A stretch of DNA of 64,000 bases from Promethearchaeota archaeon. Lineage in GTDB: Archaea; Asgardarchaeota; Lokiarchaeia; Sigyniarchaeales; SOKP01. A model generated the notes under the pieces. The model was given only the letters and a program-made list of their open reading frames with translations, ran no database searches and was not told the DNA's origin. A program made the position numbers and the translations under genes. This document shows, one piece after another, positions 1-64,000 of this stretch (position 1 is the first letter of the stretch; the number at the start of each line of letters is the position of its first letter). Location of the stretch: contig JBHLOY010000006.1 of assembly GCA_048939995.1 (NCBI GenBank), forward strand, positions 64,001-128,000. The letters run 5' to 3'.

Positions 1-1
1 A

Positions 2-316
2 AAGGCTTTTTCAAATATTTCTGATAAAAATTCAGCTAAAATAGAGCAAATTAAACGTGAAATCATTCCATTCAAAAAGACTTTAATGGAGTCGAACGAA
101 ATTTTTAATAATATTATTAATAAATTAGATTTAATGGATGCTGAACGAATTTCTGTAAATGATAGTTTAACATTACTCGAAAATCGATATAAACGAGGAA
201 AATTGGAGTCAAAAGCAGTTTATCAGAAATTATTGGAGGATTTTATGAAGAGAAGAAAAAGAATTGATCGCACGATTGATAAATTTATACAACAACTTAG
301 AAGTTATTTATTATAA
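2..316 (+). CDS. C-terminal helical/coiled-coil part of a protein truncated by the window start (possibly an archaeal ribophorin-I-like protein)
   Basis: The frame of ORF 86..316 is open back to position 2 (KAFSNISDKN...). The tail LENRYKRGKL...YQKLL resembles, from memory, tails of Asgard/Bathyarchaeia ribophorin-like proteins; the family call is weak. Confidence 0.35.
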   Translation, partial: KAFSNISDKNSAKIEQIKREIIPFKKTLMESNEIFNNIINKLDLMDAERISVNDSLTLLENRYKRGKLESKAVYQKLLEDFMKRRKRIDRTIDKFIQQLRSYLL

Positions 317-351
317 ATTTCAAATCTATTTTATTGAATTGGTTAATATAA

Positions 352-975
352 ATGAAGCCTTGGTTATTTGATGTCTTAGCTTGTCCTATTGATAAACATT
401 TTCCTTTAGAATTATATATTTTTTCATATGCTAACAAAATTGGTGACTTTGAATCTTTTTTAAATGTGTATAAACAAAGAGATTTAGAAGTTATTAAAAA
501 AGATTCGATAATTAAAATCTATAAGGAGGGTGAAATCGTATATATTAGTGATGGTATTGTATTGGAAAAAACTCCTTTCGATAGATACATTGAGCTATTG
601 CTATCAAGTATTAATGAACTTAATTATATTAATGATCAATCCAAAGATAAAATAAGTGGGTTATGTTTTAATCTAATCAAGAATGAAATTAGAGAAAAGC
701 TAATAGAATTTTTAAAAAATTTTGCTGCAAAAAAAGTTGAAAATCTAATCCCTGAATTTTTTTTTGTTAATAAAATTAAACTTGAGGTAGAAATAAATTC
801 TGGACTATTACTCTGTCCAAAATGTAAACGCTGGTATCCTATAATTGATACAATTCCGCAAATGCTCCCTGATGAGTTTAGAAACAGAACTAAGGAGCTT
901 GAATTCTTAAAAACCAACAAGAATTTATTGAATGATGAATTCTTTAAACAAGATTTAAAACCTTTTAATATATAG
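352..975 (+). CDS. trm112: Trm112 family methyltransferase activator with long central insertion
   Basis: Split Trm112 motif: N-terminal LFDVLACPIDKHFPLEL and C-terminal GLLLCPKCKRWYPIIDTIPQMLPDE. Confidence 0.85.
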   Translation: MKPWLFDVLACPIDKHFPLELYIFSYANKIGDFESFLNVYKQRDLEVIKKDSIIKIYKEGEIVYISDGIVLEKTPFDRYIELLLSSINELNYINDQSKDKISGLCFNLIKNEIREKLIEFLKNFAAKKVENLIPEFFFVNKIKLEVEINSGLLLCPKCKRWYPIIDTIPQMLPDEFRNRTKELEFLKTNKNLLNDEFFKQDLKPFNI

Positions 976-1000
976 AATTCAACTATTTATTGATGAAGAG

Positions 1001-1073
1001 AGCCCGGTGGTGTAGCGGCCAAGCATATGGGGCTTTGAACCCCGTGACCACGGTTCGAATCCGTGCCGGGCTA
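1001..1073 (+). tRNA. tRNA-Gln(TTG), intronless
   Basis: Acceptor AGCCCGG/CCGGGCT with the A1-U72 pair typical of archaeal Gln tRNA; anticodon arm TGGGG-CTTTGAA-CCCCG; T arm CACGG-TTCGAAT-CCGTG. Confidence 0.95.
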
Positions 1074-1140
1074 TCTCATTCTAAAAAGAATCTATTCTCC
1101 TAATAAAGTTTAATATAGATGAGTTTTTCAAGAACTTAAT

Positions 1141-2082
1141 ATGTTAAATAAATTGAGGAGTATTCTCAACCTCTTGAGAATAAGACAATACTATAAAAAT
1201 GCTTTGATATTTGTGGGAATTTTCTTTAGCGAAAGGTTATTCGATTTTTCCTTGTATTTTTCTCTAATTATAGGTTTTATCTTGTTATGTTGTGCATCAT
1301 CATTTAATTACATCATAAATGATATTCGAGATATTAAATATGATAGAAACCATCCAGAGAAATTAAAGAAAAAACCTCTTGCATCAAAAGAACTTTCAAT
1401 ATTATTCGCGATTATAATTCTATTCATTATAATAGGTATTATCATTCCTTCTTTCATTTATTTAATACCAAACTTGTATTTTGCTTTAATGTTAATTCTA
1501 ATTATCGTAACTGGTCAGCTTTATAACCTTTTTTTAAAAAATTATGCATTTGTTGATATTCTAACTCTTTCTTTGGGTTATTTATGGCGAGCTTTAGCAG
1601 GATGTTTTTTAATTAAAGAATATGTTTCTGCATGGCTATTTTTAGCAATTTTTGAAGTAGCACTTTTCTTGGGAATAGCAAAAAGAAGAGGAGACTTGAA
1701 TTATCTTGGTGAACAAAAAGCAATAGAACATAAAAAAGTCTATAAATATTATTCTGTAGAGTTATTAAACCAGTTTTATATTATTATATCAAGTTGTCTT
1801 TTCATGACATATTCACTCTATCTGATTTTTAACTTTGAATTATTTGATCCTAGCAGTGTCAACCTTTATGAATATATTGCAGTCTTTACAATTCCAATCG
1901 CTTTATACATTATAATGCGGTATAATTATTTAACTACCACAAAACCAAAAGTAGCCCGAAGTCCCGAAAAAGCATTTTTTGATAAGGGTATTATTATCTC
2001 CGCGTTTATCTTATTCTTAATATTGATTCTTTCTTTTTATTTTGACCAATTCATTGAATTCTTTAATTCAATATTAACATAA
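1141..2082 (+). CDS. UbiA prenyltransferase family (decaprenyl-phosphate phosphoribosyltransferase-like)
   Basis: LLRIRQYYKN, YIINDIRDIKYDRNHPEK..KPLAS and KRRGD motifs; multiple TM segments. Confidence 0.85.
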   Translation: MLNKLRSILNLLRIRQYYKNALIFVGIFFSERLFDFSLYFSLIIGFILLCCASSFNYIINDIRDIKYDRNHPEKLKKKPLASKELSILFAIIILFIIIGIIIPSFIYLIPNLYFALMLILIIVTGQLYNLFLKNYAFVDILTLSLGYLWRALAGCFLIKEYVSAWLFLAIFEVALFLGIAKRRGDLNYLGEQKAIEHKKVYKYYSVELLNQFYIIISSCLFMTYSLYLIFNFELFDPSSVNLYEYIAVFTIPIALYIIMRYNYLTTTKPKVARSPEKAFFDKGIIISAFILFLILILSFYFDQFIEFFNSILT

Positions 2083-2395
2083 ATCTTCTCGCTTAATTAA
2101 CCTAATTAACCTTAATAAGTATATATGACTAAATTGAAACACTAAACAAATTACGTAGAATAATGCAAATGATTTATTTTACGATATAAAATTCCTCAAT
2201 AGAGATTATTCCCTAATAAATAAGCTTTAAATAGAATTAAATATAATATTACAAAAGAAATCAAATTAGGCTACAATCTTATATTGATTTCTGAAACTTA
2301 TAAAAAGAGAAGAAAAAACTTATAAGTTTACAAATTTAAGTAGTAATTTAACAAAATCTAATAAAAAATTCAAAACTTTTAATTAAGTGAAAAAT

Positions 2396-4081
2396 ATGGA
2401 AATGGAAAAGAAAAATGTCGCCATTATTGTACTAGCTATAGCTTTAGCCGCTTCAGGAGTCGGTAACATTATTCTAGGGCTGCAAGGTGCTCAATTCGTT
2501 GCACCACCAAATACAACTCTAGTATATGGTACTGCCTCAGGCCCTCATGTGCTTGATCCTGTAAATGCATGGGATTCTGCCTCTAATGATGTTATCGAAC
2601 AAATAGCTGAAAGACTTTTTGCTTATAATTTCTCACGACTTGATTTACCACGATATCCTCTCCTTGCTGAAACCTATTGGTGGGAAACAAACACTATTTT
2701 ACATATAAAGGTTAGAGAAGGAATTGTATTTCACGACTTAACTCCTTTTGATGCAAACGCAACAAAATGGAATTTAGATAGACTATTGTATTTAACCAAT
2801 TGTACTGGAACTCTTCCAAGTACAATGGTTCCTGGAGATCCATCTTCATTATACTTTTTCCCTGATGGTGTGACTCCTATCATAAACAATGTTGTCTCTG
2901 ATGGAGCTTATAATGTCACCATCACTCTGAATGCTCCTTTTGCGCCTTTCTTAGACTTACTATGTTATACTGCAGGTAGTATGTTATCTCCAGCATCGAC
3001 TCCTGACGATGACTTTATCTCACTTACATACGGAAGACTTATTGGAACTGGTCCTTTTGTTTGGGAGTATTACGTTCCAAATGTCGAAGTGAGACTTGGT
3101 CGTTTTGATTATTACTGGCAAGGTCCTGCTTTTTTTGAAGAAGTAATCATGGCAATCATTACGGATCCTACCACCAGAAACAATGCAATGTTAGGTCATG
3201 AAATTGATTATTTATCCGGCCTGATAACTTCCTTACTTGACACATACAGGGCAGATCCTACAATTCATGTTGAAGAATATTCTTTTGATAATAATGTTCC
3301 TTCTTTAGTATATCAATACCTTGGTATGAACAACGTATTGATTCCAACTCACTGGAGGAAAGCAATTTCATACGCTGTGAATTACACATATATTATTGAT
3401 GAGTTACTAAATGGTTTAGGAATTAGGGCTAATGGACCAATCTCACCTGGTTATGGTGCTCCCTATAACGCCAGTAATCAAGCAGCAGTTTTTGATTTAG
3501 CTGTTGCTCGACAGGTCGTTGTCGATAACGTACCAGCTGCCGCTGGATTTCCAGTAAATAATGATCCTACTGATGCCACCTGGTTAGGTGCGACCTTAGC
3601 GACTTTTAACTATACTTATAACATAGGTAACTCATTCAGAGAAGACATGTTGGATGCCTTGGAAGCTTGGCTTCCTGCAATAGGCATTAATGTAGTGGAT
3701 GATGGGGTAACATGGAGTGCATATCTCAGAAAATTATTTGGTGATTATGACGAATTAGGGCTCTTTTTCATCGGTTGGGCTCCAGACTACAAAGATCCAT
3801 TTAACATGCTTGATCCATTATTCAATCCTGCATCATACGCAGATTCTGGACAAGTTGATGACTCTAAGTTAAATGGTATGATTGCGCTAGCTTTAACTAC
3901 GACTGATGATACTGCCAGAGCTAACATCTATAAGAATATTCAATGGTATTTAGCTAATAGATTATATCCTCACGTCTTTGTCTACCATTCAGTATCAATA
4001 TCAATTCACTCTGCAGATCTATATGGCTTCTGGTATAATGTTTATGGCGCTTTAAGATTCTATCCTATATACCGAGCATAG
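2396..4081 (+). CDS. dppA: Peptide ABC transporter substrate-binding protein (family 5)
   Basis: N-terminal membrane anchor; LDP..AWD, IGTGPF, RKAISYAVN and GWAPDYKDP motifs. ATG 2396 preferred over GTG 2387. Confidence 0.9.
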   Translation: MEMEKKNVAIIVLAIALAASGVGNIILGLQGAQFVAPPNTTLVYGTASGPHVLDPVNAWDSASNDVIEQIAERLFAYNFSRLDLPRYPLLAETYWWETNTILHIKVREGIVFHDLTPFDANATKWNLDRLLYLTNCTGTLPSTMVPGDPSSLYFFPDGVTPIINNVVSDGAYNVTITLNAPFAPFLDLLCYTAGSMLSPASTPDDDFISLTYGRLIGTGPFVWEYYVPNVEVRLGRFDYYWQGPAFFEEVIMAIITDPTTRNNAMLGHEIDYLSGLITSLLDTYRADPTIHVEEYSFDNNVPSLVYQYLGMNNVLIPTHWRKAISYAVNYTYIIDELLNGLGIRANGPISPGYGAPYNASNQAAVFDLAVARQVVVDNVPAAAGFPVNNDPTDATWLGATLATFNYTYNIGNSFREDMLDALEAWLPAIGINVVDDGVTWSAYLRKLFGDYDELGLFFIGWAPDYKDPFNMLDPLFNPASYADSGQVDDSKLNGMIALALTTTDDTARANIYKNIQWYLANRLYPHVFVYHSVSISIHSADLYGFWYNVYGALRFYPIYRA

Positions 4082-4105
4082 GATATAACTAACTTAAAAT
4101 AAATA

Positions 4106-4134
4106 TTTTTTTTTTTAATTATTACTTTTTTTTT
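4106..4134 (+). terminator. Oligo-T tracts after dppA (archaeal-type terminator or attenuation point)
   Basis: T11 at 4106-4116 and T9 at 4126-4134, directly after the dppA stop. Confidence 0.45.
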
Positions 4135-4136
4135 AT

Positions 4137-5012
4137 ATGATCTTTTTCAAATCGCCAGTTGTAAAACTAAAATCATTTAAAGATGATATTGCCCCAGTTG
4201 GTTTTTATTTTGACATTTTTCCAACTGAATATTTTAAGATTCCTATTTTTCCCCTTCCGATGCGTGTAGACAAATTGTCAAATGGAGAGCCTACCCTCTT
4301 TATCAATTTAGAAATCCATAAATTGGATGCTTTATGTGAGAAGTTAGATTTAGCAATTGATTTTAAATTATTTTATAGCATTGGAATAAAAAATCTTATT
4401 GAATATGCAAAAATAAAAAAGAAAGAGCTAACTTCGAGAGACTTGGAGAGGAAAAAAGTGAAAAATTGGTGGAGAGAATCCAATTCCTTTAGTTCTAATA
4501 ATCTCGATCTAATTGAATCCTTTACATTTATCAATGCTGAATTTATTAAGATGTATAGTAATATAATTCAGAATAATATAAACTCAACTCAAGGAGATTT
4601 TAGAAATACTTTAATTCGATACTGTGAGTCAATTGTAGATTATTTTCGCATTAAAATTGAAAAGAACATATTTTATATCAATATAGACAATGAACTTAAG
4701 GAAGAAAAATTATATTTAGAAAGGAAAAATAAATTCTATCCATTAATTATTAAAATGCCCGTCCATGATAAAATCAATGATAAGGTTTATGAGATGGGTT
4801 TTGTTCCTTATCTAATTTATGAAGATTTGTTAGATTGCTTCTCATATAATTTAAATCTTTTAAAGACTAAGGACTATACGATAAACTTAAAAGTTTACAA
4901 AGATAACCTAATAATTAATAAAAGATCGAATATTTCTGATATTGAAGTTTTTAAACAGAATATAAGAACTTTTAAGATACAAGATATTGATTTAGATAAA
5001 TTATTACAATAA
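4137..5012 (+). CDS. Hypothetical soluble protein within the dpp cluster
   Basis: 291-aa ORF co-oriented with the operon; no recognised motif. Confidence 0.6.
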   Translation: MIFFKSPVVKLKSFKDDIAPVGFYFDIFPTEYFKIPIFPLPMRVDKLSNGEPTLFINLEIHKLDALCEKLDLAIDFKLFYSIGIKNLIEYAKIKKKELTSRDLERKKVKNWWRESNSFSSNNLDLIESFTFINAEFIKMYSNIIQNNINSTQGDFRNTLIRYCESIVDYFRIKIEKNIFYINIDNELKEEKLYLERKNKFYPLIIKMPVHDKINDKVYEMGFVPYLIYEDLLDCFSYNLNLLKTKDYTINLKVYKDNLIINKRSNISDIEVFKQNIRTFKIQDIDLDKLLQ

Positions 5013-5037
5013 ATCAAACTTACAAGAGAATGATTTT

Positions 5038-5520
5038 ATGAAATTCAAAAAAATTGAATTTGCTAGACAAACTAACTTTATTCTAGGACTACTATTAGTT
5101 CATTTTGTGTTTTTTGGTTATTTGGCGAACATTTTTCATCCACCAGTATCATCATATAAAGGAATAGGTGAAAGAATTTTGTTTTTATACCAGGTTTTAT
5201 TTAGTCCTTATACCTTTCTTTCAGCAATTATTCTGGGAGTTATTGTTTTTATCATGGCATTTAGAGAACAGTTCTTTGAATATGGAATTAGAAACAGTAT
5301 CTGGTTAATTCCCTTTATTATAATTGAATCATGGATATGGTATTGGTTCATAATAGAAGAATTTGACATTACTGTAATTGGAATGTACTTCATAAGAATT
5401 GAAAGTTATATCACAATTGTAAGTTTATTTGGAATAAATTTATTCGCCGCTTTTTTGGCATCAATCGCCAAGGAAAAATATAAGACCTATTTAAAAAGAG
5501 TAAAAGTAATAAAGAGGTAA
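5038..5520 (+). CDS. Hypothetical 4-TM membrane protein
   Basis: Four hydrophobic segments; co-oriented in the dpp operon. Confidence 0.65.
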   Translation: MKFKKIEFARQTNFILGLLLVHFVFFGYLANIFHPPVSSYKGIGERILFLYQVLFSPYTFLSAIILGVIVFIMAFREQFFEYGIRNSIWLIPFIIIESWIWYWFIIEEFDITVIGMYFIRIESYITIVSLFGINLFAAFLASIAKEKYKTYLKRVKVIKR

Positions 5521-5546
5521 AAAGTAGTTTAGGAGGCTTTTGGAAA

Positions 5547-6566
5547 ATGAGTTTGATAAAATATATTATTAGAAGATTATTAGCAATGATACCAGTACTT
5601 TTTGGTGTACTGACCTTAACTTTTGTTTTATCAAGATTTATGCCAGGGGATCCTGTATTAGCATATTTACCCGAGGGAAGAGTAGATCCTGATCAATACA
5701 GAGCTGTAATGCGCCTACTGGGATTAGATCAACCCATTTATATACAATATTTTCGGTATCTTGGTGATCTATTTACCGGCAATTGGGGTATTTCCATATC
5801 TATTGTGCGAGGTATGCCTGTTTGGGACTTAATTATGGTTAGTTTACCTAGAACTGTTGATATAGCAATTTTATCCATAATTATAGCCGCGTTTGTAGGT
5901 ATTAAGACGGGAGTTATTTCTGCAAAACATAGAAATAAAGCAAGGGACACTATCTTCCGAGGTATGTCACTTGTTGGAGTCGCTGTTCCCGTTTTCTTTC
6001 TTGGTATGATATTACAATATACACTAGGTTATCTTTGGCCTATTTTTCCAACAACTGGGTTTAAGACTTATAGTTATCCGGATCCTGCTGTTGTTACTGG
6101 TTTCAGGTGGATTGACGCATTAATTTCTCAGGAAATATATATGATATCTGATTATTTATACCACTTAATCTTGCCAGTATTTTGTTTATCGTTTATTTCG
6201 TTAGCGGGAATTGTGAGACAAACTCGTTCCAGTATGCTGGAGGTACTCGAGCAAGATTATGTAAGGACTGCAAGAGCAAAAGGTTGTAAAGAAAAAGATG
6301 TAATCAATACACACGCAAGAAAAAATGCTATGATTCCCACCGTTACCGTTATTGGATTGAGTTTTGCTGGACTCTTGTCAGGAGCCGTTCTTACAGAGAC
6401 AACATTTGGACTAGCTGGAATAGGACAATTGCTTGTTCAATCAATTCGTAATTCAGATTATTGGGTACTTAATGGATTAGTGTTTTTCTTCTCGATAATC
6501 TTTGTTGCTATCAATTTAGTAACAGACTTAATCTATGGAATGTTAGATCCGCGCATTAGATATTAA
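5547..6566 (+). CDS. dppB: Peptide ABC transporter permease DppB/OppB
   Basis: YIIRRLL..PGDP, GLDQPIYIQY, DYVRTARAKG and LDPRIRY motifs; SD AGGAGG upstream. Confidence 0.93.
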   Translation: MSLIKYIIRRLLAMIPVLFGVLTLTFVLSRFMPGDPVLAYLPEGRVDPDQYRAVMRLLGLDQPIYIQYFRYLGDLFTGNWGISISIVRGMPVWDLIMVSLPRTVDIAILSIIIAAFVGIKTGVISAKHRNKARDTIFRGMSLVGVAVPVFFLGMILQYTLGYLWPIFPTTGFKTYSYPDPAVVTGFRWIDALISQEIYMISDYLYHLILPVFCLSFISLAGIVRQTRSSMLEVLEQDYVRTARAKGCKEKDVINTHARKNAMIPTVTVIGLSFAGLLSGAVLTETTFGLAGIGQLLVQSIRNSDYWVLNGLVFFFSIIFVAINLVTDLIYGMLDPRIRY

Positions 6567-6590
6567 ATTTCTTATAAAAAGTGAGTACAT

Positions 6591-7595
6591 TTGCAAGAAG
6601 AAGAGATTTATCAAGTTCAAGTAGAAGAGAAAGAAAAAGAAAAGTCGACCGTAAATAAAGTAGGTTCTTGGATCTTTAAAAACCTTAAGTTCCTTTTCAT
6701 TCCAGCTTCCAGGTTGGAGGAACTATCTCTTAGAGAGCTTCATTACGAAAGAACAGTGAGTAGAAGGAAATTCATTCGAAGATTTAAATCTACATTGACT
6801 ATAATAGGGATAGCTATAGTATTTGTAATAATAACTTTGGCTGTATTTCCTCATTGGGTATCTACTTTCACAGTTGAACAAGCTAATGGAGTATATCCTG
6901 GGGCTTGGGATGCGCCCTCACCAAATCATCCTTTAGGGCAAACCAAATTTGGACGTGATGTGCTCGCTAGAATGATATATGGCGCAAGAACATCTTTAAC
7001 CGTTGCACTTCCCGCCATTGGCTTTAGTGTCATATTTGGAGTAATTATTGGAGTGATTGCTGCATATTATGGAGGATGGGTTGATTCCATCATTATGAGA
7101 GTAGTGGATGTCTTGCTTGCTTTTCCAGGTTTGATTCTTGCATTAGTTTTTGTTGCAATCCTTGGGACGCGGATTGAAAATATTATGTTTGCATGGGGTA
7201 TTCTTGGAGTACCTTATTATGCTCGTTTGATAAGAGGATCAGTGCTACAAGCACGAGAATTACCTTATATCCAAGCTGCTAAAGTAGCTGGTGCAGGGGA
7301 TTGGAGAATTATGTTTAGACACATATTACCCAACGTTATTCAACCTATAATCATTTCTGTAACTTTCGATATAGGAGGTATAGTATTGAGCTTAGCGGGG
7401 CTTTCATTTCTAGGATTTAGCGATCCAAGAATGATAGACTGGGGGAATGAGATTAATGAAGCACGTGAATTTCTTTACATATCTCCATGGGCTTCAATGG
7501 GACCTGGATTTATGATTTTACTAGCTGTGCTCGGATTCATGTTATTGGGTGATGGGTTACGAGATGCATTAGATCCTAGATTGAAAAACTTATAG
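6591..7595 (+). CDS. dppC: Peptide ABC transporter permease DppC/OppC
   Basis: HPLGQTKFGRDVLAR, YIQAAKVAGA, HILPN and GDGLRDALDP motifs. Confidence 0.93.
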   Translation: MQEEEIYQVQVEEKEKEKSTVNKVGSWIFKNLKFLFIPASRLEELSLRELHYERTVSRRKFIRRFKSTLTIIGIAIVFVIITLAVFPHWVSTFTVEQANGVYPGAWDAPSPNHPLGQTKFGRDVLARMIYGARTSLTVALPAIGFSVIFGVIIGVIAAYYGGWVDSIIMRVVDVLLAFPGLILALVFVAILGTRIENIMFAWGILGVPYYARLIRGSVLQARELPYIQAAKVAGAGDWRIMFRHILPNVIQPIIISVTFDIGGIVLSLAGLSFLGFSDPRMIDWGNEINEAREFLYISPWASMGPGFMILLAVLGFMLLGDGLRDALDPRLKNL

Positions 7596-7650
7596 CTAAT
7601 ATTTAATTATTTTAAATTAGTAAATATATTAAAATGGAGTTATCAGAAAC

Positions 7651-8907
7651 ATGGTAGAAAGCTCAAAAGTGGAAGAATTTGATAGTTCTTCTGAAGAAAT
7701 CAAAAAAGAAAAGCTAATAGAAATTAAAGGGTTAAAAACATACTTCTATACAGAAGAAGGAATTGTAAAAGCTGTTGATGGTATTTCTTTTGACATATAT
7801 GAGAATGAAGTACTCGGTCTAGTAGGAGAAACTGGATGCGGTAAATCAGTCACTGCCTTATCAATCCTCCAATTAGTAAGAGCCCCGGGAAAGATAATTG
7901 ACGGGAAGGTATTTTTTAAAGGTAAAAATTTACTAGAATTAGATAAAAATCAAATGAGATTGCATCGTGGTAAGAATATTACTATGATCTTTCAAGATCC
8001 TTTGAATTCACTTAATCCAGTAATGACTATTGGAACTCAAGTAGGTGAAGTATTTTTATTACATCAAAAAGATACTATAAAAGAGGAACTTGCTAAGAAA
8101 AACTTAGAAAGAAAAAACAAGCTACAAAAAAAAAAAGAGTTAAAAGAACATTTAGGTAATAGTAAAAACAGGTTATCAGAGGATGAGATTTTGGAAATTG
8201 AATCTCAAATTAATCAACTAAAGAAAGAAACAACTCATATACCAACCTTCAAAGACATCTTAACTGAAAAATGTGTAACAATTATTAGAGAAGTAGGAAT
8301 TGCTGATGCTCAAGGTATACTTAAACGATATCCTCATGAATTAAGCGGAGGTATGAGACAGCGTGTAATGATTGCAATGGCTTTATCATGCAATCCAGCT
8401 CTTTTAATCGCAGATGAACCAACAACAGCTTTAGATGTCACAATTCAAGCACAGATTCTAGAATTAATGAAAGATTTAAAAGACAGATTTAGAACCTCTA
8501 TATTATTAATAACACACGATCTGGGGATTATTGCTGAATTATGTGATAGAGTAGCAGTGATGTATAGTGGAAGCATTGTAGAATATGCTACTGCTGATGA
8601 CCTCTTTAAGAAACCGCGTCATCCATATACAAGAGGTTTAATTTCTGCTATTCCAAGTATTGAGTTAAGAGATAAGAAATTAAAAACAATCAGAGGGATG
8701 GTTCCAAATTTAATATATCCTCCTTCAGGTTGTAGATTTCATCCACGATGTGATGAAAGATTAGAGATTTGTGATAAAGTTAAACCTGAATTCATTGAAA
8801 TTGGAGATAAGTATTATATTGCATGCCACTTATATGATCCTAGATATAAGGATTCTCCAAAATATCAATGGACAAAAGAAGAAAAAGGTGAATCTCTCTT
8901 AATTTAA
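7651..8907 (+). CDS. dppD: Peptide ABC transporter ATPase DppD with coiled-coil insertion
   Basis: Walker A GETGCGKS, LSGGMRQR, IADEPTTALD and C-terminal GCRFHPRC. Confidence 0.93.
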   Translation: MVESSKVEEFDSSSEEIKKEKLIEIKGLKTYFYTEEGIVKAVDGISFDIYENEVLGLVGETGCGKSVTALSILQLVRAPGKIIDGKVFFKGKNLLELDKNQMRLHRGKNITMIFQDPLNSLNPVMTIGTQVGEVFLLHQKDTIKEELAKKNLERKNKLQKKKELKEHLGNSKNRLSEDEILEIESQINQLKKETTHIPTFKDILTEKCVTIIREVGIADAQGILKRYPHELSGGMRQRVMIAMALSCNPALLIADEPTTALDVTIQAQILELMKDLKDRFRTSILLITHDLGIIAELCDRVAVMYSGSIVEYATADDLFKKPRHPYTRGLISAIPSIELRDKKLKTIRGMVPNLIYPPSGCRFHPRCDERLEICDKVKPEFIEIGDKYYIACHLYDPRYKDSPKYQWTKEEKGESLLI

Positions 8908-8929
8908 ATGAATTTAAGGTGTGAGGAAA

Positions 8930-10039
8930 ATGACAATTATAGAGAACGAATTGGAAAGTGAAGAATGGGAAGATTCTGAAAAGAAAAAACCAATTTTAAC
9001 TGTAAAGGATTTAAAGACATATTATCCTATTTATGGTGGTATTTTTAAAAGGGTAGTAGGATATGTGAAAGCGGTCGATGGAGTTTCTTTTAAACTTTAT
9101 AAAGGAGAAACTTTAGGATTAGTTGGAGAAAGTGGGTGTGGAAAAACAACAATCGGTAATACTATTTTGGATCTTGTACCTAATAATGCAGGTGAGATTT
9201 ATTTTGGAGATATAAGAGTTGATTCTGCAGGGATTAAAGGTTGGCGTAAAAAGAAAGCATTGAAACAGGAACGAAAAAAAATGCAAATAAGGAAAAAAGT
9301 ACAGATGGTTTTTCAAGATCCTGATTCATCACTGAATCCACGTTGGAAGGTGGTGAATTTAATAGGTGAACCCTTAAGAATTTTAATGGGTATAAGAAAA
9401 CGTAGCGAAATCCGTAGAAAAGTTCTTGAATTATTAGAAACAGTTTCAATGAAAGCAGAACATTTAGATAGATATCCACATGAATTTTCAGGGGGCCAAA
9501 AGCAGAGAATAGTTATTGCAAGAGCGTTGGCCTGTAATCCAGAAATAATTGTATTGGATGAACCAACCTCTGCACTTGATGTCTCCGTTCAAGCCCAAAT
9601 ATTAAATTTATTGAGAGATCTTCAAAATCAATTTAACTTGGCTTATATTTTTATCACTCATGATCTGACTGTTGTCCAACATATTGTAGATAATATCCAA
9701 GTCATGTACTTAGGTAAATTTGTAGAGGGTGGTACAATTGATGAAGTATTTTACAATCCCACACATCCATACACGAAAGCATTATTGTCCGCAAGACCTA
9801 CATTTGATCCTTCTTCTAAAAGGAAAAGAATAATTCTAGAAGGTGACGTTCCTAGTCCGATAAATCCCCCTTCTGGATGTGCCTTTCATCCACGATGTTT
9901 TGAAAAAGACCAACATATGGGATGTGGAATTGAAAATCCTGTAGAAATAAAATTAGAAGGAAATCATTACATAAGCTGCTTACCCTTCAAAAAAGAAGCA
10001 GAAAAATCCTATGAAGGTTGGGAATATATTTCAGATTAA
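8930..10039 (+). CDS. dppF: Peptide ABC transporter ATPase DppF/OppF
   Basis: GESGCGKT, FSGGQKQR, LDEPTSALD and GCAFHPRC motifs. Confidence 0.93.
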   Translation: MTIIENELESEEWEDSEKKKPILTVKDLKTYYPIYGGIFKRVVGYVKAVDGVSFKLYKGETLGLVGESGCGKTTIGNTILDLVPNNAGEIYFGDIRVDSAGIKGWRKKKALKQERKKMQIRKKVQMVFQDPDSSLNPRWKVVNLIGEPLRILMGIRKRSEIRRKVLELLETVSMKAEHLDRYPHEFSGGQKQRIVIARALACNPEIIVLDEPTSALDVSVQAQILNLLRDLQNQFNLAYIFITHDLTVVQHIVDNIQVMYLGKFVEGGTIDEVFYNPTHPYTKALLSARPTFDPSSKRKRIILEGDVPSPINPPSGCAFHPRCFEKDQHMGCGIENPVEIKLEGNHYISCLPFKKEAEKSYEGWEYISD

Positions 10040-10129
10040 TTTCTAATATTTTTTTTCTTATTTATATTTATCTTCTAAGCTTTATTTAGAATCATAAAAA
10101 AAATAAACCTTCAATAATTATTTTTTTTT

Positions 10130-11302
10130 ATGACTTCAGTGAACCCTCAAGTTTTTGTACTTAAAACAAAACCCGCCTCTGTTTTAAATGACTATAAGAT
10201 ATTACTCAATATGGCAGAATATCAGAAATTTTATAGTAAACAAGAAAAAATTCTTATTAAGTTAAATTTGAGTTGGTCTAAATTCTTTCCTGCATGTTCA
10301 AGTCCGCCATGGCAATTAGAAGGTGTTATCAAAACTATGGTTGAGGATGGGTATGATCCTCATAAATTATTTACAGCAGAAAATAGAACAGTAGTGACCA
10401 ATATTGAAAAAGGATTGAAAGGAAATCGTTGGTGGCCTATATTAAAGAAGTACAATGCATGGTTTATCCCTTTAACTCGAATTCCTTTTATTCCATATGA
10501 ATCTCTAAAGCCTAAATTCTTGAACTTAAAGAAACAAGAATTGCTTGTTTTAGATTCAAAAGTGTTTCCTGAAGGATTTCGAATCCCTGAATTTTATGTA
10601 GGAAAGTCTATTATTCACCTTCCAACTATGAAAACACATGGACATACTGGGGCAATTGGAGGCTCTTTAGAATATACTGAGAGCGAAATGAAACATGGAG
10701 GTATAACCTGTGCTATGAAAAACGCTTTTGGTGGCTTACTTACTAAAAGAAGACATTTTTCACATCAGTATATGAGTGAAGTGCTTGTTGATTTATTAAT
10801 AATTCAAAAACAGATTCATCCAAATATCATGGCTGTGGTTGATGGAACTGTTTGTGGCGATGGGGCAGGACCAAGAACCATGATACCAAGAATTAAAAAT
10901 TATATTTTAGCAGGATATGATCAAGTTGCTGTAGACACTGTGGTCGCCAGAATGATGGGTTTTGATCCTTTTAAGCTGCCCGCCATTAAATTAGCTCATG
11001 ATATGGGATTAGGATGCGGAGATTTCAATCAAATTGAAATAATTGGGGAGGATGTATCAAAAATCAATTGGAATTTTAGAGTAAAAAGGAGTCTAGTAAT
11101 TTGGGGGGATCAAATGGTAAGGAAAGGACCGCTACAATTCATCTACCCCTTATTTAAAAATGAGCTCTTTTTTATTGGTCCAATTATGGCTTCTATGATA
11201 TTTCATGACATGATCTGGTATCCTACAATTGGAAAGCGAAGGATAAAGCAATTTATTAAGACAAAATGGGGGAAACTATTCACAACTTATCCTGTTAATT
11301 AA
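10130..11302 (+). CDS. DUF362 domain protein
   Basis: IKLN, LPTMKTH, TCAMKNAFG, VDG...GDGAGP and DQVAVD motifs. Confidence 0.75.
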   Translation: MTSVNPQVFVLKTKPASVLNDYKILLNMAEYQKFYSKQEKILIKLNLSWSKFFPACSSPPWQLEGVIKTMVEDGYDPHKLFTAENRTVVTNIEKGLKGNRWWPILKKYNAWFIPLTRIPFIPYESLKPKFLNLKKQELLVLDSKVFPEGFRIPEFYVGKSIIHLPTMKTHGHTGAIGGSLEYTESEMKHGGITCAMKNAFGGLLTKRRHFSHQYMSEVLVDLLIIQKQIHPNIMAVVDGTVCGDGAGPRTMIPRIKNYILAGYDQVAVDTVVARMMGFDPFKLPAIKLAHDMGLGCGDFNQIEIIGEDVSKINWNFRVKRSLVIWGDQMVRKGPLQFIYPLFKNELFFIGPIMASMIFHDMIWYPTIGKRRIKQFIKTKWGKLFTTYPVN

Positions 11303-12383
11303 ATTGCTTTCCTTTTTTAGCAAAGTAAAAAGCTAATTTCCCAATTTGTACTTTAATAGAAATTTTTGAACCGAACTTATTATAAAGAATTTTAAATAAT
11401 AGCCCCATTAGGCTGACTGTGATTAATATATAGATCCATATATTTATTGTGTTTAATTGTTTATAAAATAAAAAATACAATACATTATGGATAAAGTAAA
11501 TTGTAAGGGAATAAAATGAATAAAAAAATAAGAAATGGTAGCTTCTTTTTAATTTAAGCACTTTAAATTCTTCAAAAATAAATAATATTGAAAATAGCGT
11601 TAAGTCAATTCCTAAAGTGTAAATTGTCCAAGAAAAACTTCGGTTAATTAGAAAATTAGGATAAAATATCACAATTCCGACAAAAATTAAAAATAGACCT
11701 GAAATTAAGGTAGGGTATATAAATCTTTTTTTTATAGTCCTTTTTAAATCCTCTTCATCCTTAATACGATAGATTTTAAATAGAATTTCTCCTATTACAG
11801 TTCCAAACAAAAAAAAAGGAAAGAATGTAAGAATAACATCAAGATCACGGCTGTGATATAGAATATGAAACATAATTCCATATACATTTAATTGATTTTG
11901 ATAAGGGAACAAAAAGAATAATAAGACCTGATTTAAAATCCAAATAATAAAACCAATGGCAATCCTAATCCAAATTGGCAATTTCATTAAAAACCATCCA
12001 AGAATAAGAGAAATTGATACCGTTAGTAATACAAACCATGTCCATATCCATAATGGATTCAGAATTGCTGCTGCTATACTAATATTGTACATAATTGCCA
12101 ACAAGAAGATTAATAAGGCTCTAAAAAAGTATTCTCTTTTAATCATTTGAGGTTTATACTCATCGTTAAGTTGTGCTTTAATAAACCTCTGACGAACAGA
12201 TAATACCGCAGTTAAGCCTGCTATGAAGATAAATGCTGAAGAGCCAATTGGATCGACTATTGTAAAAGATAAATTATAGAGCCATAAATCTGAATCTCTT
12301 AACCACCAATTCTGAAGATGACCAACGAACATCCATAACATGCTCAATCCGCGAAATGTATCAATACTTTTTAAGCGTTTCAT
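11295..12383 (-). CDS. HGSNAT/DUF1624-like membrane acyltransferase
   Basis: N-terminal RLKSIDTFRG..M..GH motif; about 10 TM segments. Confidence 0.75.
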   Translation of the reverse strand: MKRLKSIDTFRGLSMLWMFVGHLQNWWLRDSDLWLYNLSFTIVDPIGSSAFIFIAGLTAVLSVRQRFIKAQLNDEYKPQMIKREYFFRALLIFLLAIMYNISIAAAILNPLWIWTWFVLLTVSISLILGWFLMKLPIWIRIAIGFIIWILNQVLLFFLFPYQNQLNVYGIMFHILYHSRDLDVILTFFPFFLFGTVIGEILFKIYRIKDEEDLKRTIKKRFIYPTLISGLFLIFVGIVIFYPNFLINRSFSWTIYTLGIDLTLFSILFIFEEFKVLKLKRSYHFLFFYSFYSLTIYFIHNVLYFLFYKQLNTINIWIYILITVSLMGLLFKILYNKFGSKISIKVQIGKLAFYFAKKGKQFN

Positions 12384-12439
12384 AGGGTAAATTAACTTAA
12401 TTTAGATTAGTAGTTTAGATTGTTCTCTAAATAAATAGC

Positions 12440-13570
12440 TTAATTAAACTTTTCCTTTAAATTATACTTAAAATACGGTTTATTAGGTTTAATTAAATCG
12501 ATTTTTCTAGCAAAAAAGATAGCTGATTTATTAATAAGAAATTTTAAAGAAATATATTTTTCCCAATTTTTATGAAGAATACGAAATAACAATGTCCATA
12601 TAATTATTATTGGGATTATTAGAAACCAAATTTGCATACTATTAAATTGTGGTTGAAATAGGAAAAATAATAGATGGTGTGAGAGGAACATTGTAAAAGA
12701 ATAGAAAGAATAAAATTCAAAGAACTTATAACTTCTTTTTAACTTAAATCTTCTATAATCTTTTAAAAAGACTAAAAACGCGAAGATCAAAAACTCAAAT
12801 CCAAGTATAAACATATGGGATGAAAATGTTTCTTTATTTGCAATATTTGGAAATTTATAACCTAATCCAAAAAATATTAGAATGAAACCTCCAATTATGA
12901 TAGGTTTGAATAACTTATTCTTTAAATAAGAGTGTTGCTTCTCCAAATTATTTATTCTTCCCGCATCAAACAAAATATCTCCGATCACAGTTCCCAAAAG
13001 TAGAAATGGAAAATATCCAAGAATTACATTTTGTTCGGGGCTGTTGTAAAGGAAATAGAAAAAATATCCAAGAATATTCTCTTGTCCAGCATAAGGAGTC
13101 AACCACACATATATAAACTCATTACTAATCCAACTAATAAAACAAATAAATATTCGAAATATCTTAGACGTTTTTAAAAGTGGCCATACCATTAGAAGAG
13201 AAATTGAGATAGTTTGTAAAACAAACCATAACCATACCCCGGGCAAGCCCATATATATAGTTCCTATAGTATTCCATATCATAGAGATAAATAAAATCAA
13301 TGAAGCTCTAATAATATATTCATTTCTAATTGTTTTCAAACTAAACTCTTGATTATTCTGAGCTTTCACCAATCCTCTTTTATATAAAAGTGCTGCACTC
13401 ATCCCAGAGACAAGTAGGAAACCACCTCCTCCAAAAATAGCTCCATAATTCCATATTACCTCATAAAGCCAAGTATCTGTTGGAGAAATCCACCAATAGA
13501 TCATATGTCCAAAAATCATATAAAAAATACAAAGTCCTCTAAATATATCAACACTTTTGAACCGAGTCAT
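12440..13570 (-). CDS. HGSNAT/DUF1624-like membrane acyltransferase (tandem paralog)
   Basis: RFKSVDIFRG..YMIFGH motif; collinear with its neighbour. ATG 13570, or GTG 13585. Confidence 0.75.
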   Translation of the reverse strand: MTRFKSVDIFRGLCIFYMIFGHMIYWWISPTDTWLYEVIWNYGAIFGGGGFLLVSGMSAALLYKRGLVKAQNNQEFSLKTIRNEYIIRASLILFISMIWNTIGTIYMGLPGVWLWFVLQTISISLLMVWPLLKTSKIFRIFICFISWISNEFIYVWLTPYAGQENILGYFFYFLYNSPEQNVILGYFPFLLLGTVIGDILFDAGRINNLEKQHSYLKNKLFKPIIIGGFILIFFGLGYKFPNIANKETFSSHMFILGFEFLIFAFLVFLKDYRRFKLKRSYKFFEFYSFYSFTMFLSHHLLFFLFQPQFNSMQIWFLIIPIIIIWTLLFRILHKNWEKYISLKFLINKSAIFFARKIDLIKPNKPYFKYNLKEKFN

Positions 13571-13686
13571 AGTTAATTTTATCACATATTCAAAATAAAA
13601 AATTAATATTTATTTTGAATTTTCTTGAAATAAGAAATCTTATCGATTTATAATATTATATAACAAATTGTTAAAAAACTTATTCT

Positions 13687-14523
13687 TTAAATTAGTTGTG
13701 ATGCATCGCTGAGCGAAAATTCATTATTTAAAATTTTTTTAATTATCTCTTCCATAGGATATAATGGTTCATTAAGAGTTTTAGACTTGTTTTGGTGAAA
13801 GCTATTAATTTTAGATTTTTTTCGCTTGGTTTGATTAAATATTGAGAGATAATTATTAAAATTAAGTTCAATACCTTCTCTTAATGCTAAAATTAAAGCT
13901 GATATTTCATCTTTAGATATTTTTTTCTGGCGATATTTGTTTAAAGTCTTTATTTTTGAAGATTTAAATTCATCAATTAAAAAAATTCTTGTCTTATTTT
14001 CATTTTCTATTGTTTTATAAATCATATCAATTAATTTTTGTGTTATTGAGAGAACTCCACTCCCAAATTTAAATTCTAAATTCATTAAATGAGGATTGTT
14101 TATTTGAAAATAATTTATTGTTGCGTGAATATTCTTAATTATACTATCTTCTTCATAAAAACAATAGGAATCAAAGTAATAATCATCTAAAAAAACCATT
14201 AAGCCTATTCTATTTCCAGGGTCGATTGAGAATATAAGGGAATTATAATTATTTTTAAATCCTACTCTATAAGAAGCGATGACTTTTAATAGGTAATCCT
14301 CAAATTTTTCATTTAGCGAATATGCTAATATTATTGCTCTATTATTTATTCTTAGCAATCTGTCGAGTTCTTTGACTGTAGTTAGAATTATCGAAGGGAA
14401 ATTTGGAATTTTGTTTGGGATGTTAGATATTTTAAAGGGGATATTTTTTTCTTTTAATGCTTTATTTAATCTATAAAAAAAGTTCAAATCTTCTGTAAAT
14501 ATATATAAAGGTAATTTTCTCAA
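13687..14523 (-). CDS. Hypothetical protein with RNase H-like (YqgF/RuvX-type) motifs
   Basis: FSIDPG, IDEFKSS and DEISALILAL match the acidic-residue pattern of YqgF-like folds. Confidence 0.5.
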   Translation of the reverse strand: MRKLPLYIFTEDLNFFYRLNKALKEKNIPFKISNIPNKIPNFPSIILTTVKELDRLLRINNRAIILAYSLNEKFEDYLLKVIASYRVGFKNNYNSLIFSIDPGNRIGLMVFLDDYYFDSYCFYEEDSIIKNIHATINYFQINNPHLMNLEFKFGSGVLSITQKLIDMIYKTIENENKTRIFLIDEFKSSKIKTLNKYRQKKISKDEISALILALREGIELNFNNYLSIFNQTKRKKSKINSFHQNKSKTLNEPLYPMEEIIKKILNNEFSLSDASQLI

Positions 14524-14565
14524 ATTAAATATATAAATTAATTATCAATTTAAAAACTTATAATT

Positions 14566-15243
14566 ATGTTTTCTGAAAATAAAGAATTTAACGAACTTAT
14601 CCACCTTTTTTTTTCCAATAAAGGCATTATTTCGATTTGGGGTGATTATGGCGTTGGAAAGACTACCTTTTCGCTTCAAATGGCATTGGATACTGCCTTT
14701 AAAGAGAAAACTGTTATTTATATTTATACAAAACCTAACTTCCCTTATGAAAAAATCAATAATTTTATCCAGGATTCAAATCAGAAGATATTAAACAACA
14801 TAAACTTTATACAGTCATTAAATTTTGAAGATTTGTATTCTTTAGTTTTCAATTTAGAATTTATTGTTCTAGATAAAAATACCAGAATTGAATTAATTAT
14901 AGTTGATTCTATAACAGATCTCTATCGTATAGAACTTAATAGAGAAAATAAAGAAAAAAATTTTTTAATGAATTATAAGTTAAGTCAAATTCTAGCGAAC
15001 TTGTCCTACTTAAATAAAACATATAATATAGATATTTTAATAGTCAATAATAAAACTTATATTGACTCTAATGGACAAATAATTGAAGTGCAAAGCGGAG
15101 GATTAGTTATGGAATACTGGATTAATTCAACCATTAAAATTATACGTACAAATAAATTAAATCAACGTAAATTTATTTTTAATACAGAAAATAAGGAAAT
15201 TATCAAAAAATTAGTCACTCTTACTAAGAATGGGTTTTCATGA
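14566..15243 (+). CDS. radB: RecA-family ATPase, RadB-like
   Basis: Walker A GDYGVGKT, Walker B LIIVDS, and GGLVMEYW; short, with no HhH domain. Confidence 0.7.
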   Translation: MFSENKEFNELIHLFFSNKGIISIWGDYGVGKTTFSLQMALDTAFKEKTVIYIYTKPNFPYEKINNFIQDSNQKILNNINFIQSLNFEDLYSLVFNLEFIVLDKNTRIELIIVDSITDLYRIELNRENKEKNFLMNYKLSQILANLSYLNKTYNIDILIVNNKTYIDSNGQIIEVQSGGLVMEYWINSTIKIIRTNKLNQRKFIFNTENKEIIKKLVTLTKNGFS

Positions 15244-16362
15244 AACATCTAATATTCCCTCTTTAATCATAATTTTTAGTGTTTGCTTCGAACAAGAAAT
15301 TACTTTTGATCGAAAAGGAGGCCTTTCAAGAACTTCAGCAACACTTTCTAAAAAAAATCTAGAAATAATTTTACAGGTAGAATTTAATTCTCTTATCTTA
15401 CGTGTAATAAGTATAGTGTTAGTCACGTCTGTTATTGTATTAATTACATAGTCTATCTCTTGAATCTTTGCTTTCCCTAATATTAAAGCTTCTTTTGGAT
15501 CGCCTATTATTACAGTTTCTTTTGGAATCATTAATTGTTCAATTTTCTCTTCATCTTCCTCAATTATATAATAATTAAGATTTTTGTTTAACTGGATCTT
15601 TTCAATTAATCGTAAAGATATATGATTCAACCCGATAAGAAGAATTTTTTGGTAATTCCGTTTAGTAATTTTTTTAAAAATTGCTTCAGATGCAAATTTG
15701 GAAGTAGAAATAACTTTAGCATTATAAGATTTAGCAATTAGGTCCCCAATGTCATCCTCAAAAACACGACACACTAATTTACAATATTTATTTAATTCTC
15801 TAATATTAGCATTCACTACCAATTGAACCTCTAAATTATCACTCATAACAAAGACAGCCCTTGCTTGCTCGATATTCGCATCTTTTAAGGTTTCCATTTT
15901 TAAAGCATCATCATTTATAACAGCTTGTTCGTTGTCAATTAAATCTTTCACTAAATCTTCTTTCTTTTCAATAATTACAACGTCATATTTTGTATTCTCA
16001 GTAACATAATTAGCAATTCTTTTTCCTATATGATTATGTCCTATAACTACAACATGATTATCACAAAATCTTGCTAATTCTCTACAGGTGTCTGCTGGAT
16101 TGTACTTTCTAAAAAGATCGATGGTTATAAGTGAAAATATTAACCCGAAAATTATAAATTCTGTAAAATTTGCATAGAAATTGCCATATAAGCTTATATA
16201 GTTCTTGAAGTAAAATATTATCAATAATGCTTCATATAAGTCAGAAGTTTTAATCGAAAAATAGATGAAATTGCCCAGAAACCAAAAAATAACAATTAGG
16301 ATTGCAGCGTAATTTTGTCTTAATACTTTTTTAACTTTAATTAATTTTCTCGATCTTATAAT
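15238..16362 (-). CDS. Membrane protein with tandem TrkA-N/RCK domains (K+ channel-like)
   Basis: HVVVIGHNHIG and ILLIGLNHIS Rossmann motifs. The frame is open 138 nt upstream of the TTG at 16224, encodes a TM helix, and begins at ATT 16362 behind an AGGTG SD. Confidence 0.75.
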   Translation of the reverse strand: MIRSRKLIKVKKVLRQNYAAILIVIFWFLGNFIYFSIKTSDLYEALLIIFYFKNYISLYGNFYANFTEFIIFGLIFSLITIDLFRKYNPADTCRELARFCDNHVVVIGHNHIGKRIANYVTENTKYDVVIIEKKEDLVKDLIDNEQAVINDDALKMETLKDANIEQARAVFVMSDNLEVQLVVNANIRELNKYCKLVCRVFEDDIGDLIAKSYNAKVISTSKFASEAIFKKITKRNYQKILLIGLNHISLRLIEKIQLNKNLNYYIIEEDEEKIEQLMIPKETVIIGDPKEALILGKAKIQEIDYVINTITDVTNTILITRKIRELNSTCKIISRFFLESVAEVLERPPFRSKVISCSKQTLKIMIKEGILDVS

Positions 16363-16542
16363 GGATTACACCTTTTAATTTAATATTAATTTTGGAATTA
16401 ATAAAATAAATCTGTTCTAAATAAACTATATAGTTTAATTATAATTCTGTATATAATTTAACTCTCTTCTGTTTATATAAAGAATTAACAATGATTTTAC
16501 ATTATAAAAATTAAAGATTTTAAAAAAGTTAGTTTTTAGATT

Positions 16543-17526
16543 ATGAGTAGTAAGGATGATAAAATTAAATTATCTAAGTGGTTACAAAGAGAAATAAATC
16601 CATCATATCCACATAAAGGAAAGTTAATTGAAATTATTGAAACTATAGCTGAAGCTACAATTCCAATACGAGGTTTACTTGAGAGAGGAATAACATCTCG
16701 AGAGATAAAACAAAGAATGAATATTAAAGATACTTACGGTGATTCTAAGAACATTTTTAATGAACTTCAAATTCATGAAGATATTTTAACGCACAGTATA
16801 ATCTTAAAAGCATTAACAGAGGGTAAGACAAGTTTTTCATATATAGCTTCTGAGGAATCAGAACCTGTTCTAGGAGAGGGAGTATTTGGGATTACAATTG
16901 ATCCTGTTGATGGCTCAACAAATGTTGCTGTAAATAGAACAGTCGGCACAATTGTTGGAATTTATAATGATGTTGGTAGAATAATCTGTGGATTTTACGT
17001 ACTTTATGGTATTTTCACAAATCTAGTGATTGCTGTTGATAATAAAGTTGCAGAATTCATGTTAGATAATTCTCCCTATAGTATGACCTTTTATCATTAT
17101 GTATTTCAGGAATTAAAATACATGCCTAATGAATTAGAAGGCGGCATTAGGTGTATCGGTGGCGATTCTACTCAATGGTTTGAAAAATTTAAAAAATATG
17201 AACAGCTGCTTCTCCAACATCACTTAAAAGATCGTTATAGTGGCAGTTTTGTAGGAGATATTCATGCAATCATTAATTATGGAGGGATTTATGCATACTT
17301 TCCTTCACCTAAACCAAAAATCAGGGTTTATTATGAATGGTTACCCTTAGCCTATATTATAAAAGCACTAGCAGGAGAATTTTTGGCTTTAGATAATAAA
17401 GGTAAAACGAAACAGATAGAAGATATTCCCCCTTTAAAAAAAAATAATGTCAAGGAAATGCATACCCTCATATATGGTGGAATTATAGGTAGCGAAAAAG
17501 TAGTCAATCTCTATCTTACTATTTGA
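16543..17526 (+). CDS. fbp: Class I fructose-1,6-bisphosphatase-like protein
   Basis: ASEE, IDPVDGSTN, VGTIVGIY, RYSGSFVGDIH, GGIYAY and KIRVYYE motifs. Confidence 0.75.
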   Translation: MSSKDDKIKLSKWLQREINPSYPHKGKLIEIIETIAEATIPIRGLLERGITSREIKQRMNIKDTYGDSKNIFNELQIHEDILTHSIILKALTEGKTSFSYIASEESEPVLGEGVFGITIDPVDGSTNVAVNRTVGTIVGIYNDVGRIICGFYVLYGIFTNLVIAVDNKVAEFMLDNSPYSMTFYHYVFQELKYMPNELEGGIRCIGGDSTQWFEKFKKYEQLLLQHHLKDRYSGSFVGDIHAIINYGGIYAYFPSPKPKIRVYYEWLPLAYIIKALAGEFLALDNKGKTKQIEDIPPLKKNNVKEMHTLIYGGIIGSEKVVNLYLTI

Positions 17527-17568
17527 AAGATTTATTAAATAAAACCTTAATTAAAGTTTAGAAAAATA

Positions 17569-18780
17569 ATGAATAATAAGAGTAGAAATAATAAATACAT
17601 ATTACAGAAAGAAGGGTCTGTTAAATTTTATATACATCAATCGGATAAAGATTTAATACCATCAAAATCAATGAATGTATTTTATAATAAGAACATGGAA
17701 ATAAATCGTGACATAACTATATCATCAATTATAACATATAAAAATTTATATAACCCAGATTCGTTGATCATCGTTGATTCCATGGCAGCCTCTGGAATAA
17801 CATCTATTAGATTACTCCAAGAATGTAATAATATTGAAAAAATTTACATAAATGATATAAACCCTCTTGCAAATTATTTAATAAAAAAAAATTTAGAACT
17901 AAATAGAAACCTTTTAAATCATGTAGAAGTAACTAATGAGGATGCTAATTCTCTTTTTCTAAAATTGGGCCATCCTAATGAGTTAAAAAAGCCCAATATT
18001 ATAATTATCGATCCTTTTGGTACTCCTTCCTACTTTATTGATACAGCCTCAAAAGCAATTCAAAAAGAGAATGGTTTATTATGTATAACTGCTACAGATA
18101 CGGCAGTTTTGTTTGGAATTAGAAAGAATGCATGCATTAAAAAGTACCTATCTAAACCTCTCCACAATGAATATTGTAAAGAAATTGGTGCAAGAATCTT
18201 GCTCAACTTTATTTCTAAAATAGCTAATATGAATAATCTAGGCATTATTCCACTATTAACATTTTATTCAAGTCATTTTTTAAAGATTTTTGCTCTTACA
18301 TATAAAGGAAATAAAAAAATCTACTCAAATCTTTCAAATAATGGATTTATACTTCACTGTAATGATTGTGGGCATCGTTCAATATATCCTGATGACATTT
18401 TGAAGGTTCCTCATCAATGCCCGATCTGCAATGCAAGTAAAGTGTTGGACTATGCGGGTCCTCTCTGGATTGAAAATTTGCATGATAAGATTTTCGTTGA
18501 AGGATTAATTCAATATAATTTAGATTCTTACTTTTCTAATAAAAATAAAATAAATAAAATTTTAAATTTGGTATTAAAAGAAATTGAAATGCCAGCTACA
18601 TACTACAATATCCATAAATTGTGTGAAAAGTTGAGAGTTCCACAAATTCCTAAAATTGATTTAATTATTGAGAAGATTAGAAGCCAAGGAGCTCAAGCTT
18701 CAAGAACCCATTTTGACTTTTTATCAATCAAAACAAATATTGGAATAAAAATGTTAACAGAACTTATCCGCGCAATGTAA
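17569..18780 (+). CDS. trm1: tRNA (guanine-26-N2)-dimethyltransferase
   Basis: VFYN.NMEINRD, DSMAASG, IDPFGTP, TATD, GPLW and RTHF motifs; CxxC pairs. Confidence 0.92.
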   Translation: MNNKSRNNKYILQKEGSVKFYIHQSDKDLIPSKSMNVFYNKNMEINRDITISSIITYKNLYNPDSLIIVDSMAASGITSIRLLQECNNIEKIYINDINPLANYLIKKNLELNRNLLNHVEVTNEDANSLFLKLGHPNELKKPNIIIIDPFGTPSYFIDTASKAIQKENGLLCITATDTAVLFGIRKNACIKKYLSKPLHNEYCKEIGARILLNFISKIANMNNLGIIPLLTFYSSHFLKIFALTYKGNKKIYSNLSNNGFILHCNDCGHRSIYPDDILKVPHQCPICNASKVLDYAGPLWIENLHDKIFVEGLIQYNLDSYFSNKNKINKILNLVLKEIEMPATYYNIHKLCEKLRVPQIPKIDLIIEKIRSQGAQASRTHFDFLSIKTNIGIKMLTELIRAM

Positions 18781-18788
18781 AAATTAAG

Positions 18789-19433
18789 GTGTTAAATCTG
18801 GTTAGATATAAATCAGACCATGCAAAGGATGCATTTTATAGAGAAGCTAAGCAAAAGGGATATAGAGCACGTTCAGCTTTTAAACTTTTAGAAATCCAAA
18901 GTAGGTTTGACGTATTTAAGAGAGTTTTTTACATTCTAGATTTAGGAAGCGCTCCTGGCTCTTGGTTACAAATTTCAAAAGAATTGGCTATTAAAAATAT
19001 CGAGAAATATAATGATTCTCATTATTCAAGAGATTATTTTAAAATAATGGGTGTAGACATTAAAAAACTATCACCAATTGAGGATATTGAGATTTTAACA
19101 ATGAACATTAACGATAAAGAGCTAAGGAATAAAATTGATGAATATTTTAATGGAGAGAAATTAGATTTAATTCTTTCTGATGCCAGCATAAACAAATCTG
19201 GCAATAAATTTAGTGATCAAGCAAGACAAATCAAACTATGTTATGAAATATTTTCATTAATAGACTTTTTAAAAAATAGAGGAAATTTTGTTATTAAGCT
19301 CTTTCAAGGAGAAGATTTTGAAGCTTTTTTTAAAAGTTTTAAAAGCTATTTCATGCAAGTTAAAAGTTTTAAACCAAGGGCTTCGAGTAAAAAAAGCAAT
19401 GAAATCTATCTCATTGGATTAAAAAAAAAGTAG
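18789..19433 (+). CDS. rlmE: 23S rRNA 2'-O-methyltransferase RlmE/FtsJ
   Basis: GYRARSAFKL, LDLGSAPGSW, LILSD and KPRASSKKSNEIY motifs. The start may be CTG 18798. Confidence 0.92.
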   Translation: MLNLVRYKSDHAKDAFYREAKQKGYRARSAFKLLEIQSRFDVFKRVFYILDLGSAPGSWLQISKELAIKNIEKYNDSHYSRDYFKIMGVDIKKLSPIEDIEILTMNINDKELRNKIDEYFNGEKLDLILSDASINKSGNKFSDQARQIKLCYEIFSLIDFLKNRGNFVIKLFQGEDFEAFFKSFKSYFMQVKSFKPRASSKKSNEIYLIGLKKK

Positions 19434-20072
19434 TTACTCTAAATTCTCTGATTTAACCTCATCAAAATTTACCTTATAAATTTTACCCTCTAATGAAGCA
19501 TAAATCCATTCAGTAAGCCAAGCGCAAATATGGGGATTAAATTGATCATTGCTCGTTTCATTACATCTACCAATAAAAGGGCATATTAAACATGGTTGAT
19601 ATGAGAAGATATCAAATATAAAATCATTTTTGCTTTTATCAATTTTAATATCTTTTACTTTTGCTTCGATATCTTCAACAGCAGATATGAATTTTGTCCA
19701 TGATGCGGCAACTAACTCCCTTCTTATCTTTATTTTTGATTGTAGAGCTAGAGTATCCAAAATTTCATCTAAATCATTACGATTTTTTTTAGTTAATTTT
19801 AAAAGATCTTTAAAATATAAACTCCTTTTTTTATTTATTATATCAAGGACAGCTTTTTCTTCCTTTCTAAGATTTCGAGTAAAATGCCTTTTCCTTTCTT
19901 CTATCCTTTCGATTCGTCTTTCAGCCTCTGATTGATCAGATTCCTCGGAACCCTCCAATCGTTCCTTCACTTTGCATTTATGACGTGAAAGGTATGCAAA
20001 ACTATTCCCACAATAAGGACAGACTTCTTTTTTTTTCTTTGCCATCTTAATCTTCATTCTTTCTTTTGACAA
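19434..20072 (-). CDS. RPC34/RPC39-like protein (archaeal TFE beta-type) with extra N-terminal zinc finger
   Basis: Winged-helix-like middle. The C-terminal PCLICPFIGRC...NPHICAWLTEWI matches the RPC39/TFE-beta Fe-S motif (PCxxCP...C...P..C.Y/W..EW). N-terminal CPYC...HKC. Confidence 0.7.
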   Translation of the reverse strand: MSKERMKIKMAKKKKEVCPYCGNSFAYLSRHKCKVKERLEGSEESDQSEAERRIERIEERKRHFTRNLRKEEKAVLDIINKKRSLYFKDLLKLTKKNRNDLDEILDTLALQSKIKIRRELVAASWTKFISAVEDIEAKVKDIKIDKSKNDFIFDIFSYQPCLICPFIGRCNETSNDQFNPHICAWLTEWIYASLEGKIYKVNFDEVKSENLE

Positions 20073-20196
20073 ATATAAATTATGTATAGTTTAAAATTAA
20101 TTTTTGCAAATTATTTTAGGGTTAATTTTTAATATCTAATAGATAAATAATTCTTAATAGTAACTAAATTTTAAATATCGAGTAAATTAATATAAG

Positions 20197-20991
20197 ATGG
20201 ACTTAAATCTCTCCAAAATACTCTACAAAACAAATCAACGTATTAGTACAGATGTAATATTAAAAAAAAAAACCAATTATTTAGAAAGAATTAATATACT
20301 TTCTTCTGGGTTACACAATTTAGATAAATTATTGGGAGGGGGATTTCGTTCAGAAAAACTATATATAATATTTGGAAAATATAGTACTGGAAAGACTCAA
20401 CTCTGTCATCAATTATGTGTAGAATCCTACAAGAAATTTGCTTCTTCTATTTTTATAGATACTGAAAATACATTTCGTCCCGAAAGAATTATTCAAATAG
20501 CAGATGCACAGAAACTTAATCCGAATAATGTTTTGAAAAGCATTTTAGTAACGAAGACTTTAAGTAATTCTATGTTTCTCTTGAATCTACAAAATGTCGA
20601 AAATATGATAAAAAGTAATAAATACAAAGTAATTTTAATTGATTCAATTAATAAATACTATCGCTTAGAGCAATCTAATGATGAAATTAGCTTTTACAAG
20701 GCTAAAACTAATTTTCTTAAAATATTAAAGTATCTTAATGATCTCACCAATTCTTATAACATAATCACAATTTGTAGCGCTCAGGTTTCTCCAATTTTCA
20801 TTGCTAATAACATCATCGCAGAAAATCCAGTGGGAATTCAATACTTAAATCATTTTTGTTCTGAGTTTTTGTATTTAACTATGCAAGGAGAATCAATTGG
20901 GAATGCACATTTAGTTAATTCATTTTCACTAGCAGAGGAAAAAGCAGTATTTGAAATAAAATCTGAAGGTATTAAAGATTGCGATATTTAA
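20197..20991 (+). CDS. RadA/Rad51-family paralog lacking the N-terminal HhH domain
   Basis: LDKLLGGG, GKYSTGKTQLCHQL, IDTENTFRPERI and ILIDS motifs. Confidence 0.85.
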   Translation: MDLNLSKILYKTNQRISTDVILKKKTNYLERINILSSGLHNLDKLLGGGFRSEKLYIIFGKYSTGKTQLCHQLCVESYKKFASSIFIDTENTFRPERIIQIADAQKLNPNNVLKSILVTKTLSNSMFLLNLQNVENMIKSNKYKVILIDSINKYYRLEQSNDEISFYKAKTNFLKILKYLNDLTNSYNIITICSAQVSPIFIANNIIAENPVGIQYLNHFCSEFLYLTMQGESIGNAHLVNSFSLAEEKAVFEIKSEGIKDCDI

Positions 20992-21834
20992 TTAGAATTT
21001 ATCTAAAACGAATTCCTTGAATTCAGATAAAGTTAAATTATGAATTCTTTTTGATTTTGTAGTAGAATTTACATAATAAATAGGGCATACTATTTGCTTT
21101 TGTATCTGTTCTAATAAAAATTTAGCATATTTTAGTTTCTTTCTCTTAATTCTTGAAGCTTTAAAATTATTTAATTTATCAATTTTGCTATACTTTCCAA
21201 CTATCTTATCAAAATCCATACCTATTAAAAAAACTACTTGTGTTGGTCTTAGAAGTGACTTTAAAAAAAACAGAACTCTATCACCATCTGTAAAACCTCC
21301 TGGATTTAAAACATTTTTAGTTGGTTCCACCTGCGTCGTCCCGATTATGTTGTCAAAATTAATAATCAGTTTTTCAAAGGCCTGCAGTTTATTTATATTA
21401 TCTCCATGTGCGTGTACAATTAAGAATTTTGAGTAAAGGAACTCCCTTTCAGTAATTCCATCTAAATCTGTAAAGATTATATCGACGGGTATATCATTAT
21501 CGCGTAAGAACCTAGATGATCCATCAGCACATAAATTAATGAAATTATTAAAAATATGGCTTCCCTTTATTTCGAGTGTAAATTTCATTGTTTCCTCCAG
21601 TGATGGTCCACAACCATATATTAGTATTATCTCCTTATCATTAACAAGATTTTTAATAGAATTAAGGACTTTTTCAAGGTTGTAATCCTTACTTTTTTTC
21701 AAAATAATTTTATGCAGAAGATTTCGTGCATATTTATCAGATTTATAATCAAATTTGAAACTTTTTAGGATTTTAATATAAGTATCTTTAAAATTACTAT
21801 AATAATTGATTATATCACTGAGTGTAATTGTCAT
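20992..21834 (-). CDS. mptE: 6-hydroxymethyl-7,8-dihydropterin pyrophosphokinase MptE (DUF115)
   Basis: GCGPSL, ADG, TDLDG, VHAHGDN, GTTQ, GGFTDGDR and GMDF motifs. Confidence 0.85.
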   Translation of the reverse strand: MTITLSDIINYYSNFKDTYIKILKSFKFDYKSDKYARNLLHKIILKKSKDYNLEKVLNSIKNLVNDKEIILIYGCGPSLEETMKFTLEIKGSHIFNNFINLCADGSSRFLRDNDIPVDIIFTDLDGITEREFLYSKFLIVHAHGDNINKLQAFEKLIINFDNIIGTTQVEPTKNVLNPGGFTDGDRVLFFLKSLLRPTQVVFLIGMDFDKIVGKYSKIDKLNNFKASRIKRKKLKYAKFLLEQIQKQIVCPIYYVNSTTKSKRIHNLTLSEFKEFVLDKF

Positions 21835-21962
21835 TTTATCAGATCTGATTTTAGGTTTAATTAATAAAAAAATTTTATATTTTGGATATAATTAAATTTA
21901 TCATACAATTAAATTCAATATATTTTGTTCATAAAAATTATAAACAAAGAGTTAGATAAAAA

Positions 21963-22361
21963 ATGACAATATGGTATACTAAGACCCACCAATGGTTTGA
22001 TGATTCAACTGGGGCAGTTGGAATCACTCCTTATGCTGCTGAACAATTAGGTGAAATTTCTTTTGTAGATGTTGAAGCTCTTGAAGGGGCTACTATTACG
22101 CAAGTTAAAATGGACGGAGATGAGCCAAGTAGTGATCCATTGGATTGCACTGTTGAATCAAGTAAAGCAGTTGGGGATGTTTATAGCCCAGTTTCCGGAA
22201 CAGTCACAGAAGTTAATTCATCCTTAATGGATGAACCAGAAAAAATCAATGAAGATGCTTTTTCAGCATGGTTATTTAAAGTTAACCCATCAAATTGGGA
22301 TTCTGAAAAAGGAAATCTTTTAGATGAAGCTGCATATAAAGCTTTTATTGCTAATTTATAA
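21963..22361 (+). CDS. gcvH: Glycine cleavage system H protein
   Basis: YTKTHQW, VGITPYAAEQLGEI and lipoyl motif VESSKAVGDVYSPVSG. Confidence 0.92.
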   Translation: MTIWYTKTHQWFDDSTGAVGITPYAAEQLGEISFVDVEALEGATITQVKMDGDEPSSDPLDCTVESSKAVGDVYSPVSGTVTEVNSSLMDEPEKINEDAFSAWLFKVNPSNWDSEKGNLLDEAAYKAFIANL

Positions 22362-22430
22362 TTTTTGATTAAAAATTCATTACTTTTTTTTCTTTTTTTC
22401 AATAATAAACAGAAACATTAAGCAAGAAGA

Positions 22431-22943
22431 TTAAACATTAAATAATCTTTCTCCCAATTTTATAGTTATAAATGCCTGTAATGCAACAAAAGCAGAAATA
22501 ACTAAAATAATTCCAATTATCAAAATTTTTATCGCAGTTATCTTATTATACACATACTTTGATGCCTGATAAAGTAGTATAAAACCAATAGAACAGAGAA
22601 AAATGAAAATTGAAGCCACAATACTCTCAATTATGAAAGCTTCAGATATATCCGGATAAAATAAAACAGGATTACCTTGTGGATTGGCCCCTATAGCGAT
22701 AGGTTCTCTATAAATAATATAAATAATACCTGTTTGAAGGAGGAATAATATAATATATATTCCTATAACTACTAAGGTTCTTCCCGGTAAAGGCATTTCC
22801 ATCTTTGGAAGTTTTAACTGCGGATAATTTACTTTAGGCTTTCTTAGTGAATTTCCAAACACCCAAGGGGTTTTGCTTTTTATTTTTTCAAAAATTGTCT
22901 CGGAACCACTGACATCTTCCTTAGGGGTTGATTGTTTTTGCAT
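22431..22943 (-). CDS. Oligosaccharyltransferase accessory subunit, OST3/OST6-OSTC(DC2)-like
   Basis: FLLQTGIIY..REP..IG, FIIESIVASIFIFLCSIGFILL and three TM segments parallel eukaryotic OSTC/OST3-6 as recalled. Confidence 0.75.
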   Translation of the reverse strand: MQKQSTPKEDVSGSETIFEKIKSKTPWVFGNSLRKPKVNYPQLKLPKMEMPLPGRTLVVIGIYIILFLLQTGIIYIIYREPIAIGANPQGNPVLFYPDISEAFIIESIVASIFIFLCSIGFILLYQASKYVYNKITAIKILIIGIILVISAFVALQAFITIKLGERLFNV

Positions 22944-23031
22944 AAATATCCGCGAGTTACTTTTTATCTACAAGATATTAATTTTTTTTAAATTAAAAAG
23001 TTTTTAGTTATAAAAGTTATTTTCATAATAT

Positions 23032-24534
23032 CTAAACTAATTTCTTTAATAAAGATATTAAGAAATTCCATATTTTCTCTACGGTTTTTATTTTTAGCCG
23101 TTCATCTGGAGAATGACCATCAATAATAGTTGGTCCAATTGAAATAATTTCCAAATTAGGAAAATGATGCTTAAAGTAAGCGCATTCTAGACCTGCATGA
23201 ATAGCTTGTATTATAACCTCACTTTTGAATAATTCCTCATAGGTTTCTGAAGCAAGATTTGAAAGCTTTGAATTAAAATTAGGAGGCCAACTTGGATACT
23301 CATACTTAATATTAGTATTAATCTTCAATCCAGACATTCTAAATAAAGTTTGAAACTGATCAAATATAACATCTTGGTCATATTGAGTTAGGCTTCTTTG
23401 ACTAATTATAAATTTTATAGAAGTCTTTGATGTCTTTATTGAAGCAAAATTACTTGAAGTGTGGACTAATTCTTTATTTGCTGGATGTATATAAATAGGG
23501 CCATTTTGCATTGAAAACAAAAGTTCAATTAATCTATTTTGGACATCTTTTGAGATAATTGAAAAGGCACTAGATTCTTGTACCCGCTTGATAAGGATAT
23601 TAATACTAGGTTCAATATCTTCATACAACATCTGAATATTTGGAGAGATCTCCTCTATAAATTGAGTAATTTCAGAGAATTTAAACTTCTCAGAAAAAAA
23701 TAACGCTTCTGCTTCTCTTGGAATAGCATTATCTAAATTACCACCATCTAAAGAAATTAAATGGATATTATAATTACTATTTATTTTCCATAATACTTGA
23801 GAAAGTATATTTAGTGCATTTGCTCTACCTTTATCAATGTCTACTCCAGAATGACCACCAGTTAATCCTGTAATTGAAAGTTTAATAGGAATTAAATCTT
23901 TATTATGATCAATAAGATTCTTTTCAATTTGTAGAGTCACTTCAAAAACTCTGCCACCTGCAGCTCCAATTGTAAATTTATTATCCCCTTCTGAATCCAG
24001 ATTTATCATATAAGGACCACTTATAAAATTTTTGTCGATTTGGCTTGCTCCTGTTAATCCTCTCTCTTCATCGACAGTAAATAGAAGATTAATTGATATA
24101 GGGCCTAAATTTAACTCTTTGTTATACATTTTCTTCATAATCGCTAATTGATATGCCATTCCAACAGCATTGTCAGCCCCTAAGGTAGTACCTTTAGCCT
24201 TTATCCATTTTTCATTATTTATTTCAATTATTTCCAAATCCAAAGAATCTTTTGAGAAATCATGAATTACATCATCATTTTTTTCACAGACCATGTCCAT
24301 ATGACTTTGCAAAGTAACGCCTAGAACATTTTTTTCATTTAAATTTGAAGGAATTTCAATTACTATGTTTTTAACTTGATCTATTTTAGTTTGATATCCC
24401 AGTTTTTCAGCTTCTTTTTGTATAAAAAGCCTTATTTGGTCCTCATGACCAGAACAGCGAGGAATTTTTGAAATTTCAAAAAAGTATTCCCAAAATTCTG
24501 ATGGATTCCCCAGTTCTTTTAAATATTTAATCAT
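23032..24534 (-). CDS. pepD: Aminoacyl-histidine dipeptidase PepD (M20C)
   Basis: QSHMDMVCEK, GTTLGADN, TVDEERG, NLDSE, GGHSG, IHAGLEC and HSPDE motifs. Confidence 0.92.
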   Translation of the reverse strand: MIKYLKELGNPSEFWEYFFEISKIPRCSGHEDQIRLFIQKEAEKLGYQTKIDQVKNIVIEIPSNLNEKNVLGVTLQSHMDMVCEKNDDVIHDFSKDSLDLEIIEINNEKWIKAKGTTLGADNAVGMAYQLAIMKKMYNKELNLGPISINLLFTVDEERGLTGASQIDKNFISGPYMINLDSEGDNKFTIGAAGGRVFEVTLQIEKNLIDHNKDLIPIKLSITGLTGGHSGVDIDKGRANALNILSQVLWKINSNYNIHLISLDGGNLDNAIPREAEALFFSEKFKFSEITQFIEEISPNIQMLYEDIEPSINILIKRVQESSAFSIISKDVQNRLIELLFSMQNGPIYIHPANKELVHTSSNFASIKTSKTSIKFIISQRSLTQYDQDVIFDQFQTLFRMSGLKINTNIKYEYPSWPPNFNSKLSNLASETYEELFKSEVIIQAIHAGLECAYFKHHFPNLEIISIGPTIIDGHSPDERLKIKTVEKIWNFLISLLKKLV

Positions 24535-24629
24535 AATTGCTTTCCATGAAAATATATATATGTATTTTTTTATTACTTTTATAAAAATAACATTAAATTC
24601 CTTATAATTTTAATGTGAGAGATATTTAG

Positions 24630-25736
24630 ATGAGTAGCTGGAAAGATTTATATTCTGAAGTTAAGCAACGTAAAATGGAAGCGCTTAATAAAAAAGATGT
24701 TGTAAAAGCTGTTGAAAAACATGGTAAAATTTTAGCAGTAGAAGGACGATATGAGAAACCAAAAAAAATTATTGACCATATGTATGCCGCCATTCGTGAA
24801 ACAATAAAACCAAAACAAATTATGAAATATGATCTTAATGACTATGATGTAGTACTAATTGGATGTCCTGGTGATGATATTCCTCATTCGGCATATCCAA
24901 AAGTAAAAGATTATGTATCTTTGAATGGCGGCTGGCTAATAACAACAGATTGGGCAATTAAAACTTTAGTAGAAGTAATTTTTCCGGGTTATATTCGCTG
25001 GAATGGACAAAAAACAGGAGATGCTGTTGTTGCATGCCAGATAATGGAACCAAATCATCCTTATCTTGATGGGGTGCTAAGCGAAATTCAACAAAGTAAA
25101 TGGCAAAAACAAGACGCAAAAAATACCAAAAGGTCAGAATTCAGATGGTGGTTAGAGACCAAAAGCTTTCCAATAAGCATCTTGAACCCAAGTGTTCAGG
25201 TCTTAATATCATCCCAGGAGATCTTACGAAAATGGGGTGAATCTCCAGTCTTTGTATATTTTGATTATGGGAAAACTGGAGGTAGAGTTATTCATATGAT
25301 CTCTCACACTCATTTACAGAAAGGGGGGGTAAAGGGCAAATATGCTTCTGCACTTATCTTAACAAATATTTTAGATGAAAAAGTAGCTAAAAAAACAGGA
25401 ATTTCAAAAGCACCTACGCCTGGATATGTATCTAATTGGGAGGATACACAACAACCCCAACAGCAATATTCAGCATCAACTCAACAAAATACTTATCTAA
25501 CTCCTTCGGATAGTGTTAGTGGATTGACAGGTACCTCGCAAATTATTGAAGTAAATATGAATAGCAGTGAATTTTCATTTGCTAGCAAATGTGGGTATTG
25601 TGGATATGATTTTGGGGAATATGCTGGAAAGATTTACATGTGTAAAGCCTGTAAAACCTTATATCATGAAACATGCCTTAATATGCAGATTAATGAGGGC
25701 GTTTGCAAGAATTGTAATAAGATTTTATTATGGTAA
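24630..25736 (+). CDS. Hypothetical protein: class-I-GATase-like domain, Q/S/T linker and C-terminal C4HC3 zinc finger
   Basis: YDVVLIGCPG and GGWLITTDWA; C-terminal CGYC..CKAC..H..C..CKNC. Confidence 0.55.
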   Translation: MSSWKDLYSEVKQRKMEALNKKDVVKAVEKHGKILAVEGRYEKPKKIIDHMYAAIRETIKPKQIMKYDLNDYDVVLIGCPGDDIPHSAYPKVKDYVSLNGGWLITTDWAIKTLVEVIFPGYIRWNGQKTGDAVVACQIMEPNHPYLDGVLSEIQQSKWQKQDAKNTKRSEFRWWLETKSFPISILNPSVQVLISSQEILRKWGESPVFVYFDYGKTGGRVIHMISHTHLQKGGVKGKYASALILTNILDEKVAKKTGISKAPTPGYVSNWEDTQQPQQQYSASTQQNTYLTPSDSVSGLTGTSQIIEVNMNSSEFSFASKCGYCGYDFGEYAGKIYMCKACKTLYHETCLNMQINEGVCKNCNKILLW

Positions 25737-25841
25737 TCCTAAGTCCTCCAATTGGTGTTTCTTGGTCATTTTATTCTAAAATTTAATTAATCCTTAACTA
25801 TATTCATTCATTAGACCTATTTCAATAAATTAAGTGGAAAT

Positions 25842-26469
25842 ATGATACAAGAGATTTTTGAAGAAATTAATAATCTAGATGAAGAACGAATCATGCAGAT
25901 TATGCGACAACTCATTGAAATAGACACTTCGGTACCTCCAGGTAATTCCTATCGTGATTATGTTGATGCTTTATATCCGTATTTTATCGAATTGGATTTC
26001 TCATTAGAAGAGGTTAAAGTTCCTGAAGAATTAATTAAACAAATTCCATACCCTTTAGAAGGGCCTCGTATTAATCTTATAGCTAAAAAAGAAATTTGAG
26101 GAGGTAAAGCATGAAATTATCGAAAGTATAAATCGAGGAAAACAAAATAGCAACGCATTAGATATTAAAATTTCTTTTAGATATGATAATCCTCCTTTAA
26201 AAATTGACCCTAATTCAAGCGTAATTAAAAGTTGGAAAAAAGCTATGGCAATCAGTAACAATCTCCTTGAGGATAAGATTCAATTAATCGGAACGGCATC
26301 TTCCTCTGATATGGGATTCGTATCAGAAATTCTCAAGAAGAATGATATTATTATAACCGGTATTGAATCCCCATCATCTAAAGCTCATGGAGAAAATGAA
26401 TTTGTTAGAATTAGGGACATAAAAACCTTAATAAAAGAACTTATTGTTTTTTTATGTGAAGAATTATAA
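25842..26469 (+). pseudogene. M20 (ArgE/DapE-like) metallopeptidase remnant with internal deletion and frameshift
   Basis: The N-terminal part (LIEIDTSVPPG...PRINLIA) stops at 26099. A different frame, open from about 26089 to 26469, gives the M20 C-terminus (SSDMGF...AHGENEFV). The central metal-binding motifs are missing. Confidence 0.75.
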
Positions 26470-26483
26470 TATATGATTAATAA

Positions 26484-26507
26484 TTCGTGAAAGGGGGGTT
26501 TCACGAA
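26484..26507. repeat. Perfect 9-bp inverted repeat with G6 spacer
   Basis: TTCGTGAAA-GGGGGG-TTTCACGAA in an intergenic region. Confidence 0.8.
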
Positions 26508-26566
26508 AAATTTTTATTTTTATATTCTGAAGATTATTTAAGAAATAAATAGCTATATCTAAGAAA

Positions 26567-26914
26567 ATGATAAAAAAGTATTGCAGAGTAATTAAAGAAC
26601 ATAAAAGTTCCTTTCCCGACCCTCTAATACTTAAAAAGGGAGAAAAATTGCATGTAGAAAATAAAAATTCGGAGTGGCCCGGTTGGATTTGGTCTATTAC
26701 TAAATCCGAAAAATCAGGATGGGTTCCTAAAAGTTACCTCGAAATTCATGGGAATAAGGCTATTATGTTAAGGGATTATGATGCAACAGAGTTAACAGCC
26801 TCAATTGGAGAAGAATTTCTAATTGAAGGGAAAGAAAGCGGATGGGCATGGGTAACTTCGATAACAGGAAAATTTGGTTGGATTCCATTAGAAAATATTG
26901 AAATTATTAAATAA
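26567..26914 (+). CDS. Tandem SH3 domain protein
   Basis: Two units with SH3-like motifs: PLILKKGE..GWIW..GWVPKSYL and DYDATEL..GE..GWAW..GWIPLENI. Confidence 0.8.
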   Translation: MIKKYCRVIKEHKSSFPDPLILKKGEKLHVENKNSEWPGWIWSITKSEKSGWVPKSYLEIHGNKAIMLRDYDATELTASIGEEFLIEGKESGWAWVTSITGKFGWIPLENIEIIK

Positions 26915-26969
26915 TTTCTTAAAAGAGTGATAATAAAAATAAAAAAAATTTTGAAATATTTAACAGATC

Positions 26970-27167
26970 TTAATCTTCTGTAATAGTAATAGCTTCTTCA
27001 GAGCATTGAGTTTCACAAGCTCTGCAACCTACACAATCGTCTCTGTTTTCTTCCAAAATATGTACTTTGCCTCCCTCTGGTTCTCCAAAACATTCACTAG
27101 GGCAGACCTCATAACATGTTCCACATCCAGAGCAAGCCTCCAAATCAATTTCAATTCCGAATCCCAT
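26970..27167 (-). CDS. 2x[4Fe-4S] ferredoxin
   Basis: CSGCGTCYEVCP and CVGCRACETQC motifs; ATG 27167 with AAGGT upstream. Confidence 0.9.
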   Translation of the reverse strand: MGFGIEIDLEACSGCGTCYEVCPSECFGEPEGGKVHILEENRDDCVGCRACETQCSEEAITITED

Positions 27168-27303
27168 AATTAAAACCTTTTTAGTTGTGTTTTTTTCTAT
27201 ATGTTCGTTCAATGTGTTTTTCAGTAATTATGAGAATAAAGTAAAAAATTTAAATTTCGTTTTTATTTTGGAAATCTTTTTCTTGAAAAAAAAAAGAAAG
27301 AAT

Positions 27304-27750
27304 TTATTTATACTTAAATTTTAAGATAAAAAATATCATACAAAGGATCCCACCCACAAGACTACCATAGAACCCTAATTCCGGCCACCATTCAAAATCA
27401 CTAAATAATCCGTACACTATTCCGAAGGAACCTAAACCTATTAGAGCTAAAGTCCATGTTAAACTTGCCATTATTAATCCTATCATTGTTAAATCCTTTG
27501 AAATGATTTTTTTTGGAATTAATTCATTTAAAGCAATTAAGAATTGAAGTATTAAAAGTATAATTATAAATATCTGTGCGATTAAATCAACTGTAGTCCA
27601 ATACTCACAATATAAACAAGAATAGTAATTGTAACCATAACCAAAATGGTAGAATCCAGCGAATGGTCCAATTATTACCATTATTAAGGCAATGATACTC
27701 AGTGTCAATATTAAGGCGGAAAAAATATCAATTTTCCTTTCTGCTGACAT
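27304..27750 (-). CDS. Hypothetical 4-TM membrane protein with CxxC in loop 1
   Basis: Four hydrophobic helices; YSCLYCEY loop. Confidence 0.65.
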   Translation of the reverse strand: MSAERKIDIFSALILTLSIIALIMVIIGPFAGFYHFGYGYNYYSCLYCEYWTTVDLIAQIFIIILLILQFLIALNELIPKKIISKDLTMIGLIMASLTWTLALIGLGSFGIVYGLFSDFEWWPELGFYGSLVGGILCMIFFILKFKYK

Positions 27751-27853
27751 TTATTAATCACAAATATAATTTTTAGAGTATCTAGGGTTTAAAAGTAAAT
27801 AAAATAAATTCTTTTATAATATTAGTTAAATAATTCAAGCTCAGTGAATTAAT

Positions 27854-28963
27854 TTGAGAATTATTGAGAAATGGAAATGTCAAACTAATAAGCCATTATT
27901 GGGACTAGAATTAATGAAAAATCAAAGATTAGAAAATCATATAGTCCTATATTCTAAATCAGGAAAAATTTACTTTTTCTCATTTAATGGAATATTATCA
28001 TTCGAGAGCGTTTTAACACAAAATACGCCAATTTGGAATCTTAAAATTCTTGATCTTAATAATGACAATGATCTGGAATTAATCTTTGGTGGTATGGATG
28101 GAATATTACGTGTTTTTAAAATTTCAATGCCATTATCACTAAAACCTTTATGGGAACATAGATTCAACTCTTCAATTAGTGGGTTTTTAATGGATGATAT
28201 AAATCTTGATAACCATTTAGAAATTATTGCTTATTCTCTAGATAAAAGTTTACGAGTTCTAAAGTCTTCAAATGGTTCTTTAATTTGGGGTCAACTACTT
28301 GGGGGCGGGATAGAAGATGCTTCTATATGTTTAAATAATGATCTTCCTCCTAAGAGAGAAATATTAGCATGCGGAAACGACGGAACATTTAGGGTTTTTG
28401 AAGGAAGTAATGGAAATTTATTATGGTTTAAGAAATTCTCCAATAAAGTAAGATTTATCTCATATTTAACAAACGAGGATACAAACTTTATTTTATGTGG
28501 CGGAGATGATAAAACTGTTCATGTAATTGATATAAAAACTCAAAATGAAATTAAAAGTATTTTCTTCGATGATTATGTATGGAAATGCTTTTCACCGCTA
28601 TTTTTTCATCACAAAAAGGTATTAATAAGTTCGTATTCTTTTTCACACTTCAATCATTTAAAAAATTTAAAGGATCTAAGATTTTCTTCAAAATTGATTT
28701 GTCTAAATAACAATTTGGAAGTTGAGTGGGAATTAAAACATATAAATGTAGAGACTTTATGCCAGATTAATAAAGATGAAGAAAAATACTTAGGTATTGG
28801 TACTACTAAAGGAGAATTGTTAATTGTAAGCGTGGACAATGGAAAAATATTAACAAGTATTTCACAACCATCAAGTGTGAATGGTTTATTATATGAATCG
28901 AATTCCAATCTCTTATTTAGCTGTTGTGATAATGGTGATCTCTTTGCTTACTTTTTAAATTAA
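27854..28963 (+). CDS. Beta-propeller protein (WD40/PQQ-like with FG-GAP-like DxxxD motifs)
   Basis: Repeats DLNNDNDLELIFGGMDGILRVF, DINLDNHLEIIAYSLDKSLRVL, ACGNDGTFRVF and CGGDDKTVHVID. Confidence 0.7.
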   Translation: MRIIEKWKCQTNKPLLGLELMKNQRLENHIVLYSKSGKIYFFSFNGILSFESVLTQNTPIWNLKILDLNNDNDLELIFGGMDGILRVFKISMPLSLKPLWEHRFNSSISGFLMDDINLDNHLEIIAYSLDKSLRVLKSSNGSLIWGQLLGGGIEDASICLNNDLPPKREILACGNDGTFRVFEGSNGNLLWFKKFSNKVRFISYLTNEDTNFILCGGDDKTVHVIDIKTQNEIKSIFFDDYVWKCFSPLFFHHKKVLISSYSFSHFNHLKNLKDLRFSSKLICLNNNLEVEWELKHINVETLCQINKDEEKYLGIGTTKGELLIVSVDNGKILTSISQPSSVNGLLYESNSNLLFSCCDNGDLFAYFLN

Positions 28964-29015
28964 AACTTCTTTATGATGTAAATAAAAAAAAATAGAGAGT
29001 TTTTTATTGTTCTCG

Positions 29016-29339
29016 CTAATCTTCTGAAGATTCTTCCTCTTCAGCCGCTAGTTCCTCCTCCAATTCTTCAAGTGGAACAGGTGCGGGTGTGGTAAGCATA
29101 CTGTACCCAATCCAAATGGCGATAATACAAATTAATATCACAATCAACCACATTGGCAATACAACGAATGCTTCATAATCTAGCCAATCAACACCAAAGA
29201 ATCGAAAAGCTAGATCCCACGTTGGTTGATTAAGCAACTTATCGAATATAAGATCAACGAGGGATCCCATCGTGTAAATAACTGCAATTAAAATCCCAAG
29301 AATTAAAACTATCGCACCAATAATTTTATCTTTTGCCAT
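29016..29339 (-). CDS. Two-TM protein resembling DPM2 (dolichol-phosphate mannose synthase regulatory subunit)
   Basis: DKIIG..IYT...VVLP...WIGYSML parallels the recalled DPM2 pattern DQVVG..YYT...VAIP...FISYVML; acidic tail. Confidence 0.5.
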   Translation of the reverse strand: MAKDKIIGAIVLILGILIAVIYTMGSLVDLIFDKLLNQPTWDLAFRFFGVDWLDYEAFVVLPMWLIVILICIIAIWIGYSMLTTPAPVPLEELEEELAAEEEESSED

Positions 29340-29504
29340 TATTATTCACTTTTAGTTTATAATTATTTTGTTATGATAATAAGCAATTTGGTTATAGTTA
29401 ATATTATTTGTTAAAATAATATTAAATTAAAACCATTCGATATGATACAATTTTAATTGTGATGATCTACTTATGGTTAATAAAAATTAAAAATCAAAAA
29501 TAAT

Positions 29505-30473
29505 ATGATTAACTCGAAAAATTATGTAATTATTATCGGTTCTAGTAATATAGATTTAAACATATATTCAGAGAGGTTACCTAAACCAGGTGAAACAGTT
29601 ACAGGTGGAACATTTAAGCAATTTTTAGGTGGAAAAGGAGCAAATCAGGCAGTTGCTTCAGCACGTTCAGGTTCAAGAACTATTTTTATAGCCAAAATAG
29701 GTAAAGATGTTTATGGGGAGCAAATGATCTCTCAATTAAGAAATGAAGGAGTTGATACAAATTACATTCTTAAAGATAATATTGAATCAAGTGGAATCGC
29801 TTTCATAATGATTGACAAAGATGGGGAAAATATGATAAGTGTTGCACCAGGAGCTAATACTAAATTATTGCCCGAAGATATTCGTAAATTTGCAGAATTG
29901 ATTAAAAATGCGACTTCTTTAATAATACAAATGGAAATCTCAATTGAAACTATTGAAGAAGTTTTCTCAATTGCCTCTGAAGGGAGGGTAATAAAGATTC
30001 TTAATCCTGCTCCTTTAAAACCCATTCCCATTAAAATATTAAAGAAAATCGATATTCTCATCCCAAATGAAGGCGAAATAATTCGATTAAACGCATTGTT
30101 AGGTTTTAAAGAAACCCCTCTCAAAGGAAATAAAAAGATTGTCCATATCTCGAGAAATATATGCAGTTTAGGGGTGAAAAATGTGATAACAACCCTTGGT
30201 AGTAAAGGTTCCTTAATATATCTCTCAGAAAAGGATGAATATGTTGAATTACCAGCATTTAAAGTTCAGGCAGTTGACACTGTAGGAGCAGGTGATTGCT
30301 TTAATGGAGTTATAGCAAGCAAATTAAATCAAGGAGAAGACATAATAACATCTGTAAAATATGCTACAGCTGCAGCCTCTATTGCAGTAACCAGAAAAGG
30401 AGCTCAAGAATCAATTCCATATATACATGAGATTGAAGAAAGATACCATAATTTTAATAATTCATTATTGTGA
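29505..30473 (+). CDS. rbsK: Ribokinase (PfkB family)
   Basis: GGKGANQAVA, LNPAP, PNEGE and DTVGAGDCF motifs. Confidence 0.92.
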   Translation: MINSKNYVIIIGSSNIDLNIYSERLPKPGETVTGGTFKQFLGGKGANQAVASARSGSRTIFIAKIGKDVYGEQMISQLRNEGVDTNYILKDNIESSGIAFIMIDKDGENMISVAPGANTKLLPEDIRKFAELIKNATSLIIQMEISIETIEEVFSIASEGRVIKILNPAPLKPIPIKILKKIDILIPNEGEIIRLNALLGFKETPLKGNKKIVHISRNICSLGVKNVITTLGSKGSLIYLSEKDEYVELPAFKVQAVDTVGAGDCFNGVIASKLNQGEDIITSVKYATAAASIAVTRKGAQESIPYIHEIEERYHNFNNSLL

Positions 30474-30479
30474 GTTTAA

Positions 30480-31154
30480 TTGATAGAGAATTATTTAGAT
30501 GGCCATAAAGGAACTTCTTTAAGAAAAAATGGTAAAGATAGATTGGTAATTTATATTAATGAAAGTTTTCTAAATGATGTTTTCCTCATAAATGGGCCCT
30601 CTTTTATTACTGAAAGTTTATCAATAGGAGATTTGAGCATAGCTCCATTTGATTATTATATGTTGCTAAACAACGGGAAGAAAAAAATTAAGTATGCGGT
30701 CAATTTGGATATTTCTAAACATAAAATTATCTACAATCCATATAAATATGAACATACACAAAAAGTAAATATTGATCCGAAACCATTTATTGATAAGTTT
30801 AATGTTCCTAAAGGTTTTGTCGATGTACTATCAAAATGGTATAGCATAAAATTCACATATCGTAAGTATAATCTGATATATATTAAACCAGAGATGGGAA
30901 TCTCAATCCAAATTCATAAATATCGAGATGAAGCCTGGGAAGTCCTAGCAGGTAAACCTATTATTATAAATGGCAATAGAGTTTATTATTTTATTAAAAA
31001 TGGTTCTCATTTTATAAATTTAAAAGATATGTTTCATTCAGTAATAAATCCGAATAAAGATCCAGAGGCCTTCGTTATATTAAAAGAAAGTTGGAAGGGA
31101 AAATTTGACGAAGAAGATATTAGAAGAGTTTATAATCCTAATAATTATTATTAA
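30480..31154 (+). CDS. Protein with C-terminal cupin of type-II phosphomannose isomerase type
   Basis: ISIQIHKYRDEAWEV, FHSVINP and FDEEDIRR motifs. Confidence 0.65.
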   Translation: MIENYLDGHKGTSLRKNGKDRLVIYINESFLNDVFLINGPSFITESLSIGDLSIAPFDYYMLLNNGKKKIKYAVNLDISKHKIIYNPYKYEHTQKVNIDPKPFIDKFNVPKGFVDVLSKWYSIKFTYRKYNLIYIKPEMGISIQIHKYRDEAWEVLAGKPIIINGNRVYYFIKNGSHFINLKDMFHSVINPNKDPEAFVILKESWKGKFDEEDIRRVYNPNNYY

Positions 31155-31384
31155 ATGATATAAACCTTAATAGAAAACTCTTTAAGGCTCGATAAAATTC
31201 ACATTTTGAAGATCCTAGGGATTTGGGTCAACTTTAGGTCATAGACTTTTAAATTTTATGTTTTTCAGTTCTCTTGTTTTAATAAAATTAAAATTTAATA
31301 GATAACTTATAACCTTACATGTCAAAATAATTAAGTAAATATTAAACAAGAAATAGTAAATGGAACAAATAGATTGGTGGAAAA

Positions 31385-31930
31385 ATGGCTCCGAATGAGG
31401 AACTTGATGAAGAAGATAAAGAAGATTTAGAAGAAGAAGAATCTCCAGAGAAAGTTAAGGAAGAGATTGAAGAAGAAGATGAAGAAGAAGATGAGATCGA
31501 GGAATTAGACGTTGAAAAGGAACGTGATAAATTAAGGTTTCATTACCGCGGTAATACGCTAGAAGACTTAAAAAAAATGAATATGGATCAGTTACTTCAA
31601 TTACTCCCTTCAAGAGTCAGAAGAACTCTAAGAAGAGGATTACCTCCACGCCAGAAAAAAGTCATTGAAAGATTAAGGAGAGCTTATCGAGCAAAAAAAA
31701 GAGGAAAGGATTTAGTTGTAAGAACCCATGTTCGAGACTTAGTAATATTCCCAGAATTTGTAGGTCTTAAAGTAGGTATTTATAATGGAAGAACTTATGA
31801 AATAGTAGAAATTCGTCCTGAGATGATCGGTCATTATCTTGGAGAATTTGCTCTAACAAGAAAGAGAGTGCAACATGGATCACCTGGTATCGGAGCAACC
31901 CGCTCAAGTAAGTATGTTCCCCTTAAATAA
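31385..31930 (+). CDS. rps19: 30S ribosomal protein uS19 with acidic N-terminal extension
   Basis: FHYRG, RTHVRD, EMIGHYLGEF and PGIGATRSSKYVPLK motifs. Confidence 0.96.
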   Translation: MAPNEELDEEDKEDLEEEESPEKVKEEIEEEDEEEDEIEELDVEKERDKLRFHYRGNTLEDLKKMNMDQLLQLLPSRVRRTLRRGLPPRQKKVIERLRRAYRAKKRGKDLVVRTHVRDLVIFPEFVGLKVGIYNGRTYEIVEIRPEMIGHYLGEFALTRKRVQHGSPGIGATRSSKYVPLK

Positions 31931-31953
31931 TATTAAGAAGAGAGATAAAGAGA

Positions 31954-32433
31954 ATGCCTAATTGGGATTATTCATTTGTAGAACAAAAGTATGATGCTGA
32001 GAGATTAGCTAAAGCATCTGGGAGAGATTTACGAATCAAACCAAAGCATGCTAGAGAAATCTGTGCAGTAATAAAAGGTATGAAAATTGATAGGGCTAAA
32101 TCATATTTAGAAAAAGTAATTCAAATTAAACAATCTGTACCATTCAGAAGATATAAAAAGAAACAATCACATCGTAAAGATTTAAAGCAATTCAAATGGT
32201 ATGCAGGAAGATATCCACAAAAGGCAGCTGCTAGAATTTATGAAGTATTATCCGCAGCTGAATCAAATGCAGAATATAAAGGATTAGATATTGAAGCATG
32301 TCGAATAATCCATACGGCAACTCATCGTGGAAGGATTATTAAAAGATATATCCCTCGTGCTCATGGAAGATCGAGTGCAAAATACAGACATCTCTCGCAT
32401 GTTGAAATTGTTGTTTATGAATTTCCAAGTTAG
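31954..32433 (+). CDS. rpl22: 50S ribosomal protein uL22
   Basis: GRYPQKAA, AESNAEYKGLD and PRAHGRS motifs; operon order. Confidence 0.96.
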   Translation: MPNWDYSFVEQKYDAERLAKASGRDLRIKPKHAREICAVIKGMKIDRAKSYLEKVIQIKQSVPFRRYKKKQSHRKDLKQFKWYAGRYPQKAAARIYEVLSAAESNAEYKGLDIEACRIIHTATHRGRIIKRYIPRAHGRSSAKYRHLSHVEIVVYEFPS

Positions 32434-32474
32434 GAGTTAATAAGAAAAAATTATAACAGAATGAGTGAAAAAAA

Positions 32475-33257
32475 TTGAGTCCCTTATCCCGACATTTTAT
32501 AGAACAGGGTGTTAAGATGATGCAGATAAATGAGTTTCTTAGATCTGAGCTTGTACGTGCTGGTTTCGCCGGAGTAGATATCCAGAAGACTCCTTTGGGA
32601 GTAAGAATAACATTGAAAACTTCACGTCCAGGTTTAGTAATTGGAAAGGGTGGAAAGAGAATTCAGGAAATCACAGACATCTTACAGGAAGAATATGGCT
32701 TGGAAATGCCCCAGATAGAAGTAGAAGAGGTCCAAAATCCAGATCTAGATGCTCAGATTATGGCTGAGAGGTTAGCATACAGTCTTGATAGAGGGCGACA
32801 TTATCGTAGAGCTGGATATTACATATTACGTAAAGTGATGGATGCAGGAGCAAAAGGAGTAGAAATTAGAGTAGCTGGCAAGGTAACTTCACAGAGAGCG
32901 CGTTCACAGATATTTAGAGCTGGTACCATGACCAAATCAGGACAGCCCGCTGAAACTGGAGTTGATAAAGGGGTTGCTCAATGTATTCAAAAAAGTGGAG
33001 TCCTTGGTGTAATTGTTAAAATAATGAAAGCAGATACCAAGATGGGCGATGACGTAAAAATTCATGATGATGAATTAGCTAAAGCACAAACTAAAGCAAA
33101 AGCAGCCGAAAAGAAAACAAGAATAGAAAAAATAGCAGAAAAAGAGTATGAAGTTACTGAAGAAGAAGTTGAATTAAGTAAGGAGGAAAAAGATTTAATA
33201 GATGAAGTGGATGAAGAAGATGTTTCAGAGGTATCAATTGAACCAAATAAAAAATAG
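32475..33257 (+). CDS. rps3: 30S ribosomal protein uS3
   Basis: RPGLVIGKGGKRI KH motif and AGAKGVEI; acidic tail. Confidence 0.96.
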   Translation: MSPLSRHFIEQGVKMMQINEFLRSELVRAGFAGVDIQKTPLGVRITLKTSRPGLVIGKGGKRIQEITDILQEEYGLEMPQIEVEEVQNPDLDAQIMAERLAYSLDRGRHYRRAGYYILRKVMDAGAKGVEIRVAGKVTSQRARSQIFRAGTMTKSGQPAETGVDKGVAQCIQKSGVLGVIVKIMKADTKMGDDVKIHDDELAKAQTKAKAAEKKTRIEKIAEKEYEVTEEEVELSKEEKDLIDEVDEEDVSEVSIEPNKK

Positions 33258-33281
33258 AAAATAAGGATTAAGTGAAAAAAG

Positions 33282-33491
33282 ATGCCCGAAATTATAACTG
33301 CTGAAAAAGTCCGGCAAATGGATGAACGAGAGAGAGAAAGGACTCTCATTACATTAAAAGAAGAGTTAATGATGTTATATAGTCAGCAAACTGGTGGTGG
33401 TATTGCTGATAATCCAGCAAAGGCAAAACTCTTGAGAAAGCAAATAGCTAGAATATTAACTGTCAAAAACGAAGAGAGATTGAAAGAGTAA
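33282..33491 (+). CDS. rpl29: 50S ribosomal protein uL29
   Basis: NP..LRKQIARILTV motif; operon order. Confidence 0.92.
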   Translation: MPEIITAEKVRQMDERERERTLITLKEELMMLYSQQTGGGIADNPAKAKLLRKQIARILTVKNEERLKE

Positions 33492-33492
33492 A

Positions 33493-33786
33493 ATGATTAG
33501 CCCCAAATATATGATCTATCATGACTTAATTGGATTTCACACTTATGCAAAATTAAAATCAAAAGCAGAAAGCTCAGATTTCAACTATCTAGGAATTATA
33601 ATAGATGAAACTAATAATATGCTTATAATTGAAAAAACTAACCAAATTAAAAAGTATATAAAAAAGGATTATATTTTCAGATTCAAATTAAATGAAGATT
33701 TATTAGAAGTTGATGGTACCAAGATTGTTGGTATTCCAGAAAATAGGTTAAGAAGTTTAAAAAAGAAGAAAAGGATGAGAAAATAA
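33493..33786 (+). CDS. rnp1: Ribonuclease P protein Rpp29 (aRpp29/Pop4)
   Basis: HDLIG, GIIIDETNNML and VDG..I.G.PENRL motifs; located between L29 and S17. Confidence 0.88.
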   Translation: MISPKYMIYHDLIGFHTYAKLKSKAESSDFNYLGIIIDETNNMLIIEKTNQIKKYIKKDYIFRFKLNEDLLEVDGTKIVGIPENRLRSLKKKKRMRK

Positions 33787-33787
33787 A

Positions 33788-34138
33788 ATGAGCATTCGAA
33801 ATATTGGTATTCCCGGAGTAACACCCCCTAAAACAAAGGATTGTGATGATAAATATTGTCCATTTCACGGGACAACAAGAATTCGGGGCAAAATAACAAG
33901 TGGAATTGTAGTGAGTAAAAGATCTAGGAATAGCATAATAATTAGAAGAGATTATCTTCATTTTGTTAAAAAATATCAACGATATGAAAGGCGTAATACA
34001 CGTCTTGCATGTCATTTACCAGATTGTTTAAAAAATGAAATAAAATTAGGAGATTTAGTGCGAGTAGGTGAGAGTAGAAAAATCTCTAAAACAAAAGCAT
34101 TTATTGTATTGGATAAAATATCACGTGAGGGGATTTAG
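33788..34138 (+). CDS. rps17: 30S ribosomal protein uS17
   Basis: CDDKYCPFHG, KKYQRYERR and GESRKISKTK motifs. Confidence 0.95.
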   Translation: MSIRNIGIPGVTPPKTKDCDDKYCPFHGTTRIRGKITSGIVVSKRSRNSIIIRRDYLHFVKKYQRYERRNTRLACHLPDCLKNEIKLGDLVRVGESRKISKTKAFIVLDKISREGI

Positions 34139-34564
34139 ATGGGAACAAGAAGAAAAACAGGAAGAAAGAAGATGGTGAAGCCTCGGACTAGTTATGGTCT
34201 ACAAAATTCTTCAAGAATATTCATCACAGATAACTCTGGAGCAAAAATTGCGGAAATAATTAACGTTGATCACGCTAAAACAAGGTTAAGGAGGTTACCT
34301 AAAGCAACTGTAGGTTCAGTTTGTTCAGTGACAATTAAAAAAGGTCGACCTGATATGCGAGGTAATATCATGAAGGCCGTAATTGTACGCCAAAAAAGGA
34401 TTTATAAAAGAATAGATGGAACTCGTGTTTGTTTTGAGGATAATGCTGGAGTAATAATAAGTAAAGAAGGTGACCCCAAAGGAACCGAAATTAGAGGCCC
34501 AATAGCAAGAGAAGCAGCTGAATTATTCCCTCGTTTAGCATCTATCTCATCCTTAATAATTTAA
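34139..34564 (+). CDS. rpl14: 50S ribosomal protein uL14
   Basis: DNSGAK, AVIVRQ, FEDNAGV and GPIAREAA motifs. Confidence 0.96.
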   Translation: MGTRRKTGRKKMVKPRTSYGLQNSSRIFITDNSGAKIAEIINVDHAKTRLRRLPKATVGSVCSVTIKKGRPDMRGNIMKAVIVRQKRIYKRIDGTRVCFEDNAGVIISKEGDPKGTEIRGPIAREAAELFPRLASISSLII

Positions 34565-35017
34565 TTGAAAAAAGTGAGAATAACTGTGAAAATTACTTCA
34601 AAAAAGCCAGGAAAGCAAAGAAAAGCATTGTTTAATTATAAAAATCACCAAAGAGCTAAATTATTATCAACTAAAGTAGCAGATTTCCTTAGAGATGAAT
34701 ATGGAATAAAAAGGCTCCCATTAAGAGTTGGTGATCAAGTAAAAGTGTGTAAAGGAGAATTTAAAGACTTCGAAGGGGAAGTTCTGGAAATTACTAAAAA
34801 TCAAAGAGCGAAAATAAAAGAGTGTCAATTTGAAAAAGCAGATGGAACTCAATTTAACCCTTCAATCCATATTTCCAAGCTTGTTTTGACAAAATTAGGC
34901 AAGGAAAAGAAATTAGATACATGGAGGGCCAATATGATTGAAAGAAAAGCTTTATACGTATTTAGTGAAGAAGAATTGATTGCACCAAAAAAATTAAAAG
35001 AGGAGGAGAATAAATGA
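34565..35017 (+). CDS. rpl24: 50S ribosomal protein uL24
   Basis: SKKPGKQRK and KOW-like GDQVKV..G.FK..EG. The true start may be GTG 34586. Confidence 0.93.
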   Translation: MKKVRITVKITSKKPGKQRKALFNYKNHQRAKLLSTKVADFLRDEYGIKRLPLRVGDQVKVCKGEFKDFEGEVLEITKNQRAKIKECQFEKADGTQFNPSIHISKLVLTKLGKEKKLDTWRANMIERKALYVFSEEELIAPKKLKEEENK

Positions 35018-35769
35018 CCCGGCATGGAGGAAAAAAATCATTAAAAAGACTTAATACTCCTAAGTTTTTACAAATTAAAAGAAAGCATGGTACATTCTTT
35101 ATAAAAACTTCTCCTGGACCTCATCCTAGTCGATTTTGTTTACCACTACTTCATATTGTAAGAGATAATCTTAAGATTGTAAACTTTCAGAGAGAAGCAA
35201 AAAAATTGATTGGCCTAGGCTATTTGAAAGTAGATGGAAAAACAATTAAGGATAAGGCTTTTCCTGTGGGATTGATGGATGTATTAACCATTGAGAAAAT
35301 GAACAAACATTATCGCATACTTCCAGATTCTCATTATGGTTTAATACTCCATGAAATTTCTGAAAACGAGAGTAATTATAAATTATGCCGAATTAATGAA
35401 AAAACTACCGTTAAAGGTGGAGATATTCAATTAAACTTACATGATGGCAGAAATATTTTAGTCCAAGTCGAAGATCCCCAAAATCCTAAAGAGGATATAT
35501 ATAAGAGGATGGATGTTTTAAAGATAACAATTCCAGAACAAGAAATTGAGAAAGTCATTAGATTTAAAGAGGGTAATATAGCTATTATTATGGCAGGGAA
35601 AAATATTGGTCAAATTGGTAAAATTATTAATATTTTAAAACGATTTGGCCCTAAAGCAAGCACGGTTTCCATCCAACATAATTCAGAACACACTGAGACA
35701 TTGTATGATTATACTTTTGTTATTGGAGAAGCTAAATCTGAAATAAGCCTTCCACAAATTGAGACATAA
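35014..35769 (+). CDS. rps4e: 30S ribosomal protein eS4
   Basis: LKRL..P, PGPH, FPVGLMDV and LHDGRN motifs. Confidence 0.95.
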   Translation: MTRHGGKKSLKRLNTPKFLQIKRKHGTFFIKTSPGPHPSRFCLPLLHIVRDNLKIVNFQREAKKLIGLGYLKVDGKTIKDKAFPVGLMDVLTIEKMNKHYRILPDSHYGLILHEISENESNYKLCRINEKTTVKGGDIQLNLHDGRNILVQVEDPQNPKEDIYKRMDVLKITIPEQEIEKVIRFKEGNIAIIMAGKNIGQIGKIINILKRFGPKASTVSIQHNSEHTETLYDYTFVIGEAKSEISLPQIET

Positions 35770-35793
35770 TTAAAATAAGAGTTGATAATTAAA

Positions 35794-36387
35794 ATGTCAG
35801 TTAAAACTAAAAAGAAAACCCCAAAAGAACAAACGGAACAGTTTGAAAAAATTTGGGACAATCCAATGAAACGCCCCTTTTTAGAGAAATTAGTATTGAA
35901 CATTGGTGTTGGTAGTGGTGGAGAAGAGTTAGAAAGAGCAGTAAAGGTCTTGGAAACTATAACAGGTAGACAACCAGTAAAAACTTTATCAAAAAAGAAT
36001 ATAAAAGAATTTAATTTAAGAAAAGGAAGACCCATTGGAACGATGGTTACAATCAGGGGTGAGGAAGCAGAGAAACTACTTAAAAGATTATTAATTGTGA
36101 ATAATAACAAAATTCTACGTAGAAGTTTTGATAATTATGGTAATTTTGGTTTTGGAATAACTGAACATATCTCTATACCTAGCATTGAATATGACAATTT
36201 AATAGGAATATGGGGTCTAGATGTGGGTGGACGGATTATAAGACCAGGTATGAGAATTAAATATAGAAGGCAAGCAAGAGCTAAAATTCCAAAAGATCAT
36301 TATGTTTCCAAAATAGAAGCTCAATATTTCTTAGAAAAAAATTTTGGAGTAGAAATTGTAGAACAATTAGATTTAGAATTTATGTAA
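35794..36387 (+). CDS. rpl5: 50S ribosomal protein uL5
   Basis: NPM, LNIGVG, PIG..VTIRG and GNFGFGITEHI motifs. Confidence 0.95.
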   Translation: MSVKTKKKTPKEQTEQFEKIWDNPMKRPFLEKLVLNIGVGSGGEELERAVKVLETITGRQPVKTLSKKNIKEFNLRKGRPIGTMVTIRGEEAEKLLKRLLIVNNNKILRRSFDNYGNFGFGITEHISIPSIEYDNLIGIWGLDVGGRIIRPGMRIKYRRQARAKIPKDHYVSKIEAQYFLEKNFGVEIVEQLDLEFM

Positions 36388-36410
36388 ATAAAAAATAAAT
36401 GATGATAACA

Positions 36411-36557
36411 GTGCCTCAAGGAAAAATTGGCAAGGGACAAAGAACCTGCAGGAGATGTGGGACCCATAGAGGTCTAATTAGAAGATATGGTTTATATATA
36501 TGTAGAAGATGTTTCTATGAGATTGGGAAGGCAATAGGATTTAAAAGATTTGATTAA
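36411..36557 (+). CDS. rps14: 30S ribosomal protein uS14 (absent from the ORF track)
   Basis: Manual translation [48 protein letters not shown]; Zn-finger CxxC pairs; expected position between L5 and S8. Confidence 0.95.
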
Positions 36558-36578
36558 ATATAAAAAATGGTGAATTAA

Positions 36579-36962
36579 GTGGTAAATACAATCGCAGATG
36601 CAATGAATATGATACGCAATGCTGAGCGAGCGAGGAAGAAAGAAATTATCATAAGCCCAGCATCTAAATTGATTCAAAAAATATTGTTAATTCTTCAAAA
36701 AAATGCATATATTGGAGAATTTGAACGATATGATGATGGGCGCCACGGTAAATTCAGGATCGCCCTACTAGGCAAAATAAATGAAGCGAAAGGATTATTA
36801 AGGCTTAATTATAAAGTATCTCAATTTGAAATGCTTGAAAGAAAATTGTTACCAGCACCGGGATTAGGCTTAATCATTATGACTACAAACCAAGGCATTA
36901 TAACTATGAAAGAAGCAGAAGAAAAAAATATTGGTGGAATGGCTTTATGTTATATTTATTAA
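36579..36962 (+). CDS. rps8: 30S ribosomal protein uS8
   Basis: IRNAE, PASKLI, YIGEFE.YDDGR and TTNQG motifs. Confidence 0.95.
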   Translation: MVNTIADAMNMIRNAERARKKEIIISPASKLIQKILLILQKNAYIGEFERYDDGRHGKFRIALLGKINEAKGLLRLNYKVSQFEMLERKLLPAPGLGLIIMTTNQGIITMKEAEEKNIGGMALCYIY

Positions 36963-36984
36963 AAGAAGGTAGAGGTAATATATA

Positions 36985-37563
36985 ATGGTACGAACAGCAT
37001 TTTTTAAACAAGAATTAGAGATTCCAAAGGACGTAAAAGTTACATTAGGTGATGATCAACATATAATCGTAAATGGACCAAATGGAAAAATAACAAAAGA
37101 TTTTTCTCATATAAGGGGAGTTAAAGTCTTGATTGAAGGAAAAAATATAATATTTTCAACCTATTTTCCCAAAAGTGGTACACTTGCTTTAACTAATACC
37201 ATATATAACATTATTAAGAGTATTATAACAGGAGTTCAAACTAATTACGAATATTATTGTAAAATGGCATATTCACATTTCCCATTTACCGCAGAAGTAA
37301 AATCAGATAAAGAAGAAATACATATTATCAACTTTTTAGGTGAAAGAGCCCCAAGGATAGCGAAATATCTTGATAATGTTGAAGTAAAAATTGAAGGAGA
37401 TGATATCATCTTAATAGGACCAGATAAGGAAAAGTTAGGACAAACAGCTGCAAATCTTAAAAAATGCTGTAGAATTAAAAAGAAAGATCCTAGAGTGTTT
37501 CAAGATGGAGTTTACCTCTATAAAATAAAATTGGGAGAGGAAATTCTCTGGCAAATAAAATAA
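36985..37563 (+). CDS. rpl6: 50S ribosomal protein uL6
   Basis: YSHFP, NFLGERAPR, GQTAAN and KDPRVFQDGVY motifs. Confidence 0.96.
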   Translation: MVRTAFFKQELEIPKDVKVTLGDDQHIIVNGPNGKITKDFSHIRGVKVLIEGKNIIFSTYFPKSGTLALTNTIYNIIKSIITGVQTNYEYYCKMAYSHFPFTAEVKSDKEEIHIINFLGERAPRIAKYLDNVEVKIEGDDIILIGPDKEKLGQTAANLKKCCRIKKKDPRVFQDGVYLYKIKLGEEILWQIK

Positions 37564-37577
37564 AAAAGTGAGATAAA

Positions 37578-38051
37578 ATGGAAAGGGAAAGATTATTTCA
37601 AATAAGAAAAAAATTAAAAAGGAAAAGACCATCCTTTAGGCGTATTGAATCATGGAGATATAAAAAATTAAAAGATTCATGGAGAAAAGCCAGAGGAATT
37701 GATTCACAAACAAGGAAAAAAGAAAAAAGTGGTGTAAAATCTCCATCTGTTGGTTATAGAAGTCCTAAGAAAGTTAGAGGAATCCATCCATCTGGATATA
37801 AGGAAGTAAGAGTTTTTAATATAAATGATCTCAAAGGATTAAGCAATAAAAAGCATGCAATCAAAATTTCAGGAAAATTAGGCGCTAAGAAAAGAATTGC
37901 TTTAGTCGATTATGCTCAGAATAGAGGATTTAAAATACTTAATCTAGGAATTGCCCAAAAAGAATTAGAGCGCTTTGAAGCATTATTAGAAAGTCCTCTT
38001 GAAGAAGGGGAAGATCTAATGGATCTAGAGGAATCATTAGAAGAGGATTAA
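37578..38051 (+). CDS. rpl32e: 50S ribosomal protein eL32
   Basis: WRKARGIDS and GYRSP..VRG.HPSG motifs. Confidence 0.95.
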   Translation: MERERLFQIRKKLKRKRPSFRRIESWRYKKLKDSWRKARGIDSQTRKKEKSGVKSPSVGYRSPKKVRGIHPSGYKEVRVFNINDLKGLSNKKHAIKISGKLGAKKRIALVDYAQNRGFKILNLGIAQKELERFEALLESPLEEGEDLMDLEESLEED

Positions 38052-38070
38052 CTAAAGAAGGTGTAAATTT

Positions 38071-38526
38071 ATGAGTTTAAAGGCCCAAAAAAGAATGGCT
38101 GCGGAAATATTAAAGTGTGGTGAAAATCGGGTTTACTTTGACCCTTATTTGATAGAAGAAATTCAATTAGCCATAACTCGAGAAGACATACGAAGTTTAA
38201 TCAAAGAAGGTATTATACAAAAAAAATATAAAAAAGGAATTTCAAATTCTCGTAAAAATATACGTCATAAAAGAAAGAAAAAAGGAAGAGCTAGAGGTTT
38301 AGGAAAAAGAAAAGGTACAAAAATTGCCAGAAATCCTAAGAAGAGAGCTTGGATAAGAAGAATAAGACCCCAAAGAAGAGAATTAAAGAAATTAAGAGAT
38401 AGAAAATTAATTACAGCTAGCAATTATCGAAGACTGTATAAAAACGCTAAAGGAGGAATGTTCACGAGTGTTGCTCAAATGAATCGATATATTAAAGAAA
38501 AAGAGTTATTGAGGAGAGGAAGGTAA
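38071..38526 (+). CDS. rpl19e: 50S ribosomal protein eL19
   Basis: QKRMAA.ILKCG.NRV, AITREDIR and YKNAKGG motifs. Confidence 0.96.
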   Translation: MSLKAQKRMAAEILKCGENRVYFDPYLIEEIQLAITREDIRSLIKEGIIQKKYKKGISNSRKNIRHKRKKKGRARGLGKRKGTKIARNPKKRAWIRRIRPQRRELKKLRDRKLITASNYRRLYKNAKGGMFTSVAQMNRYIKEKELLRRGR

Positions 38527-38528
38527 AA

Positions 38529-39122
38529 ATGACAAAAGGACCAAGATATAGGCGTGCATTTAGAAGAAGATCGACTGGTAAAACAAATTATCAAAGAAGA
38601 TTAAAATTTCTAAAATCAAATAAATTAAGAATTGTAGCTCGAGCATCTAATAATCATATTTTAATTCAAGTTGTCCAATCCAAACTTGGAGGGGACAAAA
38701 TTATTTCCTCAGCATTTTCTAAAGAATTAAAAAATAAGTATGGTTGGAAGGCAAATACTGGAAATATTCCCGCAGCATATTTAACAGGATATCTTGCTGG
38801 TTTAAGAGCAAAAAAACAAAACATTACTGAAGCCATCTTAGATTTAGGGATATTATATCATCGTAATAGGTTGATAGCGGCATCTAAAGGAGTAATAGAT
38901 GCCGGTTTAGAAGTTCCTTATAATGAAGATTTTTTTCCAGAAAATCTAAAAGAACGAATAGAAGGTCAGCATATTGAGAAATATGCAAAAGGATTAAAAG
39001 ATGAAAATCCTGAAAAGTATGAAAAGATATTTTCAGGATATTTAAATAATGATAAAATAAATCCATTAAAGATAAGTCAAATGTTTTCAACTACTTTGAA
39101 ATCAATTGAAAGTAAACCTTAG
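38529..39122 (+). CDS. rpl18: 50S ribosomal protein uL18
   Basis: RRR..GKTNY, GNIPAAYLTG and KG.IDAGLEVP motifs. Confidence 0.95.
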   Translation: MTKGPRYRRAFRRRSTGKTNYQRRLKFLKSNKLRIVARASNNHILIQVVQSKLGGDKIISSAFSKELKNKYGWKANTGNIPAAYLTGYLAGLRAKKQNITEAILDLGILYHRNRLIAASKGVIDAGLEVPYNEDFFPENLKERIEGQHIEKYAKGLKDENPEKYEKIFSGYLNNDKINPLKISQMFSTTLKSIESKP

Positions 39123-39136
39123 AGATGTGATATTTT

Positions 39137-39751
39137 ATGAGTCGTTTGAGAAATATTGAAGATACATGGGTGCCTAGAACTCGCTTGGGAGAGTTAGTTC
39201 GTGAAGGATTGATTACATTAGATAAGATTTTTGCAAACAATTTGGTTGTTAAAGAAAAAGAAATAATTGACATTCTTCTTCCTCAATTACGTGAAGACGT
39301 TGTAAAAATCTCAATGGTTCAACAAATGAGTGCTAGTGGTCAACGTTCTAAATTCAAAGCTGTTGTACTAGTTGGTGCCGATGGATTTATTGGAGTTGGT
39401 TCAGCAAAATCACGTGAAGTAGGTCCTGCAATAAGGAAAGCAATAGATAAGGCTAAATTATCTGTAATTCCTGTACTTAGAGGATGTGGGAGTAAAGAAT
39501 GTGGTTGTGGAGGTACCCATAGTATTCCTTTCAAAACAAATGGAAAGTGTGGTTCAGTTAGAATTCGATTGATTCCTGCACCTGCAGGAGTGGGATTAGC
39601 ATCAGCAGATAAAGTAAAACAATTATTAAAACTTTCTGGCATCGAAGATATTTGGAGTAAAACATATGGTGATACACGAACTAGTGAAAATCTAGTAAAA
39701 GCAACTTTTAATGCTCTTAAAAATGCCCATAAATACAATTTTAAAGTATAA
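39137..39751 (+). CDS. rps5: 30S ribosomal protein uS5
   Basis: WVPRTRLG, RGCGS.EC.C..HS.P and PAP.G.GL motifs. Confidence 0.96.
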   Translation: MSRLRNIEDTWVPRTRLGELVREGLITLDKIFANNLVVKEKEIIDILLPQLREDVVKISMVQQMSASGQRSKFKAVVLVGADGFIGVGSAKSREVGPAIRKAIDKAKLSVIPVLRGCGSKECGCGGTHSIPFKTNGKCGSVRIRLIPAPAGVGLASADKVKQLLKLSGIEDIWSKTYGDTRTSENLVKATFNALKNAHKYNFKV

Positions 39752-39757
39752 AAAGAG

Positions 39758-40300
39758 TTGGTAAATGTGATAGCAAAAAATGAATCAATCATAAAGAAAA
39801 AACCAAAAGCAAAAGAGCAACCTCCTGCCTTATATTTTGCAATTAGAATAAGAGGGGCCCCAGGGATGAAGAGAACTATTTTAGATACTTTAAAAATGCT
39901 ACGTATGTTTAAAGTTAATCATGGGGTTCTCATTTGGGGAGAAAAGAGCTATTTAGGAATGCTGAATAAATGCAAGGATTATATTGCTTTCGGTGAGATC
40001 GATGAAAAGACATTAACTAGACTTTTAAGAACAAGAGGAAGGATAGAAGGAAATAAACCACTAACAGATGAGCATATTAAAAACCTAACCGATTACAAAA
40101 ACATTAAAGAACTAGCAAAAGCTTTATTGAAAGGAGATATACAATATCGAACTAGAGATATCTACAAAATTAAACCTGTTTTTCGTCTACACCCACCAAA
40201 AAAAGGTTATCGAGGTTCTATTAAACTCCATTATGGAGAGGGTGGTTGCTTAGGATATGTTAAGAGTTATATAAATGAATTAATTCATAAAATGATTTAG
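39758..40300 (+). CDS. rpl30: 50S ribosomal protein uL30
   Basis: IRIRG, TL.MLR and FRLHPPKKG motifs. Confidence 0.94.
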   Translation: MVNVIAKNESIIKKKPKAKEQPPALYFAIRIRGAPGMKRTILDTLKMLRMFKVNHGVLIWGEKSYLGMLNKCKDYIAFGEIDEKTLTRLLRTRGRIEGNKPLTDEHIKNLTDYKNIKELAKALLKGDIQYRTRDIYKIKPVFRLHPPKKGYRGSIKLHYGEGGCLGYVKSYINELIHKMI

Positions 40301-40313
40301 GAAGTGTTTTATA

Positions 40314-40793
40314 ATGAGAAAATATCCCAGAAAGATAACAAAAAAGAGAGGAACTCGAACATGCGGTTTTGGACGAGTTGGGCAACACAGAAAAACTGGG
40401 CAGAGAGCAGGTCGAGGCAAGACAACCCAATGGAATAAAAGTATGAAATCTTACTACCGTAAACAAAAAGAACTTGGTTTTCCTGATCCAGATTGGATTA
40501 TGGGTGCAAAAGGTTTCAAACGCCCTCAAGATATGACTCGTATTTATCAAACTAATGCTCTTAATGTAAAAGATTTAGATTTTAAAATCGATGATTTAGT
40601 TCTACAAAAAGTTGCTTCTAAATCTGGAAATACATACAGTATTAATTTGAATGATATCAATATTCAAAAGGTATTAGGACGTGGTGACATCAATAAAAGA
40701 ATAAATCTCTCTGTAAATAAAGCCTCAAAACAAGCAATAGAAAAGATTGAAGCTGCGGGAGGAAAAGTTACCCTGCTTGCCCAAACAAAATAA
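40314..40793 (+). CDS. rpl15: 50S ribosomal protein uL15
   Basis: RG.RTCG.G...HR, KVLGRG and AIEKIEAAGG motifs. Confidence 0.95.
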   Translation: MRKYPRKITKKRGTRTCGFGRVGQHRKTGQRAGRGKTTQWNKSMKSYYRKQKELGFPDPDWIMGAKGFKRPQDMTRIYQTNALNVKDLDFKIDDLVLQKVASKSGNTYSINLNDINIQKVLGRGDINKRINLSVNKASKQAIEKIEAAGGKVTLLAQTK

Positions 40794-40811
40794 TTATCAA
40801 TCTAGGCTTTT

Positions 40812-41426
40812 TTAGTACAATAATTTATATAATAAACTAACTAATCCTGGTAAAATGAATACAAACCCAAGTGTATTTCCTATTAGATGTGTAGTAGTAA
40901 AAATAATACCTCCAATGTACAATATAATAAAGTTATAAGAATATAATAGGGCTGGTATTATTGTACTAATTATATCGTAAATAAATGTGATTGATGCTCC
41001 AATAAAGCCGAAGATTAACATTATCCGAAAAATGTATAAGTCTTCTTTTGGTTTAAAATATTTTTTTTTACTAAGAAAATTTTGTACATAACCACCTATC
41101 ATTCCAGTCATTGAATAATGAATGATTTGATAAATATATAAGATTAAATCTGTGGGAGGTCCCCAAGGATTGAAAAAATAATAAATCATTGAGCTTATAA
41201 GTCCTATTATTGACCCATTTATTTTACCTAAAATAATTCCTCCCAGAAAAATCATTAACGTAAATAACTCAACATTTGGAATAGCTAAAGCGTATCCTAA
41301 CACCACTGCTAATGCTGAAAAGGAACTGATTAAGGCAATCCGAAATGACTTTTTCTGAAGCCATACAGAACCACTATATACTTCTTTTTTATCCAATTCT
41401 AAACGGCTTTCCAATAATTTCAACAC
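40812..41426 (-). CDS. ECF transporter S component (CbrT/cobalamin-like)
   Basis: IPNVEL, FNPWG and YD..S..THL.GN motifs; about 6 TM segments. Confidence 0.7.
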   Translation of the reverse strand: MLKLLESRLELDKKEVYSGSVWLQKKSFRIALISSFSALAVVLGYALAIPNVELFTLMIFLGGIILGKINGSIIGLISSMIYYFFNPWGPPTDLILYIYQIIHYSMTGMIGGYVQNFLSKKKYFKPKEDLYIFRIMLIFGFIGASITFIYDIISTIIPALLYSYNFIILYIGGIIFTTTHLIGNTLGFVFILPGLVSLLYKLLY

Positions 41427-41545
41427 TTGGTAACTTTACCTAATATAATGATGACATTATGTTTTAAAAAGTTATTGCAAAAACGTTAAATAAAAAAAAG
41501 AATAATAATTAATAATAAAATGAAGTAGGATAAGTTTCCTTAATA

Positions 41546-43318
41546 ATGAAAAAAATATCATTTTTTAGTACCTTAATATTTGTAGCCCTAATATTTGGAA
41601 ATAATTTGTCTCAAGTCAAACTCAATACGTCAAAGCCAGAAAGTTATTCTCCAGATGTTGATTATAATGGAATTTACGTTTATAATGTTACTGATTTTGG
41701 GGGGATTTCAAGTTGGTATAATTTTACTCCATCTCCAGCGGATTCTTTTGAAGGAAATTTTAAAACGAATCCATCAGGACAAATTAAAATCAATTTTACT
41801 GGATTTTTTAACAAAGATCCTAACGATTGGGGGAATATCTTTATGAATCCGATTCCTTGGATGAATATTGAAATACTTGAGAATGATTTAGGTATTGTAA
41901 GAACGAACCTTACCCTTACAAATCGTTCTAGTAGTGAGGTAGCTTATAATCTAATATTAGGATTTAACCAGTTTCAGCCAGGCTTTTTAATTCCGATTAA
42001 TAACATGACTTATATTAAACAAATAGCTCAAGAACAAGTAATAGGATACTTCTCAGGTGAACTTAAATCTGAAGAATCTTATCACTTCCTTTATATAAGT
42101 TATGAACAATCAGGTGGAACCCAAAGGACATATCTTAAATATGATAAGTTAACTGGTTTATTAGTATGGGCTAAAACTAGTGTTGGAAATTATAGACTTG
42201 AAATCACTTCCGTTAATTTCACTCTGAGTGAGGAACGCGTATATAATTATATTGTAGATAATTTTGGTGGAGTCTCTAGTTGGTATAATTTCACTCCATG
42301 GCCAGAAGATTCTTTTGAGGGTAATTTTAAAACAAATCCTTATGGTTTATTAACTATCAATTTTACTGGTTTGTTTAACAAGGATATAAATGATTGGGGG
42401 AATATTTTTAAAAATCCAATTCCATGGTTAAGTATTAAGATTTTTGAGAATATTTCAAACATTCTTGTCTCAAATTTCACCCTATTTAATAGATCAAACA
42501 GCGAAATTGCTTATAACTTGATACTTGGTTATAATACATTTCAACCAGGATTTCGAATAGTTATGATAGATAATCTCACTGGAGTTAAGCAATTAGCTTT
42601 TCAAGAAGCCTTTGGATTTATTTCTGGTAATGTGGAAATTCAAGAGACAGATTTAACCCTAAAAATACAATTCAATCAAATTGGTGGTGCTCAAAAAACC
42701 TCCCTAATTTATGAAAAACAAACAGGATTACTATTATGGGCAGATACATCAATAGGTAACTATTTACTTGAGATAAAAATTCAAGGTTATCACCCATGGT
42801 CTCGCATTATACCTTCCAGTGTCCAAATTGATTTACTACTAGAGGTTTTTCCATATCTTTTGGTTATCTCTATAAGCGGTATTTTAGCAGTATCATCAAT
42901 ATTATGGTCTAAATTTAATCCCAAATACAGAAAAATTAATAAATTTGCCCTTATCGCGATTTTAGGGGTTGCAAGTTTCACTTCATTATTCATTTACATT
43001 TCTAATTTTTCTGTTGGTACTATTAATGAACCCAAACAAGAAGTATATGATATTACTTTAGTAGTTGATTATGGTAATGGTACATTAATCACGGTAGATA
43101 ATATGAACTTAATTAATTATAAAACAACCGCTTTTGATGCTTTAAATTATAGTTGTAACGTACTTTATAAAGATTATGGAGAAATGGGATATCTTGTGGA
43201 AGCTGTGAATGGAACTTATGGAAATTGGTTATTTTATGTAAATGATGAGTATATTGTAGCTGCTGCAAATTTTTATAATCTTGATAATGGAGATGTAGTA
43301 AAATGGGTACTAAGTTAA
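41546..43318 (+). CDS. Membrane-anchored protein with two tandem ~189-aa repeats and a C-terminal DUF4430 (transcobalamin-like) domain
   Basis: Signal-like N-terminus, duplicated domain, two TM segments, then ITLVVDYGNG..TAFDAL..GYLVEAVNG..WLFYVN..LDNGDVVKW. Confidence 0.75.
   Translation: MKKISFFSTLIFVALIFGNNLSQVKLNTSKPESYSPDVDYNGIYVYNVTDFGGISSWYNFTPSPADSFEGNFKTNPSGQIKINFTGFFNKDPNDWGNIFMNPIPWMNIEILENDLGIVRTNLTLTNRSSSEVAYNLILGFNQFQPGFLIPINNMTYIKQIAQEQVIGYFSGELKSEESYHFLYISYEQSGGTQRTYLKYDKLTGLLVWAKTSVGNYRLEITSVNFTLSEERVYNYIVDNFGGVSSWYNFTPWPEDSFEGNFKTNPYGLLTINFTGLFNKDINDWGNIFKNPIPWLSIKIFENISNILVSNFTLFNRSNSEIAYNLILGYNTFQPGFRIVMIDNLTGVKQLAFQEAFGFISGNVEIQETDLTLKIQFNQIGGAQKTSLIYEKQTGLLLWADTSIGNYLLEIKIQGYHPWSRIIPSSVQIDLLLEVFPYLLVISISGILAVSSILWSKFNPKYRKINKFALIAILGVASFTSLFIYISNFSVGTINEPKQEVYDITLVVDYGNGTLITVDNMNLINYKTTAFDALNYSCNVLYKDYGEMGYLVEAVNGTYGNWLFYVNDEYIVAAANFYNLDNGDVVKWVLS
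41675..42790 (+). repeat. Intragenic direct duplication, period 567 nt
   Basis: FGGISSWYNFTP..DSFEGNFKTNP (unit starting 41675) recurs as FGGVSSWYNFTP..DSFEGNFKTNP (unit starting 42242). Confidence 0.9.
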
Positions 43319-43335
43319 TCTTAGCCCATCGAATG

Positions 43336-43770
43336 TTATGATTTTCTATAAGAAGTCTGTATTTTCTTAAGAGTAGGCTCCATTTCCTTAAAGGATTTTC
43401 GAATTTTATGAAAATAATAACCTAATTTATATCCTTTTTTACAATTAGTAAAGAGCATGAAATTATTATCCGCATCTCCCACAATAATAATAGTATATCC
43501 CTTTACCCCCCTAATCACAATTTCTCGTAATTCTCCTTGGCCTAAGCCAGAACTTATTTTTTCTCCCAAGGAAATTAATGTTGCAGGACTTGCGCTGTAT
43601 ACATCAGCAACTATATCTGCTGTTTCAGAACTAGCAATTCTTAATCCTGTTTTAGATACCAAAGCAGTACCCTCAAGGTCAGTTGAGCTCTCCAAATGCT
43701 CTAAGTTGCGCATAAGTTCATCTAAAATTTCTTGATCAATCTCAATTTCAGTAGCAGGGATATGTTCCAT
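43336..43770 (-). CDS. Roadblock/LC7 (MglB/LAMTOR-like) domain protein
   Basis: LEGTALVSKTGLRIAS and LG.G.L.EIVIRG..GY motifs. Confidence 0.85.
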   Translation of the reverse strand: MEHIPATEIEIDQEILDELMRNLEHLESSTDLEGTALVSKTGLRIASSETADIVADVYSASPATLISLGEKISSGLGQGELREIVIRGVKGYTIIIVGDADNNFMLFTNCKKGYKLGYYFHKIRKSFKEMEPTLKKIQTSYRKS

Positions 43771-43797
43771 TATTATAACCTCACTTAATAATATAAA

Positions 43798-45240
43798 TTA
43801 ATTTTGAGAATTTAAATCTTTTTTAGATTTTAATTTATAACTTCTAAGTTCCCTTAAAATGACATAATCACCTTTTTTCACAATAATTTGACTATTTTCA
43901 AGTCCCACAATTACTGCTCCTTTAGTTCCAAATGGACTAATTATTTTAGTGAAAGGCTTCTCTAATCTACGACCGACGATCTTTTTGGCACCAGTTAAAC
44001 TTTGGGCTAAGCCAGTACAAATTATACCTTGAGAGTGCGATGGATTTTGTATAATTCCCTTTTTTACTTTATATCTATAGATTATAGGTGATTCCTTGAA
44101 TGTTTTAATCAATTTAGCTGAGCCTAGTACCCTTAAAGTAGTTGGAGGTAGATCTAAGCGGCTTAATAATATTGTAGCTTTTTCCTTCCTAAATAGAATG
44201 TTCTCATTGAAACATAGAAAAGCTTTGAAAGTTATAAAATCATTAGTTGCATTCATTTGAATCTTTTTTCCATTAGATTCAATAAAAGGATAAATATAAC
44301 CTGTTGATGTGAACATTCCTATAGTGATATGTACTTGTGTGCCAAAATGAGTTTCTGCTTTAAATATTTTATTTTTTTTCACCTCAACTTCAATTATATC
44401 AGAATATTCAAACGCATCCTTATTGTCAGTTGCATAACAACCTCTAAAGACATTTTTAGCATCTATGCCTTTAATATTAATACCTACTCTATCACCAGCT
44501 TTCGCATTGTTAACTGTTTGATGAAATATTTGAATTGATTTTACTTTACCAGAGAACCCCACAGGCATTATGTATATTGTTTGATTTAAACCTATTTTGC
44601 CTTGTAAAATCGTGCCAGTTATTATTGTTCCTCTTCCTTTTATAGAAAAATGATGATCAATCGGAATTATTATGTCTCCTTCAAATTCCCTTTGTATCTT
44701 TAAACCTTTTACTTTATCTAAAATCCCTTCTTTTAATTCCCGAAATCCTATTACCTTTTTCGCAGATACAGCGAAGATAGGCACTTTGGATCCAAAACTG
44801 GTTGATTGAAAAAAGGCTCTGGTTTTCTTAATTTCGTGATTTATATCACCATTAAATATATCTGTTTTATTTAATACGACTATAACGTCCTTAATATTTA
44901 ATGATTCTATCATAATAATATGTTCACCGGTTTGAATTTGTGGACCTTTATTGATATCAATTACAATTATTGCACAATCAATTATTTCTACTGAAGAAGC
45001 ACTTATTCTGATTAAGTCTGCATGACCAGGACCATCAACTAAGGTAATAATATACTTATCTAACACAAAACTTGTAAATCCTAAATCAATAGTTATACCT
45101 CTTTCCTTACTTTGTGGATGCGCATCAATACCTGCAGTTGAGATAATTTCACTAAGAACTGCAGCTAAAGCTGTCTTACCACTATCTATATGCCCGTATA
45201 ACCCAATATGAATGGGAATTAAGTTCTTAAAATCAATCAA
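43798..45240 (-). CDS. selB: Selenocysteine-specific elongation factor SelB/eEFSec
   Basis: GHIDSGKT, PQSKERGITIDLGFTSF, DGPGHADLI, NKTD, DHHFSIKGRGT and C-terminal FGTKG; near tRNA-Sec and SepSecS. Confidence 0.9.
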   Translation of the reverse strand: MIDFKNLIPIHIGLYGHIDSGKTALAAVLSEIISTAGIDAHPQSKERGITIDLGFTSFVLDKYIITLVDGPGHADLIRISASSVEIIDCAIIVIDINKGPQIQTGEHIIMIESLNIKDVIVVLNKTDIFNGDINHEIKKTRAFFQSTSFGSKVPIFAVSAKKVIGFRELKEGILDKVKGLKIQREFEGDIIIPIDHHFSIKGRGTIITGTILQGKIGLNQTIYIMPVGFSGKVKSIQIFHQTVNNAKAGDRVGINIKGIDAKNVFRGCYATDNKDAFEYSDIIEVEVKKNKIFKAETHFGTQVHITIGMFTSTGYIYPFIESNGKKIQMNATNDFITFKAFLCFNENILFRKEKATILLSRLDLPPTTLRVLGSAKLIKTFKESPIIYRYKVKKGIIQNPSHSQGIICTGLAQSLTGAKKIVGRRLEKPFTKIISPFGTKGAVIVGLENSQIIVKKGDYVILRELRSYKLKSKKDLNSQN

Positions 45241-45392
45241 GAGTATAATTGTAACTTTCTTTTTATCCTAAAAGAGGAAATTAAAAAATTCTCAATTATT
45301 TTTCTAAATATTGGACTCCAATAAAATTTAATTAAAAGGATTTTAATTTTATTATAATATCTATAATATATTAAAAAAGAAAGTTGTGGAAA

Positions 45393-46259
45393 ATGCCCCG
45401 TTATTGTGTCTATTGTGGTAATCCATTGAAACCTACTGATAAATATTGCATTATATGCGGTAAACCTGTTTTGAGTGATGTTCAGAAACCCAAGGCAAAA
45501 GAAGTTCAAAAACCTAAAGATGTTATAAAAGAAAAAGTAAAAGAACTCCGAGGAAATCAAAAATCGCTTGAGATCGAAATTGAAGAGGAACCGAAAGAAG
45601 TTGAAATCAAAAAAGAAAAGAAGAAAAAGGCTAAAGGTGAAGGAATAGTAGAAAAACCTTTGCCATTTGATGTTAAAGAGCAGATGATCCTTTATATTGA
45701 GTATGAGGATATACAGTTGAATAAAAAATTACTTGCAGAAAAATTAAAAGAGATCCAAAAATCTTTGAACGACCCTCGTTATGATGTAGAGGAGGAATTT
45801 AAGAAATCAATTAATGTTAAAATTGATGCAATAAAAACTCTCATCAATGAACTTAAACGAAAAGAGACTGAAGTCAAAGAAAAAATGGAACAACCATTTA
45901 TAGTTCAAAGGATTAAAGATGATATTGATAAAAGAGTTTTTCAATTAAAAAATTTAACTCAAGAATTCAAATTACGGAAAATAGATAAAGAAACTTTTGA
46001 ACAATTAAAAGAGAAATACAAAGAAGAGAGAGCAGACTTTGAGGAAGAACGGGAGGATCTAATTGCTGGTATGAAATTATGGATCAAAGAATTAAAAATG
46101 GAAAAGTCTGAAATAAGGGCTGAAAGAAATCTCAATAAGGGGAGATTTTCTTCAAAAGAAATTAGTGAAGAAGATTATAAAGAAAAAGATAAAGCATTTG
46201 ATATAAAACTAAAAAAAATTGATGTGAAGATTAATACATTAGAAAAACTTGTAGAATAA
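45393..46259 (+). CDS. Zinc-ribbon plus coiled-coil protein
   Basis: N-terminal CVYCG..CIICG followed by a long charged helical region. Confidence 0.7.
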   Translation: MPRYCVYCGNPLKPTDKYCIICGKPVLSDVQKPKAKEVQKPKDVIKEKVKELRGNQKSLEIEIEEEPKEVEIKKEKKKKAKGEGIVEKPLPFDVKEQMILYIEYEDIQLNKKLLAEKLKEIQKSLNDPRYDVEEEFKKSINVKIDAIKTLINELKRKETEVKEKMEQPFIVQRIKDDIDKRVFQLKNLTQEFKLRKIDKETFEQLKEKYKEERADFEEEREDLIAGMKLWIKELKMEKSEIRAERNLNKGRFSSKEISEEDYKEKDKAFDIKLKKIDVKINTLEKLVE

Positions 46260-46300
46260 CTAAATTTTATATTAATTCTAACATAATTATTATCGATCTT

Positions 46301-46426
46301 ATGAGGAAAATTTTAATTGGTTTTGTAATATTTTTGGTAGCTTTATCATTTCTAACGATCGGAATTATTGAAGCTCAATATTCATTAATTAGTACATTTT
46401 ATGAAGAAATGATTCTCATACCTTAA
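46301..46426 (+). CDS. Small single-pass membrane protein (41 aa, not in the ORF track)
   Basis: MRKILIGFVIFLVALSFLTIGIIEAQYSLISTFYEEMILIP* fills the intergenic gap. Confidence 0.55.
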   Translation: MRKILIGFVIFLVALSFLTIGIIEAQYSLISTFYEEMILIP

Positions 46427-46438
46427 CCTTAATAAACT

Positions 46439-46741
46439 TTAATCATATCTCTTTATTTTTCCCGAAGAAATAGAATCTTCTAAAAATCCTTTTTTTTGGT
46501 ATAACTTCTCTTGAGATCTCCGGAATTTATTTACATCCTTATAATGTTCTTTACAGAGAAAGATTTTTTTTTGTTTATTCTCTTTGTACTTCAGATCCGC
46601 TTTTTCTAAATACGATTTCCATTTACTTTCTGAGAGAGATCTTGTAGCTAACTCACTACAACCTATAACAGAACATCTTTTTCCTTTGTTTGTGGTACTA
46701 GTTAAATCTCTTTTTTCTCTGAGTTCTTTTGGGAGTTTCAA
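46439..46741 (-). CDS. Small archaeal Zn-finger-like hypothetical protein
   Basis: CSVIGC...RSLS...LCKEHYK; GGAGA SD before the TTG start. Confidence 0.65.
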   Translation of the reverse strand: MKLPKELREKRDLTSTTNKGKRCSVIGCSELATRSLSESKWKSYLEKADLKYKENKQKKIFLCKEHYKDVNKFRRSQEKLYQKKGFLEDSISSGKIKRYD

Positions 46742-46826
46742 TTTTAAACATCTCCAAAAAAATTTTATTAGGATTGAATATTATGTTTTTTAATTAACTA
46801 ACATCTTAAAATCTTTTCAAAAACTA

Positions 46827-47558
46827 ATGGATAATTTAAATTTAATTTTCAATGAGACTCTTGTAAGAAAGAAAATTTCTGATTGTGATTCTCCTTTAAG
46901 GATTTCTCTAAAAGATACTTTTTTTACAAGTTCCGCTGTTATATTTTCTATAATTCAATATGACAATAAACCTTTTGAATTAATTCTAATACATCGTACT
47001 GAAAGAGGTTCAAGGCATCGAGGAGAAATATCTTTTCCAGGGGGCAAATTTGAACCCGATAAAGATAAAAACCTGAGAGATACAGCCCTAAGGGAAACAG
47101 AAGAGGAAATAGGAGTTCCAAGAGATAAAATAAAAATTATTGGTTGTCTTGACGATTTTCCGACAATGACAAAGTATATAATAACACCTTTTATTGCAAT
47201 TATTGACAAAAATCAGAAATTGGTAAAAGATGATCGCGAAGTTCAGAGTATCTTGAAAATTCCTATTGATTTCTTTATTCTAAAAAAAAATTTTAAAGAA
47301 CAAGCAATTAGCATTGAAAATAAAAAGTTTCCTATTTTTTATTTTAATTATTTCGATCCTACAAGTAAAAAAAATTATACAATTTGGGGGGCTACAGCCT
47401 ATATGATATCAAATTTTATTGAAAAAATATATGATTACAATATGTCAGAATTAGGATTAAATCGATTTAAACTTGAAAAAATTAAGCAATTAAAAGAATA
47501 TATTAAATATAGGAATCAAATTGTTAACAAGTTTAAAGTTACAAATGATAGGAGTTAA
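46827..47558 (+). CDS. CoA pyrophosphatase-type Nudix hydrolase
   Basis: HRGEISFPGGK, TALRETEEEIG and IWGATA motifs. Confidence 0.9.
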   Translation: MDNLNLIFNETLVRKKISDCDSPLRISLKDTFFTSSAVIFSIIQYDNKPFELILIHRTERGSRHRGEISFPGGKFEPDKDKNLRDTALRETEEEIGVPRDKIKIIGCLDDFPTMTKYIITPFIAIIDKNQKLVKDDREVQSILKIPIDFFILKKNFKEQAISIENKKFPIFYFNYFDPTSKKNYTIWGATAYMISNFIEKIYDYNMSELGLNRFKLEKIKQLKEYIKYRNQIVNKFKVTNDRS

Positions 47559-47561
47559 CCA

Positions 47562-48242
47562 GTGAACTATAACGATTTCAGATTTCATGGGGATTTGGTT
47601 AGAAGCAAATTAAAAGATTTTAACTCACCGAAAAGACTTAAAATGCAACAAACACCATTTGTCAATTCAGCTGTATTGCTTTTAATTCAACCAATTGAAG
47701 AGAAACCATATAATATTGTTATGATACGCCGTACAAAAAGAATGAACGATAAGCATTCAGGTGAAATGTCTTTTCCCGGAGGAAAATTCGATGCTAATTC
47801 TGATCACACCTTATTAGATACTGCTCTAAGGGAAGTTAATGAAGAAATAGGAATCTCTCGACAGAATATAATTATCTTAGGGTGCATAGATGATCATCTT
47901 ACTCCTAAAGGATATATTATAACCCCTTTTGTTGGATATGTGGTCAAAGAACTTGACTTTGTTAAACAAAAAGAAGAAGTTAATGAGATTGTAAAAATTC
48001 CAATCAATTTCTTCGCAAATAAGAATAATTATAAGGAAAAAACTTATAATATAAAGGGAGATCAAATTGCCGTCGGTAAATTTAAATATAGGGCACCGAA
48101 TGGCAGATTGTATGTTATTTTTGGTGCAACATCTCATATTATTGTTAACTATATAGATAGCGTATATAATGTAGGTTTGATGACCCCTGGAAGTAGAAGA
48201 ATAAAATGCAACGATATAGTAGATAAAATAATTAGGAATTAG
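47562..48242 (+). CDS. CoA pyrophosphatase-type Nudix hydrolase (tandem paralog)
   Basis: HSGEMSFPGGK, TALREVNEEIG and IFGATS motifs. Confidence 0.9.
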   Translation: MNYNDFRFHGDLVRSKLKDFNSPKRLKMQQTPFVNSAVLLLIQPIEEKPYNIVMIRRTKRMNDKHSGEMSFPGGKFDANSDHTLLDTALREVNEEIGISRQNIIILGCIDDHLTPKGYIITPFVGYVVKELDFVKQKEEVNEIVKIPINFFANKNNYKEKTYNIKGDQIAVGKFKYRAPNGRLYVIFGATSHIIVNYIDSVYNVGLMTPGSRRIKCNDIVDKIIRN

Positions 48243-48256
48243 AATTAAGAAATCTA

Positions 48257-49291
48257 TTAATAACTTATTCGAGGATCTAACATGCCATATATCACATCTG
48301 TAACTAGATTAATAAGAACATAAGAAATTGTGATAAAAAATACTATCCCATTTAATACCCAATAATCACTAAGTGCAATTGATGCTGTTAATAAATCTCC
48401 TACGCCAATAAAATTGAAAGTGACTTCTGTAAGAACTGCACCAGTAAAAAGACCACCAAGATTTAATCCTACTACAGCTACTGTAGGTATTAACGCATTT
48501 TTCCGGGCATGAGTATATAACACGTTTTTTTCATCACAACCCTTAACTCTGGCAGTTCGTATATAATCTTCTTCTAGAATCTCCAACATACTTGAGCGAG
48601 TTTGTCTGGTAATATTTCCCAGCATATGGAAGGTTAAAACCAATACAGGTAAAATTAAATGATATAAATAATCTGAGATTATATAAAATTCCCCTGAAAT
48701 TAAAGCATCAATTATTCTAAAGCCAGTAACACGAGCAGGATCGGAATAACTATAATTCTTATACCCAGTTATAGGGAAAAGTTTTAAAATATAACCAAAA
48801 ACATATTGAAATATCAATCCTAAGAAAAATACTGGAATTGAAACTCCTAATAAGGAGAAACCTCTTACAAAGGTATCCTTTGCTTTATTTCTATGTTTTG
48901 CTGATATTATTCCTGTTTTAATTCCAAGTGGTATTGCTATAAGCATCGAAAAAACTGCTAAATCTACAGTTCGAGGAATTCTTTGACCTATTAAATCCCA
49001 TACAGGTACTCCTCGTACAACTGAAATAGAATATCCCCAATTGCCTGTAAATAAGTCTTTTAGGTATATAGCATACTGTTCCAATATCGGTTTATCAAGT
49101 CCAAGTAACCTAAGGGCTCGTTCATAATCCTCTGGAGAAATACCTCGTTCTAACTGCCCGAGATTAGCAACATATCCTAAAACAGGATCACCAGGCATAA
49201 GCCTCGATAGTATAAAAGTTAATGTTAAAGTCCCGAACAAAATTGGAATCAAAAATATTAATCTACGAGCTATATATCTAACTAAACTCAT
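48257..49291 (-). CDS. Orphan DppB/OppB-type ABC permease
   Basis: Close paralog of 5547..6566 (SAKHRNKAKD, DYIRTARVKG, LDPRISY). Confidence 0.9.
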   Translation of the reverse strand: MSLVRYIARRLIFLIPILFGTLTLTFILSRLMPGDPVLGYVANLGQLERGISPEDYERALRLLGLDKPILEQYAIYLKDLFTGNWGYSISVVRGVPVWDLIGQRIPRTVDLAVFSMLIAIPLGIKTGIISAKHRNKAKDTFVRGFSLLGVSIPVFFLGLIFQYVFGYILKLFPITGYKNYSYSDPARVTGFRIIDALISGEFYIISDYLYHLILPVLVLTFHMLGNITRQTRSSMLEILEEDYIRTARVKGCDEKNVLYTHARKNALIPTVAVVGLNLGGLFTGAVLTEVTFNFIGVGDLLTASIALSDYWVLNGIVFFITISYVLINLVTDVIYGMLDPRISY

Positions 49292-49443
49292 TCAATTTTG
49301 GCTGAAATATAAATTTTTATAATTATAACTCAAAGAAGTAAACTTAAAAATTTAATCATTGAATTGATATGATATATATGTGAAATTGATTTTAAAAGAA
49401 TAGATTTTCTGTATTAAACAATAAACCATAAACCATAAATTTC

Positions 49444-49452
49444 TTTTAAAAC
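49444..49452 (+). promoter_or_regulatory. Putative TATA box for tRNA-Sec
   Basis: TTTTAAAA lies about 24-31 nt upstream of the tRNA-Sec 5' end. The AT-rich background lowers specificity. Confidence 0.4.
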
Positions 49453-49474
49453 CATCTACTTAATTATTTAAAGT

Positions 49475-49631
49475 GGCCCTAGACGGTCGGAATTGTTTTG
49501 AGATCATATCGATCTCCAACGATAAGTGGTCTCTGACACTGGGCTTCAAACCCAGTTATCCTGCGAAGGGATAGGAGTTCGATAACGGTTGGAAATTTAC
49601 TAATCTTCGAATATCTCCTCGAGGGCCGCCA
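49475..49631 (+). tRNA. selC: tRNA-Sec(TCA) with two introns (49492-49525 in D-stem, 49584-49613 in T-loop)
   Basis: 9-bp acceptor GGCCCTAGA/TCGAGGGCC followed by GCCA; 6-bp anticodon stem ACTGGG-CTTCAAA-CCCAGT; long variable arm; 4-bp T stem GGAG/CTCC. After splicing, a 7-bp D-stem with TGGT loop forms. Confidence 0.92.
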
Positions 49632-49664
49632 TTATATCATATTTATAAATATATTGTGTTTTCC

Positions 49665-51032
49665 ATGGTTGATTTTAACAATATTATTGATTTATTCGAA
49701 GACTCAAATATTCCTAAAAACATGTTGAATAGGGGGCAACTTGTTTTAAACGAGTTTTTGAATCCAATAAAAATCCTATTTGAACAAAGATCCATTCCTA
49801 AAGAACCTTGGACCGAAGAACAAATAGAATTCTTTCTTCAAACTCTTTCAAATATGGATACAGATAAAGATAAGAATGCAGCTAGAGTTGGTGAAAGAGA
49901 GGCAAGAATAGCTTCAAAACTTCATTTAAAAACATCAGCAGGATTTTGCCATGGTGTGGGGAGAAGTGGCTTTTTAACAGCTGCTCAACCAAAAGCACCT
50001 GGAGGCTCAATCATGTATGAGCTTTCCAACTATTTGGCTCGGAATATCTTGAAAAAATCTGGATTATCAAATGTTTCAGATGCAATTGTAGTTCCAATGT
50101 GTACCGGAATGTCATTAGCTTTAACTTTAGGGGCTTTAAGGCCAGATGGGGGTGAAGAAGATTCGGATCTCAAAAGAACTGTATTAGTTCCTCAAGTTGA
50201 TCATAAATCGCTATTAAAATCGATTGACTTAATGGGTCTTAAGGCAAAAATTATTACAGGTAAAATTTTTGGAGACGCTGTAAGAATTCCTGTTGAAGAT
50301 ATAAAATCTAATTCGGATGAAGACTGTTTTGCTGTTATTTCAATAACCAGTTTTTTTCCACCTCGCGAACCAGATAACATAAAGGAAATTAGTAAATTTG
50401 CTAAGGAAAATGATCTTGTACATATTATCATTAATGCATATGGTGTTCAAAGCCCTGAATGGATGAAACTAATCCGATCAGCAATTGATGCTGGTAGAGT
50501 CGATGCAATAATTCAATCGACAGATAAAAATTTCCTGACTCCTGTTGGTGGGGCTCTGATTGCATCACCAATTAAGGATATCATTACTAAAATTAGTCAA
50601 TCTTATGCTGGACGTGCCTCCGCTACTCCGATAGTAAATTTCTTAATTTCAATGCTTTCATTAGGAATTAGTGGTTACCAGAAATTAATTGAAGAACAGC
50701 AACAAAATCGAAAAACTCTTGAAATAAAACTTAAAGAAGTTGCAGAAAAATTTGATGAAAGGATTCTTGATATTTATAATCCAGTAGCTGTTGCATTATC
50801 TTTAAGAAATTTAAAAAAAGATCAGTTATACGCTCTCGGAGGAGCTTTATATAATCTAAGAGTTACAGGCCCTAGAGTATATAACCCTGAAGAAAGTACC
50901 TTTGGAACTTGCTGTTCAAACTATACAACCCCTTATATTGTAATGAATGCTGCAATTGGGACAACTTCAAGCGATATCACTCTCGCTGTTGAAAGGTTTG
51001 AAAAAGCTTATGATCAAATTATTCAGAAGTAA
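49665..51032 (+). CDS. spcS: O-phosphoseryl-tRNA(Sec) selenium transferase SepSecS
   Basis: VGEREARI, HGVGRSG...QPKAPG, PMCTGMS, NAYGVQ, QSTDKNF..PVGG and YAGRAS motifs. ATG 49665, or GTG 49656. Confidence 0.95.
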   Translation: MVDFNNIIDLFEDSNIPKNMLNRGQLVLNEFLNPIKILFEQRSIPKEPWTEEQIEFFLQTLSNMDTDKDKNAARVGEREARIASKLHLKTSAGFCHGVGRSGFLTAAQPKAPGGSIMYELSNYLARNILKKSGLSNVSDAIVVPMCTGMSLALTLGALRPDGGEEDSDLKRTVLVPQVDHKSLLKSIDLMGLKAKIITGKIFGDAVRIPVEDIKSNSDEDCFAVISITSFFPPREPDNIKEISKFAKENDLVHIIINAYGVQSPEWMKLIRSAIDAGRVDAIIQSTDKNFLTPVGGALIASPIKDIITKISQSYAGRASATPIVNFLISMLSLGISGYQKLIEEQQQNRKTLEIKLKEVAEKFDERILDIYNPVAVALSLRNLKKDQLYALGGALYNLRVTGPRVYNPEESTFGTCCSNYTTPYIVMNAAIGTTSSDITLAVERFEKAYDQIIQK

Positions 51033-51128
51033 AATCAGTCAAATTATTTAATTCTTCTACCCAATTAATAAAAATAAATAAAAATAAATAGAACTATATA
51101 ATAATAAATACTATTAGGTTATCTAAAT

Positions 51129-51809
51129 ATGGAGAATCGACTTTTAAACCAATTTAATAATGTAATTTCTTCTCAATGGCTATCCAAAAATATTCAAATA
51201 CCGTATGAACCATTAAAATCAAAAGAATTATTCGAATTAGCATATCATTGTTGCAATTCAATAACAATGAGAAATATTTTTATTAAATTAGCTCCCAGTG
51301 AGGATAAAGGAGGATTTCAAGCAATTTTTTATTCTAGTAGTAAAAAATTCATAAATATCGTAGCATTGGATAATGAAATAAAATTAACAAAATTCTTTCC
51401 CGAGGGTTCTACTGGAGATAAGATTATAACAGAAATTCAGCCTCTTTTAAATAAAAGAAAAGACCAATATATAAAAAAGGATAAAGATATTCAAACTCAA
51501 ATACTTAAAATGATCCTAGTGGAACGCAAATTAGATGAATGTGCAAATTTAGTAATGTTAAAAGAGATAAATAGAAAAGTTTATTTCTCTATTGGGGATG
51601 CTAGAGAGAGTGCTGCTGTAATACCAATATTTATGGAAGCTGATGGAGCAAGTCTAGTACAACTAGCGCTAAACAAATGGATGACTATAGTCCAAAATCT
51701 GGACCAAGAGAAATTTTTTCCTGATAATCTTGTTGCAGGATTACTTAAAAATCTTATGCAGATAAAAAAATGGATATTAAATTTAATCTCAACAAATTTA
51801 GATAAATAG
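51129..51809 (+). CDS. Hypothetical protein
   Basis: 226-aa ORF downstream of SepSecS; no recognised motif. Confidence 0.6.
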   Translation: MENRLLNQFNNVISSQWLSKNIQIPYEPLKSKELFELAYHCCNSITMRNIFIKLAPSEDKGGFQAIFYSSSKKFINIVALDNEIKLTKFFPEGSTGDKIITEIQPLLNKRKDQYIKKDKDIQTQILKMILVERKLDECANLVMLKEINRKVYFSIGDARESAAVIPIFMEADGASLVQLALNKWMTIVQNLDQEKFFPDNLVAGLLKNLMQIKKWILNLISTNLDK

Positions 51810-51832
51810 TGTTATTTTTCAATTTAAAAAAA

Positions 51833-52011
51833 TGGGCCATCGGGGATTTGAACCCCGGATTTCCCTTACTCATTGATGGAATCACAATGAGACTCAGGTT
51901 TTTACTAATAACGGACAAATTATTTTGTTGTATGTCCGTTGGTCATTTATAAGACCTGCGCTTTTTGACCAAGCTTTAAAGAGCTTGTTAACCAGTCTGA
52001 GCTAATGGCCC
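51833..52011 (-). tRNA. tRNA-Ile(TAT) with three introns (51964-51988, 51900-51946, approx. 51861-51892)
   Basis: Acceptor GGGCCAT/ATGGCCC plus A73; T arm CGGGG-TTCAAAT-CCCCG; anticodon stem CAGGT/ACCTG with loop CT-TAT-AA after removal of the hairpin inserts. Confidence 0.82.
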
Positions 52012-52190
52012 AAGACAATGATAATTCTATCTAAAGTATTTCTCCATATTTAAAAAAATATTTTTCTTACAAATTCAAAAGTTTCAAAAACATAAAAATT
52101 TTTTTATTGTTGCACTCTGTTATATTTATAATTAAAGCTTTAAAATGAATTTATTTAGAATTTAATTATATATATAAGAGTGAGAAGATT

Positions 52191-52592
52191 ATGGCTGAAA
52201 TGCTTACAGATTTATTAAATTCGATTTATAAAAGAATAGCCCAATTAGGTCAAGCCATTCAAGCTCTAAATACATCCTTAGATGGACTAAATAAAAATAT
52301 CGAAGAAAAAATTACCAATTTAAATGAAAAGCTAAAATCATTTGAAGAAGAAATAGATATCACTCAAACAAAACACATTGAAGTTTTAAGAGAAATTGGT
52401 GAAAGCACAAAATCAGAATTAATAAGCATTAAAGAGGGATTGGGTTTAGATGCTTTAAACACTTTAATAAAAAAGCTTGACGAATTTCAAAAACTATCTG
52501 GGGAGGTTTTAAATCAAGACACAGTGAATTTATTACTTTCTGAGGCTATAAATTCCGTGAAAAATTTAAAACAATCCTCTACAAAATTATAA
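52191..52592 (+). CDS. Hypothetical coiled-coil protein
   Basis: Heptad-rich, all-helical sequence. Confidence 0.65.
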   Translation: MAEMLTDLLNSIYKRIAQLGQAIQALNTSLDGLNKNIEEKITNLNEKLKSFEEEIDITQTKHIEVLREIGESTKSELISIKEGLGLDALNTLIKKLDEFQKLSGEVLNQDTVNLLLSEAINSVKNLKQSSTKL

Positions 52593-52604
52593 AATGGTGA
52601 TATT

Positions 52605-53024
52605 ATGGCAGAAAATTTATTAAATGAGATGATCAATAAGATCAATCAAATAACTTCTTCGTTAGATGGCACTATTGCTCAGATTAATCAAATGAGTACA
52701 TCAATTCAAGCCATGTCTCAGAAGTTTTCTGAAGAAACTATTTCTGTTAATGAAAATATCCGTCTTATAGTAGAAGTACTTAAACAATTTAGAATGAAAT
52801 CTAGTGAGAGTATTCAGGAAATTGCTGATGATTTTAATGCAAAGGTTAAAGAATTATATGAAAAGAAATCATTAGAAACTATTACTGAAGAAGAAAGAAA
52901 AGCGATAGAAATAATTAGACAAGTGGCTAAAACAGTTTCTAACAACCTTTATTACGCGCAACTTTTAAATATTATTCAATCAATTAGAGAAGAAACTAAT
53001 AGAATAATGAGTTGCAAGGAATAG
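52605..53024 (+). CDS. Hypothetical coiled-coil protein
   Basis: Heptad-rich; GGTGA SD; N-terminus resembles its neighbour (MAE.L...IN/Y.I.Q). Confidence 0.65.
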   Translation: MAENLLNEMINKINQITSSLDGTIAQINQMSTSIQAMSQKFSEETISVNENIRLIVEVLKQFRMKSSESIQEIADDFNAKVKELYEKKSLETITEEERKAIEIIRQVAKTVSNNLYYAQLLNIIQSIREETNRIMSCKE

Positions 53025-53086
53025 TAAACTCTTTAAATTTAGATGATTATTATATTTTATTATTATTTTATGGAGACTAGATAACA

Positions 53087-53989
53087 ATGCCAATCGGCAG
53101 TTTTGTAATATTATTACCGTTAGAAGCAGATTATAAAATATTAGGATATTATTTTAAAGAAGGTAAGTCAAGTTTTGAAGTGTCGAATGATCTTTTTCTA
53201 AGATTGAATTTGGATCATGGGAAAAATGAATACAATCTTTTAAAAATAAAAGATTTTCAAATTTTTTCCTATCTCTATAAATTCAAAGGAAAATTATCTA
53301 GAAAAGCTTCAGGTACAATAATAGGTTTGTTACTGAATGAGAATGATAAACCTGAGAAATTTCGTTCTTCGCTTAAATTGGGAGCAGAAGCAATTGAAAT
53401 TATTGGATTAAATTTATTAAATTTATCGAAAGCTGAATTTAGACCTATTTTAAAAGATATTTATTATGAGCATTTAGAACCATTTATTGATATATTAAAA
53501 CCAGAAGCTTTGAAATCAAGTATTATATCTATTACGAAATTCATGTTAAGTGGAGGAAAGAATGAAAGAAAAATTGCTCAAGACCTTCTAAAAAAAGTAG
53601 AAGATGGTGAACATGAAAAAATCTCTGAACATTATAATATTGCTGAAGAAGCACTAAAATCGTTAGATTACGAAAAAGCTGCAAAATTTTATAAAAAAGC
53701 TGCTGACATAGCTGAATCGTTATATGTAATAGATATCGCAGAATCCTTGAATGAAAAGGCAAATTTTTCAGAAAAAGTCCCAGAGATATCTAAACAGAGA
53801 GATAAATTAGTACAAGAGGCTAGAAATTCCTTAAAAAATGATGACTTTCATTCAGCTTATTTATCATATAAAAAAGCAAGTGAATTATCAAAAAAACTTG
53901 TAGAATTTGAAAAGGAAGAAGAGTACAGACTAAAATCTAAAGCATTAGAGGAATTCTACAAAGTAGACGAAAAATATAGAAATAAATAA
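53087..53989 (+). CDS. Hypothetical protein: putative longin-like N-domain plus TPR-like helical repeats
   Basis: Beta-rich N-terminus ending IIGLLLNENDKP; repeats YEKAAKFYKKAADIA and FHSAYLSYKKASELS. Confidence 0.5.
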   Translation: MPIGSFVILLPLEADYKILGYYFKEGKSSFEVSNDLFLRLNLDHGKNEYNLLKIKDFQIFSYLYKFKGKLSRKASGTIIGLLLNENDKPEKFRSSLKLGAEAIEIIGLNLLNLSKAEFRPILKDIYYEHLEPFIDILKPEALKSSIISITKFMLSGGKNERKIAQDLLKKVEDGEHEKISEHYNIAEEALKSLDYEKAAKFYKKAADIAESLYVIDIAESLNEKANFSEKVPEISKQRDKLVQEARNSLKNDDFHSAYLSYKKASELSKKLVEFEKEEEYRLKSKALEEFYKVDEKYRNK

Positions 53990-53993
53990 AACA

Positions 53994-54830
53994 ATGGGCA
54001 ATTTGAACAAAAAAGTTATTGGCTTGATAACTGATTTTGGAACGAGGGGTTTACATTATGTTGCAACAATGAAAGCTGTAATATTAAATATTAATCGTAA
54101 TGTTGATATTATAGATATAAACCATAATATTACTCCTTATAATTTATATGAAGCCTCTTTCTTAATTAAAACAACCTATAATTACTTTCCTGAAGGTTCA
54201 ATTTTCATTATAGTTGTAGATCCTGGAGTCGGCTCGTTGAGAGAAATTATTGCGATTAAATTAATTTCTAACTACTTCTTTATAGGACCTAACAATGGGA
54301 TCTTTACAAACGTGTTTAAAATGGATGAGATAATTGAATGTGTTAGTGTTAAAAACAAGAGCTACTTTCTTAAACCAATCTCTAATACTTTTCATGGGAG
54401 AGATATAATGGCACCTGTTGGAGCCTATATTTCCAAAAATCATAAATTAATGGAATTTGGGCCCCCATTTGACCCTAAAAATTTGGTTCGTGTTCCTTAT
54501 ACATATCAAGTTTTTAATTCAGATAGAAGAATAACAGCAACTATTATCTATATTGATGAATTTGGAAATAGTATCACAAATATTCCATTGAACCAAAAAA
54601 AGATAAGTGATACTCTAATAACCTTGAAAGAAGGCGAAAAAATTAAATTATTATTTAAAAGTAAAGAATATACAGGACCTTTTACAAGTCATTATAATAA
54701 TGTGCCAAAAAGGGCAATCTTATTTTTAGAAGGATCATATGGATTATTAGAAATCTCTCTTAATCAAGGGAATGCTGCAGAAAAAATTGGATTTAATGTG
54801 GGGGATACAATAACAATAAAATTTAAATAA
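53994..54830 (+). CDS. SAM hydroxide adenosyltransferase / SAM-dependent halogenase family (DUF62)
   Basis: ITDFG, VVDPGVG, GPNNG, TFHGRDIMAP and IDEFGN motifs. Confidence 0.92.
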   Translation: MGNLNKKVIGLITDFGTRGLHYVATMKAVILNINRNVDIIDINHNITPYNLYEASFLIKTTYNYFPEGSIFIIVVDPGVGSLREIIAIKLISNYFFIGPNNGIFTNVFKMDEIIECVSVKNKSYFLKPISNTFHGRDIMAPVGAYISKNHKLMEFGPPFDPKNLVRVPYTYQVFNSDRRITATIIYIDEFGNSITNIPLNQKKISDTLITLKEGEKIKLLFKSKEYTGPFTSHYNNVPKRAILFLEGSYGLLEISLNQGNAAEKIGFNVGDTITIKFK

Positions 54831-54855
54831 TCAACTTATAGTTGGGTTCAAACTT

Positions 54856-55998
54856 ATGGAAAAAGAAATTTTAGCTTGTATTGAAAAAAAAAACATAAAA
54901 TACCTTCACTCAGGTCAAATTTCAAAATTTATTTATCCTATGGAGAGACAAGAAGCTCATAAGCGAAAAGTTAGTCACTTGATTATTAGAGTCTTTATAG
55001 TATCTATTTCACCTAAAAATAATGTCTTTTTTCTGGTTCAAAAGAGAAGTAATAAAAAGAAAGAGTTTCCAGAATATTTTACAGATTCTGCTTCAGGGCA
55101 TGTAATATATAAAAAAAATCTAAATATTAATGATATTAAAAATAACGCAAAAAGGGAATTACAAGAAGAATTCGGCATTCCTCCAAAAGCAATTATCCAA
55201 ATTAAATTCTATGATTTAAAAGCTGAAATAAATGAAAAGACTATAGAAATTGCTTACACTTTTTTAGTTTTAGTAGAATATAATATCGAATTAAAACCTA
55301 ATCCAGAGGAACTGGAAATTAGAGACAGTAGGTTTTATAGTAAATCAGAACTGAAACAAATATTAGAAAATGAGAAATATATTGATTATTCAAAGAAAAT
55401 TTGGAAAGAACTTCTTGAATTGGATATTATTAAATACTTCCAACAAAATAATCTCAACAAGAGTCCAGCAAAAAATGAAATTGCTTTCTTTATTGGTAGA
55501 TTTCAACCATTTCATCATGGACATTTATACGTACTTAATCAACTTTTAAAAAGTTATAAGTCCGTCAAAATAGGGATAGGTAGCTCCCAACTCTCTAATA
55601 CTAAGACAGATCCTTTCTCTAGTAAAGAAAGAATCCAATTTATTAGAGCTGCTCTGGAAAAAAGAAATATTAATCAAGCAAAATACAAAATCTATGAAAT
55701 TCCAGATATCTTTAATGCTAAAAAATGGGTTGATCATGTAAAATCTATAGTAGGAGAATTTAATATTATTTTTTCTAATAGCGAATGGGTAAGGCAATTA
55801 TTTAAAGCAAAAGGATATAGATTAGGAAAAAAAATTACAATTTTCAAGAAGAAGTATAATGGCTCTAAAATCAGAAAATTAATCAGTAGAAATAATCAGA
55901 CTTGGAAAAATTTAGTTCCAAAAGAAGTAGCAAATTTAATAGTTCAAAATAATGGTATAGAAAGAATTAAAAATCAATCTGAGGCATCTGAGTCATGA
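54856..55998 (+). CDS. nadM: Fusion of N-terminal Nudix (IDI-1-like) and C-terminal NMN adenylyltransferase
   Basis: LVQKRS..K..FP..DSASGHV..AKRELQEEFGI followed by FIGRFQPFHHGH, IGIGSSQ and DPFS..ER. Confidence 0.85.
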   Translation: MEKEILACIEKKNIKYLHSGQISKFIYPMERQEAHKRKVSHLIIRVFIVSISPKNNVFFLVQKRSNKKKEFPEYFTDSASGHVIYKKNLNINDIKNNAKRELQEEFGIPPKAIIQIKFYDLKAEINEKTIEIAYTFLVLVEYNIELKPNPEELEIRDSRFYSKSELKQILENEKYIDYSKKIWKELLELDIIKYFQQNNLNKSPAKNEIAFFIGRFQPFHHGHLYVLNQLLKSYKSVKIGIGSSQLSNTKTDPFSSKERIQFIRAALEKRNINQAKYKIYEIPDIFNAKKWVDHVKSIVGEFNIIFSNSEWVRQLFKAKGYRLGKKITIFKKKYNGSKIRKLISRNNQTWKNLVPKEVANLIVQNNGIERIKNQSEASES

Positions 55999-57062
55999 AT
56001 AAGCGGAAATATTTAGAAATTGACGGGGCATATGGTGAAGGAGGTGGTTCTATTTTACGGCTTGCTGCCGGTTTTTCCGTATTATTCAATCTACCAATAA
56101 AAATATTCAACATTCGAGCTAATCGTCCTAAAAAAGGATTACGCCTTCAACATCTTCTAGGGTTACAAACATTAGCTAATTTAACTGGGAGTCAACTTAA
56201 TGCCCTAGATGGAGAATGTAAAGTCGGCACAGAAGAATTAATTTTTATACCAAATCGGAGCTTTATAAATAAACTTAATATTGAAGTTAACACTGCAGCT
56301 AATATTGGGTTATTACTCCAACCAATCCAGATTTCTAGTCTTGGAATTTCTCAAAATGGTCAGATCGAAATCTTTATTAATGGAGGAGGAACCTTTGGTA
56401 AGTGGGCTCCTAGCTTAAATTACCTAGCAAATGTAACATATCCTATTCTCAAAAAAAGCGGTCTTGAAATACTAGTTGATGTGAAAGAATACGGATTTTA
56501 CCCAAAAGGAGGTGCCTTAACTACATGCACAATAGTTCCTCCCAAATCAAAATTAAAACCAATCAATTTGATAGAACTCGGAAATATTGATTTAATCCAA
56601 GGTGAAATAATAATCTCAAATTTACAAAAAAATATTGGAGAGAGAATTAAAGGTTCAATAAATCAAGAAATACGACATGACTTCCGAGTTGAAACTGATA
56701 TAAAGTACTTTACGGTGAAATCTCTTAGCCCAGGGGTAGGAGTATGTCTCTGGGCACATTCTGATTCAGGTGCAATCATTTCTTCAGGGACTATTCTTGG
56801 TGAGAAAAGTATGAGTTCAGAAAAGTTAGGAAAGATTGCTTCAAGGGAAATTTTAAAATACGTTTACAATCAAATACCCATCGATAATTATCTAAGCGAT
56901 CAATTAATACCACTCATTGCTTTCATTAAAGAACACTCCTCACTTAGAGTACTTGAAATTACAGGACATACTAAGACTAATTTGGAATTAGTAAAACTCT
57001 TTACAAATAGGGATTATGAAATTACGAAAGATAAAAATTCTTTTATAATTGAATATTTTTAA
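55995..57062 (+). CDS. rtcA: RNA 3'-terminal phosphate cyclase
   Basis: IDGAYGEGGGSILR, NIRANRP..GL..QHL, GFYPKGG, YLSDQL and catalytic GHTKTN motifs. Confidence 0.92.
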   Translation: MNKRKYLEIDGAYGEGGGSILRLAAGFSVLFNLPIKIFNIRANRPKKGLRLQHLLGLQTLANLTGSQLNALDGECKVGTEELIFIPNRSFINKLNIEVNTAANIGLLLQPIQISSLGISQNGQIEIFINGGGTFGKWAPSLNYLANVTYPILKKSGLEILVDVKEYGFYPKGGALTTCTIVPPKSKLKPINLIELGNIDLIQGEIIISNLQKNIGERIKGSINQEIRHDFRVETDIKYFTVKSLSPGVGVCLWAHSDSGAIISSGTILGEKSMSSEKLGKIASREILKYVYNQIPIDNYLSDQLIPLIAFIKEHSSLRVLEITGHTKTNLELVKLFTNRDYEITKDKNSFIIEYF

Positions 57063-57163
57063 TATTCTTTTGAAAACTCTTCTTAAGAGTTGAAATTGCT
57101 AAAAACATATAAATGATTATAATTATATGATTTATATAAAAAATTAAATAGTTAAAAACAGAT

Positions 57164-58072
57164 ATGGCAGCTACAACGACTCAGCTACGATGTCCCAGAT
57201 GCGGAAATGAAGTTCGGGCAGATTTCTTTGTCTGTGCTTTCTGTGGTAAACGATTAAGATTTGAAAAAATAGAAAACTTTTCCATTTTTAAACGTATCGA
57301 GTCAAATTGGACTACTCCCGATCCTTGGTATAAGATATTATTATGGTTATTTATAAAGCCAAATAAGGCATTCTGGAGCATTAATCATCGCAGAAAGTCC
57401 GCTCCAGGCTATATTATATTACTTTTTAATGCTCTACTCTATGGAATTATGGGATTGGCATTTTTCTCACATTTTAATATACAAGATGTCCCTCCTCTTG
57501 ACTTTAGAATCTTTTTTTATAATTTATCTATATTTATCGCCTTCTTTCTTTTTGGTTTGGCATATTTTTTTATTTTTGGCTTCATTCTAATTTGGTTATT
57601 TACAAAGGGAGCAAATTATGCTGTTGGATTTTCAGAAAAATTAGAGTCTTATCTTGGAAGTGAAGCAAAAGAACAGTATCGTGAAGCAGAAATGAGTCCT
57701 TTTAGTATATATAAAGGAGGTACTTTACATCAACAACAAGCTTTTAAATACAAAATGATGTTCTGCTCATTTACTCCTTTTATTTTAATCAATATCGTCG
57801 AAATTATCATTGTATTGATTGGTTTTGGCTCCCAGCCAATTAATATTTTAGGATTGTTCGATCCATTAGTCTTTAATGATATTTTTAGTTCTCCTACATG
57901 GACAATTTTACATACTATTGATGCGATAACTGTTGGAATTTGGGTTCCAATATTAGTTGCGCTTTCGATAAGAGAATTATCAAACTCATCAACCACAAGA
58001 GTTTTGTTATCGTCTTTAATAATAGGTATAGTTGTAGCATTGCTTTTCTTCTTCTTACGACCAACATTTTGA
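57164..58072 (+). CDS. Zinc-ribbon plus Yip1-like membrane domain protein
   Basis: CPRCG..CAFCG; LFIKPNKAF..I Yip1-like motif; about 5 TM segments. Confidence 0.65.
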   Translation: MAATTTQLRCPRCGNEVRADFFVCAFCGKRLRFEKIENFSIFKRIESNWTTPDPWYKILLWLFIKPNKAFWSINHRRKSAPGYIILLFNALLYGIMGLAFFSHFNIQDVPPLDFRIFFYNLSIFIAFFLFGLAYFFIFGFILIWLFTKGANYAVGFSEKLESYLGSEAKEQYREAEMSPFSIYKGGTLHQQQAFKYKMMFCSFTPFILINIVEIIIVLIGFGSQPINILGLFDPLVFNDIFSSPTWTILHTIDAITVGIWVPILVALSIRELSNSSTTRVLLSSLIIGIVVALLFFFLRPTF

Positions 58073-58133
58073 AGATAAATTTATTAACTCTAAATCTTCT
58101 TTTTATATAATCACTGATCTATTTCCTTGTTAA

Positions 58134-58775
58134 ATGTCTGAAGAACAAAAAAAGAAGGCTAAAATGGATGATATGGAATCAGAACTTTATTCAATTGTTA
58201 ATACAATACATACATTGTATAAAAAATATCAAAGTGGTAATTTGAACCACAATTTTTTCCAAAAATCCATTAAAAGCTGTATGAACGATCTTTTAAAAAT
58301 TAATTTCGAATTAAAAGAACAAAATATTGATATTTCTGAGTTCTTAGATTATATGGACTTTAATGAACAATACTATGGAGCAATTGATATCATAAATAGT
58401 GTATCAGATCTTAATTTTTCAAGAATTCATGGCGAGGAATCAGATTTACTCAGTAAAGGAATTAGCGCATCTATCCTAGAGCTTCCCGGTGTTACTTCTC
58501 AAATCACTTCTTCTTTTATTACTCTATTAGATGCGCTCAGATTAAACGCATTAGATAATAAAAATATTACATCTCAATTATTTAAGGACATAAAAGATAA
58601 TCTGGAAAAATTTCCGGGCTTAGAATTAATTCGATTTAACCTTGAAAACATTTATAAAAATGTTTTAAACAACTACTCAAAATTTATTAAAAATAAGAAG
58701 TTTAGAGATTCAATTGAAGATGATTTATACAAACTATATCAAGATTTTCAAAAGAAATTGAATTTGAGAGATTAG
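58134..58775 (+). CDS. vps28: Vps28-like ESCRT-I subunit
   Basis: N-terminal ELYSIVNTIHTLYKKY, central ITSSFITLLDALRL and C-terminal DLYKLYQDF match recalled eukaryotic VPS28 motifs. Confidence 0.8.
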   Translation: MSEEQKKKAKMDDMESELYSIVNTIHTLYKKYQSGNLNHNFFQKSIKSCMNDLLKINFELKEQNIDISEFLDYMDFNEQYYGAIDIINSVSDLNFSRIHGEESDLLSKGISASILELPGVTSQITSSFITLLDALRLNALDNKNITSQLFKDIKDNLEKFPGLELIRFNLENIYKNVLNNYSKFIKNKKFRDSIEDDLYKLYQDFQKKLNLRD

Positions 58776-58867
58776 TTAAAATAATAAAATTAATTAACTT
58801 GTTACAACTTTATATTATATTAATTTAAGAGTCAAATTTCAATTAAAAGATTCTAAAGGGAGCTTAA

Positions 58868-59137
58868 TTGCCAAGACCAGGATTACGATCAAAAGCTAAA
58901 GCGAGAAAAAAGCTAAAAACCCCAGGAAACCGTACAACAATGCATTATTGGAGAAGAAAGCCAAGTAAAACTCAATGCATCATATGTAAGAAACCACTTC
59001 AATCAATTCCACGACTAAGACCTTCTGAAATGAAAAAAACAGATAAAACATCCAGAAGAGCAAATAGAATAGCTAGCGGGCGTTATTGTGCTAAATGCTT
59101 ACAAAGTATAGTTAAAGAGACCGTATGGCATTTATAA
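58868..59137 (+). CDS. rpl34e: 50S ribosomal protein eL34
   Basis: KTPG, C..C.KPL and CAKC motifs. Confidence 0.92.
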   Translation: MPRPGLRSKAKARKKLKTPGNRTTMHYWRRKPSKTQCIICKKPLQSIPRLRPSEMKKTDKTSRRANRIASGRYCAKCLQSIVKETVWHL

Positions 59138-59190
59138 GATTCTCTTAATATCCCTGCTTAATTTTAGATCTTCAATCACGTTACTCCAAG

Positions 59191-59736
59191 TTGACCAATG
59201 TGATTATTACAATTTCAGGCCTTCATGGAACTGGAAAATCCACAATTGGAAAATTAATTGCAAAAGCTCTTGGCCTTACTTTTTACTCCACGGGTGAAGC
59301 TTTCAGAGAGCTAGCGCATGAAAAAAAAATGACTCTAAAAGAATTTACTGAATATGCTGAAAACAATCCTGATATTGACCTTGAACTAGATAAAAAAGTC
59401 ATTGAAATTGCTAAAAAAGGGAATATCATAGTAGATAGTCAATTAAGCGGATTCCTTCTTGAAAATATAGCAGATTTTAGAATACATTTAGTATGCCCTA
59501 TCGATGTAAGAGTCAATAGGATGGGCTTTAGAGATCAAACTCCATATAAAGAAAAATTAAAAGAAACCACTTTAAGAGAAAGATCAGAAGCTATACGCTT
59601 CAAAAAATTATATAATATTGATATAACAGATCTGAACAAAATAGATGAAAATTTCGATTTGATTATAAATACTGAGAATTTAACAATCGAACAAGTTGTG
59701 GATATTATACTTAAAAAACTGGATGAAGTAGCTTAA
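59191..59736 (+). CDS. cmk: Cytidylate kinase, archaeal type
   Basis: ITISGLHGTGKST, G..FRELA, ID..LD and RE.SE..R..YNID motifs. Confidence 0.92.
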   Translation: MTNVIITISGLHGTGKSTIGKLIAKALGLTFYSTGEAFRELAHEKKMTLKEFTEYAENNPDIDLELDKKVIEIAKKGNIIVDSQLSGFLLENIADFRIHLVCPIDVRVNRMGFRDQTPYKEKLKETTLRERSEAIRFKKLYNIDITDLNKIDENFDLIINTENLTIEQVVDIILKKLDEVA

Positions 59737-59868
59737 ACCTTCTAATTAACAAAACATAAAAGATTTATTTTTAGTATAATTTCTTCATTTACAAACAAAT
59801 GTTTATCCCGACTGAAGCTTAAATTCAGTTGTGATAAATGAACACAAAATAATTTGGTGACGAATTAT

Positions 59869-60138
59869 ATGAGTATTTATGATATAGGAAGAGTTTGTGT
59901 AAAAACAATGGGAAGAGAAGCAGGAAATTACTGTGTTGTGGTAGACATTATTGACAAGAACTATGTAATAATCGATGGCTTAAAAATTCGAAGAAGGAGA
60001 GTGAATTATAAACATATTGAGCCTTTAGCTGATATAATCGAGATTAAAAAAGGTGCTAAACATGAAGATGTAGAAGCAGCCATTAAAAAAGCTAAATTGG
60101 ATAAAAAAATGAAAGAAACTATAGAAATCCCTAAATAA
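59869..60138 (+). CDS. rpl14e: 50S ribosomal protein eL14
   Basis: IGRVCVK..GREAG and RRRRVN.KHIEP motifs. Confidence 0.95.
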   Translation: MSIYDIGRVCVKTMGREAGNYCVVVDIIDKNYVIIDGLKIRRRRVNYKHIEPLADIIEIKKGAKHEDVEAAIKKAKLDKKMKETIEIPK

Positions 60139-60207
60139 TAAAATAAGCTTGAAATTCCCTAATAAATATAAATAACGCTTAATTGCGTTATTTAACTTAA
60201 ATTTTTT

Positions 60208-60309
60208 GCAGACATAGCCTAGCCTGGTACGGCGCCAGCTTGGAGAGAATTTCTTACCTAATAAGCTGGTGTGTGAAAGCACTCGAGGGTTCAAATCCCT
60301 CTGTCTGCG
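60208..60309 (+). tRNA. tRNA-Ser(GGA) with 18-nt intron at 37/38 (60246-60263)
   Basis: Acceptor GCAGACA/TGTCTGC plus G73; anticodon stem CCAGC/GCTGG; BHB with TTGG/CTAA helix and AGA and TAA bulges; long variable arm GTGT-GAAA-GCAC; T arm GAGGG-TTCAAAT-CCCTC. Confidence 0.93.
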
Positions 60310-60342
60310 TACTTTCTTTTGAGTTATTAACATCTAGGGATC

Positions 60343-61026
60343 TTAAACATCTGGAAACTCCAGAGCTTTTGATTTACCACCACCCATCATCTGTTCAAAG
60401 CCACCGGATGCTTGAGTTTGCAACTTAAAAATTCTTTGGATGATAGTATTCATTCCAAAGCTACAGAGAAAATACCATGCCGTAAAATTAATCCATCCGT
60501 GGTATGGTTGAATAATTTTATACATATTATAAAATGCCAATGTCCAATCTGGAGCTGGTGGTCCCCCAGTAAATGCTGCTATTATTCCTCCAATAAATGG
60601 TATATCATTTGCATTCATAGGAGATAATGCGACTGGTATAGGTATATTGTCTGGTCTAAACACAAAGTTTACAATCGTAAATATTATTATCATTGGTAAA
60701 AAAGTGATACATGTGGGCTTTATACGCTGGAGTGACATTCTCTGCTGAGTCTGTTTAAACATACTGTCTTTACGTTCCCATCTTTTGCGAAGCTTTCTAT
60801 ATCGTTCAACATCCGTTTCTGCTAATTCTATAATCTTAGATTTTTCTTCATTATGAGCCTTTAAAGCTTTCTGTTTCCTATTCATCTCATCAATATCAGT
60901 TAGCCATTTTGTCAATCCTGTGCTTAACAATGCTGTTGCTGTAGCTAACAGTAAAACAAAAAACATTGCACCAGGGGGATAACTAAACCACCCTAGAGGG
61001 TAATCTTGAAAAATTATTAGTAACAT
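60343..61026 (-). CDS. EMC3/TMCO1 (DUF106, Oxa1-superfamily) membrane insertase
   Basis: TM1, coiled coil, KPTCITFLP and WYFLCSF; lies downstream of secY. Confidence 0.85.
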   Translation of the reverse strand: MLLIIFQDYPLGWFSYPPGAMFFVLLLATATALLSTGLTKWLTDIDEMNRKQKALKAHNEEKSKIIELAETDVERYRKLRKRWERKDSMFKQTQQRMSLQRIKPTCITFLPMIIIFTIVNFVFRPDNIPIPVALSPMNANDIPFIGGIIAAFTGGPPAPDWTLAFYNMYKIIQPYHGWINFTAWYFLCSFGMNTIIQRIFKLQTQASGGFEQMMGGGKSKALEFPDV

Positions 61027-61123
61027 AGATAGTGTACAATATATTCAGTCTTATTTTAAATTTTTTAGTGATTCGATCATCTTCAAAATTGACCGAAATT
61101 AAGAGGAAAAGAAATAGCGGTAC

Positions 61124-62578
61124 CTAATCCAGCCCAAGGAAGCTTCGCATGCCAGGGTATTGGCTTGCAGCCACCTCCTTCGCGATTGTTTCTGAATATT
61201 GGTGAACGATGCCGATAGCGATTAAGAGTCCCGTACCTGAAGTCAGTGCTCCTAATGAATCGGCGAAAAAGCTCATGCCTGCGATGATGATTCCGTTGAT
61301 AATAACTAAAGTGGGAATGTATCTCTTCAAAATTCTTTCAATTATACGCTCTGAACTTCTAAATCCTGGAACACTCATGCCAGAATCGAGAATTTGTTGG
61401 GCGATATCGCGTGGTGCTAATCCTGAAACTTCAACCCATAGACGGCCGAGCATTACACAGAGGAAAATGAATATCACTAAATATATGACGGCTCTTAAGG
61501 GATCTTGGAGCAGTGCGTCAATTCCTTGGGGCGGTGAGAGATAATATAATAATCCCCCTGTCGGAAGTAAATATTGTCCTTGCTGGATACCTTCCGTACG
61601 TGGTTCAAATACTCCAATGAGATTTAGCCAAAATTGAGTATCTGCATTCCGCAAAGCGGAATCAGGACCCGCAATTAATTGCCCAAAGAATAATAAATTT
61701 GCATATAAAGCATTCACTAATATTACGGGAATATTAGATACATATAGCAACTTCATTGGATATTTTCCTCTAAAACCCCTATATCCTCTATATGTCAGAG
61801 GTATTTCCACTCTAGTCGATTCAAGCCAAATAACAATAACAAAAATAATTAATGTAGTAATCCCCCCTAAAATTGAAGGTAATTGCCCTCTTTGAAAAAG
61901 TGAGGCAGTATCTAAATCAGGATTGGTAAATGATTCAAAAAACGCAACGACAATACCTCTTGCTCCTTCTGGAGTGTTTAAACCATAAAAACTGAAGCAA
62001 TTTACAAATATTTGTCCTGCCACTCCAGCTGCTATGAATAAAGAGACTCCACTTCCCAGACCCCATCCTTTTTGCAATAATTCATCTAAGAGTATTATGA
62101 TAATTCCGGCGAATAATAGCTGTAGAAGAATAAATGTCTGTGTTGCAATACCTAAACCAGGACCAAAAGCTCCCCCTATAATATATGCAACAGCATTAAA
62201 TATGGTTAAAAACATAGCCATTACTTTTTGGGAACCGCTAAACATAGCTCTATCATAAGGATCACTCATATCCACTTTAATTATTTTTGAACCGAGTAAT
62301 AACTGCATTACTAAACCAGCAGTAACTATGGGACCAATTCCTAGTTCTGTTAACGTTCCTCTTTGACTTGCTAAAATTACTCTTAACCAATAATAGTAAT
62401 CGGTTGTTTCTGAGAGATTTACACCATATATTGGAATACTAGATAAAATGATATAAATGATTAAAACTATAGCAGTCCAAATGAGTTTTTCTTTGAAACT
62501 TACTTCTCTTTGGGGTTGTTTTAACTCCGGCATTATCCGTACAAATGGAGAAAAAAACTTTAGAAATTTACCTCCCAT
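61124..62578 (-). CDS. secY: Preprotein translocase SecY/Sec61alpha
   Basis: FKEKLIWT, GTLTELGIGPIVTAG, KGWGLGSGVSLFIA, KLLYVSNIP, PGFR and SGTGLLIA motifs. Confidence 0.97.
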   Translation of the reverse strand: MGGKFLKFFSPFVRIMPELKQPQREVSFKEKLIWTAIVLIIYIILSSIPIYGVNLSETTDYYYWLRVILASQRGTLTELGIGPIVTAGLVMQLLLGSKIIKVDMSDPYDRAMFSGSQKVMAMFLTIFNAVAYIIGGAFGPGLGIATQTFILLQLLFAGIIIILLDELLQKGWGLGSGVSLFIAAGVAGQIFVNCFSFYGLNTPEGARGIVVAFFESFTNPDLDTASLFQRGQLPSILGGITTLIIFVIVIWLESTRVEIPLTYRGYRGFRGKYPMKLLYVSNIPVILVNALYANLLFFGQLIAGPDSALRNADTQFWLNLIGVFEPRTEGIQQGQYLLPTGGLLYYLSPPQGIDALLQDPLRAVIYLVIFIFLCVMLGRLWVEVSGLAPRDIAQQILDSGMSVPGFRSSERIIERILKRYIPTLVIINGIIIAGMSFFADSLGALTSGTGLLIAIGIVHQYSETIAKEVAASQYPGMRSFLGLD

Positions 62579-62767
62579 TCTGTATCAATACCTTCATTTT
62601 TATTGAGAAGTCTAATTTATACAATAATTTTACTTTCGTGCTTGATAAATGTAAATAATAAAAAATTAAATTTAAAAAAAAGTTTTTGATCAAACTGATT
62701 TTTTTAACAAATTTCGAGGATAAAAAATAAAAAATAGGGTAAAAAAAAAATTTAATTCAGATTTGTT

Positions 62768-63055
62768 TCAGAAGAGCGAACCAATTCCAGTAGGTTCTTC
62801 TTCCTCTTCTTCCTCTTTCTTCTTTTCTTCTTTCTTTTCTACTTTAGGTGCTGCACTTGGGGCCGCTATAACAGGAGCAGAGCCTGTGGATTTAATTATA
62901 TCCTCAATTTTGACCTCTTTTAAACCTGCTATAAGTTTAGTCAGTTCTGTCTTATCGACTTTAGTACCTGCAGCCTCCAAAACCTTCTCTAAGTTTGCTT
63001 CTGTAATCTTTTTATTGGCTTTATGTAGCAGTAAAGCAGCGTAAATAGATTCCAT
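62768..63055 (-). CDS. rpl12: Ribosomal stalk protein P1/aL12
   Basis: IYAALLLH, Ala/Pro hinge and acidic tail ending GIGSLF. Confidence 0.95.
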   Translation of the reverse strand: MESIYAALLLHKANKKITEANLEKVLEAAGTKVDKTELTKLIAGLKEVKIEDIIKSTGSAPVIAAPSAAPKVEKKEEKKKEEEEEEEPTGIGSLF

Positions 63056-63119
63056 ATCTTATAACCTCCAATTCTTAATTTCAATAATTTTTAACTTTAT
63101 TAATTTTAATTTGAAAAAT

Positions 63120-64000
63120 TCAGCCAAACAAACCTCCTATCCCAACTTCTTCCTCTTCTTCTTCTTCCTTTTCAGGTTTTTTTACTTCAGCTTTAGGTTC
63201 TTCTTTAGGAGCTACTTGTATTCCTTCTCCAAATATAATTGCATTTAGCAAATTAGCATTCGCAACCGCTTTTTGGATATAGTATTTTGTCATATCTTCA
63301 AATAAAACGGGGATTTCAAAGAGGATTCCAAGAGCCTCTCTATAAGCTTTTGATAAATCTTGTTTAAACTGATCTACATTCATATATAGAATATCTTCTG
63401 GTATTATCTCACCATCACTCCACGCAGAATGTATTTTGATTAAAGATTCAATAGGTTTAATCCCCAATTTTTTTAAAACTGCTGCCTGTTTAACATCAAC
63501 AACATCTCCTGCTTTATGCGTTCTGGTATCTTCTCTTATCCAAATCGTATCATTTTGTATTCTAGTTGGCAGTTTTAGAGTCATATTTAATTCTGATATA
63601 ACTTGACCAGTAGGTAATCCTGTATCTCCTGCTGGAACCCAAATATCTACTGGAGTTACTTCATCTGGTTTAGCTGGAACCATCCATTCATTTTCATTAA
63701 AAACCTTCTTTAACTCAAAAATATCCATATTTGTGAAGCATAAGGCTGATTGTCCTGGAATATTTTCTGCAAATATCTCTAAGTTTAGCTTTTTTGACTC
63801 CTTTTTGTATTCCTCTATCGCTCTTAACTGTAGATTTTTTTTAGACATTCTAATAACAGCTTTTCCTCTTAGAAGTTTTCGGGTTTCTTGAATTTGTCTA
63901 TCGTTTAAATTAGCAACTTCAATTACAGCGATATTCTTATTATTCTTAAACAAATCTATTAAGCTACTAACTTCATTTTTCTTCCATTGTGGAATGGTTT
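63120..64000 (-). CDS. rpl10: 50S ribosomal protein uL10 (P0), 5'-truncated by the window end
   Basis: Frame open to the window edge (TIPQWKKNEV...); MSKKNL, VPAGDTG and acidic tail ending GIGGLFG. Confidence 0.95.
   Translation of the reverse strand, partial: TIPQWKKNEVSSLIDLFKNNKNIAVIEVANLNDRQIQETRKLLRGKAVIRMSKKNLQLRAIEEYKKESKKLNLEIFAENIPGQSALCFTNMDIFELKKVFNENEWMVPAKPDEVTPVDIWVPAGDTGLPTGQVISELNMTLKLPTRIQNDTIWIREDTRTHKAGDVVDVKQAAVLKKLGIKPIESLIKIHSAWSDGEIIPEDILYMNVDQFKQDLSKAYREALGILFEIPVLFEDMTKYYIQKAVANANLLNAIIFGEGIQVAPKEEPKAEVKKPEKEEEEEEEVGIGGLFG

Follow-up and report, generated by a model that had tools for sequence, protein, structure and literature searches.

A doubly interrupted tRNA-Sec gene upstream of SepSecS

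The window analysed here is a stretch of 64,000 nucleotides on a contig (JBHLOY010000006.1) of the source genome, designated G000. We confirmed that positions 49475-49631 hold a real tRNA-Sec gene, the only one of this Lokiarchaeia (Asgard) archaeon, split by two archaeal-type introns (Table 1). The gene ends 24 bases before the reading frame of SepSecS; EFsec lies some 4 kb upstream and is encoded on the opposite strand. Directly after SepSecS comes Sel_Asgard, a gene present in 77 of 85 loci.

Table 1. Features of the tRNA-Sec locus (positions in the window)
Feature	Position	Strand	Remarks
EFsec/SelB	43798..45240	-	PF21440 aSelB_III; TIGR00475 237 bits, just under the cut-off of 242
Promoter/leader	49427..49474	+	BRE/TATA-like AT-rich motif at about 49430-49451, recurring upstream of orthologues; putative function
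tRNA-Sec exon 1, acceptor 5' strand and D-stem positions 10-15	49475..49491	+	GTCG at 49486-49489 is the 5' strand of the BHB central helix
tRNA-Sec intron 1, 34 nt, position 15/16, D-stem 5' strand, hairpin	49492..49525	+	CGAT at 49520-49523 closes the BHB; absent in intronless orthologues
tRNA-Sec exon 2, D-loop TGGT, D-stem 3' strand, anticodon stem, variable arm, T-stem 5' strand	49526..49583	+	Probable allele crossover zone
tRNA-Sec intron 2, 30 nt, position 59/60, T-loop	49584..49613	+	Central helix TTCG/CGAA; loop as in the 31-nt Loki intron (PMC4989117)
tRNA-Sec exon 3, T-stem 3' strand, acceptor 3' strand, G73, encoded CCA	49614..49631	+	Sequence and fold
SepSecS, single copy	49656..51032	+	Probable start ATG 49665; PF05889, TIGR03531
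Sel_Asgard, putative selenocysteine-system protein	51129..51809	+	NF045535, 225 bits (cut-off 132)

Excision of both introns leaves a 93-nt product with a 9/4 fold, in which eight of the nine acceptor pairs form (the other is A.G) and the T-stem has 4 bp. A 7-bp D-stem (GTCGGAG/CTCTGAC) closes a 4-nt D-loop, and the anticodon TCA (UCA), at 49546-49548, is carried by a 6-bp stem. A long variable arm follows, then the T-loop TTCGATT, G73 and an encoded GCCA end; G73 is present in 71/71 full-length tRNA-Sec genes. A sequence-only reading of this DNA had claimed these coordinates and motifs and the two-intron 9/4 tRNA-Sec identity, and both our re-reading of the sequence and the fold agree with it.

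Counting from G10, the D intron sits at 15/16, which is a D-loop position in ordinary tRNAs. Here the site falls within the D-stem only because tRNA-Sec extends this stem to seven pairs. The sequence-only reading described it as inside the D-stem 5' strand, a location for which it knew of no precedent.

Intron boundaries and splice motifs

How well are the boundaries placed? The spliced gene shows four differences from its nearest intronless orthologue at shift 0, and sliding either intron never reduces this distance. For the D intron a shift of -1 ties with shift 0 (there is an A at both ends), and the BHB fixes the register. Since the intronless orthologues fix them, the boundaries are supported independently of the BHB motif. 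One intronless locus, L016, has exactly the sequence obtained by splicing the two-intron genes L030, L037 and L072. Two checks of the kind proposed with the sequence-only reading gave concordant answers: in an alignment of tRNA-Sec loci beside SepSecS, intronless orthologues match the spliced product, and an HMM built from 26 intronless genes gives 97.9 bits to the spliced sequence, about 82.5 to singly spliced forms and 66.3 to the unspliced gene. The T-intron length carries no independent weight, having been set in our parsing of orthologues so as to yield 93 nt; independent support comes from the gap-free match to intronless genes.

In both introns the BHB central helix has 4/4 pairs and is flanked by 3-nt bulges. 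When the introns are shuffled, such a helix appears at the exact boundary in about 2% of cases, for each intron. All four central pairs are present in 33/33 D-intron orthologues, and among 39 T-intron orthologues 18 have four pairs and 21 have three. The D-intron helix covaries: exon GTTG pairs with intron CAAT in L101, L140 and L164 (versus GTCG/CGAT), and L189 and L190 have exon GTTG with a wobble kept in the intron. A different D-arm intron, one base upstream (14/15) and with its own 4-bp helix starting from G9, occurs in L079, L084 and L143. Both motifs had been described as clean BHBs; this fits the central helices and bulges but not the flanking helices, which are short. The D-BHB has an inner helix of 3 bp and an outer helix of only 2 bp (G.U, C-G), while the T-BHB uses the T-stem as outer helix and has an inner helix of 1 bp, then a mismatch. 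From the boundaries, the conserved BHB motifs and the encoded enzymes, we infer that both introns are spliced.

Selenocysteine and splicing machinery

The gene content indicates that the organism uses selenocysteine: it encodes SelD with an in-frame TGA, a PSTK-like protein (a full-length match of 161 bits, E 3.8e-47, under the curated cut-off), SepSecS and EFsec. With this machinery present and a sole tRNA-Sec gene, splicing must presumably occur if selenoproteins are made. There are two EndA paralogues, at C3:124k and C28:98k; the alpha subunit is nearest to the Aeropyrum EndA and retains the Tyr/His/Lys triad as well as a CSL-like loop with its Lys. The CSL loop of EndA has been tied to the cleavage of non-canonical introns (PMC6379350). 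An RtcB gene is also encoded; by sequence, the EndA appears to be of the broad-specificity type, fit for non-canonical sites.

Non-canonical introns are common in the other tRNA genes of G000: they lie at 59/60 in Lys and two Arg genes, at 21/22 in Val and at 28/29 in Thr and Pro. The sites across these other genes comprise 15/16, 21/22, 28/29, 37/38 and 59/60, and most resolved tRNA genes need EndA, in a census that is partial (low-scoring candidates were discarded). The 15/16 site is occupied in a tRNA-Gly(TCC) gene (C11 near 476600, minus strand) by a 28-nt insert with 3/4 central pairs. A tRNA-Ile(GAT) gene (C5 near 44900, minus strand) appears to be interrupted by 29 nt close to where the acceptor-stem 5' strand ends.

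The possibility that the tRNA-Sec introns were copied from a different tRNA gene within the genome was considered and rejected: neither intron has a match of more than 14 contiguous bases elsewhere in the genome, and the other resolved tRNA introns look unrelated. The T introns of tRNA-Sec span 29-31 nt. Those of other G000 tRNAs (C19:7093, C37, C38:78845, C19:68112 and C7:5034) are of unrelated sequence and 29-32 nt long. These shared lengths of about 29-32 nt suggest that T-loop introns are under a length constraint.

Detection by annotation tools

ARAGORN misses the unspliced gene, and Rfam model RF01852 gives it a mis-aligned match of 26.7 bits, against a gathering cut-off of 47. Intronless orthologues, one of them five differences from the spliced product, reach 57.7-63.9 bits; intron-bearing test loci obtain 40.3 bits at most, or no score. 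Exon patterns find tRNA-Sec in 38 of the 42 genomes of the genus, and only 16 of these 38, all intronless copies, pass the Rfam cut-off. With 22/38 genes of the genus below it, surveys of the Sec trait based on tRNA-Sec would undercount Lokiarchaeia. Across the order, a 24-base exon-2 pattern matches in 140 of 154 genomes. G000 itself yielded no second tRNA-Sec; a second match in genome G007 (46 bits) was discarded as a tRNA-Sec, being without a UCA loop. A phylum-wide Rfam search did not isolate interrupted tRNA-Sec genes of other classes.

Could such genes explain 'missing' tRNA-Sec in Asgard genomes, as had been suggested? The ARAGORN and Rfam misses are real, but we found no paper posing the problem, and Secmarker has reported three-intron genes. 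Huang 2024 assigned the Sec trait to 85.9% of Lokiarchaeia/Helarchaeales, in a study whose supplements carry no tRNA-Sec counts, and Sun 2021 noted unusual insertions in some Lokiarchaeia tRNA-Sec.

Distribution and turnover among Lokiarchaeia

From about 130 fetched loci we parsed 72 distinct Lokiarchaeia tRNA-Sec genes: 27 are intronless, 27 have both D and T introns, 11 combine an anticodon (37/38) intron with a T intron, six have the D intron only and one the T intron only. Among congeners with tRNA-Sec beside SepSecS, 16/37 are intronless, and so is the majority of the genes retrieved from outgroup genera and families. A tree of 85 loci (a tblastn-based concatenation of neighbouring genes) requires no fewer than 13 changes of D-intron state and 11 of T-intron state. 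The near sisters L067 (T only) and L070 (D+T), separated by a host distance of 0.06, differ in their D state. Introns of this kind are ordinary in the group, though close relatives lack them. Chimerism at exon 2 was examined as a cause of this patchiness and rejected, the trees of upstream and downstream genes giving equal change counts (11, 10, 2). Locus L088, at a contig end, was not relied upon.

Typing of the D-intron sequence gives 8 changes for 6 types, a modest incongruence that is weak taken alone. All 34 positions of the intron are unchanged in L110 and L090, whose SepSecS fourfold sites show 43-45% identity. By this comparison the D intron is far more conserved than neutral sites, which allows some function of its own.

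Several side observations were made on these loci. A clade of congeners (L020, L024, L025 and related loci) has the canonical 37/38 intron together with the T-loop intron, and 37/38 introns in tRNA-Sec also occur in L133, L159 and L162. The closest SepSecS loci come mostly from Promethearchaeota (Lokiarchaeia) MAGs. Several records titled Hodarchaeota, Thorarchaeota or Odinarchaeota nest among Lokiarchaeia, and L087 (LJUH01000039.1), labelled Chlamydiae bacterium SM23_39, bears a Lokiarchaeia tRNA-Sec/SepSecS locus and is probably mis-binned or mis-titled.

Splicing as housekeeping or as a regulatory gate

The reading that we prefer, with a probability of about 0.88, is that the organism's only tRNA-Sec gene carries two ordinary BHB introns, at 15/16 and 59/60, whose splicing is an obligatory housekeeping step and not a selenium switch, and which are dispensable passengers gained and lost among relatives. 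Transcription would start from the upstream TATA-like element, probably together with SepSecS. An (alpha-beta)2 EndA would cleave behind the second base of each bulge, and RtcB would join the exons. SerRS would then charge the 93-nt tRNA, PSTK would phosphorylate it and SepSecS would convert it, before its delivery by EFsec.

The predicted D-intron BHB occupies D-stem positions 10-13 and would compete with the D-stem. In its lowest-energy fold, a nearest-neighbour prediction without protein, the precursor keeps 6/7 D-stem pairs and loops the intron out. By the same kind of prediction the BHB fold is the less stable by 5.3 kcal/mol (the median for 33 genes being 3.8), so that splicing efficiency could be limiting. 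The BHB probably arises during transcription or is trapped by EndA; co-transcriptional capture would be plausible, since the BHB is complete before the D-stem 3' strand is transcribed. An intron that borrows the D-stem 5' strand as a BHB helix makes a neat substrate for studying the Asgard EndA and which of folding and splicing comes first.

The sequence-only reading went further and proposed that the D-arm recognised by PSTK exists only after splicing, so that splicing could gate Sec synthesis. The first part is too strong, since the predicted precursor fold keeps most of the D-stem. For the second, the D-arm intron would hold tRNA-Sec inactive and the cell would tune Sec synthesis via splicing, perhaps through a switch between BHB and D-stem. 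The position of the introns is suggestive here: the compact D-loop and U59 of tRNA-Sec are contact sites of the PSTK C-terminal domain (PMC3035459), both introns adjoin these features, two competing precursor folds are predicted and the D-intron sequence is strongly conserved. Unspliced tRNA-Sec is probably a poor PSTK substrate, yet any tRNA intron blocks function until excised, and PSTK without its C-terminal domain stays active. The same mature tRNA is made from intronless genes in the 16 congeners and in most outgroup genes, intron presence changes repeatedly on the tree, even between sisters as near as L067 and L070, and EndA, needed by most resolved tRNAs, is shared by many of them and would confer no Sec specificity. 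No selenium-sensing element is apparent. We therefore regard a regulatory gate as very improbable.

Proposed exchange of alleles between lineages

If splicing is housekeeping and the introns are passengers, how do they come and go? The 48-nt leader of the source gene is 67-88% identical, without gaps, to that of exactly nine loci, all of the D+T class, and at most 50% identical to that of every other locus. The hosts of these nine loci lie at protein distances of 0.53-1.04 from the source genome, and the leader is unlike those of the closest relatives. Leaders are unrelated between near sisters of different D state; those of L067 and L070 are 35% alike despite the short host distance. Within the gene, the T-stem variant GGAG/CTCC accompanies the T intron in 19/20 loci, and D and T presence change jointly in independent pairs (8 to 0, p about 0.008).

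The adjacent SepSecS gene departs from its surroundings as well. It is 74-75% identical to its counterparts in the host sisters L110 and L114 and 84-86% identical to L064 and L065 of another lineage, whereas other flanking genes are 72-92% identical to L110 and L114. Grouping SepSecS with the host sisters is rejected (AU p = 0.0016, on a quick tree), and the foreign tract extends over about 49650-50850. From these comparisons SepSecS is best described as a xenolog, replaced in place from another Lokiarchaeia genus, with flanking genes that follow the host sisters.

The simplest reading of the leader and SepSecS data is a homologous replacement of tRNA-Sec alleles between Lokiarchaeia lineages. 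We lean towards the broader proposal that homologous exchange between genera, of entire alleles or of halves, is the main way in which Lokiarchaeia gain and lose tRNA-Sec introns; crossovers would fall in the conserved exons, and the two-intron allele would move with its promoter. T-only and D-only alleles look like exon-2 recombinants. The data behind this proposal come from MAGs only, with a host tree drawn from neighbouring genes alone and no single read across the locus. The pattern would also agree with strong purifying selection acting on an ancestral allele of promoter and introns, provided that intronless alleles replaced it again and again; this reading likewise needs exchange. One further locus, L188, has a short degenerate copy of exon 1 about 25 bases before an intact tRNA-Sec, possibly a scar of recombination or integration.

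Integrity of the assembled gene

An assembly chimera was considered as a rival explanation. The conserved 58-nt exon 2 might have fused different Lokiarchaeia, so that the introns, or the foreign SepSecS, do not belong to one genome. Exon 2 is indeed common to many co-occurring strains (in run X3 its summed depth is about 2,800, that of the flanks about 40), and no contig from three studies spans the whole gene. However, the contigs on its two sides, which show 0-1 differences, agree in depth in all three studies (39.4/36.9, 10.2/7.8 and 7.6/7.3, upstream/downstream), and 27 distinct D+T genes exist in other assemblies. L110 and L114 are the nearest sisters for genes on either side of the foreign tract, so that a chimeric assembly would call for another, unrelated junction around 50850. 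We give this explanation hardly any credence.

The A.G mismatch in the acceptor stem (49481/49621), pointed out in the sequence-only reading, proved to be a true strain variant: A is found in contigs of three studies, and T in a near-identical strain. It could lower activity in the source strain. That it marks a tRNA-Sec losing its function is just as implausible as a chimera: A.G is unique among 71 full genes at this pair, but the pair is already non-Watson-Crick elsewhere (U.G in 48/71, G.G in one), G2-C71, C3-G70 and G73 are intact, the A allele persists in three studies, and SelD requires UGA decoding with no other tRNA-Sec copy at hand.

Comparison with known systems

A Lokiarchaeota tRNA-Sec with a 31-nt T-loop intron was described by Mariotti et al. 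2016 (PMC4989117) and Santesmasses et al. 2017 (PMC5330540). The source gene has in common with it the 9/4 fold, the 7-bp D-stem, the 4-nt D-loop, UCA, G73 and the T-loop intron, which lies in the same loop and is of the published Loki type, as the sequence-only reading had noted. EFsec is also found a few kb upstream on the opposite strand in both loci. The source gene differs in its additional 15/16 D-stem intron, in a T intron of 30 nt and in having SepSecS directly downstream. We found no paper naming an intron at 15/16 in tRNA-Sec. In Atabeyarchaeia, a different class, tRNA-Sec has three introns, against two here (Valentin-Alvarado et al. 2024, PMC11291895, Supplementary Data 4); Secmarker scores them at 36-47 bits, and the table does not give their positions.

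Hidden D-arm introns of Asgard tRNAs were the subject of Goswami et al. (bioRxiv 10.64898/2026.10.13.758758). Like ours, their introns sit in the D-arm, escape annotators, are enriched in BHB motifs, have come and gone repeatedly at shared positions and are accompanied by an (alpha-beta)2 EndA, but the focus is on other Asgard families, and tRNA-Sec positions are not discussed. The route by which introns arrive is left open there, horizontal transfer or recombination never being mentioned, whereas our data at the source locus suggest exchange. Thermoproteales tRNAs likewise have several BHB introns per gene outside 37/38 and a CSL-bearing EndA; in that order, however, introns are copied among tRNA genes within one genome, while those of the source gene have no copy elsewhere in theirs.

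The Loki T-loop intron, a three-intron tRNA-Sec and Asgard D-arm introns are thus already published, and the locus is not a new kind of system. What is new is the association of a promoter shared with nine distant lineages and an adjacent SepSecS xenolog, pointing to exchange of alleles between lineages. This pattern, rather than the unlikely regulatory idea, is the part most worth pursuing. If true, it would add a route of tRNA-intron turnover left out of the 2026 Asgard census, and it makes the locus a testable case of intron turnover through recombination between lineages.

Follow-up and report, generated by a model that had tools for sequence, protein, structure and literature searches.

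The window, a stretch of 64,000 nucleotides from a Promethearchaeota archaeon, carries on its minus strand (52011-51833) a tRNA-Ile(UAU) gene whose four exons are separated by three introns (Table 1). Removal of the introns leaves a product of 75 nt, which ARAGORN calls tRNA-Ile(tat) with a 7-bp acceptor stem. The spliced tRNA folds as a cloverleaf with the UAU anticodon, A73 and C4-G69, the last two of which we take to be isoleucine identity elements. This is the structure that an earlier note, made from the sequence, had proposed, and its sequence, its coordinates, the anticodon TAT at 51951-51949, the inserts of 25, 47 and 32 nt, the 7-nt exon and the hairpins were all recovered. The note had also held that standard annotation would overlook the gene: indeed, the unspliced gene was found neither by ARAGORN run without introns nor by Rfam, and ARAGORN with introns allowed miscalled it Lys*. 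Position 34 (51951) is T, as the note had read it, and not C, with no difference in anticodon-covering contigs from four separate studies; a sequencing error at this base is ruled out by these contigs and by about 60 orthologues. Other anticodons produced by shifted splicing (the TAA, ATA and CAG calls) are also ruled out, since the orthologues fix exon 2 and the junctions.

The host genome measures 3.75 Mb and is 98% complete. Directly behind the tRNA-Ile gene lies a selenocysteine cluster (window 43798-51809). On the upstream side, an A/T-rich element (52086-52131) is met again upstream of many orthologues, as well as in other contigs, and is perhaps the promoter of a divergent gene; the three divergent ORFs (133, 139 and 300 aa; 52191-53989, plus strand) gave no family match above the cut-off. 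A second intron-bearing tRNA gene of the window, tRNA-Ser(GGA) (60208-60309, plus strand), has an 18-nt 37/38 intron, is missed by ARAGORN without introns and served as a control. Elsewhere in the same genome (G000; contigs C11, C19, C37 and C38), many tRNAs carry T-loop inserts of about 30 nt.

Table 1 Features of the tRNA-Ile(UAU) locus and of the neighbouring selenocysteine cluster
Feature	Position in window	Strand	Basis or remark
Putative promoter, TATA-like TTTAAATA upstream	52047..52054	-	read from sequence only
Exon 1, tRNA positions 1-21	51989..52011	-	conserved in orthologues
Intron 1, D-loop 21/22, 25 nt; central helix UGGU/GUCA, inner helix CAAG/CUUG, outer pair open	51964..51988	-	relaxed motif
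Exon 2, positions 22-38, anticodon UAU at 51951-51949	51947..51963	-	near-invariant in family
Positions 29-32 (GGUC) within exon 2	51956-51953	-	
Intron 2, anticodon loop 38/39, 47 nt; splicing helix UUAU/GUAA (partner 51905-51902)	51900..51946	-	boundary from variants
GACC of intron 2, able to pair with exon 29-32 as helix P1S; candidate guide strand	51941..51944	-	pairing counts
Stem P1 of intron 2, arms 51940-51933 and 51917-51910, closing A/U-rich loop	51910..51940	-	compensatory pairs
Invariant ACA triplet, unpaired, at offset 13 nt from the G opposite C32; candidate box for the PUA domain of Cbf5	51929..51931	-	
Exon 3, positions 39-45, 7 nt	51893..51899	-	sequence and orthologues
Intron 3, variable loop 45/46, 32 nt; central helix 3 of 4 pairs	51861..51892	-	orthologues
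Exon 4, positions 46-73, discriminator A73, no encoded CCA	51833..51860	-	
Run of seven T right after gene, putative archaeal terminator	51826..51832	-	sequence
Asgard selenocysteine-system gene	51129-51809		
SepSecS	49656-51032		
tRNA-Sec-like RNA	49511-49597		
SelB-like gene	43798-45240	minus	

The splice motifs of introns 1, 2 and 3 form 4/4, 4/4 and 3/4 central-helix pairs, respectively. In introns 1 and 2 the inner helix is present and the outer pair is not closed (C-A and C-C), and both are relaxed HBh'/BHL motifs rather than strict hBHBh' ones; of the bulge-helix-bulge geometry that the earlier note had assigned to them, the 4-bp central helix and the inner helix stand, but the open outer pair departs from a strict motif. 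For intron 3 the note had described a relaxed motif with an uncertain boundary: the motif is as described, and the boundary is now fixed at 45/46, because intron-less orthologues read ACCTGAG-AT-CC. Some orthologues that possess intron 3 form a perfect CCUG/CAGG helix in this register. Intron 2 is placed at 38/39 because variants break both A-runs. The EndA endonuclease would cut all three introns at these relaxed motifs, and the two EndA paralogues encoded in the genome fit a heteromeric enzyme. Inspection of intron 2 ruled out a nested intron (no second bulge) and a box C/D reading (no intact C box).

AUA is a frequent codon in this organism: of every 1000 codons of its genome, AUA accounts for 34.5 and internal AUG for 18.2. 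A profile search for TiaS (PF08489), which the earlier note had suggested, found none in the genome itself (0/1) or in its family (0/68 genomes). TiaS is also missing from eight other Asgard families and from ten of the ten non-Asgard or unplaced genomes tested, and is kept in 171 of 301 Asgard genomes, so that UAU is not a eukaryotic signature and the label "eukaryote-type" used in the note was overstated. No TilS was detected above the cut-off in the genome, the sole PP-loop match being NcsA-like and below the TilS cut-off. A tRNA-Ile(GAU) gene is present, and the sole CAU gene among about 38 tRNA loci is elongator-Met-like, in an inventory that is incomplete (initiator Met, Asn, His, Trp and Tyr were also not recovered). 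By sequence and comparison, the locus almost certainly encodes the tRNA-Ile(UAU) with which a Promethearchaeia (Loki) lineage devoid of TiaS reads AUA.

Neither the anticodon nor the number of introns is new in itself. UAU in place of TiaS has been published for N. equitans, K. cryptofilum, ARMAN and 17 bacteria (PMC8450103, PMC3239211, PMC6000648), and in our searches UAU tRNA-Ile is common in Nanobdellota; the earlier note had called UAU the eukaryotic solution and rare in archaea. It had also placed triple-intron tRNAs mainly in Thermoproteales; in several Asgard classes tRNAs with more than one intron are the norm, and as many as five inserts have been published (PMC11291895; bioRxiv 10.64898/2026.10.13.758758). 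These Asgard genes resemble the present one in having several non-canonical introns with BHB-type boundaries that annotators miss; the preprint (bioRxiv 10.64898/2026.10.13.758758) makes no mention of UAU, Ile or TiaS. Because both are already published, the two headline points of the earlier note, UAU and multiple introns, are ordinary. The locus is a real three-intron gene of a known kind, and the novelty lies in a motif of its anticodon-loop intron.

BLAST matches to the gene were obtained in 63 of 81 family genomes, showing that the gene is not a chance occurrence, and a pattern search retrieved the anticodon arm in 59 of 68. The anticodon-loop intron is present in all 57 full family genes (57/57), retrieved with a pattern that could not return intron-less genes. 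The other introns (D-loop, variable-loop and T-loop) are labile across these 57 genes, with 1 to 4 introns per gene: intron 1 is missing in 10/57, a second D-loop intron occurs in 12/57 and the variable-loop intron in 12/57. This sets the gene apart from published Asgard multi-intron tRNAs: a single intron, bearing a conserved motif, is retained throughout, and the others come and go. Orthologues with four introns were observed (L012, L017, L024, L032, L044, L049, L135 and L136); four introns are ruled out as a record, since up to five are published and 6/57 family genes have four.

Beyond the family, four other Asgard families without TiaS, as well as Nanobdellota and Korarchaeia-like genomes, yielded UAU genes interrupted at 37/38. 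As the family and Nanobdellota patterns excluded intron-less genes, the statement that an intron is always present was tested for f2, f18 and the Korarchaeia-like set only. An intron-less tRNA-Ile(UAU) gene lies at L461:12970-12988, on a contig with archaeal PCNA and archaeal GlmM, and thus not every archaeon needs the intron. Further intron-less, archaeal-looking genes were seen in L423, L425 and L466, and of the 81 metagenome matches, 57 are UAU tRNAs without an intron, the majority of them of bacterial or phage type. Pattern searches did not recover a UAU gene from the family's genus g4 (G040, G147) or from families f4, f5, f14 and f23, all TiaS-less and some complete, probably because further introns break the search patterns. 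No true UAU gene was found among TiaS-bearing genomes with patterns that are blind to genes with further introns. DPANN-type tRNA-Ile(UAU) genes also appeared in records titled "uncultured Methanosarcinales" (L172, L184, L185, L187, L193, L198, L200, L215, L225 and L228); the two of these genomes that were checked measure 1.0-1.3 Mb and are without TiaS, and the records are probably mislabelled.

Intron 2 has GACC at its 5' end, followed by a covarying stem (P1) and by ACA in its loop. At least three of the four P1S pairs between GACC and exon positions 29-32 can form in 61/61 family genes and in 46/50 others, against 2/18 control introns. The P1 arms show compensatory changes, with the pairs GGAC/GTCC (36), AGAC/GTCT (15), AGTC/GACT (3), GAAC/GTTC (2), GATC/GATC (2), AATC/GATT (1) and GGAC/GTCT (1). 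In all 61 family genes ACA follows the G facing C32 at a nearly constant offset, 13 nt in 52 and 14 nt in 9. On a tree of 57 genes the A, C and A underwent 0, 0 and 0 changes, as opposed to 15 at the position just before and 13-22 just after. Gene sets for the offset counts were gathered with patterns blind to the motif, and a motif-selected scan was not used for frequencies. ACA lies at offset 13 in 8/12, 0/1, 3/3 and 3/3 genes of the four other Asgard families, in 4/4 Korarchaeia-like genes and in 8/27 Nanobdellota genes (NCA in 15/27). Pooled outside the family, it is found at offset 13 in 26/50 genes and at any other offset in at most 3/50. Two complete genomes of family f2, of 4.4 and 6.0 Mb, bear the motif. 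It is lacking at offset 13 in 4/12 genes of the second family, in the single gene of a third and in 19/27 Nanobdellota genes, some introns being just 17 nt long. The motif occurs in none of 18 control 37/38 introns of other anticodons (0/18), a small set of controls with some related members. Exon positions 39-44 help to form the stem preceding ACA in Korarchaeia-like genes and in some DPANN ones, where the stem follows the exon changes. Taken together, these results leave little doubt that the conserved GRCC-stem-ACA element is real. It is apparently undescribed: the motif is not reported in the papers searched, a coverage without subscription titles.

From the motif, its spacing and its covariation, we infer an enzyme, a product and an effect on decoding. 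In H/ACA RNAs, a 3' guide strand base-pairs to the nucleotides lying 5' of the target U and stacks on P1, and Cbf5's PUA domain attaches to ACA (PMC2018633, PMC7991803), which it prefers to CCA (PMC2018633). P1S and P1 together hold 10-12 bp (PMC2018633), the archaeal target-to-ACA distance is 14-16 nt (PMC7991803) or 14 nt (PMC2651775), and Cbf5-Nop10-Gar1 modifies minimal substrates without a guide (PMC2018633). Before splicing of the pre-tRNA-Ile, GACC would pair with positions 29-32 and open U33-A38 as a loop, the resulting P1S helix would stack on P1, and ACA would lie 14 nt from the base opposite U33. The product would be the lower half of an H/ACA guide inside the pre-tRNA, circularly permuted and acting in cis. 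P1S and P1 amount to 4 + 8 = 12 bp here, compared with 10-12 bp in H/ACA particles, and the U34-to-ACA distance counted from the base opposite U33 is 14 or 15 nt, within the archaeal 14-16 nt; if the U33 partner is not counted, it is 13-14 nt and points at U33. With 4 + 8 pairs and 14 nt, U34 would thus be placed at the active site. The Psi36 register is ruled out, as the distance would be 17 nt and self-overlapping. Cbf5-Nop10-Gar1 would then dock on P1/ACA and convert U34 to pseudouridine, after which the precursor would switch to its near-isoenergetic splicing fold. Psi34 would keep Elp3-type modification off U34 and the tRNA off AUG. Such a hazard is documented in Haloferax, in which a U34 tRNA-Ile gets cnm5U and binds AUG (PMC3895270), and in yeast the intron gives Psi34, which prevents ncm5U34/Elp modification (PMC11408192).

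Cbf5, Nop10, Gar1 and Elp3 are all encoded in the genome. Cbf5 matches exceed the cut-off in 71 of 76 genomes, and its co-occurrence with the motif is uninformative because Cbf5 is near-universal. In G041, G058, G012, G023, G034, G331, G458, G466 and G345 the cbf5 match is in two pieces split near residue 70, resembling the intron-split cbf5 of Crenarchaeota (PMC2738675), and in G437 the break falls near residue 170, inside an 841-aa frame, and is possibly due to an intein. Inspection of 60 introns revealed neither a conserved 5' guide strand nor an upper stem or K-turn, and ACA is internal in the intron loop, not 3 nt from a 3' end as in H/ACA guides (PMC7991803). Being one-sided and devoid of upper stem, K-turn and free 3' end, the element may therefore work like an H/ACA guide without being a member of that family. 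A plain T-arm mimic is not an exact description either, since the tRNA T-arm maps to P2S, not P1S (PMC2018633). We favour, with moderate confidence, a cis, one-sided H/ACA-like element by which Cbf5 would make Psi34 before splicing. The earlier note's hint at intron-dependent pseudouridylation thereby gains support, but the route would be Cbf5/ACA and not the Pus1 of yeast.

The two folds of the precursor differ by 1.3 kcal/mol here (native body), with a median of 0.5 over 60 introns; the unconstrained full precursor favours the guide-like fold and the isolated arm the splicing fold. Such near-equal energies make a modify-then-splice switch plausible. They would also suit a motif that serves splicing or folding only, through a contact with EndA or as a switch ordering intron removal, with U34 unmodified as in Mycoplasma mobile and shielded from Elp3 in some other way. 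Unmodified U34 does read AUA safely in M. mobile and in a B. subtilis mutant (PMC3895270), and the intron-less archaeal gene also speaks for this explanation. However, other 37/38 introns are cut by the same enzyme without the motif (0/18), and it is the distance of ACA from the anticodon, and not from the splice sites, that stays constant between the 38/39 intron of this gene and the 37/38 introns found elsewhere, making a role confined to splicing or folding rather unlikely.

THUMP domains read a free 3' end, a property at odds with the internal ACA if the motif were a docking site for another 3'-end-reading enzyme (Pus10 via THUMP, or a different protein with a PUA domain) that modifies U34 or U33 while the precursor still contains the intron. 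The 13 nt from the G facing C32 to ACA would match tRNA positions 61-73 before CCA, with which we equate this spacing, and the NCA variants of Nanobdellota and the presence of Pus10 in four of four Asgard genomes tested are in line with such an enzyme. By contrast, the conserved triplet is ACA rather than CCA, and one motif-bearing Nanobdellota genome encodes Cbf5 and Nop10 with no Pus10 match. We regard docking of another enzyme as unlikely.

It is quite improbable that the intron acts in trans, as an excised circle or from another precursor, to guide modification of tRNA-Ile in an H/ACA-like manner. A circular intron would put P1 and ACA in the normal order, and the box C/D intron of pre-tRNA-Trp provides a precedent (PMC11408192), but the would-be 5' pocket strand has no conserved complement to positions 36-43, the guide would be only 4-5 bp long, and in some DPANN and Korarchaeia-like genes P1 cannot form without the 3' exon. 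That the motif is a functionless relic of an old intron, as the common ancestry of introns in related genomes and the partial loss in DPANN might suggest, is very improbable given an ACA unchanged beside positions with 13-22 changes, the compensatory stem changes and the recurrence across phyla.

Parts of the favoured Cbf5 mechanism have counterparts in known systems. The tRNA-Ile3(UAU) genes of N. equitans, Ca. Korarchaeum cryptofilum and ARMAN-2/-4/-5 share with this gene the UAU anticodon and the loss of TiaS (PMC8450103, PMC6000648, PMC3239211), and an intron beside the anticodon, as here, is reported for Korarchaeum and ARMAN-2. Unlike these, the present gene belongs to a Loki-type Asgard host, has its intron at 38/39 and contains two further introns; the accessible parts of those papers describe no intron motif or route of U34 modification. 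Archaeal H/ACA guides such as Sso1, which directs Psi35 in pre-tRNA-Tyr, likewise place a 3' guide strand on bases 5' of the target U, with P1 stacking and ACA at 14-15 nt (PMC2651775, PMC7991803), whereas the candidate element lies inside its own substrate, permuted and one-sided, with an internal ACA and neither upper stem nor K-turn. The euryarchaeal pre-tRNA-Trp box C/D intron also directs a position-34 modification of its own tRNA (PMC11408192), but by 2'-O-methylation through a C/D RNP in trans, and not by the proposed pseudouridylation by Cbf5 in cis. The closest parallel in substrate, proposed product and purpose is pre-tRNA-Ile(UAU) of yeast and of Cyanidioschyzon merolae, in which the intron is needed for Pus1 to form Psi34/Psi36 (PMC11408192, PMC9602550); the C. 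merolae gene likewise has three introns. Pus1 reads an anticodon-intron helix, whereas Cbf5 would read a looped anticodon and ACA, and we treat the relation as an analogy without claiming homology.

On balance we lean, if only modestly, towards an old shared intron in U34-reading archaea (Loki and other Asgard, Korarchaeia-like and many DPANN) that would be a self-targeting, permuted, one-sided H/ACA element for Cbf5, making Psi34 and solving the AUA/AUG problem without TiaS or Pus1. If this is true, the motif would be a concrete answer to how archaea with tRNA-Ile(UAU) avoid misreading AUG, and would give a reason for the retention of the anticodon-loop intron amid the gain and loss of its neighbours. 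It would also match the C/D guide of the tRNA-Trp intron with a counterpart for pseudouridylation, be an instance of H/ACA geometry at work in cis, and bear on the origin of eukaryotic intron-dependent Psi34.
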